Below are positions 1 to 64,000 of a DNA stretch of 64,000 nucleotides, piece after piece. Each line of letters begins with the position of its first letter. The first letter of the stretch is position 1. The DNA lies in the NCBI RefSeq assembly GCF_041146345.1, contig NW_027191406.1, forward strand, positions 186,001 through 250,000, written 5' to 3'. The translations under genes were made by a program, and so were the position numbers. The notes below the pieces were generated by a model. The model did no database searches. It saw only the letters and a program-made list of their open reading frames with translations, and had not been told where the DNA came from. This DNA comes from Neodothiora populina. Its lineage: Eukaryota.

Positions 1-51
1 TCGAAATTGTGACTGGAGACAAAGGAAGAATGTCCACGACCTCTAATCCAC

Positions 52-1417
52 TCAATCCCAAACTCCCAGCGTCGAGTCCGGTGCTCGCTGCCTGCGCGGA
101 TTTCTACCTTCAATTTCACGAATCAAGTCGTTCCGTATGCATCTGATCATACTGTTCATGATATCTCTAGTATGTAAATAGCTAGCTTCATTGTCATGTG
201 ACATTCGGAGTGGCGGAGACCAGTTCTTCCACAGGTTGTTGTGACCAGGGCGAAGGGCAAAGTTGCCTGGGTGGAAACGCATGTACAGGCTGCAGCAGTA
301 GCAAGATGGCTTACTACAACCGATGTAACGTTCATCGAACACGAATCGTAAGTTTCGAGAGTGAAAATGCTCCATCAGAAATACTTCGGCATGCACTCTG
401 GGTATGAATGTTTTGCTTTCGTACATCTCTCTAAACCATAGGGCTACGCCGTCTCTCATGCTGGCCAGTGCAGAGCAGAGTTGCTCAACACGGTCTTGCT
501 GATCATGAGATACCATGCGCTTCAGGGCGCTTTCCAAAGTGGTCTTTTGATCTGGGGCGGGTGCTTTTGGTGCTGCTGGAATCTCAAGATACTTGACGGT
601 ATGACCGTCAACCCATGCTGGATACATCGAGATTGTATCAATGAGCGAGCACGAACTTCTATGCCAGCTTGAGAGGCGGCCGATACTATGTCGGATTCTC
701 GACCAGACTGAGCCCTCTCCGCTACTGCGGGCCAGGTTCGAGAGTGTCCCAAGCTTGCCAGATTCATGAAATACCGCAGCTCTGTGACAGAGTTCTTGGT
801 ACGTAAAGCTCTCCCAGGTAGACAATTGAAGGACCGTATCAAGATCATCTACTCTCGATGATGAGAAATTATTACATAAGTTGTTCGGATCATTGAGTTA
901 TTCGGATCATTGACTTACTCGATATCTGTGACATTGCTCCCGATTCACGAGCTTCCTTGACTGCGCCGCTGAGCTTTTTCGCGTAACTTACGGCTTTTTT
1001 CTTGCCGAACTTGATACATCTTCCGAGCATGATATTCTTTGCTACATCCTTCTCGTCTTCGGAGGCGTTGTTGAAGCTGGCAAGATGTTCCAACAGCCAG
1101 CGTAGGTGTCCGTTTTGCTTGGGAAGCCATCCAGCAAGCCAGAAGACGGGTCCTGCAGGTTTCGTTTCAACCGCAATGGAGCAAGTCGTCTTGCCACCAT
1201 TTTCGGGATCACACAGTTCGCAAAGATTGTCCAGGAATCTGCGCCAGTCCATTATCGTGTTGCCTCGCAGCTGTGTCGACGAGAAGTCAGGCTCGCCGGC
1301 ACCTCTATTCGGATTGATGATCGAGAGCAAGAGCAATGGCTCGTAGAACCGATGACGAAGCCTCTCGATGGGGTCAAGTCTGGGACGGCCAACTCTAGGG
1401 CTGGCTGTAGAAGTCAT
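52..1417 (-). CDS. OTT_1508-like Zn-dependent nucleic acid/nucleotide deaminase (2 exons; intron 849-918)
   Basis: C-terminal motifs RVHAEVFLMEHF and YIGCSKPSCYCC (HxE...PCxxC-type deaminase signature). A GTAAGT...TAG intron at 918-849 joins ORF 890..1417 in frame to ORF 52..825 (SQIS-N-DLDTVLQLSTW). Confidence 0.85.
884..917. repeat. 17-bp tandem duplication inside the deaminase intron
   Basis: ttcggatcattgagtta (884-900) followed by ttcggatcattgactta (901-917), one mismatch. Confidence 0.85.
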
Positions 1418-1586
1418 GTTGAAGGTTTCGATTATGTGGCAATCTGCTAAAGTAGAAGCAGCTTGATATATTGGGATATTGCCACCTATTCACAGGCATT
1501 ATAGACACCTCCAAGATCACCTAACATGACTGACACTTGAATCCTGATCCATGTTCTGCATGGCTCAGAGCCCTTGACGTCGCCGA

Positions 1587-2351
1587 TCAAGCGACTGTCA
1601 AGATATCTGCGATGACATGCCAGGGATAGCCCGCCAACTCATCCTGGACAGCGCATGAGAATCCTGTCAATGGAATAGACTTTACAGTGGGCAGGTTTTT
1701 TGATCCCCAATACCACACCGTCAGTCCAGCATCCCAGGATATACCTGAGCATGGAGCGGGTACATCCAGAATAATGCAATCGTTTGATCGCGGGCAGAAC
1801 CACCTGATGCTTGTCGACATATGTTTGAAGTCATGCAGCATCCCGTCCAAAGGGAGCGATAATTTGCCAAAGATCCGGATGTGGGGCTGATACACACCAG
1901 GTCCTTGATACAACTGACCTGGTCTTGCTTGTTGACGTGTAGTTCACATCTTCCACGATCCAACAAAAGCCTTGCAGATCGAAGTACGATATCCCGATCC
2001 ATGACTACCGTTCATAGACGTGTAAACAATGGAGGAACCACTCCTGTGCAGCAAATGTAGCATACCACTACAGTGGTACCACTGCAGTGGTAACGCGAAC
2101 CAAACGACAAGGTAGGCCTCATACTCCCCATGGCAGGAGGAATGATCCACCACCTCGAGCTCTACACGATGACCATACGACACGTCGAAGCCCGGCGCTA
2201 TTCTGCAATTGTTAGGATTGACCCTGAAGCGCCCTAATCCAGAGAATGCTTGCCTTTAGTAGGTCTTTTCGAAGATTCTGAAGGGCAAACAGACATAGAG
2301 CATAGCTGTCATTGACCAGTGTTGTTTGCAAGATGTGGTTGGGGTTAGCAT
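1587..2351 (-). pseudogene. Probable interrupted gene of unknown function (about 255 codons, 2 in-frame stops)
   Basis: ATG 2351, ORF 1944..2183 and ORF 1587..1913 all lie in one frame, broken only by TAA 2256-2258 and TGA 1944-1946. A TATA-like CTTATAAG lies just upstream, and there is a possible in-frame GC-AG intron (gcaagc...ctaacaattgcag). Confidence 0.45.
2063..2092. repeat. 30-bp near-perfect palindrome made of two overlapping 16-bp palindromic units
   Basis: taccactacagtggtaccactgcagtggta matches its reverse complement at 28 of 30 positions. Confidence 0.9.
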
Positions 2352-2862
2352 ACTGATGAGCTCTCTGTTCACCTTATAAGATGCTCCTCGAGGAACATCA
2401 GAGCTCGGGCGTCCCTTGTACGAGTATACCAACAGCGATTGGTCGTTGCGCTGTACTATGTATGCGACTTGCTAGATACCTCCCGTGCTTATGTTGAACG
2501 CCGATCCAGTCGCTTATATTTTTCATACCAGTCCATTGACAACTTTTAGGTGCCTTAGGCACCGAGACCCGACGTCTGCGCGCTTCGTGTCCGTTCGTAA
2601 TGCAATGCGTCCTTCCTTTCATTTCAGAAGTTCTCCCAATTTGGCTCAGAATTTTGGATCTTCGGCACTCTCACACGTATTGAACATCATTCTCTTGACG
2701 CTGGTTGACATTATACTATCCACGAATTGGGAAGCTATTTAGTCATATGAGTGAGCCTTGATTTATCTAGGACACGATTCCACTAAGAGCTCTTCGAGTT
2801 CGTGAGGAACGCTATCTAACGCTTAGGTATGGTACGTGTCATCCCGCTACGCTCCTTGACGA

Positions 2863-5152
2863 CTATCTGCGAAGGTCCTCCAGACTCTGATCCAGAACCT
2901 GCAATAACCCTCGTAAATGATTGCGCCTCTCTACGTTTCCATCTGGCTCTGCAGCGATGCTGCGGAGATCTTCTTCACTCAGCATGACCACAGTCTCAGG
3001 GCTGAAGACCTGCGAAAGACCCCGAAGCAGATGGCGTTCGATAACTTGTTTGCAGACATTGTCGACATATGTTTTGAGCGCAACCTACACAAATCAGTAA
3101 GGTCTCCAACCGAACCTAGCATTTTACTCGATGATGGACATACCTTGTAGTATGCATCGAGGCCTGCCAAAGCTTCCTCACATGCTTGGACATCCATATC
3201 GACGTTTATTCTATGCTGTAGTGAAGCAAGAAGCTTCTGACCGTCCACTGTGTTGTTGCTAACGTGCAGCTTACCGTTCCAATCCGTTTCTGTCGTCTCT
3301 TTCATGGCTTTCTCAATCGCTGCCTTGAGAGATGCTTGTCGAGACTTCTGAATATTATCAGTATAATAGTGATTGTAAGTTATTGGTTGCTGCCTCTCGT
3401 CTTCATGTAATTTGTCGAGCTCCTGCCGGGCAATTCTCAACTTTTCATTCAGGGACGAGAATATGATCTGTGCAACCTCTTCTCGCACAAGCTCCTCTTT
3501 AATGACATGACGCAAGGCTGCTTGCGTGAATCTCACAATGATTTCGTGGGTTCTGTCGAGATGTGCTCCAGCAATACTAGACCACATACTCGATTGCACG
3601 TGGAATAACTCCGACAGAAGCACATGGTTCGTATTACCTGGTAACTCTTTTCCTCTGTTCCTTCTGTAGGTCTACCGACCGTCAGCTTATTGGGAATATC
3701 CTGAGAGAGAGAAGGATCTCATACCTTGCTGACCCAGTCGATCATATGTTGCCTTGTGACTCTGACCTGGCTACAATCAGCTAAGCTCTCAGCCTCTGCC
3801 GATCCGTCAGCCACATCAGTATCGTAAACTGGTGGTGGAGATTCGCTGTATTCTCCGGGAACGTGGGCACTATCCGAGACCACCTTCCTCTTCGCGCCGT
3901 TGACACGCATATTTGCCGCGAACTCGATGTTCAGCTGATGTACCGTCGCTCTAAGCCTCGTGTCGTGATACCGCGAGTCACTTTCGACATGGGGAAAGAA
4001 GACTGGGTCACATTCATGGTATCCGCCGTTCGTGGCTGCAATACTAAGATTGTGAAATGTCATAGACAGGCGGGAAAGAAATCCTCGCATTCGTATGAAA
4101 TCCGGTCTCTCCTCACCCATACTTTGAAGTTGGCCCTCAGTCCGGCGCATGAGACTCTGGATCTCTTTACGCACTTTTGGCAGCTCGTGTTCTATGTGTC
4201 GATCTAAGAGCTGCTGGAGAAAAACTTGTAGCGATCTGATCCCAATTCTATCCGCATCCAGATCTTGCTCTCTCCATGGTGAGTTCTGGAAAAATGCAAG
4301 CTCTCTTCTGCGTCTTTCGTGGAGGTCAAGCCTCTGCTCCAGTTCTTTTGGGGTGGGATTCTTGAGCAGAAAAAAGCCAAGTTTGAGCTTGGTGGTATCC
4401 TGGTTTTTGGCAAGCAATGCGATCCTAGTCTCAGATCCTTCGTTGATGAGGTCTGGTTTAGTGATGATTCCAACTGTTCTTTTGCCCTCAGGATCAACTT
4501 TACGAGATTTGATGATGATGCTCTGATTGGCGATATCGTTTCCCGCTTGGACGACAGCGAGAATGATTGTTCTTGGGTTGGCAATGTATTTGTCCACCAG
4601 TTTGTGAACGACTTCGACGTCCTGCTCGGTCTGCTCTTCGTTCGGAACAAGTATGATACCGGGTAGGTCGACAACAGATAAGTGCAAGCCAACAGGGCCT
4701 GTGACCTCAACTCTGAAAAGATCGTCTGCAAAGGAAGGGCCCACAGTATTCTCTCCAAAACCTCTGATACCCATCAATACTCCCGCATCGTTAATCGCCT
4801 CTGGCAGGTCTGCAAAGCTCTCGAGCTGACGCCTGTAAGCTTGCATAGCGTCCGAAGTCGCCTCATCGCGAGTCTTGCAAGGAATGAGAGTGGCGATGAT
4901 CTGCAGATCCTCTCTGTCACTGTTTTGGAGCAGTATTTCGGTTCCGAACCGGGTACAGACACCATCCTGCCTCGGAAAGGGCAGACCGGTCAGCCCTTCG
5001 AGTACAGAACTTTTCCCAGCAGATTGATCACCAGAAACGACAAGTTGAGGAAGGTCAACATGATTGCCCACTCCACTGGCTCGCAGAGCAGCGATCTGTT
5101 CGAGTCGCAGGGATGATCGTTCCGAATGGAGAGCGGAAATTTGATGGTCCAT
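2863..5152 (-). CDS. Mx-like fungal dynamin-family large GTPase with middle and GED domains (exons 5152-3725, 3671-3144, 3084-2863)
   Basis: G1 GDQSAGKSSVLE, G2 CTRF, G3 DLPG, G4 TKPD, RGKELPG middle motif and GED-type AYYKVALKTYVDNVCKQVIERHLL. Both GT-AG introns restore the frame; stop TAG at 2863-2865. Confidence 0.92.
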
Positions 5153-5914
5153 CGTGTGACTGAGTTGTGCTTTGTGCTGTTCTTGATGTTTTCTTTCCTA
5201 GAAACCAGGTCTACCTATTTCGAGGAGATCCTAAGCCGCGGTGGCACTTGCGTTATATACCCATGCATCACCCTGAGGACAACGTCACGGTAAACCATTT
5301 CAATCTGAAAGAGATGCAACAGCAGCAGTAGTACTACAAACAACGTCAATACTGAACGGACGCGAAAGCTCCATACGACATTTTGGCATGATAGCTCATT
5401 TTCAGGTACCCAGTCATATTCACTTAGTAGAATAATACGCTACCAATCAGTGTCAACACAAAAAACGACGACGCTAAAATTTCAGACGACTATTTAGCTT
5501 GATAGTTCACCGTTGGATATCCAGTCACACTCAATGGACTGACAGCAATGTACTACCAAGCTGTACTGTAGATGATTTACGACTGTGGTCGTGATATACA
5601 GCACATATCGCTTCACAGCATGCCGGATTCAGGGGCGTTGTTGTTTTTGCCGCACTTTCCTGGACATCTTCTCGGGGTATAGCATGACCTTGCCTTGGAT
5701 CCCTGCCACATAAAACAGTGACCTTACTGGACCTTGCTGCAGTGGACAGGGACAGCTCTCAATCTGAGCTGCTGGTAGTGGTGCCACCATCGCCAGCTTG
5801 CTTCGTAGTGTAAGTTGCAAGCAGACTTATCAAACATCAACGTTCCCAGGTAGGTTCAAAAGGAAAACAAGATATGCAGTCGAGATCCAGCAGGTGCATG
5901 CATAGGCAAGAAGT

Positions 5915-5925
5915 AAAAGACAAAA
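5915..5925 (-). terminator. Pol III oligo-T terminator of the 5S gene
   Basis: Two T4 runs (TTTTGTCTTTT) on the minus strand starting about 6 nt after the 5S 3' end. Confidence 0.65.
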
Positions 5926-5930
5926 TGGAA

Positions 5931-6049
5931 ACGTACAGCAGCAGGGATTCCCACGTGGTCACCCACCGTAGTACTAATCTGCCGGTCAACTGCTTATGTC
6001 TGGCAGAGCGGACGGGATGCCCAGTTTTCAGCTGCCTGTGGCCGTACGT
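5931..6049 (-). rRNA. Dispersed 5S rRNA gene (119 nt, intact)
   Basis: Minus strand reads ACGTACGGCCACAGGCAGCTGAAAACTGGGCATCCCGTCCGCTCTGCC...TTAGTACTACGGTGGGTGACCACGTGGGAATCCCTGCTGCTGTACGT, with complementary termini and typical ascomycete 5S internal motifs. Confidence 0.96.
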
Positions 6050-6074
6050 GAAATATTGCTCGCACATTATGCAT

Positions 6075-6078
6075 TATA
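6075..6078 (-). promoter_or_regulatory. TATA element at -29 of the 5S gene
   Basis: TATA starts 29 nt upstream of the 5S +1, the position known for dispersed 5S genes in Neurospora. Confidence 0.6.
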
Positions 6079-6259
6079 TTCCTTGATTTACATGCAAAAC
6101 TCAAGGCAAGAGATCCTTCTCACACACCTTGGTCGACGAACAATATTGTGGCAAAAGAGGGCTTAACCTGTGCGACGAGATGTGAAGGTGAACGTAGATC
6201 CCCTACTCTCACCCAACCCGGTTTGACGATGAAAGTGCGAAGCTGATCAAGTCTTATTT

Positions 6260-7298
6260 TTACACTTTCTGAGGTTTTCTTGGTGGAGCGCCGCCAGTCA
6301 ACGGACGGGCAGTGCCAGTACTCGGTGCAGAAGTTGGCACTTCATCATCAGAATCAGACGCTCCGTCCTCAGACTGCCTCATTTGACGACGTCTTCCTTT
6401 GTCGTCCTGCTTGCGTAGTTCTAGTAGTCTTGCTCTGCATCCTTCCTTGTCGAAGTCTGCCGGCCAGCCGTAGTGGAAATAGGTATCGTAAATCTCCTTA
6501 GGTTCTCGTCAGAAACGGATGATTGGATATTCGTATGAGTCACTTACTGCAGTAGGTGAACAATGTGCAGCCAGATGAGGAGGCTCGCTGCTTGTATCAG
6601 GATGCCATTCTTCGAGATCGTGAGACAAGTTCATCTTCCTCCAGGCGGTTTCGAGCTCGGGTATAGAAACAGCCAGTTGTAGGACCACTTATCGCACTCG
6701 GCGACAGCATGTAGACGGGATTCTCATAGCGCAGCGTCCAGGCTCGGAAAAAGTCCGTTACTGGCAAAGTGAAGTGAGCTCTCCACTTGTCTGCTTCCGG
6801 GATGGTCTCATATTCTTCGTATGGGACATCTATTCGCCAGCCCCCGACGCTATACGCTGTCACGGTTCCTTCCGCTCCGTCAGTTTCAATATGACAATTG
6901 TCAGAATATATAAACTTGCCTCTCTCAGTGTCAAGAATAAGCGAGTAACCTTCGCGATCCACGCCTTCAGTCAAGTAAACACAATGGCTTGGCAGAGGAT
7001 ACACTTGGTCCATCACAGGCCTGCGCCAAAAGTCATCACCAGCATAGCAGATGGGCACCGTCTCATCTTGCACCAGGAGTCGTTCGTAATAGCCTTCAGC
7101 GAAAAGATATGGCAGGTGACGCAGCAGGTCGATGACGGTGTCGTTTTTTCCACACGCCTCAAGAGCTTCGGTAGCAAGCGAGTCACCCCAGCCGGTGGCG
7201 GGGGGGAGCTGCAGGGCGGATTCGTTCAGGTATGGATGCTTGATTATTTGTGTGTAGAAGGCTAGCACTGCTGATACTGTTTCGTCTCGCGAGTACAT
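6260..7298 (-). pseudogene. Conserved-looking fungal hypothetical protein with an apparent +1 frameshift near 6600-6690
   Basis: N-terminus MYSRDETVSAVLAFY...LPPATGW...DLLRHLPYL. GC-AG intron at 6869-6919. A GTAAGT intron at about 6499-6547 leads to a terminal exon EIYDTYFHYGWPADFDKEGCR...QKV* that is only reachable from the +1 frame. Confidence 0.55.
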
Positions 7299-7797
7299 GT
7301 TTTTTCTGCCATGTTCAATCACGATGATGACATGTTGTAGATCTACTGATGGAGACTTTTACGAAGGTGTAGACAATTTACATGCAGTGTTTGAGGTAGG
7401 CCAAACCCTAGGGATGGCGGGTGCATCGAGGAGGCTATATGCTTTCGGGTGTGTTGACTCCCGACGTGTAGCTAATCAACGCCGGGTATCCTGAAACCCA
7501 GATCTCGGATATGCTAGGTAGATGCATTCCTCTTGCAAGTGAGCAGTGTTGCAACAGATGTCCTCATGCTGGCCAGGTTTCTTCTCATGTTGGCCACCAA
7601 GTAACAGAACAGGTGTTGCACTGAGTCGCAGTATCAATATGAGGGGCAGGGCCGAGGTGCGGTGAGACGTCATTGTTGAAGCAGCAGCAGCGGGGAGGGA
7701 GGGACTGTTGTCTGGAGACAAATAACAACCACCGGCGGACAGGCATTCACAAGTAAATAACACAACAAAACACACAACCACAAACCCCGCAGCCGAA

Positions 7798-8892
7798 ATG
7801 CAGTCCGGAATATCAGGTATATCTTCCTCGCAGCCAACCAACGCCTCTCTATGCCATACTGACAAACACCCCCCAACCAGCCTCTCAAGAGCTCCACGAT
7901 GCCTTCAACACGCTCGTCTCCTCCCCCTCACAGCGCGGACTCCTAGCCACAATCGACAAGGAAACCCTCGTTCCAGCCCAAACAATCCCGGCCTCGTCGA
8001 CATTCACCTCCGACCTGAGCGAGCTGACTTCCCTGCTGACTCCCACCGCGGCGTCCTACATGCTGCTGAAACTCGACGGGTCGGCACCAGACGGCTACGT
8101 CGCCGTGACGTATGTGCCGGACACAGCGCCCGTGCGGCAGAAGATGCTGTTCGCGTCGACGCGGCTGACGCTGGTGCGAGAGCTGGGCGTCGAGCGCTTC
8201 AGAGAGACGCTGTTCGTCACTCGAGCCGAAGAGATGACGCCGGAGGGGTGGGCGAAGCACGAAGCGCACACGAAGCTCGCGGCGCCGCTCACCGACGAGG
8301 AGGAGGGGCTGAAGGGGATCAAAGAGGCCGAGGCGCAGGAGAGTGGAGGCACGGGTGCGAGGAAGAGGATTGGCGGTGGGGGCATTGGGTTGGAGGCTGG
8401 GGAGGGTGTGCTCGGTGCGCTGGAGAGCTTGAAGGAGGGCGCCGAGGGCGAGTTGGTTATGATTGTGAGTTTACGGGTGTAATACAAGAAAGAGAAAAGA
8501 AAATGCTAATTAACGAAACCCAGAAAATCGACGTCTCGACCGAAACCCTCCAGCTTGACTCGACGGCGTCCAACGTGAGCCCCTCCGAGATCAGTTCCAG
8601 AATCTCCGACTCGGAGCCCCGATACAGCTTCTACAACTACCCCGGCGTGCAAGGGCTGGTCTTCATGTACAGCTGTCCGACCGCCAGCAAGATCAAGGAG
8701 CGCATGGTCTACGCGGCGAGCAGAGCCAGGATCCTGAGTCTCGCTGAGCAAGAGGCTGGTCTGACTATCAGCAAGAAGCTAGAAGCTACCAGTCCGACCG
8801 AGTGGACCGAGGACGTCCTCTCGTCCGAGTTTGCTGAGAAAAAGGTCGTCGAGAAGGGCTTCGCTAGACCGAAGCGACCTGGCAGGAAATAG
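7798..8892 (+). CDS. TWF1: Twinfilin (two ADF-H/cofilin domains; 3 exons)
   Basis: MQSGISASQELHDAF start, YVPDTAPVRQKMLFASTRLTLVRELG, CPTASKIKERMVYA and C-terminal GFARPKRPGRK. Confidence 0.95.
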   Translation: MQSGISGISSSQPTNASLCHTDKHPPTSLSRAPRCLQHARLLPLTARTPSHNRQGNPRSSPNNPGLVDIHLRPERADFPADSHRGVLHAAETRRVGTRRLRRRDVCAGHSARAAEDAVRVDAADAGARAGRRALQRDAVRHSSRRDDAGGVGEARSAHEARGAAHRRGGGAEGDQRGRGAGEWRHGCEEEDWRWGHWVGGWGGCARCAGELEGGRRGRVGYDCEFTGVIQEREKKMLINETQKIDVSTETLQLDSTASNVSPSEISSRISDSEPRYSFYNYPGVQGLVFMYSCPTASKIKERMVYAASRARILSLAEQEAGLTISKKLEATSPTEWTEDVLSSEFAEKKVVEKGFARPKRPGRK

Positions 8893-9111
8893 ATGTTGAA
8901 AACACCATCATCAAGTAGGTAGATTACCACTCGTAGATTGTATGAGGAACATAAAAAATAAAGTTGTAGATGCCACGGCTACCAATGTCTGCTGCTTTTC
9001 TCTGACTCGCAACCTTGCACAGAACCGACATGTCAAGCAAAGAAATCATCGGTGCTGCGCTTTATCGTCCGATCACACAAAACGCAAAGACAAATCCCCA
9101 GAAAGCTACCG

Positions 9112-10195
9112 CTACTCTTCATATTTGCCTCCAGGAAGCGTTTCCCTGCCCTTCTCTAGTGCGTCCTTCAAGAACTCATACACAGCAAAAGTGACGGCTT
9201 GACCAGGCGCAACACGCATCACACGCGGCGTGATGCCCATCCAGAAAGCTCTGATACCCTCTTGCTTCCACATCTGCGAGCCGATATTGACGATACGACC
9301 CATGGCTGTCTCGCCAGGAAGGGATGGCGTCTTTTGCAGTCTCGTCTTGATCGTGTCGATGGGAGCGTTCGAGAAGGGACCTACAGCGCCCGACACGAGG
9401 CCGATCAGCGCAGTCTGCCAGCCAGGCAATGTCTTGCTGGGGTCATCCGACTTGTTCTGCAGCCACGACTTAAGCTCGGCATAAGCGGTGAAGTTGGCCG
9501 CTTGATTCGTGCCCTGGCGCAGAGCCGTCAGACTGACACCGCGGTAGAGCGCGCCCACTCCCTCTTCCTTGACGACCGTGTACAAAGCGTGCGCCGCGTT
9601 GCGGTATTTCGGAATGTCGAGCGGGTCCGCCATGCTGTGGTGTTGTGCCTGCAGACGGATCTTGATCACTTCCATGGGCGTCACCACGGCCACGGCTTCT
9701 GTGACTCCGGCTGACAGACCGGCGAGGAATGTCGATCGTGAGGACACGCCGCCGTTGGGGTCCGCGAGCAGTTGCTTGTACCATTCGTATGATGTGAAGC
9801 GGATCGCCATCTTCGGCACGATACCCGTCAAGACGGCGCCGAGGCCTTTGTAGAGACCCAAGGGCGTTTCACGTTTCACAATGCTGGCTCCCGTTGCAAG
9901 GAAACCCCGTCTTTTCGTCTGTGACTAGGTTAGTACTTCAGAGCTCATACTTTTGTGAACAAGCATCATACCCCTGGTGCGCGAGCTCTTCGTGACAATT
10001 GCATGCGGACTTTGATTGTATCTACGAGACCGACTTGTCAGCATGCGGCGTCCAAGTCCACGGCGATAAGAAGTGCTCACCGAGAGGATGACACGCCAAT
10101 GCCTCCATCATGCCAGCTCCTCCACCAGCGATTAGATTCGTGGCTGCGGAAGCTGGTTTCCTCCCACCAGGGCCTTGCGTTGATTTGGCAGACAT
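9112..10195 (-). CDS. SFC1: Mitochondrial succinate-fumarate carrier (multi-exon)
   Basis: NLIAGGGAGMMEALACHPL, GIVPKMAIRFTSYE, PMEVIKIRLQAQ, RQGTNQAANFT and GITPRVMRVAPGQAVTF carrier repeats. Confidence 0.93.
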
Positions 10196-11865
10196 GTTGT
10201 GTGCTCGAGTATGTTTATTGACTCTCTTGCAATATCCAGTAGTGTCTCGGCTTGCTGTTTCTACCTTCACCTGAGAGGGTGCTGACTTATGCAGGTAAGA
10301 TGGTATAGAGTCGACGTCAAGGAAATCTACGCACGCAAGTGGGAGGGGGGAAAGAAAGAAAAGAAGTAGAAAAGCGTGTGCCAAACCATCTCACTAAGAG
10401 CCGATGGAGTAAACACGATTTTATTTTGAGTCATAAGACCGTGATTCGCTCCAGAACCCTCTTAGGTTCTTGTGTCTGGACGAAGGGAGTTTGTACCTCG
10501 GGAGTAGTGACTGACCATGCTCAGAGAGATTGTCTCGGCCATGTGTCCCATAGCTCCCCTCTTTGCATCCCTCGAGTCTCTCTGCTTACAATGAATATGT
10601 AGATGTATCTCTGCGGGTACGAAATGTCTTATACACTACTCGCATCTTCGGATCTCCTCTCAATCACCGTAGAGCATGCGACAGAATCAATGGCTCCGTA
10701 GTAGTGTATCGACAAGTTTTCTTCTCCACGAAAATGACGTACTCGGAGCAACGGGTGTGTGTGTGTGTGTTGCGCACCTGTAAAATTGTTGTGCTTTCAC
10801 ATGCGAGGTTCAAAGATGCGGAGAAAAGCAGAATCTGGGGTAACTGAAGCGAGTAGACCTGGGGCCGGGTCCTTTTCTTGTGCTGTATTCAAACCTTGTC
10901 TTATACTCGATCGAGAAAGAGTGGCAGCCGTTTTGTGGTTTGGTCCGGTCCTGAATGGCTCGCTGTGGTTAGTCTAGTGCTGAACCTCTGGCAGATTCCC
11001 TTAGACTCCCCCTCTACCGAGGTCAACACATGCTCTGACTACCTTTCATGCCGACTTTCGGCTCTCGTGAGCATCCGATTAGATAGAGTACAACACAAAG
11101 TACCGCGGCGAAGTTGTATAAAGTCCATATACCTTGGCTATTGCGTCTGGTGCGGACAATAAGGTCAATTCATACTTGACATGCTAAAGTTGTTCATGTA
11201 CAATAGCAGTTCTGATCATTGTTGTGTGCTGAGGAGCATAGACTACGCTGTCGACTTGATGCTCTCTCAGCCTTGAATGACTTGTCTGCATTTATGTGCC
11301 ATGCCTAGTAATAAGAACTGTAGGGAGAACCGTCAGCACATTACTTCCGCTCATTGCACAGCGTGAACTCGAGTCAACGCTCAAATATCTTTGATGTACC
11401 AATCTTGTGCTTTTCTGAGCTGCTTATCCGTCGAACCGATACACAACGTATACTCTCTTTCCTCGCCATCGACAGTAACAGTGTCCGGTCACTGTGCCTG
11501 CCATGACTTACTGTAGCGGCGATGTAGCGGCGATCACTGATGCAGGTGAAGGTCTTGACACCGGTATTTATGAAGGGTTGATGTTTCCTCAATATCTTTC
11601 TGGTATTGTGGAGGTAAAGAGTGCCATTGAACATGTAAATATCGCTAGCGACTAAGGACACTGTTAAGAAGGCGCGCATTCACTGGTGTGGAGAGTGAAC
11701 GGGCATGTACACGTAAAAATACAACCGCCGTCCCGCATACCATGTCAATTCCATTACGGGGGAACAACCATCTTCCGGCAACACAATCAAGCCATCAATA
11801 AGGTCTCAAAGACATTCCTTGAGCCATGTACCTGCCTCCCAAGCGACCATCATCCAACCGCCATC

Positions 11866-12483
11866 TCAAGCCCCCTCAACCTCCATCTTCACATCCTCAG
11901 ACGCCTCCATAAGCGACTCGGCAGTCAACAGCTGCGTCAGTAAACCCGCGACATCCTCTGCGTCACTGTCGATGCGCTCCTGCAGATCTTCTCTCTGCTC
12001 GAGCGTCTTCAATTGACCGAACAGCCAGAGCTCTTGCATCTGGCGCGTCATGGTGAGGATATCCTCGCTTGTGCGTATCTAGAGTGTGGAGGTGAGTTTG
12101 CAGTTGTACATGATGTGAGAAGTGTCAAGATAGAGTAATTTTGAGAAATATTGAGGACTGAGAGGGTAGAGATTTGACTCACTAATGCGGCAGTCTCAAC
12201 TTGCATCTGATACTGGTTCAACGCGGTAGTGTTGCGATCTGTCTTGTCGACCTACAGGAACATGAGCAAAACCGATCCCGAAATTCTCGAAATCTGCAAC
12301 AAGTATACACACAGCAGCTAGTTCAATGAGGTTCTCAAAGCGCTTGAGCATGTTGTTTCGGATCTGGTCGATCCGCGCTGGTACACAGTGGCACTATTAG
12401 TCCTTTCTGCGCCTGTTACTGCGCGGTGGTGTTTGTTCGAACGTACCCATTAGCGCAGGGGTGTTGCGCGGTATGCTGTCCAT
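11866..12483 (-). CDS. MED22: Mediator subunit Med22/Srb6 (4 exons)
   Basis: Spliced product MDSIPRNTPALM...MLKRFENLIELAA...YQMQVETAAL.IRTSEDILTMTRQMQELWLFGQL. Confidence 0.85.
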
Positions 12484-13049
12484 GATTTTCGTCGTTTTCT
12501 GGAAGACAGACACAGAGATGCTCACATCGTTCACGGGATCATGTTGGGACACTTGTGTTGTATAAGAAGCATGTGTTGCTTGGATTATTTGGTATACACG
12601 AACAGAAGCCCGCGATGGCGCTTGGAAGCTATAGGAAATTTAGCCGAACTCGACTCTGGACAACCAGACATTCTCAGTCACTTCATATACTCAATATTGG
12701 GCATATCGCTCTGAGCGCGTTTGCCATAGTATTCGTTCAACTCTTACGTTGCCAACCATGGCGTACATGATGTGGACAAGCAAATTGTCTACCAATTGTG
12801 ACTGGGTCGCAGATGCAGGCGACTGAGTTTGTCACAACTTCCAAAGGACAAGATCGATTAAGAACATATTCTTAATGAATTGACTAGTATTTCTACGAAC
12901 TCAATGCACATAGGCAGTAATATCAGGATAAAAGTGGAGAAGAGTTTTCAACGCCGACAATTCGATCAACATGAACTAGGACCCCAAACCAATAACAGTT
13001 TTCCTCGCCCCAAGAAGACGCTCGAATTCCTAAGTAGCAGAACGAACGT

Positions 13050-14377
13050 CTACTCCTCATCCGACGACTCCTCGTCAGACTCAGCAGTCTCGAGCCATTC
13101 GATGAACTTTTCAGCACTCTTGCGGACCTTCTTGCTGGTGGCAATATCAACGTATTTCTTGCTGGCTTTGGAACCAAAAGCCTTCAGAGTCTCCTCCGAG
13201 ACGAGATCGTTCTGGTAGTACTGGAGCAAGATACCAGAGACCTGGGAGATAAGGTTGGGCTTCTCGATACCGACTAGACGCTCGGTACCACCGAGGAAAG
13301 CCTTCTCGTGACGCTCAGAGGTAATCATACGCTTGAGCATACCAGCACGAGGAGAGACCTGCTTGATGATGTTGTCATCGAAGATGGTCTGGGCAAGGAC
13401 AGCAAGAGTCCTGTGCTTGGTCTCAATGCCAAGCTCCTTTGCCTTGAGGTAGATATCAACATCCTCAACCTTGGAGACGCCGCCCTTGGACTCGGCCTGA
13501 TCGATGACCCACTTGCCGAGCACGTCGTAAGGACCGCTCTCGGCATCCTCTTCGCCCTCGATGACGAGCGAGCGCTTGAGGTCGTCAGGGAGCTCCTGAG
13601 CACGAGCCTTGATGGCAGCCTCGGACATGTCAACGGACCACTCAATCTCCTTCTCCTCTTCAGGCTCGTTGAGCTCCTTTGCCTGGGCGTTGATACGACG
13701 AGTGAGCTCGTCGTCGCTGCCGGCCTCGTTCTCAACCTCGTCATCGTCGCCGCCGTTGTCAGAGCCACTCTCGCCTGGGCTTCCCTTGCCGTTGGCATCG
13801 TCACTGTCAGCATCGCCATTCTTCTGCTGTGCAAGCTTCTTTGCTCTACGCTCGGCCTTCTTGGTAGACTTGTCCTTCTTGCCCTTGGTGGGAGCGTTCT
13901 TGATGATGAAGGATGAAAGCTTCTGGCGAGGATCGGCCTCGGTGATGGTACCGCAAGCCTTGCAGTCGAGAAGGATTCGTCCTTCCTTGATATTGACAAC
14001 GGTCTCGGGGTTCTTGCAACTCCTGCAAAGAACGAACTTGTTGATGAACCCGTCAAGGTAGTCCTGCAGCTTGGAGGCTTCGTGGGCACCGTTGATGATC
14101 CAGCGGTCATCCTTGGGGTCGATGTTAGTCTGAGCACCTAGCTCGAAACCAAAGTACTTGATGACATCTGAGCGGTGTTAGCTGGGATGACACAAAAAGG
14201 CTGAAGAACACAGAACTGACAGTTTGGTGGACGAGCAAGCTGGTCGGCGACGTTGTGCAAGTTGACGATGACGGTCTTAATGCCGTTACCCTTGCCCTCG
14301 ATTTTGGACTGGAGACGCTCCATCTTGTAACGATAGAAGGGATCGGTGACATCCCGGCGAATGTTGACGTTGGCCAT
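13050..14377 (-). CDS. TIF5: Translation initiation factor eIF5 (intron 14168-14220)
   Basis: [35 protein letters not shown], zinc ribbon CRSCKNPET...CKACG and W2 end [13 protein letters not shown]. Start context GCCACCATGG. Confidence 0.97.
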
Positions 14378-14422
14378 GGTGGCGGTAGTGTTGATTTCCG
14401 AGAATGGAAATGGATAATTGGT

Positions 14423-14482
14423 TTATTGGTATGAAGAAGAACCGAAAGAACCAGAAAATTCGTGGGAATGCGTTACCGACAT
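14423..14482 (-). promoter_or_regulatory. eIF5 uORF2 (19 aa, weak AUG context)
   Basis: tgcATGt context; MSVTHSHEFSGSFGSSSYQ*; ends 45 nt before the main ATG. Confidence 0.7.
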
Positions 14483-14562
14483 GCAGTAGAACAGCAATAA
14501 CAAATGAACTCTGATCGAGGATTTTTCTTTGGGTCTTTCAAAGAAGTCTGGCTGGGCTGATA

Positions 14563-14670
14563 TCAACCGTTGGTACTGAGATGACCGCTACAGGGTCTTC
14601 GCAATATGCGAAATGGCTGCAGCTTGGGCGGCGGCGGAACTGCAAGAGCGTGGTAGGAAGACGAATACAT
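14563..14670 (-). promoter_or_regulatory. eIF5 uORF1 (35 aa, weak AUG context, contains PPPP)
   Basis: tttATGt context; MYSSSYHALAVPPPPKLQPFRILRRPCSGHLSTNG*. Confidence 0.75.
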
Positions 14671-15795
14671 AAACACCACGCTTGTTAAGTGCTTCGATGA
14701 TTTCTGGGGATGTTTGGGATGGATAGAACGGGTTTCTTTGTGGAGGGACAAGCGCAGGCGGGCTCAAAGTAAGCTCGTAGCGCAGACTGTAGGGGTTTGA
14801 GGGATGTGTTGTCTCGCAGATGAGAGAGTTTGACAGAGTAAAGCCTGAGGAACAGGCGGAATTTGGCGTATGTGCGCTTTTTGTATGTGTTGTAGGAAAA
14901 AGGATGAAAAGTGAGACGGGAAAGACTGATGAGCAAAAGTGATGATGAGTCGGTCTTAAGGCTGTGTGCGAGCCGTGTAGCGGAGGCAGGCAAATTCTGT
15001 TATTCGCGCCGTCTCCCGCACTAGTCGAGCTGCCTCTAGTAGCAGACCCTAAGGTACCTTTACTGTCTCCGTACTTTTATTACCCTTCCACCCCTCCACG
15101 TGCCCTGCCAACGATGCACATATGCGTAGTTTTGGTACTGTTTCACCTGTCGACGACCGTGGTCCGATACAGTTTCGCGCTTGATTCACGTTAGGTACCG
15201 CAATGCACGAGGCATTGTGTTGTTGCATTTGGAATCCGAGAGAAACAAAACATGAATGGCCGCGTGATTTCATTGTCGTGTTGCTTCCTTCTCAATCCGC
15301 AAAGCTTTTCCTCCTGCCTAAACGGCTACGATTGTCTGCCTTATTGCTAAGCTCTGCCTACAGTTGATCCCGAATGCATGTGCTGCTGCCTGTATAAAGT
15401 AAAGTAAGGTAAGTACCGTAGGCTATGTCCGCGTCATGATCACCCGGAGCATTGATCCGCGCTGCGAAGGCATAAACCGAACACCACATCAACTATTAGA
15501 CACATTTGCACATAAAACTTGGTGCACGAGAGTCTTGTATAGCAGCTGCTACAGCGTATGGTGTATGAATGTAGTCAGTTACCAATAGATTAGAGTAATC
15601 ATGCGATTTGATATGACACATGCTGTAACAGTCACGATGTCGCTCTTGGCGATATGAGCGAGCGAACGAGTCGTGGTCATGCATAAAGTAAATTCGAGGT
15701 CTGGTGAATCACGAGTGGAGCGTGAGCTTCTCAACTCGTCTCTATCGTGTCATCCTTTTGTGTCAACGGATAGAATACATCACAAGCACGAGAGA

Positions 15796-17592
15796 ATGGC
15801 TGTAGACTATTCAGTGTATTTGGTGACTGACAACACCCCGGCTATCCTCGGCGATAAAGATATTGTAGAGGTTGTCCGGGCCGCTGTAGATGGAGGTAGG
15901 TGCTATGTGACTCCCCATTTGTCTCTGCCACGGCTATCGTGAGAGCACACAATTTGCCCAGACGTTGACTTTTTCTTCTGTCTGTAGGCGTGACTATAGT
16001 TCAACTCCGGGACAAGACGAGTGATACCGGTGAATTGATCAAGATAGCGAAGCAGCTACATGCTGTCACGAAGCCCAAAGGCGTCCCGCTCGTGATTAAT
16101 GATCGGGTGGATGTAGCGTTGGCTTCTGGGGTCGAAGGTGTTCATATTGGACAAGATGATATTGGTGAGTACACCTCGCAAAAGATCTATTGCTCAATGT
16201 ACTATACTGCAGATCTATTTCCGGTGCTATGATCGTTGCAGAAACAAGAGCAATAGGACTGTACCAGAATAAAGTATCTTTCACAAACTGACATGAGCTT
16301 AAGATCTCACCTCTGCTCGCAAGATCCTAGGGAAAGATGCCATCATCGGCGTGACAGCCAACAGTCTCGAGGAGGCAGAGATCGCTGCAGCTGGAGGCGC
16401 CGACTACCTTGGCCTGGGCACCGTCTTTGCCACACCAACCAAGGAGAACAGCAAATCCATCATTGGAGTATCAGGCGTGCAAACCATTCTGTCTTCCCTC
16501 GAGAAACAGTACCCAGACGTCAAGAACGTTTGTATAGGAGGCATAAACGCCTCAAACTGCCAGCGTGTGCTTTATCAATCGACTACGCCAACCGGCAAGC
16601 GCCTCGATGGTATTGCCGTCGTGAGCGCGATCATGGCTGCCCAAGATCCCAAGAAAGCGTCTTCTGATCTTGTGAGACTTGTCTCGACGCCTCCTCCATT
16701 CGCAGCGAGCAGCTCAGCAACCCAACGTCGGCAAATGACCCAAGAACTAATCGCGACCACAATCCCCGAAATCACCAAACGTCTGGCGGAGAAGAAACCC
16801 CTCTGCCACAACATGACGAATCTCGTCGTCCAAAACTTCGCCGCCAACGTCGCCCTAGCAGTAGGAGGCAGCCCGATCATGTCATCCAACAGCCACGAAG
16901 CCGCCGACCTGGCCGCTCTAGGCGGCAGTCTGGTCCTGAACATGGGCAGCACGACGCCCGAAATGCGCGCCCACCACCTGCGCGCAATGGCAGCCTACAA
17001 CTCCATCGGCGGGCCCATCCTGCTCGATCCCGTTGGCGCAGGCGCCACATGCGCACGCAGAGAAGGCGTGGCGGCGCTCATGCGCGGCGGCTACTTCGAC
17101 GTGATCAAAGGCAACGAGGGCGAGATCCGCACCGTCAGCGGCGCAGCGGGCGTCAAGCAACACGGAGTCGACAGCGGCGCATCACAGCTGTCTCTTCGTG
17201 AACGCGCACAACTCGTCAAGCAAGTCGCCGCGCGCGAACACAACGTCGTGCTCATGACGGGCACCACGGACGTCATCAGCGACGGCGTCCGCACCTTAGC
17301 TGTCAGCAACGGCCACGCGCTACTGGGAGAAATCACAGGCAGCGGATGCACACTGGGCACGACCATTGCGGCCTACCTCGCTGTCGAGAGAGAGGATAAG
17401 CTCCTTGCTGTGCTTGCGGGAGTGCTGCATTACGAAATCGCGGGCGAGAGAGCGGCCGCGAGGAAAGAAACCGTCAGGGGTCCCGGGTCGTTTATTCCTG
17501 CTTTTATCGATGAGCTGTATCTCATCAGGCAGGAGAGCGTGGCTGGCGGGGAGTGGGCTCAAGGAGCTAAAGTCGAGGTTCTCGATATTTAG
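15796..17592 (+). CDS. THI6: Bifunctional thiamine-phosphate synthase / hydroxyethylthiazole kinase (introns 15896-15987, 16165-16303)
   Basis: VDYSVYLVTD, VQLRDK, INDRVDVALA.GVHIGQDD, FATPTK, CHNMTNLVVQNFAANVALAVGGSPIMS, LDPVGAGAT, IKGNEGEI, ITGSGCTLG. Confidence 0.96.
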
Positions 17593-17794
17593 TTTGCAAT
17601 AGTCAAAATACCTAGACAGATGGGTATTGGTAAAAGGAGGGTATATGTGAAATAAATTCGAGTCAACATAAGCCTTCTTTTCCATGTGATTCAATTGACA
17701 GCCCAAGGTCCTCAGTAGTCTTCTGCACATTCGTCCACAAGAGAAGAATAAAACAAGAAGGCGACAGATTCTGATCGGAAAAGAAAAAGAACTA

Positions 17795-17819
<25 letters not shown>
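17795..17819. repeat. (CAG)8 microsatellite
   Basis: Read directly from the sequence. Confidence 0.95.
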
Positions 17820-17826
<7 letters not shown>

Positions 17827-18619
17827 CTCAAGGTCGAGTCGGTAGGGCGACCCTGTCCTCGCCCTCGCACTCTTCCTCCGCTTCACCCCCCACAAGCAAA
17901 AGAGATTAGTCTGCCTCGTCCGGTTGATCATCATCTATCTCTGTTACTCAGATAGTCCATCTGTTCCTAGTTGTGTACCCAGCTGATGCAAGGTGCACCT
18001 GGTGTGTATGACACGTCTACAGCCGTTCCCAGCTATGCCAGCATATTCGACGCAGCTAACAATCATATCTAGAACTTGAGACGTCGGGTTGAGTGGATGA
18101 AAAGACCAATTGTTCTTTTGATTGTTGTTTGGAGAGAGTGTGTAGGAATGGTACATCCACAGAAAGTGGTCACTTTGATCGGTCGGGTAGACAAAATCAG
18201 CTACATTACGCAACGGTAGACACTGGACTGTCATATGCTTGCATGCCTTCCATCCAGCGTTATGCAGAAAATTTGAAGAACCGATCCTAACAGACAAAGA
18301 TACACAAGAAGGGAGACGAAAAGAAGAGGAAGAAAAAGATCAATGGTTATGCACTCGCTTCTAGCCTGAAGAGGAAGAGGAGGAGGGGTATCTACACATG
18401 ACATTCATCATCAGCACGACCACGACTTGATAGACGCCAATTGATGCAAGACTGGTCCCGAAGAACAAAAGTCCCATCCGTGACCCTGGCTAAGTAGTCT
18501 CAAACCCACACGAAACAAAAGAAAAAACAGCCCAATCCTGAAGATTTACCAAAACGCCATGCAACGGAGCAAAACCCCCCGATTGCTGTCCAATTATGCC
18601 AAGCGAAAACACTGTAGAA

Positions 18620-20783
18620 TCAAGCTGTCACAACGGGGACTCCCTGGCCATGCTGCTCGTCGGCACGGATCGCCTCGATCGCCTTGTCGACCTCCTCGTT
18701 AGCAAATCGCTGCCACTTGTCCCTGCCATCTTGGTCCGCCAGGGCCTCGGCGTCACCCACTTTCTCGTACATAAGCCGTGAAACATCCCTGTTAATGTCG
18801 GTATACTGGTCCTTTGTGATCTGCTGCTGGCGGTAGCGTGGGCCCAGTGTGGCCTTGACCATTCTCTGGATCTCCGTCTTGGTCGAGTAGGACATGCGTG
18901 AAGGAGAACTAGGACTGGTCACGGTCGCAGGACTGCTTGGGCGAGTCGGTGAGCGAACGCGCGATTTTGCGCGGTCTGCTGGACTGCTTGCAGCAGGCGA
19001 ATAAGGCGAGAAGGGTGGTGATATATTGGAAGGTCTAGGCCTGACGATTGAGGTAAGAGGGGTGGGCGAAGCAGGCCTCGGTCGGTCTTGCGGAGGCGGC
19101 GTGACCGAGTTGGCCCTGGGAGATACCTGACCAGACTGGAGGGGAGAAGAGCCTGGCGAGAGGACATAGGGAGAATGTTGCTGCTCTTCGTCGGACTGGT
19201 CCGCTGCCGGAGACTCATTGTCGGAAGGGGCAGGTAGTTTCTCGACTTCTTGCAGTAATGATGTCAAGAAGCTGGGTTGTTCAACCGCAGGCTGGTGTGA
19301 GGGTCGACTCGTCGATGGGCCCGGCTCTGGACCAACAATGACATTCCTTCTCGTCCTCGGTCTTTTCAGCTTGCGCTCAGGCACAGCATCACTGTCGCGC
19401 GGCGACGCTGGCGAGGTAGTGGCTGATTTTCTCTTTCTCCCCGATGGGGATCTTTCGTCGTTTGCCATGTGCATGACCTTGTCGAAAGCATTCCATGCAC
19501 GGATCTCCTCTTGGGACTCGGGGGGTGGAGGTTGTTGTTGATGGCGATGCAGTAATGTCGAGGCCGTGTCACGAAAGCGATTCGTGCCACCCTGGCGGTT
19601 TGCCACTCTCAATCGCTCCTGCCACGCTTCTAGTTCGAGTCGCTCGGCAAGCGTGCGACGGGGCTGGGGCGCCTCCTCGTCGAATGGGAAGTCGAGGTCC
19701 AGATCGAGGCGCGCCCAGACTTGTTGCCACACTCGATCCCATTCAGACACGCGATGTCGCCGACCCCGTCCTCTTCTGCTGCTCGATGCCACATGGCCAG
19801 TGGCACGGCGTGTGATGTTGCGACGTGTGGGGTTGGTGGCGCTGTCCATGTCCTTGACGCATGCCTCGCAGTACCACACCTCGGGGCTCTCGTTGAATCC
19901 AGCGCAAAAGACATGGACGGTGCGATCACATCCGTCGCAGTACATGACCTCGTACTGGCTGCTGACACTTCCACATACAATGCAGGGCTCGTCGACTTCG
20001 AACAGGTCTTCGTCGACGACAAGTGTCGGGTCCAGCTCTGCCTGCTGCTGCTTGTCCTGCACGGCATACGAGGAGAAGGAAGGCGTGTCCAGGGCCTTGC
20101 GCAACTCGACCACGTTGAATTGGGCGCGACATATGGGACAACTGTTGGCCCGCTCTACCCAGGGCCTGAGGCACGAGTCGTGGAGGTTGTGTCCGCAGGG
20201 CAGCAGATGGGCAATGATTTCGTCATCTTCGGCTTGCTTACTGCAGGAGAAGTAATGTCAGCAATTTCTTTCTTGAGGGATCATGTGAGTTTGACGGTCG
20301 ACCAGAGACCAGCCGGTGCATTGCGCGCAAAAGAGCAAAAGAGCAAAAGAGCAGTGAGAGAGACGTCACCTTCCCAGGCTTCTTCCGGCGAAATGCTACT
20401 GTATTCACGCCGATCAAAAGCGGAAAGAGCAATTTCCGATCATCATCCGGCTGTCTCTCTTCTGGTTCATAGACTCATAGACTCGCGGTATAATGGGAAG
20501 GTGGAGAGTGGTGCAGGGTTTCGATGATGAGCAATGGGTACCTTTGATTAGCAGCTTGAATATGATTGTGATGGTTTTGATGATGATTATTATGATGACG
20601 ATTGTTACTGTGGTTTGTCGAGTTTATTGTCGTCTCATCATTATTGTTGTATTCTGGTGCTGCTGCTGCTGCTGCGACTTCGTCGTCATGGGTCAAGCTG
20701 GGCGACCGCTCCTCAACCTTGACAACTCCATCGGGAGTGGCAACACGGAGGTCACCCAGGCAGACAATGCATGTGTCCGTCAT
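18620..20783 (-). CDS. RING-H2 + PHD finger protein with C-terminal SRI-like domain (Asr1/PHRF1-like; intron 20241-20541)
   Basis: TCIVCLGDL...LLPCGHNLHDSCLRPWVERANSCPICR (RING), CIVC...CDGCDRTVHVFC...WYCEAC (PHD) and KTEIQRMVKATL...ITKDQYTDINRDVSR. Confidence 0.9.
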
Positions 20784-21959
20784 AGTGACCGAGCAGAGTT
20801 TGTCTGGACGACGATTTCGAGTACAACAGCATGTAAATCATGGAGATGGTAATGGGAGGTAAATGGGATGGTGACTTTATATAGGTGACCAGAGTATCTA
20901 CGCTAATCCTCATTAGGCTTGCAGGTAGCCTTTCGTGCACCCTTCGTCCTTCGCCCTTTGCCCTTTGCCTGGCGCCCCCGTGAGTCGTCACTTTATCGCT
21001 CACTCTATCTTCTCTCTCTCTGCCTTCTCTCCCTCTTTCCCTTCTTCACTCTCTCTGTTGGGGGGGCGCCTATTCCTTCACGTGCCAGCTAATAACCCGA
21101 GGGAATCGCTAGGCATCCAGTCACCTCGCGGGCACAGCCAAGCGTATACCTTAGCCCTACCCTCCCTACCTATTTTTGTGCATCGTGACGATAAGACCAA
21201 CCCCCCGCTCCTCTCCGGAGTATTTGTTTAGTGTCACACATACAAGCACAGTAGGTAATTATCATCGATTATCATCATTATCCGTCCGAGCGAAGTCTCG
21301 CGTCGACATCACTTACGTTTCTCCACACCGTCTCAAATGACCAAGGGATCATGCATGTGCGATGGTGGCTTCAGACATGACATCTCGCCTTCAGCTCTCC
21401 TCCAGCGCAGCCGAGACGAGCTTCGGAAATGGTCTCATACCTGCCTTAATTATCACTGTCCCTAAAGTTGTTAAATTTCTCAGCTGCGCGGATCCTACAT
21501 GTAGGATAGTCACAGCCACTAATGCATCATCGTTGAGTGAGATGTATCGTGTGCCTTTGGAACCACTCGCTACTCGAATGGCAGCGACGTTATCCGTACC
21601 AGCCATCCTTTCCAGCAGTATAATTTGCCCATCATCAACCCCTCGTCGACCATCACTACATCACATGGATGAAAAGGATCCAAAAAAGGGGAATAAGAGT
21701 TTGGACCGGATTGACCGAGTGTTTTTATTTCGTTCATTCCTCACACCAGGGAGTCCAAAGGTCCCAGCGCATGTTATGTAGCAGTGTCGGATGGTAGTGT
21801 CCTGTTCTAGCTACAATCGTCTTCTCATCAAAGTCCTTGCTTTTTGCGCCGCGATATGCCGTCCCATCAAAGGGGGGTTTTAAGAAAAAGACCTCGACCC
21901 GAAGAAACCATGAAAGTGCATGCACGATGCTTGACATCAGAGCCTTGTTGTCATTGCAT

Positions 21960-22533
21960 TTAAACCTCAGCAATCTCACGCAGACGACGGATGGTCGATC
22001 TGGTGGCAGCAGCGGCAGGGGTGCTGTAGGGCAAAGGCCTGTTAGCCCTCTTGTTTTTGTTTCATCTACAATCCAGGGAGACGTACGAGACAACGTAAGC
22101 ACCGCCAGCGACGGTCTTCTTGCAAGACTTGCAGTCCCAGATACCGGTGGAGTGACGCTTAACGGTAACCTTTCCGCAGAAGGTGCAGGTGTAGCGGGCG
22201 TGCTGGGTGATTTCCATCTTCTTGACCTGCTTACGGAGCGAGGCACCGTAACTGATTTCGTGCATTAGTACTTTGTCCAGAAGATATAGCCTTCAGTCGC
22301 TCTTTTCCACGGCGTCAAGGATCCAGGAGCCTGTCCAGGAGCCTGAAGAGGAAGTGGTGTGTCCATACCGGGTACCGTATTTACCGGTGATGCCGACCTC
22401 TGAAGAAGAAAGTGTTAGCCATTAGCTGCTGAATGTCTGGATATCACCAGCGATTCGCCCGGATTGTTGCAAAATCCAGAACGAACAATTGGCTGGACAG
22501 AGTGCGAAACATACTCTTGGTGCGCTTCGTCAT
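21960..22533 (-). CDS. RPL43: 60S ribosomal protein eL43 (L37a; 4 exons)
   Basis: [44 protein letters not shown]...[15 protein letters not shown]...[12 protein letters not shown]. Confidence 0.97.
22322..22345. repeat. 12-bp perfect tandem duplication in RPL43 intron 2
   Basis: tccaggagcctg repeated twice. Confidence 0.9.
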
Positions 22534-23171
22534 TTTGGCTGATGTCGAAGTGTGTCGAGATGTGTAAGGAAAGTCGTCCTCTGTGATCTCTTCAAAGCCG
22601 TGAAAGTCCAGTGCGAGAGGTGCGCCTCGCTTAATTTCGGGGCTAGACTTTTTCCGACCCTAGTTTGTTGAGTCGCGCCAAGCTTTCCATCTGGATCCTC
22701 TTGCTGCCTCCTGTGTGCCTGTCTTGCACGTCTTCATCTCTTGTTGATTCCGAGTCTGCATTTATCAATGCTAACATATTCAATCATGAAATGCTCGAGG
22801 TTCGCTGATAGATGGCGCAGATGGTAGTTGATAATTTCTATCCTCGAGTCGCATTGTGATGTGTCTTCTGTATTCCATGTACCAGAAAGAAGCCGAGGCG
22901 GTCAAATAATCTAATTTATATGGGGGCATGACGCCAGCGGGACGCTGTACGCATTGGTACAAGCTCCAGACGTCCTCCTCGTCGAACTCCTGCATCCTGA
23001 TCATCTATCTCGATAATTCGCCAGCCAGGCTTGCTGTTCTGGAGCATAGTACATAGGTATTCTTTTCTGGTGCCTAGCTACAGCGTTCTCTGAACACCAA
23101 TATATATATCGAGTCGAGCTTTATCACTGGGTCAAGTCTTGACTTTTGTTGCCTATCAGTAACCACCCATA

Positions 23172-24431
23172 ATGGCTGCTACATCAGATAGAGAATATGA
23201 GATTGTGGTCTTTGGCGCCACGGGATTCACTGGCAAATTGACCTCTGAGCATGTGGTGACCCATCTACCTACAGATCTGAAATGGGCTGTTGCTGGCCGT
23301 TCTGAAGGAAAACTACAGCAGCTGGTAAAGGAGCTTCAAGCCTCCAACCCTGATCGTCTTGCGCCAGGAGTCGAGACTGCAACTCTTGACAAAGAGAGTC
23401 TCAAGAGGCTCGCAGCAAAGACAAAAGTCTTGGTCAGCACAGTTGGTCCCTATCATTTGTATGGTGAAGCCGTCGTAGCAGCATGTGCCGAAGGTGGGAC
23501 TCACTACTTGGATGTGACGGGAGAATCCCCCTGGGTACTCGACATGATCAGAAAATACGACAGCATTGCAAAAGCGAACAACGCCATCATCATCCCTCAG
23601 ATCGGTATCGAATCTGCTCCTGCTGATTTGTTAGCATGGTCAATGGTCACCCATGCGCGACGAACCTTGTCCTCAGGAATCAAGGAGCTGGTTTATTCTG
23701 TGTACGACATGAAGGGCGCCCCAAGCGGAGGCACTCTCGCCACCGCCTTCGGCATCTTCGACGCCTACTCATTCAAGCAGATAATGGATGCCGGAAAGCC
23801 CTTCTCCCTGTCCACGATCCCAGCACCCCCTCAAGCCTCAACCAGCGCCCCACTAGCCCAAAGACTCCTCGGAGTACGAACAGTGCGCGACCTAGGAACT
23901 CTAACAACGAGTCTCCAAGGCGGCGCCGACGCGACCATCGTGCACAGAAGCTGGAGTCTTTTCGACCAAGGCAAATACTACGGACCAGGCTTCATCTTCA
24001 GCCCTTACGTGCACGTGCGCAACTTCCTAACCGGCATCATGGTCCACGCCGCAATCGTCTTCGGCACTCTCTTCCTGCTGCTCTCGCCTGTCCGCTGGCT
24101 CCTCAAGAAACTCGTCTACCAGCCCGGCCAGGGACCCTCGAAACAAGACTCCAAGCACGACCACCTCGAGTATCGCGCGCTCGCCACCGTCGACTCCGAA
24201 GCCGACCCTTCGGACCCAAAGAGAATCACTGCCCGCATGAGATGGGAGGGCGATCTGTATTACCTCACCGGTGTGTTCTTGGCCGAGGGCGCAATCACTC
24301 TCGCGAGAGACGAGACATTCAGAGCACGCGAGATTGGAGGTGGGTTGTTGACGCCTGCGACGCTAGGCGCGCCGTTCTTGGAGAGACTGCAGAAGGCTGG
24401 GTTGGTGGTTGATGTTAGAGTCATGCCTTGA
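23172..24431 (+). CDS. Saccharopine dehydrogenase-like oxidoreductase
   Basis: Intronless 419 aa ORF with IVVFGATGFTGK Rossmann motif, WAVAGRS, STVGPY, HYLDVTGE and GGLLTPA. Confidence 0.92.
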   Translation: MAATSDREYEIVVFGATGFTGKLTSEHVVTHLPTDLKWAVAGRSEGKLQQLVKELQASNPDRLAPGVETATLDKESLKRLAAKTKVLVSTVGPYHLYGEAVVAACAEGGTHYLDVTGESPWVLDMIRKYDSIAKANNAIIIPQIGIESAPADLLAWSMVTHARRTLSSGIKELVYSVYDMKGAPSGGTLATAFGIFDAYSFKQIMDAGKPFSLSTIPAPPQASTSAPLAQRLLGVRTVRDLGTLTTSLQGGADATIVHRSWSLFDQGKYYGPGFIFSPYVHVRNFLTGIMVHAAIVFGTLFLLLSPVRWLLKKLVYQPGQGPSKQDSKHDHLEYRALATVDSEADPSDPKRITARMRWEGDLYYLTGVFLAEGAITLARDETFRAREIGGGLLTPATLGAPFLERLQKAGLVVDVRVMP

Positions 24432-25477
24432 GTTTTTGCTTTTCTGCTTGTTGGCGCGGCGCCACCATCTAGATACATCTTACCTGATTACCTACCTGTC
24501 TCGATATAGCTGAAGAGACCCAAATAAAAACAGAGGGGAGAGAGGGGGGATGATAGGAAGAGAAAGCATATAACCTGCAGTGCTACACCACCAGAACCAC
24601 AAGCCTCGAATATTAATCCTCTAAACGAGTGAAACTTTTCTTATCTTCCTTCCATGATTTCCATAACAAATAATAAGGCCGAAAAGGAGGAGCCAGAGAT
24701 AATGCAAGATATGATTTGTTTTATAAGGATATATATATATAAGGTATGTATGCTATATGCAGTAGACCCCGACCAAAACGCCCCTCCCTGCATGTCAAAC
24801 TTCAATCGTCCGTCCGTTGTTATGTTTATGTATCTGATCAGAATGCAACAACCCTCGCAGAAAAAGTCGTGATGGAATAGCAACAAAAATAGGAGGTTCA
24901 TCGTGCATGCATGTATAATGGTTTGGATGGAGAAATAACACAAAAAAAGACAAAAATGGGGACAGCCATGCATTTTACATTTTCCTAACAACAGCAACAA
25001 CAATAACATCGATAACAAGAAGTGAGGTTCTTCACAGGAAGAAGCCTCACGTATAGGTCGAGACGTACTCGTGCAAGAGTTAACGCTCTTTTCTTCTCTT
25101 CTCTCCATTTTCCCATGCTCGAGCATGAATCCCTCGTGTTTGACGCTTCGTCAGTGCCTTGGACAGCTCTCAAGGTCTGCATGTTTGCTCTAGTATAAGA
25201 AAAAAAGAGATTAGGGTCTGTTACGATTCCCACTTCAATCACAAGATAAAGACGCAGGGCGTAGTGGCTCGTCACTCCAGATGACACTTCTAAGCATCTC
25301 CTGAGATCGCTCTAACCATCAACTTTCTTTCCTAATGACGAACCTCAGAGACATGGTCTCGGGCTCCTTGAGAAGCGTTGCAAGCGTTCGTTTCGCAGTC
25401 ATGTAGCAATGTGACCCTGAATCATCCACAAGAGTGTCTGTCCCGTTTACAAACTTTCAGCACAGAGGTGCCTAGTT

Positions 25478-28400
25478 TCAACCGCCCTTGCGATCAGCCT
25501 CGTTCACAGGTAGAGGCTCGCCTCCAGTCCTTGGGCTGTTTCCGCTCCTCCCGTTCGCCGCAGACTTGTTCTTCTTATGATTCTTTCTGCTAGGCGCTGT
25601 TTGCCATTGACCTGAAGACTGATGTTGCTGTTGGTTCTGTGACTTTGTACCATCAGCACCAGTGTTTGGGCCATGGGGAGCTGTGGAGGCATTTGTCCTC
25701 GACGAGTGGTTGTTCTCCTTCTTATTGTGGGAATGATTCTCAGCGCCCGCCCTGCCATTAACATTGTGGTTCGGCGTTTGAGGCTTACGGTGATGTCCAG
25801 ACCTTGACATGTCAGGTCCGCGGCCCACGCTCGGGGACTCTGTACGTGCTTCCTCGACCGGAGAAAGCACAGGACCGTTCGCATTCTGTGGAGTGGAAAC
25901 CTGTTCGGGAGGAGTATATCGATCTCCATTGGGTGGTGACAAGTTCAGCGGGGCCATGTTACGAGCTCGAGCGATTCTTTCACCTTGCTGTGCAAGTGAC
26001 GCATGACTCATGCTCGAATGGTCATCGCGACGGTCATACGGCTCTTGCCAGTGATTGTTCGAGACGGTTTGCGTTGCCAGTGTCTGTCCGGCAGACGCAT
26101 TCGATGGTCGTATCGTGCTGACTTGCTGCTGCTGCTGCTGTTGCTGTTGATGCTGCGCGAAGCCATTCGTGTAGTTCGATGGGGTGTCCAAAGTTAGGAG
26201 GCGGATCTGCTCATGCAGAGACTTCTCCGAAGCCGCATCGACACCATTACCGACAGGCGTTGTATAGCTTGAGTTCGTCAATGTCGACCCCGTCAAGCTT
26301 GAGGTCCTCGACAATGTGTATCCAGTGTTGGATCCGTTGACAATGACGGGTGCCTGACTCTCGACGGGTCTCGGTGGCTGGGTAGCTTGCTGGGTTGACC
26401 CGGATCTGGTGTTGGTCGACGAAGCTTGACTCCTATCTGGACCCAGCGGTGATGGTGATCGGGACGGATAGCGCAATGCGCTAGAAGCTTGCGGCAGAAC
26501 AAGCTCGGGAGAGATGCGGCGGGAGGCAATCGGTCTGGTAGGTGTGCTCTGTAACGAAGGCACTTTGGACACGTTCCCAGCTTGGTACTGAGGGAGCAAT
26601 TGAGGACTTTGCCCTACATAGTACCCCACGTACTCTTTCGGCATCGCATTGTCCGCATAGACAAATCCGTTCGATTGACGCACCGAGACGTTCGCCTGTA
26701 CCTGCGGATATGTATGCACAGGACGCGAGACCAAGTACGGTGTGCCCAATGCTCCCGAAACATCATAGCCTGGATGGACCAGGCCTTGCAGAGTCAAGGC
26801 ATTCGGGAACGATCTACCTGGTTGCGATTGCGATCTCGGTCCAGAGGATCCATCTGTAACGGAGCCACGATGTACACCTCTTCGTAAAGTAGGCGTGGTA
26901 TTCGACTGAGATGGCGAAGAAGGGCTCGTGGCCGCATCTTCTGTCGTCCGCGATTGCACGAGTGGAGACGGCGGCGGGTATCGTGCTGGATAATGGTACA
27001 ACGAACCTGGAAGGAGCGGTGCGGTATTCGGCGTGTTCTCCAAGAAGCGAGGGCTTTGCGGCGAGGGACCGACATTGGTAAAGGAGGACCTGTGCTGGCG
27101 CGGCGATGCACCAATATCCATACCGCGAATCTGAGCCTGGGCTTGGGCCTGTGCTTGCGCCTGGGCATGTATCTGAGCCTGTGTCTGCTGCTGTTGCAGA
27201 AGCTGATTCCTAAGAGCTTCCTGCTGAGCCTGTAGATACTGATACTGCTTGTACAACTGGTCATGCAATTGGTCCGTAGACATTCGCGTAGTGGCAAAGT
27301 AATCCGCGGGATTCACACTGAGAGGTGGACTCATGACATAGGGTATTCTCTGATTCGCAAAATTGGTCCCACTAGAAGCTCTGCGACTGTTGTTGTTGTT
27401 GTTGTTGTTGCTCCTCTGGTTGGAGCTGTTCCGGCCACTTCTTCCATTATGCTGCGGTCTGGTCTGCCCATTGTTGTTTCGGTTGGTCTGAGAGGCGCTT
27501 CTCCTCAGTACGGGCAGTTTGGGCGTAGGTCTCTGGAACAGTGTGCTTGACTTCTCCTCCGGAGGGAACTCGTATTGCTCGCAACATTTGTCCAGATTGG
27601 TGCCGTCCTGGATGAGGTCAAATGCTCGCCGTATCTCCTTGTGGATGCCAGTCCAGGCATAATCATCTGCAGAGTTTCCCAGGTTCCTAGGTGTATTGAA
27701 GGGCTCCTCGACACATAATGACGATCTCGCCTCCTTGTTGTTCGCCCAATTGCTTGCGTCCCATCCTTTCTCTTTTCGCGGAAGTAGCCTGCCCTCCTTG
27801 ACTGAAACAACGGATGCGCCGTAGTCCACCATGTAGCCATAATGTCGGAAGAAATGGAAGAGAAGCTGCCCCAAGCTCTCCGAGTTGTCTTTGCCAAATG
27901 CGCGCAGCTCATCAAGGTCATCGGCGAAAACAGACGGCTGACCGTCTGCTGTCGTGGACCGAGAATGGGGGATTTTCTGCAGGGAAGGTAATATCGGTGG
28001 TTCTCTGATTTGCAGGAAATTGATGATCATGCAGATCCAGGTGTAAGAGCTGATGGTACCGCCGAAAGCTATGTGGATGGTCAGCCGATGATGACGCATT
28101 GCGGCGAGCAAAAGCAAGCGAGGACTTACCAGCATCGTTCAATATACGTCTTTTCGTCCAGTACTTGATGATCTTGGCAAGAGGCCGTATTCGATCGTCC
28201 ATCTGGACATAGGTTCTGATCATACGCGTATTCTCCAAGGCCAAGGGGTTGTTGACGTTGAGATCACATGCTAGCTGCAATTCAGGATCCCATACCTTCA
28301 CAATGGGCACCTTTGCAGAGGCGCGACACACAACCTTTTCCATGCCATCTAGGGTTCTGGTCAACAAGGGGCGCTTCTCGCGAGCCACGGGCAATCAGGA

Positions 28401-29057
28401 AGGAGAGAAGAACGTACGCTGGTGTAGCAAAGCAGCCAGAGTGTGCATGGATTCGAGCTTCTTCTCGTTAGTCGTGATGCAGACGTCGACGTCAGAGTCG
28501 GTAGAGCTCAAGAGATTTCCAGAAGAGCCAAAGACGTTAACCTTGATCTCGGAAGCAGGCCATTCTTCATTCAGGATCGTCTCGAGTTTCCGGACCAGTG
28601 ATGCTCTCCGGTTTTCGCTTTCATCTGTCGGTAATATTCGGTCGTAGAGCTCTCGCATGTCCCCTGTTAGTTTATCATCCTCGTGTGGGTCGAGATACTT
28701 TTTCGGCTCCTCCTCAGGTGGCGGCAAAGGCTCATTGCCACCCTCTGTGTATATTATCCGTCTCTTTTTGATCTCGGCGCCGATCTCAAACTTGCAGACC
28801 GGAGGCTGTACAAGTCGCGGCGGAGGATGTGCGCCCACGGCTTCTGATGCTATTGACTGCGGTGAATTGGCGCCTAAGGTTTTCGTGGGCGAAGGCGATC
28901 GCGAGGAGAATCTGACGTCGCGGGGATGTTGCAATGGCGTCGAAGGAACGGAGTTGGACTGGTGGCTGCTGAACGGCGGTCGTCCTCTCCTTTGGGCGCC
29001 GTACTGTCTGCTGTTATCTGTAGAATTCGACATGCTCGAGGCTTGCCCGGGCGTCAT
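25478..29057 (-). CDS. Cid1/Cid13-family non-canonical poly(A)/terminal uridylyl nucleotidyltransferase with long Q/S/P-rich tail (introns 28349-28417, 28069-28129; true start may lie upstream)
   Basis: VFGSSGNLLSSTDSDVDVCI, AKVPIVKVWD...CDLNVNN, IKYWTKRRILNDA.FGGTISSY and PAP-associated LCVEEPFNTPRNLGNS. Confidence 0.9.
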
Positions 29058-31483
29058 GAGATGCTTCCAACGAGGTTGGTTGAACAGATATTCCGCATGC
29101 TCATGGGTAAGTTTAGACAGGTTCGCAGATTGCGCCAGAGCGGCGGGATGGTTGTGAAGATGGAGGGGTGTGGTTGCGTGACCAGGCAGAATTGCGCTAC
29201 TTTCTTTCAAAAGACAAAACGGATTCTGTGTAGTCGATGGGGGGGCGACTGATCGGTGTCCCCTTTTTTTTTCAAAAGTCAAGTAAACAGAGTCGTGGGA
29301 AATAAGGTAATTTTGTGGCGACTTGTTAAGTGGTCGTGGCGGTAGTGGTTGCAGTTGCAGTTGCAGTTGCAGTTGTCGTGGCAGTTGCGGCAGTTGCAGC
29401 AGCGACACCAGAGTCAGACAATATGGCAAGAGCCAATATAGAAACCGTATAAATGGGCAAAGTGGGTAATGGGCCGCAGTCAAGGCGTGCAGGATGGATG
29501 GGATGGCTGAGATTCCCGAAAGTCCCAAGAAGTTTAGCAAAGGCGGGCTTGGTGATGTGCAGCAGAAGGTGCAGCAAAGAGATGCAGAGCGACCTGCAGA
29601 AAGAAGCGCCTGTGACACCTTTGAATGAGAATGGGCCTTGGCTCCTTTTCTGCTTGAAGAGTGCTTTCCAGAGTCGACTTTGGATGCAGCTTCCTTATCG
29701 TAAAGAGGGAAGGAAGTATGTGCTGTCGACTTCGGTAGCGGCAGTGGAAATGGCAGTGTCAGTGGCAGTGATTGCACTTGCTGTCTCTCTATGCATGCGG
29801 CAGCAGCAGCGACGAGAGAAAAGCAAAGGGGAGGATGTGGGGAGCAAGACCAGGTCGGTGGTTGCGTGTGCGGCGTTTAATTGCACCAAATTCGAAATGT
29901 TGTCGTTGTTGTTTGCAGGCGGCAAATGGGAATTATCGGCCAGGCACAGGGACACTGTGTGTAGTGGAAAGGGCTGCTAGACTGCTAAAGCGTGGAGCAC
30001 GTCCGATGGCGCTTTCTGTGGCACTGTTACGGTACAGTACAGTACTTGTACAGTAGATGTTCCACCACTACTATTGTGACTTCTAGGCGTTATCTATCTC
30101 TGCGAATGCTGCAAATTCGAACCATGGAACTTCCACTTGCTCGTTCTCGGACTTCGATGTGGACTTGTTTCTAGCCCTTTTGGTAAAAGGAGGGGGGAGG
30201 GAAGATGAATATCAAGAGACGTCCAGTTTGTCTGAAACGGGTTAAAAGGTCATTAACGACACAATCATCAAAAGTCCAGTCAGGTCAATTCAAGCAAGCC
30301 AGCGCCTGCAGCGGCCGAATGACAACCTGGAAGACATCATTCACGCACGGCCCGAACACGGCTTCTTTTCTTTTCTTTGTTTCTTTCTTTCATTGTTCCT
30401 GCTTCCCCCATTCGCGCTTCCGTCCGCCTTTTTTGCCGAACGCTTATCATCTTGCTCTCTGGCTATTGATCTACAGCAGATGTCTGCCTCTGGCTCTCCT
30501 TCGTCCTGCTGCCTTGCTTTTGGGCTCTACAAATTGTCTCGTGCTATATGAAGTATATGTGTCATACGCTACAATTACCAAATGCACTATCAGGCGAACA
30601 ATCGTGACCTTTTTTTTAGCCCATCTGTGTCCGGATATAACGACAATTTCCCCGCCATCGCTAAACGTTGTACTTGTACTTGTACAAAGCTACTCGACTC
30701 GAACAATAAACGACCCAGGCCTGCGTGACCCCCCTTCCCACTAGAACATTGGGATTGACCGATCAGAACACTCTGGTAGCAGATTAAGTAGATTCGCAGA
30801 TACAGCCACTAGACCACGAAAGGTAGGTGAACTCGGGCAAGCACACCTGGAGAAGCCCCAAATGCTGTTCTCACTCTATTGTAATTCTCATATATTAGCT
30901 GCTGTACGGAGTACAGTCTTGTGCAAGGCCGTCCTCTCCCTTTGTGCACGTGTCGCACAGAAGCAACTGCAGTTGCTGCATCATGTGAGGCGATGCCTCC
31001 CTCCGGCATGACCTACTACTCGGACCTCCTTCTCATCTACGGCGTCCAATCAATTCCACGCAACATCTCAAACAGCCACAATTCGCAGGCTTTTTCCGGC
31101 CTTTGTGTCGTGAATGGATTTGGTCGGAAGGAGCATGACCTCTGGCCGAGTCTGCGTCTGCCGACATGGCCTGAACAATGAATCAGCTTACCGCCTTCGA
31201 GGTTTCCGGGGGGCTCATGCAGGAACAGCCGTCAGGTATCACTATCACAGTGGTGAGTCACTTCTTCGGAGAATATCCTATCACCACTCGATGGTCACTT
31301 GGAGGACGGAAGATGTGGACCTTATGCAAGGTTCATATCATTCCTTACGATGCAAGGTCGATACACTGCCTGACCTTGACGTGAGGTCATGCATTACACT
31401 ACTGTCTCACTCGCAATGGACCATAAGCGGCAATATAGCGCAACAAGGGATGTATTTGCATCAACTTGATGTAAACGAATCAA

Positions 31484-32368
31484 TTAAATCTTGCACAATG
31501 ACTGAAGCACCTCTTTGGTCTTGAAGTTGAATTCCTTGACGACTTTGGCGATATCCCTAAACTCACTGATTCCAGCATCGCCCATGCACTCATACATCCA
31601 GCTCTCACTCGTCGTGACCACGGCACCCTCGGCCCTCAACCTGGCGAGCGCGATCGGCACCTCCTCCGTGTTGCAACTGCTCACACCGTCGGCCAGAATG
31701 TAGACTTTATGCCCCTCTCTCAAAAGATCCAGCGTCGTCTGTGTCACGCAGATATGACTCTCGATGCCCACTATGACCACCTCTTTCTTGTCAATCCCAC
31801 CCGATCCATTCGACGCAGACGAAGAAGGTAAAGCATCAAACGCCTTCCTCAGCTCCGGCACCATCATAGAGAAAGCCGTCTTGTCCACATGCGCCACTGT
31901 TTTTATTCCCTCTTTTGTAGCATCGTCGCTCTCGCCATCCAATCCGAGTTCCTTACAGGTTTCTCCTAATTTGGCTCGAGACTGAGTAGTCGCAAACACG
32001 GGTATATTCAGGATCTTGGCGACCTTGAGGATCTTTTGCGTAGTCACAATCACTTGAGAGAAGTTGTAAATTGCGGGGCGGAACTTCTCTTGGAGGTCGC
32101 AGATACTGTATGACCAGAGGGCCGGGGTCAGCAAAGATAGACGTTCAATGGTCTGTCGTCTAGAGTATAATAGAGCAGAGTAGAGTAAAGCAGGAATTGT
32201 TGAACGTACAATATGACCGGATTAGCTGTACACATATCAAAACGTCAGTCCAAAGCAACTGTTTGTCTCTGCTTGTCCATCTCTATCCGATCACTCCCTA
32301 TTCCGTGTCCACGGCAAGGGGTTCAGTGAACTAGACAAGAACATACCTAATCGTCTAGCGACCGCCAT
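31484..32368 (-). CDS. Isochorismatase domain-containing protein (ISOC1/2-like; includes a 16-nt micro-exon)
   Basis: MAVARRLANPVI.ICDLQEKFRPAI, DKTAFSM, GIESHICVTQTTLDLL, TTSES. Confidence 0.92.
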
Positions 32369-33579
32369 CTCGTCTGACTTTCCTACTCTAGACCCAGGGA
32401 CTCCCTGCTAGAGGCAGTCAAAGCCTTGATGACCTCAACTAAGATGCGAAGGCAAGGTATCTTAGGTAGACAGGTCCGACGTGAGCAAGCAATAGATATG
32501 CAGATAAAACAGACGTAGGACCGGCAGACCTGCACAGAAAGACGCCGAGGACTCGAACACAAATTATATCCGACCACAAATAGAAGAGTAAGGTACTGTT
32601 GCACCAGTCACACACAGACTCGAGGAAGGCTCGGTTGCACTAAGTGTCTCCTATCGTATTGTATCAACAAGTGGTGAGATACAGCAGAGTGAGGCGGGTA
32701 ATTGTCCGCACCTTTCCCCTCATTTTGACAATGGATAGATGGATGGATGGATGGGGTTCGACTAGGTACCCTACCCCCACATCTCGTGCTACATTAATTA
32801 CTTACCTTATTTATTTCGTCTCATTACTCCTCGGTTCATATGGGTGTTTCTAAGCTTGATATCTACCTGACCTAGCTTACACAGTTACATTCTGTTATTA
32901 ATGTTAGTGCATCAAACAGAGTATGGAACGACTTGATTACTCTTCTAGCATCCGTGGCTGTTGGTGGGTGGCTTTAGTGACAGAGTGTTGTTCCAAACTT
33001 TACCTTGACCATAGCTACTGTACATGGAGACCCGGGCTTGTATCTTCATATGTCTATGTTGACTCGAATATTGATAGCATATACATGAATCGAGGTCTAT
33101 CGTCTTCCTTTACAACTGGGTGCTCGAGGTTGTGTTCATGAGTCTCAAGAGGTGGCAGAGCAAGAGACAGTCGTCAAAGAACAAAGAACACAAGAGATGG
33201 CCGGACGAATCTATCGAATAGGAATATATCAATGGCACTTTATAGCCAAGAAAAACAAAAGAGGAGTAATAGCAATTGGTGAAGCATTTCAAGTGGTTTC
33301 ACAGGTATATCTTCCCCGTCTTTCTGTGATCCCGTCGTCTTTCACCTCCTCTGTCTCGGTCTGTCACTCTCTCGTCTTTCTCTCTCTTGTACTCATAAGT
33401 AGAGACAAGGAGAAATATCGTGGCGCAATGCTACAAGAGAAATAACTCCCTCGTGGGTCGAAAGGCAAAAGAAAAGAGTTTCCTGATCGCGACCGGCAAC
33501 ACCTTCTCCTCCTTTTGACACCGCATGCTTCACGTTTTCGTAATGCCGTATGTATTTGTTTGCAGATTTGATCGTCTGC

Positions 33580-34538
<959 letters not shown>

Positions 34539-35659
34539 TGTATCGCTGGTGGGAAATTCACAAGAGGAAAGACTGAGGCAAGTTGGACGAGTATATTCCG
34601 AGGCTCAGCCTAAAGAATACACTGGTATTATAAGTGTTATCGTAGAGTGGTGGGAGGAAAGAGGGGAGATGGGTGAAAGTTGCAAGTAGGTAAGTTGATA
34701 GGAATTTGGGGTGTACAACAGTTGGCAGCGATTGATGTTGACGCCTGGCCTGGCGTGGGCCACGAATGTGCCGTGCGCTGCTCTCCATCTCTCTGTCTCT
34801 CTGTCTCTGTCTCTCTCACACAAAGCCTCAAGTATCACACAACCTGTGCGCCACAGCACTAGTACCACTATCATCATCATCTAAAACTTCCACGCTTCTG
34901 TCCTTGACACTCAATTTACTTTCTCAAGAAAGCAGCTGTGCTTGGGCGGGGCCGGATCTAGTGCCCTGTGTACTTGTAGCTCAAACCTCGACCTCTGCCG
35001 TGCTCAGCAAAGTTCAATGCCTGGAACAGTGGCATGTGCGTGCCCTGTCCTGCCTGTGCCCTGTGCGATTCCTTCTCTGACCCTTTCAAAGTACGTTTCT
35101 ATTCGCGATGAGGCAGGGGAAAGGCACAAGTAGACGTCAGGTTGCAGATCAAACCGAACAAACGACAGATTGGACAAGGCCTTAATACCTTGTGTTTCTC
35201 GTGTCTTCAGTCGTGCGTGTCTTTCTGTCCGAGGTGTGTAGTGGAACTGTCTGTGTGAAAGTAAGGTAAGGTATGTGAAGCATCAGGTAAAGCTCTCTCC
35301 TGCTTGCTGTTCTTGTTGTAGCTTGGCAGACATGTGCACTACTGTCTACTGTCACTTACTGTGGCTGATGCCTTACTTTGCCTTTATTAACCCGGTGGAA
35401 GTCATGTCTGCTTTACTCGTACATCGGCTCTGAGGCATCCGTGGTATCTTGACCCTTCCACCTTATCGTTACATTTGTACGCATCACATACCTCTCGACA
35501 AACGAAATATACATCTGCATATCTCACCCTGCCCATCCCTCCTCAATCAACCTCCAACACACAACTTGTTTCCGTTAGATGATCGCATGAGCTAAGACCA
35601 CATGATGAGAGTGCTGTTGAGTTCTATGCTGTATTCAACCCATCCATAGATCCCGCGCA

Positions 35660-36976
35660 ATGTGGCGCGATAGAACCAACCTGTAAAGACCAGTCCGCCC
35701 TGGCGTATGACACACAAACTGATGTTCAGCGCAGCTTTATCTCATATCGCCAGTCCTACTCGCACCATCCTACAGGCAGATCCCATGTAGGAGCATCGGC
35801 AGCCTTTGGCGACAATGGCTCGGTCGCAGAGGAACGGCGAGGCCTCATGTCCGCTGGCGCCTTCGACCACGACGGAGATGCCGTCATTGAAATGGACGTC
35901 TTGCCTCCGCGATGGCTGGACATCCAAGACGAAGTCACCGAGTGGCTCGACTCGATATCGAAACTCATGAGGAAGCTCGAACAACTGCACCAGAAACACG
36001 TGCTTCCTGGATTCGATGACGACGCTGTCAAGCAGAGGGAGGAGCGCGAGATTGATGCCATGACGTCCGAGATCACCAGGGGGTTCCAGACCTGCCAGAA
36101 GGCCATCAAGCGGATAGACAGGATGGTCAGGGATGCCAAGCAGAACGGCGGTATCGCCTCGGGAGAAGAGACCATGGCCAACAACCTCAAGATATCTCTC
36201 GCCACAAGAGTCGGCGACGTGAGCGCTCTGTTCCGCAAGAAGCAGACGGCGTACATGAAGAGTGAGTTTTGGCTCGTGACACTGATGCCGCCAAGCGACC
36301 GACTAACTCAAGACTCACAGAGCTACGGCAGCTGGGAGGCATGAACACGCCCTTGGACGGCACATCGACCCCGATCCCACAAAACCCATACACCGATCCG
36401 TCCCTGATGGACTCGGAAATGGATCGAACATCCGCACAGTCGACTCTGCTGCAACAGAAGCAACTGGCAAAACAGCGCTCGACGGGGCTCCACGACACGA
36501 CGATCGCGCAACGAGAACGAGAAATCGAACAGATCGCCCAGGGCATCATCGACCTGTCCAACATCTTCCAAGAACTGCAGACCATGGTCATCGATCAGGG
36601 CACCATGCTGGACCGCGTCGACTACAACGTCGAGCGCATGGCGACGGATGTCAAGGAGGCGGACAAGGAGCTCAAGGTGGCCACCACATACCAGAAGAAG
36701 ACGACCAAGCGCAAGATTCTGCTGTTGTTGGTTCTGCTGGTTGTGGGCATGTTTATCTTGTTGCTTGTCAAGCCGAAGCACAGAGGGGGACAGGGCACGC
36801 CCATGGCGAGGCCTCCCGTGGCCGATGCGCCAGCCGTGGAGGATCCGCCGCCTGCTGATGCTCCGTTCAGGGTCAGGAGGGAACTTTGGCTCGATGGGGC
36901 GGCGAGGAAGATGAAGAGGGATTGGCGCAGGCGGAAAAGAAGATGGTCGTTTGCTGAGCTTGTTGGGAGTCTATAG
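35660..36976 (+). CDS. TLG2: Syntaxin-16/Tlg2 t-SNARE (3 exons)
   Basis: MWRDRTNL N-peptide, LPPRWLD, HVLPGFDD, SNARE motif QREREIEQIAQGIIDLSNIFQELQTMVIDQGTMLDRVDYNVE and a TM helix. Confidence 0.95.
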
Positions 36977-37223
36977 TCGCTGAATACAACACTGCTACTG
37001 CTGCGCTGCTGCGCTCCCTGTCGAGCCTGCTTTTCTCCCCTTACTTCTAGTCTGGTGCATGTCTTGGCTTGTCATATATTGACAGCCGTCACATATCGTT
37101 CGTACACTACCAACGATGCTGACCATCATTCGAAAATAGAAGGAGAATTCATGACTTTAATCATCTATCAAAGTCCTACTGCTGGAAACTTCACAGTCTA
37201 GACCTCACGACACCTCCAAGCAT

Positions 37224-38554
37224 TCACGCCCTCTTCCTGAACTCATCGGCATCATTCGTGCACTGCCTCGCCATCTCCGACTGTTCGTCCGTCTGACAGA
37301 CCAAGACCTTATGCCTCGACGCCTCGGAGCTGATGCGCGTGACGACCTCATCATCCGGGCGCTCGTTCTTCGCCTGATCCAGCTCGAAGCCCAAACAAGC
37401 AGCCTGTTCGACGATGCGCTTGCGCAGCAACGAGCCCTTCTCGCCGATCCCTCCCGCGAAGACGAGAGCGTCGCATTTGCCGCCCAGCTTGACGTAGTAG
37501 TTGCCCACGAACCCCAGGATTCTATCGACGACAAGGTCGAGCGCGAGCTTGCAGTCCGCGTCGCCCTGCTCGGCCTTGGAGCTTATGACGCCAAAGTCGG
37601 TCGTGCCGGTGAGTGCCTTCCAGCCGCTCTGCTTGTTGAGGATCTCCTCGGCTTCCGTGATGTGCATGTCCTTTGTGCTCTCGCGACTCAGCTTGCCCGC
37701 GTTGTGCGTGAAGTGGAAGATCAGACTCGGGTCGACGCTGCCGGAGCGGGTGGCGCCCGGCAGGCCCGCGAGCGGCGTCAGACCCATCGATGTGTCGAGC
37801 GATTTGCCGCCGCGGATGCAGCATGCTGAGCAGCCGCTGCCGAGATGCAGCGCGATGATGTTGAGGTCCGAGGTCGATTTGTTCAGAGACTCGGCTACGG
37901 CCCGGGTGATGAATGCGTAGGAGAGTCCGTGGAAGCCGTACTTGCGCAGTTTGTTGTGTTTGGCTACTTTTTGGTTGATGGGATAGGTGCGCACGTGGTC
38001 TGGGATGCTGCTGTGGAAGGTCGAGTCGAACATGGCTATGTTCGTCGCCTTGGGGAGCTGCTCGTAGACTGCTTTGACGATGGTCAGAGCACCTGCGTTG
38101 TGTCTGGGCGTGACAGCACATTAGCAAGGTGCTTCGTCGTAATAGAGTGGACAGGAGGATGTACTTACAGGGGCGCAAGATCAGAAAGCTCCTCGAGGTG
38201 TTGATAAGTGTCCTTGTCTATTCTCGTTGCATGGTCATAGTCTCCGCCGTGCACGATCCTGTGACATGCGAACTCGATATCTTCCTTCTGCTTGAGTTCT
38301 GGCAGGCCATCGTCGTCTACGAGATGTTTCAAGATGTATTCAAAGGCGCTTTCCTGTCCAGTGACACCATCGACTTCCTGCCCCTTGATCTTCTTGTCTC
38401 CACGCTTATATGTCACTGTGGCCGGCGGTGCCGTGAGACCCGCTACAGAAATGTCCGCCAGCATCTGAGGCTCGACATCTTTGGACGATCCTTTGTATAC
38501 AGAGACCTTGACCGAGGACGAGCCTGCGTTTATTGCTAGGATTAACTTGGACAT
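37224..38554 (-). CDS. ackA: Acetate kinase (2 exons)
   Basis: ILAINAGSSSVK, CHRIVHGG, LAPLHN, FDSTFH, RKYGFHGLSY, HLGSGCS, DTSMGLTPLAGL..ATRSGSVDP, VFAGGIGE, TDEQ. Confidence 0.96.
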
Positions 38555-38778
38555 TTTGGCCTATGTTCAGTCTTCTTCTTTTGCTGATGTTCAGGAAAGA
38601 GAAAGCTATGTCCGAGTCTCTTTGACCTCCCAGCGGTGTTATCTTACCTGGACCATGCCACATCATGTAGTAAGGTATTGTGCCTATGACGCAGTTGTTC
38701 ATATATCCCCGGATTTTCCTTGGGTTCGATCGGAACTGGTTATCGATAAGACTGCATGTAAGTATTCTTTTGAACACT

Positions 38779-39054
38779 TCATGACTTGTTGCCTCTCCGA
38801 TCTCTGAGATGAGAGTCTCGCCTTCGTCCATCTTTCTTCGATGGGTTGCATCGTGGACATATCTCGATGGCAATGGACGTGTCATTGACGACGCTTGCTG
38901 GAGAGTTGTATCCGCATCCACGAGAGCCTGGAGGGGGTGTACCTTCGCGCTGTGCCTCTTCTAACGTCACAAGGTAGATGAGACAGAATTGGACACAGTG
39001 ATAGACTTTTACATGGCCTCCGCACGGATACACCACTCTTTCGTAGATACACAT
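38779..39054 (-). CDS. Small Cys-rich hypothetical protein (91 aa)
   Basis: MCIYERVVYPCGGH...HCVQFC...GCG...ICPRC pattern; agcATG context; TATAAAAG about 115 nt upstream. Confidence 0.5.
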   Translation of the reverse strand: MCIYERVVYPCGGHVKVYHCVQFCLIYLVTLEEAQREGTPPPGSRGCGYNSPASVVNDTSIAIEICPRCNPSKKDGRRRDSHLRDRRGNKS

Positions 39055-41041
39055 GCTGTTGGCTTGATAGTAAGAGGAATATATATCGAATTGAAACAAT
39101 TAGTGACGCTGAGTCTTCGGATTCATGCAAGAGATGTGTCGGTGCTGCAAGGTAAACACGATAGCCTTTTATATCTACTCGACCCAGAGTCAACCATCAC
39201 ATCCTTCCTGAGGCAGCAACACAGCAACTAACGGTCTCACGCTTGTGGCCGAAACAGGTAACCTGTCCTGCACGTTCCTGGCGAGTGGCAGAGTACCAAT
39301 CTCTCCTCCAGCTGTACCCCGTTCCCGATCTGGCCAAGCTCGATATACTTGGACAACCTTCTTGCCGACGAAGACCAAGATGAATGATAAGAAATCATGG
39401 CCCCTTGCCAGCGAGTCTGGTGATTACTTTCGAAAGGGGCGAGCTGGACTTTTGAGCTCCCTCATCGTGATCCATCCTATTGTCAGTACTACCCGGAGAA
39501 CCCACGAGAGTCGAGACACTACAGAAGGATGTCATTGGCCGTGACACAAGGGTCTCTGCAGACGTCAAAGATGAGAGTACATGTCAAAGACGGAGTACAG
39601 CAAGCCTGCAGATCAGTGCAGCGTCAAGTCCGGTGTGGGCTCCGGTGAAGACGAGCCATGTCATTTTTCTCGTCAGGGGGAATGCACCACTCCGCTGTTA
39701 ATCTCTCATCGGGACTCATCGCCTTTTGAGTTTTGCTGGGCCTGCTACAGGGCTAACCTGGTCAATCACCGGCAACATCACTTCGTTGTCTCGGTTGTCC
39801 AACATGACACCACGCTGCTGTGTTGGAGATACTGGTCATGTGCTTTCGTCACTGATGCACATCTGGATGGGGCAACGGTGGTTTCCAAGGCATACGACGT
39901 TCTTGAATCGTACACAGTCTTTCCAAGCCGACTAAGTTGGTCTGCAATCGTACTCGACTGTGTTGGTGCCCGCATCCATTATCGAAACACCACTGCTTTC
40001 TTATAGAGGTGTTCATTGCACGGCCCATTAGAGGAACCATCAGATGTGTTAGTCATATTTGAAGGTCCGTAGGTGAGTCGTAGAGGCAACTGTCGGTCTA
40101 CCATGACATCAGCCTCTTTGTGCATGTTGAAGGATTCCTCTGGAGTGTGCACAACATCATTATCAATGACCATGTCATGTATGGTCATCACGCGCCAGCG
40201 TTGAGGTAGTCAGTCTTCCAGTAAGGAGCAGTACGATGAGCTCGGGCAGATGACACCATGTGAGCACTCTACGGAAGACTCGAGAGATGATTCGCCGGCT
40301 GTCGTGTAGCTTGTTGTAGAAAAGTATTGACTTGCTTAGGTTGAAGTATCCTTGGTCCATTAGACCCAGCAGAGTCTCTTCCGATAGCCATCAGCAAAGA
40401 CATAAATATGCCCAGAGCACAACAATGACTGTGAATGCACAGTGATTATTTAAAAATCAAGTCAACATTAAACAAGACTCTATTCGTTCGTTGGCCCTTT
40501 TCATTCTTTCTGGGCTATGGTTCTAGTCATTTGGACAGGGTTCCCGTCGAGATCATGTATAAGGTATGAGAAGTGAACTGCAAACGACCATATAAGGCTC
40601 GAGTCATAACCACGCATCGTTCTGATGAATCCTTCTCAACCTTGCCTGGACAATCATATCAGCTACAGAAACTGAATTGTAAGGTCATGTTATTTGCCTT
40701 GTGTTGTTCTATAAACCATCAATATCCCTACAGACCTATACCTACCGTAAGCATTTCTATACACTTCCGTGACGTCGTTTTACTCCCCCCACACGGGAGC
40801 TGCCGCCCGATGTCCCCCTTGTCCATTGTTTGTTATCGCCCAATCTTTTTTTTTGGTGTTTAGCAGTTCGCCTTTCGCAGTACACACTGTATATATCCGA
40901 TAGATCCAACAAATCCACATAAGCAACGCAGGAAGACCCAGATCCCGCGCCCCACCTCGCCCACCCATACCCGCGGTCAATACCTACCTTAGACCACCAC
41001 CGACCCACAGAAGAGAAAGAAGGAGAGAGAGAGAGAGCGCA

Positions 41042-42399
41042 ATGACAGAACTCCCCTCCCTAGTGCGCGTGAAGCGCAAACGAGGCGCCGACCCAACCAC
41101 AGATCTATTCCTGGAAGACCTGTCGACAAAGCGTCCCCAGACATGGCAGTTCCGGCTTCAGAAGCCTCACCCGAACGAGACGAGGACGGACGACGCAGGT
41201 CATGCCCCTGGCGCAGCGGCACACAATAATCCGCCAACGACACAGACGCAGACGCAGACGCAGACGACAGAAGGAGGAAACAGACATGAAGGGGGACCCC
41301 GCCGTTTCCGTCTCGCGATCGACAAAGCCCGTACGACGACGCATACAGCGAGCCGCAAGCGCAAAGCGCAGATTGACGCCGAGGACATACCCACGTTCAT
41401 CGAGGCGACGACGGCGAAGAAGCAGCGCGTGCACGGCGACGAGGATCAGAGCGGTGCACCCGCGGCGCAAACGCAAGAGGACAAGCCGTCCACGGCGCTG
41501 AAGAGACCCAGTGCGAATGCGAAGGAGAGGCAGTGGCGGGCGGCGAACTGGAAGGAAGGAGCGGCGATGAGGGCGGCAGGGGGTAGCAGTGCGCTACCAC
41601 TGCCGCCGCCGCCGCCGCCGCCGCCGCCGTCACAGATGCTGGTTGATGCGCTGTCGAGGTTTGCGCTCGAGGAGGCTGCGCGTGATGAGGCGGGGCAGAA
41701 GCCCAAGGTCGTTTCCATCCCGAAGAGACCTGTGCAGAGATACAGGGATCGGCATCCGCAGGTCGTCGCGGCTTCTTCGGCACAGTATGCTACGGCTACG
41801 GATGGTACGACAGAAACTACTACGGGTGATGTCGATATGACCATGACGGAGTCGGGCGACGAAGACGATTACGTTTACGACACGTATGTTCGCACCAAGG
41901 ACCCTGTCATGCTTCCTGCTGTAGATGCAAATGATGCGACAAATGGTGTTCAAGTAGGCTACATCGTCATCACGGAGCAGGATCAGCCCTTCTGGGAGAC
42001 TTATTTCCAAGACGAGGACACGGACAACGAGTTCGAGACGGACAGTGAAGACTCAAATGGTACGTAAATTGCTTCTTTATTTTTTGCGCTTTAGAGAACG
42101 GAAGAGACCACTTTCTCGTAGCCATTACTGACATCTCTCGCGCCCGAACAGCCGAGGGCTATTATGGAGCAGATTACCCCGAGGATGAGGTCGCCTCCGA
42201 CGACGAATATAACCGCAACGCCTATGGGTATCGTAATGCTGGCTCGGATGATGAGCAATGGGACTCCGATACGGGCGCCTGGAGCGACGAAGAAGACGCC
42301 ATGCAGAACCCGTGGAAAAAGCATCCTTGGATGCGCGGTCACAAAAACAACATTGGTAAAAAGGACGAAGACGATGAGGATGAAGACGCCGAGGATTAA
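41042..42399 (+). CDS. IWR1: RNA polymerase II nuclear import factor Iwr1 (intron 42060-42151)
   Basis: LPSLVRVKRKR N-terminus, DDYVYDTYVR and DSEDSN|AEGYYGADYPEDE. Confidence 0.9.
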
Positions 42400-42424
42400 A
42401 GCCTTTTTTTTCCCTTGCCCACCC

Positions 42425-43084
42425 TCAACGCAGATATCCAATACGTCTCAGGAAACTCGGTGGTAGATCCTGAGCTCGCACATTGACGACGTCTATGTCA
42501 TTTTTGCATCTGTCCGGCCCATTCTTCAACACCTGTTGCATTCCCCAGCTGGTCCTGATGCGGTAGTAGACAGCGGTCAAGCCGTCGCGTGGACGTCGCT
42601 GGTTGAAGACGAGCTCGAAATCATCCTCGATCTTGCGCCAGTCGTGCTCCTTTACGATCCGCGCGAACATGATGAAGAAGCGCATCTCGTCCGAATAGGG
42701 ATCGCGACGTTCTCGAGGCGCCCTGTCTGGATCTTCGAGACATCCGTGATCTGGCGATGTTGCAGGCGTGCTGTTCAAAGAGGAACAGAGAGATGGAGGC
42801 CGTGATGTGTACGGAGCATGTTGCAGGAATGTGGGCGGCGGTCTTGACGACATGTTGCCTGGCAAACGCACGTCCAGGCTCGCCCGCACATTGACTCCGT
42901 ATGCCAGAGCTTGCAGCTGTGGTCTAACAATCGGCATGGATCTAGAGTCTTGCCTGTCCCGACCATGATGAGAGACTGATGCTGATGGATCAGGGTGTTG
43001 AGGAGCAAGGAATCCAATAGCCATCATGTCTCTCGCGCGAGGTTGGGCACTCGTTCCATGAGAGTCGATGCGATGATGGTTCAT
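42425..43084 (-). CDS. Hypothetical protein with C-terminal Myb/SANT-like helix-turn-helix
   Basis: PYSDEMRFFIMFARIVKEHDWRKIEDDFELVFNQRRPRDGLTAVYYRIR; start taken at aagATG 43084. Confidence 0.7.
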   Translation of the reverse strand: MNHHRIDSHGTSAQPRARDMMAIGFLAPQHPDPSASVSHHGRDRQDSRSMPIVRPQLQALAYGVNVRASLDVRLPGNMSSRPPPTFLQHAPYTSRPPSLCSSLNSTPATSPDHGCLEDPDRAPRERRDPYSDEMRFFIMFARIVKEHDWRKIEDDFELVFNQRRPRDGLTAVYYRIRTSWGMQQVLKNGPDRCKNDIDVVNVRAQDLPPSFLRRIGYLR

Positions 43085-46000
43085 CTTTGGTGTGTTTCGT
43101 CTTGTCTCCTGGCCGCTCTCTGGTTCACTTCGTTCATATATGGTCGAATCGAGATATTGCGGTGTGACTCGGCTGGACAAGTAAATAGCAAGCTTGCGAC
43201 CCGACAATGACCGACTACAGCAGACAGCCTTGGGCGGACCAGTGTTACGTGGAATAGTTGTGTGCAAAGGCTTGATTTCGTCACAAAAATGACCAGTCGC
43301 ATCTGTGTGGATGTATCACTTTGGGCAGTCTTTGTTTTCAATCAATGTCCCCCGTTCCACCCAGCCACTCGACTAACCAATGAGTAACCCTTGCCTGCTT
43401 TTGTTTGTAGGGAAAATCTTCCCAAAAAGCTTGAGGAGACTTTTGAGTCTCCACACCGCCCCCTCCCAAAACGTGCATATTCCCACACCCCTTCTTCGTC
43501 ACATATGAGGTAAAGAGATTGCGGTAGCCGGCCGAGGGTTCGATACATGGCCTCTGATCTTCCCCAGCCAATTGGAAGAGTCGATCCTGGGATGAACCTG
43601 CACATTGCCATCTCGACGACAAGACAACAAGTGAAAGAGCCGTTGTGTTGCATATACCTTGTGTGATTGATCTGGTAACACCCGCCTGGTGCTTGTAAAA
43701 TGGGCTTTCTCGAACTGAGACATTCCCATACCCAAAGATGGAAGTCTGAGGGCAATAGAGGTTACGGTGCGACTGGAACACCATGCAGATTTCACCAGAA
43801 TCCGGTCTGTACAGTGTCTTCATACACATCGATGGAGAGCAGACACTCCCCACCTTCCTTTCCCGGGTCCGTCTGAGAGAAGTTTGCCCAATGGTAGCAC
43901 GACTGTGGTGCGGAGATGATGCCGTGGATCAACAGGCATGAATAGCAATGTTGGTGGACTCGACATGGATGTACTCGAGAAACGGTCGAGCAGCAATGAT
44001 TTTCCTCTTGATGGATGGGTGTATCCCTGGCGAAACAAATACTAAACTGTTATGTCTCGGAACAAGGATCTCTGAGTTCTGACAACGACGATCTTTCATG
44101 CAAAGATACTGTATTCCATCTGGGGCTGTTGAGGTGAGCGGGTCCTGCGTCTTTCGGTCAGCTGCATATTACCTATTGCGGAGACCTTCTCGAAAAAGAT
44201 CCGTCTTCCATCTACATGCATAATATGACTTTAGCCTTGTCCTGCAGGTGAGCTTCTTGAGCTCTTCGGCAGCAGGCAGCGGAAGATCTGCCTTTTCCCA
44301 CCATCATGCTGATCATGCGGTCGGTGTTCTTGAGACAAAACCCATACTTCCAGCCTCGCATCCCTGCTATCCCAAGTAGACCATCCTGCTGCTTACCAGT
44401 CCATCAACAATCGGGCACTCATGAATGACCCAGAAGTGGTCGCGCATGATGTACAGCTGCGTGGCCAGCTTATATTATCAAAATGCAGCACGACGTATCA
44501 TGTTTGGCAGCAACTAAGTAAGAGAGTCTGCACCATTAATGCAGGTAAAACGGTAGGAAGAGTCAAGCACTGCAACCCGAGTCCGTTAAGTGAAGATTTG
44601 CACTCATCCTGTATTGCAAATGAATGGTCTTCCTGTCGACTGTGAAGAACAATTGAGTGTTTGATGTCCAAAGCAAGTATAGCCGTGCAGGAAACGGCAT
44701 TGCAGCGCTGCGAAACAATGGAGGTGTCAATGCTCCTATCTGCAGCAAGCAAGCAGGCGGTAAAGGCTGCAGCTGAAATGTCCCTCCGCGATATGTTTGC
44801 ATTCATGCCTGCTTCCGGATTCTTGACTTTGCGTGGTAATGAAGGACCCGGATTTGACCGACTGATGTCCGCATCGTCACTGTAGAAGGCAGGTCAACGT
44901 GCAAGCGTCGAATGCATTGGTGTCATCACCAAAGTAAGAATGGCACGAGGTCCACAAGCTACATCTGATGTTCCAAAGCAGTATGTGTAGTTTCGCTGGC
45001 ATCGAACCACCTACCTTGCCGTCTTTGCGGCTTGTGGCATGTGCCCCCACATCTCTAGCAATCCCGACACCAACGCATCTGAGCAGCTTCGCATTACAGT
45101 ACAGAGCAATCAGACCAAGTGACACTGTCATGTAGAATAGTGGATGTCTTAGTCCTGCACGATGACTTGGTCCACTCTTTCCACCGCCTGACCGGATACA
45201 TACTCAATCGTAGACTGCGATGCCTAGAAAGTGGTCAGAAGCGATCGGAGGAGAGCCAATCTCGGACTGCAAGCATGATCGTGCAATCGTCCACGCGGCT
45301 TATCCTCCGATGTGTTGGCGATATCGGGCAAACACCGAAGTGCCAAAGGTTCTCATCTCCAAGCAGCCATATGAAGTACCAGGATGTCTTTGACTTTTAG
45401 GGTTCGTGCATGAAGCTCCAGTAAGCCTACAGTGAGGCCACAGCAGAGCCGTGAAGTCACGATTGATCGAGGAATATTTGTCAGACCGCGAAGCAGGAAC
45501 AATCGTCGTTCGAATGATTCGCTTCCGAGACAGTCGAGTCACAGTACCTTACAGCAATGCGGCAGGGATCGAAGGCCAGGCTGTTCCCGTCTTGATATGC
45601 TTGCGATGATGGCGCTGCACTGTGACTGCCGTGAAGATCTCGCCGCGCACATATCATGTAGCATCACTGCGCTGTAACATGAGATACAAAGCACTCAATC
45701 TTCGAATTGAGCCTCACCCGCTTCTGTATCTCCAGACGCCGAAAGTCCGACTGTGCTCGTTGTATTTGAACACCTTACAATCCTCGCCACACTTGGTACT
45801 GTATGAATGTGTGTAGAGTAGGCTTATCTGCTTCCGTTACTGTGACACTTGCCTACCTTAGCTTACCTCACCTGGTTCTGTGCACTTTCGAGTGAAAGGA
45901 TAGGCCAGAGTTGGCCCAGATTGGCAGCTGCGGAGGACTTATCTGCTATCTTGACCCCGCAATTATACTCCGTAATACTGTACCTCATAGCAAGTAGCTT

Positions 46001-46229
46001 ATTCCACGGACGCATCTTGATATCGATCAGCGAAGGTATCAGTTATCAGTCTATGTGAAAATCCAAATAGATCTACATATAAAATAGGTCATGAGGGCAG
46101 CACGCTCCACCTAAACAGTAGCCATAGGCTTTCTCGTAGCCCTTATTGACATAAATCCCGGACTGCTGCAGCATGCAGTCGTAGAAAGTCCCATTGTTAT
46201 CGACCACCTTTCATCGTGATTGCAATTAC

Positions 46230-47309
46230 ATGAACGCAAGAATGCCATCCTCAGAACATCGTAATGCAGTCATTGGCAACTCTGACAACTTCTGGTTGCA
46301 TTCTTCCAAAGCTAATCGATTCGATCTTACACACCCTTCATCGCCAACTGCTGCACCTATCACGCCTAGACTAAATCTTACCACATCTACGACTCCAATC
46401 GCTGTCGACCCCAATAAGACAGCTCTCGTGATCATCGACATGCAGAACTTTTTCCTCTCCGAAGCATTTGGTCGCAAGCGAGGACCAGGCCATGCTGCTT
46501 GCGACAAATTGGAGAAGTATGCTATCCCAGCCGCCAGAAACGCCGGTATTCAGGTAATCTGGCTTAACTGGGGTCTCACGGACGAGGACGTAGCCACCAT
46601 GCCACCAGCAGTGAAACGGGCGTTTGGGTTTGAAGCAGTTCCGGAACCAGAGGAAGGGACCGTTGACATGATTCGTCAGGAAAGCGGAGCGCTGTTCACG
46701 GGAAGAATATCCAACGGTATTGGTGTTGACAAGGATGGTTCGCCCAGACACCAGGGCGATTCGGTGCTGCTAGAGAACGGCAAAGATGATCGGATCTACA
46801 AAGGTCTGGGCTCTGACTGCGGAACCATCACTCTCCCCAATGGTAACGATATTCAAGCCGGTAGACTGCTGATGAGGGACTCTTGGAATGCTGCTTTACA
46901 TCCTCCTTTAGACAAGATCTACGAAGAGGGCTGTCGCTCATCGTATAAGCCGGATGTGTGGTGCCATAAGAACCGTATGAGTGGCATGTGGGGGGCGACT
47001 ACGCCGTGCGAACTATTCTTAGAGCAGCATGGCATACGCACTCTTCTCTTTACTGGAGTCAATACGGATCAATGCGTCAGGTGAGTGGTTGATGTGACAT
47101 CGCGATGCGCACTTCTCTAATCTCCGAACAGTGGCACCTTCACAGATGCATTCTCAAAGGGTTATGATTGTGTGCTTCTTCATGACGGATGCGGCACTAC
47201 CAGTCCTGACTTTGCCCAGCAGTGCATTGAATTCAATGCAGCGAAAACGTGGGGCTTCGTTGTTGGCTGCGAGGATCTTGCCATCGGTGTAGATGAAATG
47301 CTCCATTGA
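46230..47309 (+). CDS. Isochorismatase/cysteine hydrolase family protein (intron 47081-47131; start may be 46242)
   Basis: TALVIIDMQNFF, HKNRMSGMWG and LLFTGVNTDQCV (D-K-C triad); the second exon continues GTFTDAFSKGYDCVLLHDGCGTTSP. Confidence 0.9.
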
Positions 47310-47791
47310 CAATGTTCAAGCCTTGTTTATCTTGTCGTTCTTCCATGAGTTGTCACACCGTAGCTTAATTGAGTATGAGAGTGGAACTGATTGCCATGCG
47401 AGCGCCACACTGTTGCAATTGAGCAAGCCATAGTGTAGGTACCAAGCTCGAAATATGGCTTTCACCGTGCATGCGGCAAGCTCATCTGCGTCTATTGACA
47501 GCTCATCCGAGCAGATCATATGCGGAAGTGGGTCAAGCACTACGACTCGGATAATCCTGGTAACCGAAACATAAAACCTGCTGTTTGGGTGAGGAGGATG
47601 GCTGCATGATCGGATGCATCTTTCAAATTGCGGCTTATGACCCGTCCCTGCATATCGTGAGGTTGCGGAAGGCCAAGTAATTGCCATTAACGGTAGTATC
47701 AACCGATGTCTGACCCATCAACCTGGTAATTTAAGTATTCTGTAAGCACTAGTGAGGTCTATTTGCTATAGCGTTATAGACGGCTACATCA

Positions 47792-49168
47792 CTAGGCGCC
47801 AGCAGCAAAGAAACTTGCTAGGCTGCCAGCTGCGAGGCCTGCGACGAGGCACATGCCCATAAAACCGCCGGCTGCTTCTCTTTCTTCAGGATCAACCCAC
47901 TCACTAGCGCCCATCATGCAGATGCTGCCAACGTAGCCATTCGACATACCGAACAGAAGCTGGACGACAACAAGGTAGAATACATCGCTGTTGACAATGG
48001 CACCGTGTCCTCGAATGTTGCAAAGCTGATAGAGTGGTATGAAGATGACGCGCGATATCGCCAAGACGAATATTAGCTTCGGTCGCGAAGTGAGGGAAAG
48101 TTGAGGCAATGCGGGGATAAGCCTGCCTAGCAAGTCGCCTGAATTCCAGAAGAGGAAAGCCAAGGGAATGAAAGAGGGTGGGTGTAATATAGGCGATGTG
48201 ACTGCTGGATCTCGTACACTCAATATCATCTGAGTAAAGACTGGAAAGAACATGGTGATGGCAAAAGTGATGAACACACCGCCAGCGAGCCATCTCAATT
48301 TCCTGAAAAGGACGCTGAACGGTACCGGCTTTCGTTCATGCTCGACGAGGGAGCTAATACTGGTTGCAAGCCCAGAAAGCGCAGCCTTGGATCTCTGATG
48401 CCTGCGAAGCAGATAGATGAAAGCAACCAGCGTGAAGACGGAGATCGCGGTGGCTGTCAGGAAGTACGCGAAAGCTGCCTTACTGGGGACAGGGGGCGGG
48501 CCCGGTCGATCGGTTGCAGCATCATCCACGTCCGAATGGGGTGCAGGCGGAGGACCTTTTCTGACTGATAGAACCGATACGATCTGAGCGATGCAAGGGA
48601 GAACGCCGGCAACGGCTTGGCCAGTCATGATGCCTTGCGTGTATCTCTCCTGTCCGAAACCTGCAACGAATGCAAAAACGCCGTTCTGACAAAAAGCCGT
48701 GGCCAGACTCGTGGTAAAGACAATACAAATGATGAAAACAAAGTAGGCATCTGCCTCAATGCCAGAGAGTACAGTTGTAGAAAGTGCCAGGAGGGTGAAG
48801 GCAATAATATTCATGATCAGGGCGACGACGATTCGTCGCGAATATGAAGCCTTTGCTTGCATCTTGCTCAATATAACCATAGAGCCGAGATTTGTGATGC
48901 TGGACACCGAGAGCTCTGCAGCTTGGAAATTGTGAGATATCCACGCACTAGAAGAGAAGCGACGTTGGAAATATGGTCCGGCAGCTAGAAGCATATTCCA
49001 AGCCCATAACATGGCAACTCCCAGTGTGAGGAAGACAAGGTACTCGAGCCAGGAGAAGCCTGTAGTGGGTTGGATTTCATCGTCATCTTCTCTTTCGTCG
49101 TCCGTAGATTGCCCTGTTACCGGCTCATATGGCTGCTCTCGCTGCCACAGCTTCTTTATGTTGTACAT
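47792..49168 (-). CDS. FUN26: Equilibrative nucleoside transporter (Fun26-like)
   Basis: LGVAMLWAWNMLLAAGPYF, GQAVAGV, FWNSGDLLGR, FGMSNGYVGS and EREAAGGFMG; multiple hydrophobic helices. Confidence 0.9.
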   Translation of the reverse strand: MYNIKKLWQREQPYEPVTGQSTDDEREDDDEIQPTTGFSWLEYLVFLTLGVAMLWAWNMLLAAGPYFQRRFSSSAWISHNFQAAELSVSSITNLGSMVILSKMQAKASYSRRIVVALIMNIIAFTLLALSTTVLSGIEADAYFVFIICIVFTTSLATAFCQNGVFAFVAGFGQERYTQGIMTGQAVAGVLPCIAQIVSVLSVRKGPPPAPHSDVDDAATDRPGPPPVPSKAAFAYFLTATAISVFTLVAFIYLLRRHQRSKAALSGLATSISSLVEHERKPVPFSVLFRKLRWLAGGVFITFAITMFFPVFTQMILSVRDPAVTSPILHPPSFIPLAFLFWNSGDLLGRLIPALPQLSLTSRPKLIFVLAISRVIFIPLYQLCNIRGHGAIVNSDVFYLVVVQLLFGMSNGYVGSICMMGASEWVDPEEREAAGGFMGMCLVAGLAAGSLASFFAAGA

Positions 49169-52100
49169 TGATGAAGGGAGTGGTTCAGGAAGGGTCAAGA
49201 GGGTAGGTATATCGTATGTTTGGCCGTGTGAGTCAAGGGCGAGGTGACCGATATGTGACAGTGAGGACCTGGAATAAGTCGTGACTTAAAGTAAGCTGGC
49301 TGCCCAATTATGTTATGACGCCATTTCTATCTTGACTTGAGGAAAAGGCTAAGATCACGGGTTCAAGTCCAGATGTGTAAGGAGGTATGCGTTCGAGTAT
49401 GGGGGTCCTCCGCAGCGCGTGTGATGAAGCTCCGAACGTCTGTAGTCGATGATGATATTCGGTTATACCGGGGATAAGATATGTGCAGCTGCCACAGTGT
49501 ACGCTGTTGCCCGCCTTCTAAGATACTACACAGTACCTAAGGTAGGTACGGTAAAGTAACTTGATCTTGTAAAATCGCATCAACTACAACAGACGTCCAC
49601 GATCACTATTATGCGCCTTTCGTGAAGCTTCGTATCACCTCTTGACAGACCTGCCTTTGAAATGCGATGACCAAAGCATAGCATTGTACGCTCAGCATGC
49701 TTACCGCTATCGTTGCTACCAGCTCTGGGATCTTCTTCGTCAAATGACCGTAATCATGTCCTGGCCGAAGTCAACTGGACAGGAACTGAACGCCAAATAT
49801 CTGGACGAACGTTCTTTCTACAACTACTTGTGAGACATGTGCACGAGGGATGGACTCTTGCAGCTAATTGCAGGACAAATCAGCATGTCTGCGTACACTA
49901 AACCTTTGCACTAAAAAATGAAGAAGCCTTAAATCGTTATGACTGTGCTGTTCACTGGAGCTCTAAGCGCCTTTTCAGCTCTTCGCTGCTCAATGTCCAA
50001 GCGCTGCTGCCGAGCACGTGCACCGAAACTCGCAAAATGCCCGATTATGACCTCCATGATTCATGGGTATCGCAGTCTTCGATCATACCTTACTTCGGCT
50101 GGCTCGTAGCTCAGGCAGTCAAGGGTTTGAGGCCAAGCATTACCGCTAGAACGCTACGGGGACCACGGAGTCATGTCCGGGGGAACCTGGACCGGTATGA
50201 TTCAGTACGGAGAGAAATGAAAACAGAGATCGCTTTAGTGAAAGTCCTGGTATCGGTAGCAACGAGAAATAAATTGATCCTGGTCAAAGTAAGGCACTCT
50301 TGGGGGCATATCTTGGAAGCACAACATGTGGGAACACGAACTCCTCGTTACCCGTATAGAGGAAATCTATGTGGCGGAATGGCTGTGGATGGTCTACCAT
50401 ATCGTAATGCCTATGGCGAGGGTGCTTGTCACCCGAATTGGCGAAGAAGATACGCCCGCGCGCCAACGCGGCAAATGACCTTGTTGCCTTTTACCATTCT
50501 ACCAGGTCACGCCAGCAATTGATCGCCATAATTGAGATGGACTTATAATGCAGATATCCCTTGCTCTGAAAAATCTGCGTAACCCTGCAACTTCGCAACA
50601 ACAAACCTCACCAAATGTCGTTCCATGGTGGCGGTGACATCACATCTCTGCGATGGGCGCACAGTGGCATCGGAACCATGCCTCCATAATGCTGCCGCTG
50701 CTCTGCCATTTCATGTCACGGCTGACAAAGCTCTTTGGTCACTGACTAGTCCGTCTACTTGTGGTTTCTTGCGCTCGGCATCTTAAGCACGAAGAGAACA
50801 TGGCACCACAGTACGTCCATGCGCGATATCAGTGCTCACAGCATTTGTGAGTTTGCGAACTTCTCTCGCATTACCCGGAGAATAGGACATTCTCTGTGGT
50901 CTTCCATAGTGAAGAGCTGTGTTGCGAACATCCAAGCGGATCGAGGCTATTACCGAGATTCATTGATCAGTGTGAGCTTGAGGAGAGCGCGCCAGGACAG
51001 ACCATCCCTGAATCATCAGCAGCAATATGCTGAGCTCGTCCTGGGGACGAATCAGTTCATCAACAATAATCATCGTTCACGGACGGCATTCTTCTCACGT
51101 CAACGTGCTCATGATCAGCATCGTCACTGCGCTCGTATACATCATGCAGCTTCCGGAGCGCACTGGACATGATCGATCTGACCCGTATGAAGACAACTTT
51201 ACATTAAAAGCAGATAGTCACCAACTGCCTGGAAGGTGCAGACGTTATGCTCGTTCATGCTCACGATCGAGTCAACTTTGACACGCATTATGAATCAACT
51301 GAGGTCAAGACTGTACAGCCCTAACAGCAAAATTTTCTAGTTGTTGAAGGGAGGAAATGGCCTTGCCGCGAGTGATAACAAACCCAGTGAGTGTTCAGTC
51401 ATTATATCACTCCTGGACACTGTACAGGACACACCTAGTGAAGCTTATCTGTCGCAAAACAAGCACTTGGAACCATAACCTGTAATCGATACCGCCAGAC
51501 CCTGTATCTTCGATTCGCAATGTGCAGTATCGCGACGTGAGAGTGCCGGGCAGCATTTGAACCGCACAACGATTTACTCATTAGTGGACTCAAAACCCAA
51601 GACCCATCAGGATTCCATCAGTCTCGCTTAGAAGATTCAGGTACAGTCGCGCAAACGACAGGAGCGATCACTTTTGATGACTCGCCCAGTGCTTGTGTTG
51701 TAGTTAGTATCTCGCTAATTGGATCTGCAACCCTATGCGGAGATCAATAGCCACCGCCGCATCTAGGGACACACTATATGACCCGGATTTGCCGAAGACG
51801 TGTTGACAGACAGCCATGGGCGAAGCGAGTCCTACCAAGGAGTATTTAGTGGAGATACTACTACGAAGTGGATAGCATCCCAAGTGCCACCGAGTCGAAA
51901 ATAAGATGAGTGTCCGAGTGACAGTCCTATGTAAAATACACTTGCATGTTGCGTAACAACAACCGGGCACTATACCGAACCCTGCCAAGGAGACGAACGT
52001 CGCAAGTGAAGGACCTCGGCATGGAATGGCGAATGACCAAGAGAACTTTAAACGTTGCTTGTACACGAATCCTCCAGAATATACAGGTCATATTATTCAC

Positions 52101-53256
52101 AGATAGGTCATGCGCCGAACGCCACGCTCCGCAATCCCCTTCGGAGCGATTCTTATGGCGTCCATGTACAGCGTACCTCAGTACTATTCTCTCTCCATGA
52201 TTTTCAACACCCCACCATATTATCTGCGTTTGAGGCTGACGACAGCGCCCAGTAGTCTGGATGATATTGGGAATTTTGCTTTTAATTGACAGGCTGATCG
52301 CCGTGACAGCTGGCCCACAGAGACCCGTCCGTTTCGCCAATGTGCATTGATCAGGGAATCCTATCAGATACAGGGCTTATTCTACAAGTACGCTCTTTTA
52401 CGTTCTCGATCACGTCCCCGCAGGCTTCCGGCCTGTCTATTCATCACAGGACCGGACAGATGTGAGGAACTTGCATTTGGAAGTCATTTCCGAGGTCCAA
52501 GAATCATCAGGTGAGGCGGGTCGCACATCAACACGTGTGAGTGCGGTGAAGGTGGGGCTTCGAGCCATGACCCCTGCAGCGGGCCGTCGCATGCGGACTG
52601 GCGACTGGCGCTGTCGTCTAGAGCTTAGCAGGACCAGGGTCGTCATTTGCCAATGGCCGGGCTGAGAAATATAGGTAATGAGTCGAGTAAGGTAGAGTTG
52701 ACTGGTTGTTTGACCCGTGCGCGCTGCTGGTTTTCGTTCGTGTCTCGCGGTCTCACGATATTATTGCACAACCCTCTGCCTTAAGAGATAGTAGTGCCCT
52801 TTTCTCTTTAGGATCCTCGTTAGCGGTGGTCATGTCATGCGCCGGTGTGCCCCTCCAATTGCCCAATACGGTTTGAAACAATTGCCGGAGCCCGCAGCGA
52901 AAGAGAGTAGTAGGTAGGGTAATGATAATGGGTGGGTGCGTGCCCTCTTTTCTGTAGGTAGGCAAGTGTTGAGTGAGCTCGAGGGGTTTTTGGCAGTAAG
53001 TAAGGAAGAAGAAAGAAGGTGTGGATTTCACGTATCTAAGTCAGGTCTCTCTTTTCTTTTATCGTTTTCGATCTATCGCTCTAGAAGATCCAGTCTCTGC
53101 CCCGTCTTTGCCCACTATCGAACCGGGATCGCAATTCCTTCAGCAAACAGACCCTCCTCCCTGCCTTCGCCTTGCTCAATCCTACGAACAACAGACCACT
53201 CCCGATCGCATCGAAGCCTCGCCTCTAGGGTCATCGTGCCCCATCGTCGAAGAACC

Positions 53257-54475
53257 ATGGACGAGATACCAAAGAACATGCAGCATGTCAGCAGAGAGGA
53301 GCTATACACGTCACTCCCCGCCCGGATTCATTACCTACACTCGTTTCTGGAATTCGGTCCTGGTGAGACATCATTTGACGATCCTCGCGTCTCTCGAGTG
53401 TGTTGAAGTAAGGACCCAATATACTGATTGCATAACCAAATAACACAGACGACGTCAACGCCCTAGTCGAGGGTCAGAAATACATCAAGGCCGTCATACC
53501 CGCCATTGTCAACATTGTGTACAAGAAGCTGCTGCAGTACGACATCACGGCGCGAGTCTTCTCCAACAGAGACAGCAGAGATGAAACGAATCCGGAGAGA
53601 TGGGTGTCCGAGGAGAGCACTCAAATCCAGCACAGAAAGATGTTCCTGCGGTGGTACCTCACCAAGCTCAACTCCGACCCCACCAAGATGGAGTACTGGG
53701 AGTATCTGGACAAAGTCGGGTAGGTTGTTTTTCTGTTGGCACCCCCGAGACTCAAGAAGTCCAAGAAGCGGCGCAAAAAGAAAAAAAGACAAACGACTGA
53801 CAACCCCTCTCTACCGACAGTCTGATGCACGTCGGCAAAGGCCGCCGCAACCCACTCCACGTAGACTACATGTTCCTCGGCGCCTGCCTGGCCTACATCC
53901 AAGACTCCTTCTTCGAAGCCATCCTCTCGCACCCACGCCTCGACCTATCGCGCAAGATCGCGCTCGTCAAGGCGCTGGGCAAAGTCATCTGGATCCAAAA
54001 CGACCTGATGGAGAAATGGCAATCGGTGAACGGGCTCGAGTTCCGCGAAGACGAAGACGACAGCGAAATGATCCCGCAGGCGTCCGAAGCCGAAGGGTAC
54101 CTCAACGGCAAGAAGATCCTGGGCGCCGGAAGCAGCAGCAGCAGCGGCGGCGGCGGCGGCAGCATCGCCGACGACGCGAGCAGCGTAGCCGGCAGCGTGG
54201 CCGCTAGCTCCGTGCACTCCAACAGCAGCGGCAAGACGAGCCTGGGCCGGCCGCTCGAGGACGCAACGCATCTGTCCGGCCCGCGATGTCCCTTCAGCGG
54301 CATGTCGATCGCAGACCGGGACGAGCAGCGCGCGACGGCAACGCGGTCGCCGCGTCTGGAGAAGGAGCCCGACGTGATGCGTCAGTTCCACAAGCCCGGC
54401 ACGCCGAGGGTGCGTCTCGTCGACGGCAAGACGGTCATGAAGGAGAATCTCGACGCCACTCCTTTCGAAAAGTAA
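53257..54475 (+). CDS. Protoglobin/sensor-globin domain protein (exons 53257-53362, 53449-53719, 53821-54475)
   Basis: RIHYLHSFLEF, VNIVYKKLLQYDITARVF, RKMFLRWYL, YLDKVGLMHVG (likely proximal His), KVIWIQNDL. Confidence 0.88.
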
Positions 54476-54633
54476 GCTTTGTGTTTTTCTCTTCCCAAGA
54501 GACGAGATCTTGTGCGAATCGGCGTTAAATCCTGACGATAAGAGTGATAGCTAGGATGTCTTCGTCGTCGGACATGCGGTGCGGTGGCAGTAGTGGAGGT
54601 AGGTCGGCCAGGGAGGGACATTCGCATCAGCAT

Positions 54634-54662
54634 CAACAACAACAACAACAACAACAACAACA
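54634..54662. repeat. (CAA)9 microsatellite
   Basis: Read directly from the sequence. Confidence 0.95.
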
Positions 54663-55002
54663 GGAGGATGAGAGGTCGTTGCTCGCACCGGATGTGCAGT
54701 AAATTGTGAAACAAATCCTGGTGATAGGGGGGAAGATGAGGTGTGCTGCCGCTGCCGCCACTGCCGCCACTGCCATTGCCATGAAAGTGTGGACAAGGAG
54801 AGTTTGATGTTGGTCTTCCTTTGGGAGGACCGAAGATGTAATTTATGATACCACTCGCTATTCGCTACAAAGGGGGAAGCAGGACAGACGTATACGTATT
54901 TTGTAGATAAGAAGGAAGAGGACAGGGGGAGTCAAATGTGTAGCTCTTTTCTCCGTGTTCCCATGTCATTCACATGTCTGTTTTGATGTTGAATCCCAAG
55001 GA

Positions 55003-56138
55003 CTACCGTCTCTTGCTCCAGACCTTGACGAACTTGATCTTATCTTCGACACCGAGGCCGAGTCTCTTGACTCGTCCCAGGCGGGCCAGTGCTTCGGCAA
55101 TCTTGTCCAGCACTCTTTTTTCTGCTTCGCTGTTGTATCCGCTGCCGTTTGCTTCCATCTGCACTGGCTTGAGCGGACGGGCATGTAGATCGTCGAGGAG
55201 ATTGGTCTCGTACGAGTTTCTTCTTGGTGCCTCTTTGCTCGTCGCCTCGGCGGCGTCGTTGTAGACTGCCTCGGCGATGCGCACGCGGATGCAGTGGGTG
55301 GGTTTCGAGCACAGGTTCCAGGTAAAGTCGAACCATGCGCCGGGGACGGGGGTAGTAATGTCGGCAGGCGTGTAGCGTAGACTGACAGGGAAGATCTTGG
55401 TGCGCGCAGGGACGGTGAGCAGACCAGGGCTGAAGGGCAGAATACCGCGGCCATTGGTGGCAGTAGACTCTGGGAAGATGGCGATGCAGCGGTCTGGGCG
55501 GTGTGCCAGCAGGGCGGCTATGTCGACCAACTTTGCGCCTTTTGGAGGCTCCAGAGCGGGCTGAAGAAGCGCATTCAGCATTGCTTGCCAGAGCCCTATG
55601 CGCAGCACCTTGCGCTCATTGGGGAAGGATTGGGTGAAGATGGGGTCGAAGATTGCGGCGAGGTAGAGGGCGTCAATGGGTGAGGTGTGAGACGAGGCGA
55701 TGACGGAGCCTGGGTGGGGCAGACGATGTTGGTTCTGGCCCAGAGACCTGGTGCGAGTTAGTGTATGCGTGAGTCGGACATGTGCAGCGACGACGGTACC
55801 CTTTCTTGACGCCGTCGACAGCGAGGTCAATCCACCATATGCCAGGCACGCCCAACATGACCCATAGGGCGGCCTTCTTGCCCAGAGATCCGATCGGCAG
55901 CCATGCTAGCACCAGGAAATAGAGGAGGGAGAAGGGAAGCAGAATGGTAACTCGCACGACGAAGAGGAAGACGTGGAATGGTAGAGCGACACCGGCGGGT
56001 TGAGTGGGAATTGGAAAGAAGGGGGCAATGCCGGAGCCTGAGTGAGTTTTGTTTCTTGTCAATTTTGTTTCTTGTCAGGACAAGGAAGGCATGGGGGAGA
56101 TACGTACCTCTGTCACGAAATGCACTGTACTTTTCCAT
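55003..56138 (-). CDS. LOA1: Lysophosphatidic acid:oleoyl-CoA acyltransferase (Loa1/Vps66-like; 3 exons)
   Basis: MEKYSAFRDRGSGIAPFFP, SHTSPIDALYL (HxxxxD) and IFPESTATNGRGIL. Confidence 0.9.
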
Positions 56139-56175
56139 CTGGCTGGTCCTGGCAATAAATTATGCATGTATGGAG

Positions 56176-56176
<1 letters not shown>

Positions 56177-56220
<44 letters not shown>
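56177..56220. repeat. (GAT)14 microsatellite about 40 nt upstream of the LOA1 ATG
   Basis: Read directly from the sequence. Confidence 0.95.
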
Positions 56221-56221
<1 letters not shown>

Positions 56222-56826
56222 GATTGATGAAGATTTGATGATTGCAGTACAAGCCACTTTTAGTTGACTTGTTTTTATTCTTCTCCTTTTCTCTTTCTCT
56301 CTCTTTCTTCTCTTTCCGCCAACTCTGACTGTGTGCAATGAAATCAAGAGTTACAGAGAAGGGGCGCCAAAGGTGGGAAAAGGGAAGCCCAACCGCCTTT
56401 TCACTCGGGTCAATCTTCTGCAGAGGTCTGCAAATGTCTGCAATGTCAGCCGACACTTGTTTCTAGGGACAATTCGAAGAAAAGATCGCCTGCCTCTGCC
56501 GGAAAGGTCGCCTTGCACGAGATCAACTCTCTGACAAGACGCGAAGAAAGACAAGTGGAAATGGCAATTATTGGCTTCCGGTAAACGTCATGCCATGTGC
56601 TGCCTTCCACCTCTACCTCTGTCCTGGGGGGAAGCTTGAGACATGTGAAAATCGCCAAGACCTTCCCTCTCTCTTGTGCAAGCTGTGAAGCATCAGGCAC
56701 AAGCACAGCCACTCTGCTGTATGCAGCAAAGGGCGTGCGCCACACCAAACACGGCCATTTGTTGTTTTGTTTATTCACAACTCGGTCGGCATTTACGACT
56801 CGCAGCATCCGACTTTTGGCTGTCTA

Positions 56827-56849
56827 TCTCTCTCTCTCTCTCTCTCTCT
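56827..56849. repeat. (TC)11 microsatellite in the KAR3 promoter/leader
   Basis: Read directly from the sequence. Confidence 0.9.
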
Positions 56850-57037
56850 AGCTTTATGCTGTATATCTCTATACTCTGACATCTTATTCCTTGTTCAGTG
56901 CACTCTGTCGTCCTGTGGCCTACATATCTGTTCATCCGTAGTCCGATCGGGGGTTGTAATGATTCAGCCAGTGTGATAGTAGTAACCACTGTTGTTTGGT
57001 CTTTTCGTCCGTCAATCTCGTTTCGATCTACTGTGCC

Positions 57038-60000
57038 ATGGCGCAACATGGAGAAAACATGGTAAGTGTGCCGACAGCACAAACGCGTGTGTCATGTGTC
57101 TCTTCTGTATACCCGTTCCAATTGTACTTGTTCTATCCCTTGATACTTAGACTGATCAGAATAAACTATAGCCACCGCGGCCATCTGGTCTCAAGCCTCC
57201 AAGTCGCATACCAGCAGTCTCCCTAGGTCTCACTGAAATGTCGTCGTCTGACAACAATGCGCGCGCCATGATGCCTCCTCCACCTGCATCACTGAAACAC
57301 AAAGGCTCAGCACGTATGCATTGCTCGCTGCCCACCTCCAGACCCAGCTACTGATCATCTGAAACACCCAGTGCCAGAGCCAGCGCCGAAACGAAAGACA
57401 CTGGCCGAGCGAGCGGGCGAACCAGGTCGAGCCAATGCCGTACCACGACCCGTCAATGGAGGCTTCAGGTCGACCGTGACTTCCTCAATGCGCAACATGT
57501 CGGACGCATCCACCATCTCGTCCCGCACGACTTCCTCTTCCCTGTCCTCAACGCGCCAACCCTCGGCGAGCTCCTTCAAGTCCCGGCCACCCACTGTTGC
57601 CTCTACCCATCGTCCCGCCAAACCTTTGACACAATCGCGCTCGCGATCTGCTCTTGCGACAATCCGCCCGACACAGTCATACGAGGACGAAGACGACGAT
57701 TCGGCAGGTGACGATTCGCAACTGCCCACCAAAAGAAAGGGTATGCACCTTCCCTCCCTGTTTCCCTCTCGAAGCTGTGACAACATCAAGAACATCAACA
57801 TGGCGCCGAGGAGACAACGTAAGCGTCCAGAAATGTCAATGCAGACTGGCGCATCTATTGTCAAACCAAAGGCCATTACCTCCAGCACTGTTTCATCCAA
57901 TCATCAAAACTCTCCCCTCCGTAACGTTTCCCTCAGCTCTGCCTTCCAGACACTCAGCCTGGAATCCAACATTTCTTGGGCTGAGGAAGGCCGCGCTTTT
58001 CCTTCATCGCAAGACGAGGCAATCTGCCCCAAAACCCCTTCTTACATTCCTAAATTTGTGCCAAAGACTCGGCTACCAACAGCTAGTCTGCCCGCCGCTG
58101 TCGAATCCCCCTCCCTAAAGAGTTCTTTTTACCAAAACACTCACGGCAAGATTACCTATTTGACGCGCGATTCTAACACAATTGCTCCAGCATGGGATAC
58201 CAAAGGCAGACTCGAAGACATGGAGGTCCTATACTCCCAGCTCAAATCTCAACTAGACTCGGCATCCAAGGAAAATCACGGCATGGAAGACAGCATCGGA
58301 ATCTACAAGACGAGGAGTATGACCGCAGATTCCAATTCTCTGCCCTCATGCAGAACTGACCATTGTCGCAGTCAACGAGCTAGAGGCCATTCGCCTTCAA
58401 CTGGTAACGCAGAACCAGACTCTGTCAACAGATATGCACGACGTACGACTCAAGCTATCTTCTGCAAACTCGAAAATCGACGATGTCACCCGGTCGCACA
58501 ATATCGAACTCGACGACATGCGTAGAAAGCACAGAAACGCGATGGAAGATAGCAAAGACGACCACCGGAAAGAGATTGAGAGACTGACACGACAGGCGAC
58601 GCATGACCTCGAAAAGCTACGGAAGGATACCCAGGAAGAGATTGAGAGGCTGAACAGAACACGACAACAGGAGATTGAGGAAAGAGAACGAGGGCTGAAG
58701 GCCGAGCTGGAGGAAGAGCGTAGCAAGCGTGCCAAAGAGGTTCAAGAGCTGACCACTCAGTTTGCCATGCAACGCCAGAACACGGACATTGATATGACCA
58801 ATAAAGACCGCGAGATTGCCGCTCTTCGAACAGAGCTCAACGAGACCAAGGCCAAGCTTGACGGATCGATCGCCCTGGTGAACAACCTGAATGAGAAACT
58901 GGCCGAGGCCTCGGCGAACACGATGACATTGGACACGTCAATGAGGGCAATGAAGGCCAAAATAGATTTCTTGGAGTCGGATAATCAGGCCCAATCGACC
59001 GCCTTTGCCGAGATTCACCAGCAGATGCAAGATGCGGTCGACAATGCTGCCGCAGCACAAGAGAAGCTCCGCCAGGAGGAAACCCTTCGTCGCAAATTAC
59101 ACAACCAGGTCCAGGAACTCAAGGGCAATATCCGCGTCTTCTGCCGTGTCCGTCCTCCACTGGGTGAGGAAGAGAATCAGAAGGCCGAGATCGAGTTTCC
59201 GGATGCAGAGGCCGACAGCAAAGAGGTCGCCGTGCAAGGCCCAGAGCAGAAGAGCGCCATGGGAACCGTCACGAGACCGGTCACTGGCTTTTCCTTCGAT
59301 AGAGTCTTTTCGCCGAAATCGCAAAACGCCGAGATCTTTGACGAGATCAGTCAACTCGTGCAGAGCGCGCTGGACGGCTACAACGTCTGCATCTTTTGTT
59401 ATGGACAGACCGGCTCAGGAAAGACGTACACCATGTCCTCGGTAGACGGCATGATCCCTCGCGCGGTGACGCAAATTTACGAAAGCGCCAAAGCCCTAGA
59501 AGAAAAGGGGTGGAAATACAGCATGGAGGGCAGCTTCGTCGAAGTCTACAACGAAACCATCAACGATCTACTCGGCAAAGCAGAGGAATGGGAGAAGAAG
59601 AAACACGAAATCAGACAAGATCCGGTCAAATGCAAGACGACAGTGACAGACGTCAATATTGTCGAATTGGATTCTCCGGACCGGGTGAATAATATTCTAG
59701 AGCAAGCGACGCGGAACCGTCGTGTCGCAGCCACAGCGGCCAACTCTCGCTCTTCTCGAAGTCACTCCGTTTTTATCCTGAAGTTGATGGGCGAGAACCA
59801 CATCACGGGCGAACGATCGGAAGGCACATTGAATCTTGTCGATCTGGCAGGAAGCGAGCGTCTGAGTCACAGTCAAGCCACAGGTGACAGACTGAAGGAG
59901 ACGCAGAACATCAACAAGAGTCTGAGCTGTCTGGGAGACGTCATCAGCGCTCTGGGCCAGGGCAAAGATGGCAAGCACGTCCCCTATCGCAACAGCAAGG

Positions 60001-60363
60001 TAAGCATGCATATTGTGTCCTTTGATCCTCTTCCAAACCATATGCAAGAGCTAACAGGAAGCAAAATCACAGCTGACCTATCTCCTGCAATATTCCCTTG
60101 GTGGAAACAGCAAGACTCTGATGTTTGTCATGATCAGTCCGCTACAAGCGCATCTGAGTGAGACGTTGACGAGTCTGAAATTCGCCACAAAGGTTTGTTT
60201 TTCTCGCGTTGCAGTTCCACTCCAATCCACCCTTCTCAGACTTTCTTTCTGATTAGATCTCTTTTTTTCTGTTCTTGGTTGTATATGGTGGAGCTAACTT
60301 TTGTCCTAGGTACACAACACGCACATTGGAACTGCCAAAAAGCAGACCAAAGTCAAAGAGTGA
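57038..60363 (+). CDS. KAR3: Kinesin-14 minus-end motor (Kar3/KlpA; multi-exon)
   Basis: [23 protein letters not shown] neck, [43 protein letters not shown], ending [17 protein letters not shown]. Confidence 0.96.
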
Positions 60364-60968
60364 GGAAGGATTTGTGTCCTTTTTTCGCTACGCTCTCATT
60401 CTTCAGTTCCCCCTTTTGCTGTTCTGGTCTGCCCACGAGTGCGTGGAATTTCCAAGATTGGAAGGGAAAGACAAGAAGAGGATATCGCTCCGAACAGGAT
60501 CGAGTATGTGCCATTGCAGTACATACAGTACGCGAACGAGAAGACAGCAGGGAGGGGAGACTAATTGGCTCCAACTCTGACGTGCGCCTCGAAGAATGTG
60601 CTGTATTAGAGAGACAGACATTTTCTCTTTCTTTCTTCCTTTACTTATGATGATGATTCCTCCTTTCACTTGGTCTATTCGTTTCCTCTCTGAACCTTTT
60701 TCCAAATGCTTCTGTGCTCTTGCGGCTTGAGTTAATCGCAGAGCAGATGTCAATGTCGAGATATACACTGGTTTCTGTTCTGGTTCTGATTCGAAGTGAC
60801 TGTGTGTGACAGACTTTGAAATAACTTAGTTGCCGTTGTGTTTTCCTTTTTCGTGAGTGTTGTAACGTGATGGCTAGTAGAGATCGAGATGTGTGTGTTG
60901 CACTCTGAGCGTGCACCAATTCCCCCTCTCTGCCCTCCCCCCCTTCCCTTTTTCCAGCAGCGCAAAGC

Positions 60969-63953
60969 CTACGTCCTCCACCCCTGCGTCAGACTATGCA
61001 AGCGATCAATAACAACAGGACCCCACGCCTCAAGACTCCTATGAATCAAATTATCGAAAAAAGCGACCGCCTCGTCCTCGCTCAACTGTAGACAGAACCT
61101 CTCCTCGACCTTCTTGACCGCCATCTCGCCGCCAACAAGTTTGATATCGGGAATACTCGCATCCTGCATCAGCGCGAAGAGGTTCAGTATCAGACTGCTC
61201 GAGCGACGCAGCGTCGTGAACGCCGTGAAGCAGTACTGTCTGAACTCATCGAATTGGGAGTCTGGGTTTTTCTCGAGCGACGACCCGCCTAGGCCGTCGA
61301 TCATCTCGACGCTGAGCTTCATCGATGGCGCGAGCGGTTTAGGATCGCGGCCTAGGATGTAGCCGAAGTCGGCGTGGAAGAAGTGCCCTGAGGGTGAGAG
61401 CAGCAGGTTGTCCATGTGCCTGTCGCCGACGCCGAGGAGGTAGGTTATTACGCAGTAGCCTGCTAGTGACTTGACGTAGGTGTCCATTGCTTGTTTTCTG
61501 ACGCCGAGGATCGAGGATACTGTGGGGGTAGGGTTGTTGTTCGTTGATGAGGACGAAGAGGGGGGAGGAGCTGACACGGGGTTGTTGCGTCGGAGGTACT
61601 CGAGGATGGAATTGTGGTATTTGGTGCTTGCGAGGATGTCGGACAGCGGCTTCGAATACACGAATTGGACTGCGCCGGCCAGAGCACCGGTGGCGAGGAT
61701 GCGATAAGGGGAAAGTTGGAGGTTGAGATTCTCCTTTTGCAACAGTCGGTCCATTAGCGAGATGATTTGTATCACCAACTGGTCCTGACGCAGGTTGTCG
61801 CCGACTTTAAAGATCATGGAGAAGCAGTCTCCCTTGCCCTTGTCGGTCTTGAACTTGAGCAATAATGGCGACAGAGTCGACTTGAAGACGTTGGCTTCTT
61901 CTGGCACGACTCCGGTGATGTGTATCGTCGGATCGAGAGGTAGAGGCAGAGGGGGGTCGATCTTGATGAGTTCGTTCTTGGGATCAGCGAGCGCCTTTTT
62001 CAGCTTGTCAATCTTACGCTGTCTGTCTTCGCGCGATGATTGAGCATCTTCAGACAGCTTGGACAGAACGGTGATGAACTCTCCTTGTCGAAGCAGCGTC
62101 TTCCGTCGCGCTTGGCCCTCTGCCGTCTTCTCGAGTTCTTGCATGAAGTCATAGGACACACGTGCGTACAGCTTGCGATAGGCTACAGCCTGCGGGTCGA
62201 GACTCGAGCGGTCGTCGAGCTCAACCATCAGATACCAGTGCAGGTAGTTACCGAGCAAGATATTGGCTGCAGAGCGCGAGATCAGGAAGGCAGCGAGAGA
62301 AGAGTCCGAGTACTCGGGATTGTCGGACGTGGCATCTGGCTCGAACTTGAGTGCTTGGACGAGTTGCAGCAAGTACAACATCAGCTCCTGTTTTGTTGTC
62401 AGTAAGGTTTATAGAGAGCCAAAGAAAGAAACCGACCTCGTCATCAGCCTTGCGTAGCCGGTCAACAGCATATGCACGAACATCAGGATTAGTAAAGTTG
62501 GGAGCAAGCAACTCCAAAGCGTCGTCGGTGTCAATCTCCTCCCACTTAGGAAGCAGTTGTATGACCTGTTTGACTTCATTGGGGTCGGTCCACGACGTCG
62601 ATTTGATCAGTTTCGTCAGAGCACGCTTGTCTCTGGTGAGGTAATGCCTGAATTTGAATATCTTGTCCTTCTCCTCGGCACTGAGCTCGGCGGTGGGACC
62701 ATAAGACATGATTGCGTTCAGCTGATCTCTGGTCTTTGGATTTGGCTTGAGATGTCTGTCGAGCATGCCGATGCGTTGATTCCTCACAAGACTTCTGTGC
62801 TTGGTTTCTGCGGGGTTGTCGCTGAAGCCAACCTCGGGGTCGTATATGCGGATCAGGTGCGTGCCGTTGGGGTCACCATAGCCGGGAGTGTTGGTATCAA
62901 TGCCGGCAGCGAAATGCACTTCGGGAGGAGGTTTCAGCCTCACGTCAGACGTCGGAGTGTTTCGTACTCTGATGTTAGAAAGTGGAGGCGGCGGGTATTC
63001 ATGGTCGGTGAACACAACAGGATGATCGAAACGGGGGAGATCAATATAGAGATAGAAGATGGCATTCCGGTCATCATCATCATCATCGTCGTCGTCGTCG
63101 TCGTCGTCAGGCGTCTGGCCATCAATACCCAGACCGGTGGCAGTATCGTCGTCAGCATTTGCAGCTTGCCCGAGCCGAGCTGGTTCCAGAGTGGAGGCGT
63201 GCCTCAGGTTTGTCCGCTCCATGCGTTCGATCTGCCTGAAGAGCATCTGGTCGAGCCACTTGTTGTCTGGAATCTCGCCCATCTCGTGTTTTTTGAGTAG
63301 TTCGCTCAGTCTTTCCAGCTCAGCCGCTCTCCGGCCATGTTTGTCATTCGCGTAGACGTGTTTCTCCTCCTGTCCGCGTCTCGGCTTCTTGGGAGCCCAA
63401 GGAGTGGTCGAGTCGCTGAAGCCGTCTGCAGGCTTATGTCTCCACAATCTACACTTCTGCCTGCCCTTTCTCAACGTGCCATCGTCGTCGAAAAGAGAGA
63501 TGGTCGTGCCCCCAAAGGGGATGTGGTGTCCTCGAGCGCCTTCATTTCCGACGGGCGACAGGTCCCAGACGGTCAGGGCCAGTTGGGCGTTGAGCGGAAC
63601 AAGCGAATAATTCACGGGCAGCTCGAGCCACTCATTCCACACTCGCGAGTTCTTGAATGTCCTGTATCGAGTCTGGGCGTGGACTGCTAGCGGTTTGCTG
63701 TCGGCGAATATCTGGGCAGTGACATAGACCTCGGATGTCGGACTCAGGTTGGATCCTCGATGGCGGAGTTCCGGCTTTCGCAGTAGCGTCGAATAAGGCA
63801 GTGGCTTCTCGTAGCCTTCCAGTCGTCCTCTATATCGTTGTCTCGAGTCAGCTCTGGAGTTGTCCATGTGGTGGTGATCGGAAATACAACCCACACCTTG
63901 ACGTTGACCCGCGTCTTGAGATCCGACGAACTGGCGAATGTGAAGCTGTCCAT
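60969..63953 (-). CDS. VPS34: Class III phosphatidylinositol 3-kinase (3 exons)
   Basis: MDSFTFASSSDL start, C2 domain WNEWLELP, PIK helical domain, FKVGDNLRQDQLV, YLLGVGDRHMDN, HADFGYILGRDPKP and C-terminal QGWRT. Confidence 0.97.
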
Positions 63954-64000
63954 TTCTGCTTCTCTACCAAGTGGCCAGATACATGTCTAGTGGAGAGTCA

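Follow-up and report, generated by a model that had tools for sequence, protein, structure and literature searches.

At the left end of the window, i.e. the whole stretch of 64,000 nucleotides of Neodothiora populina DNA that was analysed (G000:C8:186001-250000), an Mx-like dynamin and an OTT_1508-like deaminase are encoded close together on the minus strand, and the question arises what this deaminase acts on and whether the dynamin belongs to the same system. In our assessment, it is probable that the deaminase is an OLD-type A-to-I editor of mRNA and that its target is the adjacent gene just left of the window, which carries a premature stop codon (PSC gene). In the following, the island on contig C8 is the genome's own copy of the loci compared, with L012 as prefix of its own-locus coordinates, and plain positions are those of the window. 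For comparison, one scan of metagenome contigs yielded 53 deaminase loci, which were searched with every part of the island.

The island and its genes

Both genes lie in an island of about 11 kb that is bordered by housekeeping genes, one for an oxidoreductase and one for a twinfilin-like protein. Its left boundary falls about 3.7 kb outside the window and its right one at about position 7750 within it, and the earlier note had thus been right to suspect that the cluster continues beyond the left edge. The deaminase gene (52..1417, minus strand) encodes approximately 432 aa in two exons (1417-919 and ~851-52), separated by one intron (918 to ~852) whose acceptor is ambiguous by 1-2 codons. It is intact, as had been claimed, with the HAE...GCSK...CYCC motifs in place and a match to Pfam OTT_1508_deam at E 8.8e-20; no relatives were found in viral contigs. 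In a tree for which 41 of 47 fragments were used, the loci with a dsRBD gene cluster together, and the deaminase of N. populina stands outside them on a long branch.

The middle unit (1587..2471, minus strand) is a single stop-poor reading frame that spans about 295 codons and is interrupted twice (TAA and TGA). The interrupted frame described earlier is hence there, but no support for a working gene emerged: Pfam, the genome itself (searched for paralogues) and the 53 deaminase loci gave no match and the Atlas no usable one, and the unit is probably a decayed coding sequence. A decayed dsRBD gene was considered as its identity and rejected for want of an HMM match.

To the left, the end of a 0.6-kb spacer (1..51, minus strand) separates the window from the PSC gene outside it, and a protein kinase gene (~L012:7064-8023, plus strand), likewise left of the window, had no match in the 53 deaminase loci. 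The island further comprises an intact 5S rRNA gene (5930..6049, minus strand), a gene with at least 40 copies dispersed in the genome, and another orphan ORF that lies in pieces (6260..7296, minus strand), with an intron and a probable frameshift. This ORF has no Pfam match and a single weak paralogue, on C2, and we regard it as a member of the island and not as a part of the switch proposed below. Insertion of a 5S-targeted Starship was rejected, as the 5S gene is whole, no second half lies nearby (no split 5S piece was found in the window or in the 40 kb to its left), and neither terminal repeats nor a RIP signal were found. The Starship link drawn earlier found no support at this island either: a dynamin match is listed among Starship cargo in the part of PMC12134995 used here, but no captain was found near the island, and the only DUF3435 match of the genome sits on C4.

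Partners of the deaminase

The commoner partner of the deaminase is the PSC gene left of the window and not the dynamin. Among the metagenome loci, with linkage sampled from the deaminase side only, HMM search places a PSC homologue beside the deaminase in 14 of 53 (12 by tblastn; 10 independent) and in 9 of the 15 whose flanks each measure 3 kb or more, and the two genes are arranged in tandem, convergently or divergently. One gene model (P0282) merges a PSC gene with the neighbouring deaminase, and the PSC fragment P0373 and the deaminase match P0046 come from contigs of equal size. In the other 6 of the 15 long loci, which hold a deaminase but no PSC gene, no convincing other TAG target was found; the deaminase of one of them, L093, shares 92% identity with that of Friedmanniomyces. 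The PSC models of Polychaeton and Zasmidium are located on contigs other than those of the listed deaminases, and distances among deaminases do not co-vary with those among targets (Mantel r 0.06, p 0.42, 11 pairs of unequal fragments).

The dynamin gene (2863..5152, minus strand) has two introns and three exons (5152-3725, 3671-3144 and 3084-2863), and the spliced frame encodes, without internal stop, an Mx-like (putatively MxF-type) GTPase of 725 aa that we regard as an accessory member of the island. Its intactness was borne out by the G1 (GDQSAGKS), G3 (DLPG) and G4 (TKPD) motifs and by Dynamin_N and Dynamin_M matches above the Pfam cut-off, and a database protein of equal length agrees with exon 1 at 100%. 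The GED reported earlier was not recovered, since the Pfam HMM remained undetected on exon 3 as well as on the full protein. The best solved relatives are Mx1/Mx2 (139.7 bits for Mx1 against 122.7 for Vps1). A second Mx-like gene is present on C6.

One could argue for an antiviral or allorecognition module that links dynamin and deaminase as its obligate core, given the resemblance to Mx1/Mx2 and given that in 5 Friedmanniomyces assemblies the two proteins carry accessions that are two apart, with one further gene between them. In addition, the 93 deaminase and 119 dynamin matches share 4 contigs of equal size where 0.39 would be expected (P ~5e-4), although one of the four measures 6 Mb and is as such uninformative on distance. 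However, both families gather in variable regions, and a simple genome-wide null therefore overstates the linkage. Within 10 kb, the distance that the earlier note had proposed, a dynamin is found in 4 of the 13 long loci (those with 5-kb flanks) but is absent from 9. In locus L082, dynamin, PSC target, dsRBD gene and deaminase follow one another, whereas no dynamin is present in L077, which is nearly its twin. Identity (35% to 72%), strand and distance vary among the linked dynamins, and L100 and L101 hold fragments only. We consider an obligate role of the dynamin distinctly unlikely. The association is real but optional: of the defence module postulated earlier, the recurrence of the dynamin near the deaminase above chance stands, but the core consists of the PSC gene and the deaminase.

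In 10 of the 53 loci, mostly those of one deaminase clade, a dsRBD gene adjoins the deaminase on its upstream side, a neighbour that is absent from the island of N. populina. The product of this gene has a C-terminal dsRBD, with Pfam dsrm above cut-off in all 6 cases tested.

The invariant TAG and its surroundings

The PSC gene is single copy in the genome and lies 0.6 kb beyond the left edge of the window (C8:184388-185444 = L012:8388-9444, minus strand), with three predicted exons (L012 9444-9397, 9342-8789 and 8739-8388), the first of which has a non-consensus donor site. According to the gene model, its product comprises 317 aa if the in-frame TAG (C8:185031-185033 = L012:9031-9033, minus strand) is read as Trp and 119 aa if it is not. 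Besides the own gene, all 13 loci that were read directly (the 12 from tblastn plus L100, of which L101, not read separately, is nearly a copy) carry a TAG at the identical codon. Never is the stop a TAA or TGA in the loci read, as would be required for a single A-to-I edit, with U at -1, to yield Trp, and the following codon is always TCN (Ser). Elsewhere in the genome, TAG serves as an ordinary stop and terminates the dynamin gene. Sequencing run X1 (probably DNA) gave 5 small contigs, one of which terminates at the TAG, and is uninformative on editing.

Judged from the sequences, coding selection persists beyond the TAG. Mean pairwise protein identity is 30% upstream and 34% downstream of it (10 sequences), and nucleotide identity behind it amounts to 0.59/0.69/0.36 by codon position (11 sequences), with third positions varying most. 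The own gene contains no Met within 45 codons past the TAG, and L077 has an extra stop further downstream.

For the exon-2 protein of the PSC gene, a word-seeded search returned no homologue, while a profile search succeeded and recovered 429 cluster representatives. Among the best 150 of these, 93 terminate at the residue that precedes the site, 8 begin behind it, 37 run across it and 12 show other patterns, mostly gene models that are gapped over the site. The 37 spanning members, one of them poorly aligned, carry His (24), Trp (5), Arg (3), Gln (3) or Tyr (2) at this position. Twenty members were looked up, and those named include gapped or partial models in Fonsecaea, Exophiala, Cladosporium, Zasmidium, Polychaeton and Cercospora as well as His carriers from Stromatinia and Rhynchosporium; two members labelled as trees are probably fungal contaminants. 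We take the named hosts to be mostly Dothideomycetes and Eurotiomycetes.

The family has no fitting Pfam family and no zinc-finger Pfam match, as judged from 10 aligned and 25 longer members, and a C2H2 motif is absent from the island and from the best 150 of the 429 representatives. A loose C2H2-like pattern in L077 and L082 falls within the helical domain and lacks conservation. A full-length homologue was modelled with confidence as one all-helical domain (pLDDT 91.8), in which the site starts a long core helix. For two models, no fold match in the PDB was obtained with Foldseek at E<=0.001 and the best VIA Z scores were 5.6 and 4.7, which does not imply a novel fold; the Atlas gave no usable match for P0232. 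In 4 of the 5 loci with a tail of more than 40 aa, this tail is acidic and contains hardly any Lys or Arg. Acidic activation domains have such a composition, and by analogy and composition the full-length protein would most simply be a transcriptional activator or a growth-arrest effector.

Could the TAG nevertheless be a true stop, with the short N-terminal protein as the product and the downstream part as a separate gene or a relic? The 8 representatives that start after the site and the additional stop of L077 would fit. However, the missing Met in the own gene, the 37 homologues that run across the site as one chain, the confident single fold and a post-TAG sequence at least as conserved as that before it all argue for one interrupted protein, and we regard the absence of any recoding as very improbable.

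The mRNA around the TAG is predicted to form a hairpin (L012:9018-9053) with a 6-bp inner stem and an 8-nt loop that ends in the U and A of the UAG. This A is predicted to be unpaired at the loop end in 11 of 11 cases (10 folded contexts and L100), with an unpaired probability of at least 0.96 in all 10 folded contexts. The G of the UAG closes the local stem with a mean probability of 0.96 compared to 0.29 in synonymous shuffles, a value that none of 20000 resamples reached (10 sequences), and in L100 it closes the stem likewise. The outer stem shifts its register among loci, and fixed-register covariation of the stem was not above shuffles.

The UAG could alternatively be recoded by Tad2-Tad3-type editing or by hairpin-aided programmed ribosomal read-through, with the deaminase being a co-regulated neighbour that has other substrates. 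Read-through of UAG inserts Gln and Tyr, and the stop-less members carry His, Gln, Tyr or Arg; moreover, target and deaminase do not co-diverge. However, an A at the loop end next to a paired G is more in keeping with a substrate for editing than with a stem that promotes read-through from downstream, and the adjacency of PSC gene and deaminase is kept in three orientations. In the parts of the two accounts used here, editing of CHE1 was first ascribed to ADAT activity (PMC11169179), but Ame1-dependent editing is described for Sordariomycetes, where the Tad2-Tad3-Ame1 system arose (PMC11087585), whereas most of the hosts named here belong to other classes. Recoding by such another route seems unlikely to us, and editing by the adjacent deaminase is the reading that we prefer.

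A candidate editing switch and its known counterparts

The proposed switch builds on the two genes, their recurrent adjacency, the invariant UAG, the coding selection behind it and the predicted hairpin; from these we infer editing, its dependence on the deaminase and an antiviral role by analogy. By the same analogy, mycovirus or stress would induce the locus, and the deaminase would turn the loop A of the UAG into inosine, such that the codon could be read as Trp. The 119-aa stub would thereby become an all-helical protein of 317 aa with an acidic, aromatic-rich tail, which may act as a transcriptional activator or as a growth-arrest effector that is too costly for constant expression. The Mx-like dynamin would be a passenger or a downstream effector of a variable defence island, and the switch would work without it. 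The chemistry is likely to be A-to-I recoding of mRNA of the OLD type (PMC12754623), and the conserved UAG of the neighbour favours this over the APOBEC-like mutagenesis or toxin action that the earlier note had considered.

Some observations speak against editing by the deaminase: the read-through members mostly have His instead of Trp at the site, deaminase and target show no co-divergence, 6 of the 15 long loci are devoid of a PSC gene, covariation of the stem does not exceed that of shuffles, and the Polychaeton and Zasmidium PSC models do not share contigs with the listed deaminases.

Extending the argument, one could tentatively imagine, as a possibility somewhat short of an even chance, that OLD deaminases constitute a modular, editing-gated immune platform in which one editor unlocks unrelated effector families. 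The PSC family would be the second of these and a widespread one (hundreds of clusters, no known fold), often accompanied by a dsRNA-binding protein, perhaps a sensor of viral RNA or a guide of the editor, and by an Mx-like dynamin in operon-like islands akin to bacterial ones. A second, unrelated family of targets that shares this recoding signature would mean that the editor, and not a zinc-finger factor, is the conserved unit, and it would carry A-to-I recoding into Dothideomycetes. It would also reveal a large protein family that is hidden from annotation by its own stop codon, offer a hairpin consensus for the substrate rules of OLD with the dsRBD protein as candidate cofactor or sensor, and provide a genomic argument for fungal Mx proteins as antiviral candidates.

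For fungal OTT_1508-like deaminases, mutagenic or incompatibility roles and a role in defence have been proposed (Iyer et al., 2011; PMC3239186, used here in part). The present enzyme shares with them an N-terminal domain joined to the deaminase and a GxxK ahead of the CxxC, but the conserved UAG of its neighbour would point to site-specific recoding. The dynamin resembles the fungal MxF dynamins (PMC11789081) in its domains (Dynamin_N, Dynamin_M), in a variable copy number and in that its best solved relatives are Mx1/Mx2. The part of that account used here does not show an antiviral function of MxF and makes no mention of linkage to OLD loci.

The closest counterpart is found in Neurospora, where OLD deaminases edit a premature UAG of the adjacent zao gene upon virus infection, with a preference for hairpin loops and U at -1; the unlocked protein harms growth, and OLD is said to need cofactors not yet identified (PMC12754623). 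A commentary of 2026 called the generality of OLD-ZAO unknown (PMC13327615). As far as the accounts used here go, an OTT_1508 deaminase with HxE...CxxC beside a gene with a conserved UAG, predicted hairpin loop and U at -1 is common to our module, OLD-ZAO of Neurospora crassa (Honda et al., 2025, via PMC12754623 and PMC13327615) and CHE1 of Fusarium graminearum (PMC11169179), as are the annotation errors (truncated, downstream-start and false-intron models). All sequence-level features of OLD-ZAO are hence found here except the zinc fingers. Since Che1/ZAO combines three C2H2 fingers with a long N-terminal part that is unstructured (PMC11169179), whereas the present target lacks such fingers and has a well-folded helical domain around the stop, the latter belongs to a different family. 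In the literature considered, no non-zinc-finger target of OLD was found described; Honda et al. (2025) or its supplements could mention such neighbours. In Zymoseptoria, the lncRNA MSTRG.63441, which may encode a member of the PSC family, is divergent from an OTT_1508 gene and co-expressed with it (PMC10711317). In contrast to the known systems, the hosts here include Dothideomycetes, which are absent from the list in the part of the commentary used, the stop-less relatives mostly carry His, and the neighbourhood optionally includes a dsRBD gene (10 loci) and an Mx-like dynamin. By analogy, the module would thus work like OLD-ZAO, presumably through editing, without being a ZAO.

A conserved dsRBD gene beside the deaminase

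In metagenome loci around the OTT_1508 deaminase, a conserved gene that encodes a YWFGKKYF-type motif and, at the C-terminus, a dsRBD lies directly upstream of the deaminase and on the same strand, namely at L067:7950-8660, L074:8430-9125 and 14480-15105, and L082:6290-7040, as well as in L077, L079, L080, L090, L098, L100 and L101. Its product is a candidate sensor of dsRNA or cofactor for editing. Further genes are common to unrelated deaminase loci (L052:4085-5213, L054:3993-5101 and L055:10070-11178; L090, L098 and L100 at about 3.2-5.8 kb), with 54-63% identity in the best segments between these loci.

Related genes and island features in N. populina

A second Mx-like dynamin (38% identity) is found close to a contig end at C6:26.9-28.3 kb (stretches L004 and L017), and neither the target-gene HMM nor the dsRBD HMM had a match within C6:1-37000. 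In the region C4:1180.3-1190.9 kb (stretch L019), a second, distant OTT_1508 gene is located about 8 kb from the only match to DUF3435 (Starship captain-like) in the genome, and a third OTT_1508 gene resides at C14:504.7 kb. The pieces between the C4 gene and the DUF3435 match, which we take to be kinase-like and patatin-like, had no match in a Pfam search.

Within the frame of the middle unit, a near-perfect palindrome of 30 bases (window 2063-2092; two 14-base units) is possibly the footprint of a transposon. The variable island further contains an intact 5S rRNA gene (window 5930-6049), and dispersed 5S genes may mark sites prone to insertion.

Relatives of the premature-stop gene and a possible further target

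In two relatives of the target gene, P0232 (Logan, 1227-base contig) and P0247 (ENA), a single chain holds both the exon-2 and the exon-3 part, with Trp in place of the stop. The former, P0232, may represent a spliced, edited transcript, or else a TGG allele in genomic DNA. In Zymoseptoria, according to PMC10711317, the lncRNA MSTRG.63441 is divergent from an OTT_1508 gene about 700 bp apart and co-expressed with it (r 0.91); this lncRNA may be a premature-stop target wrongly called non-coding.
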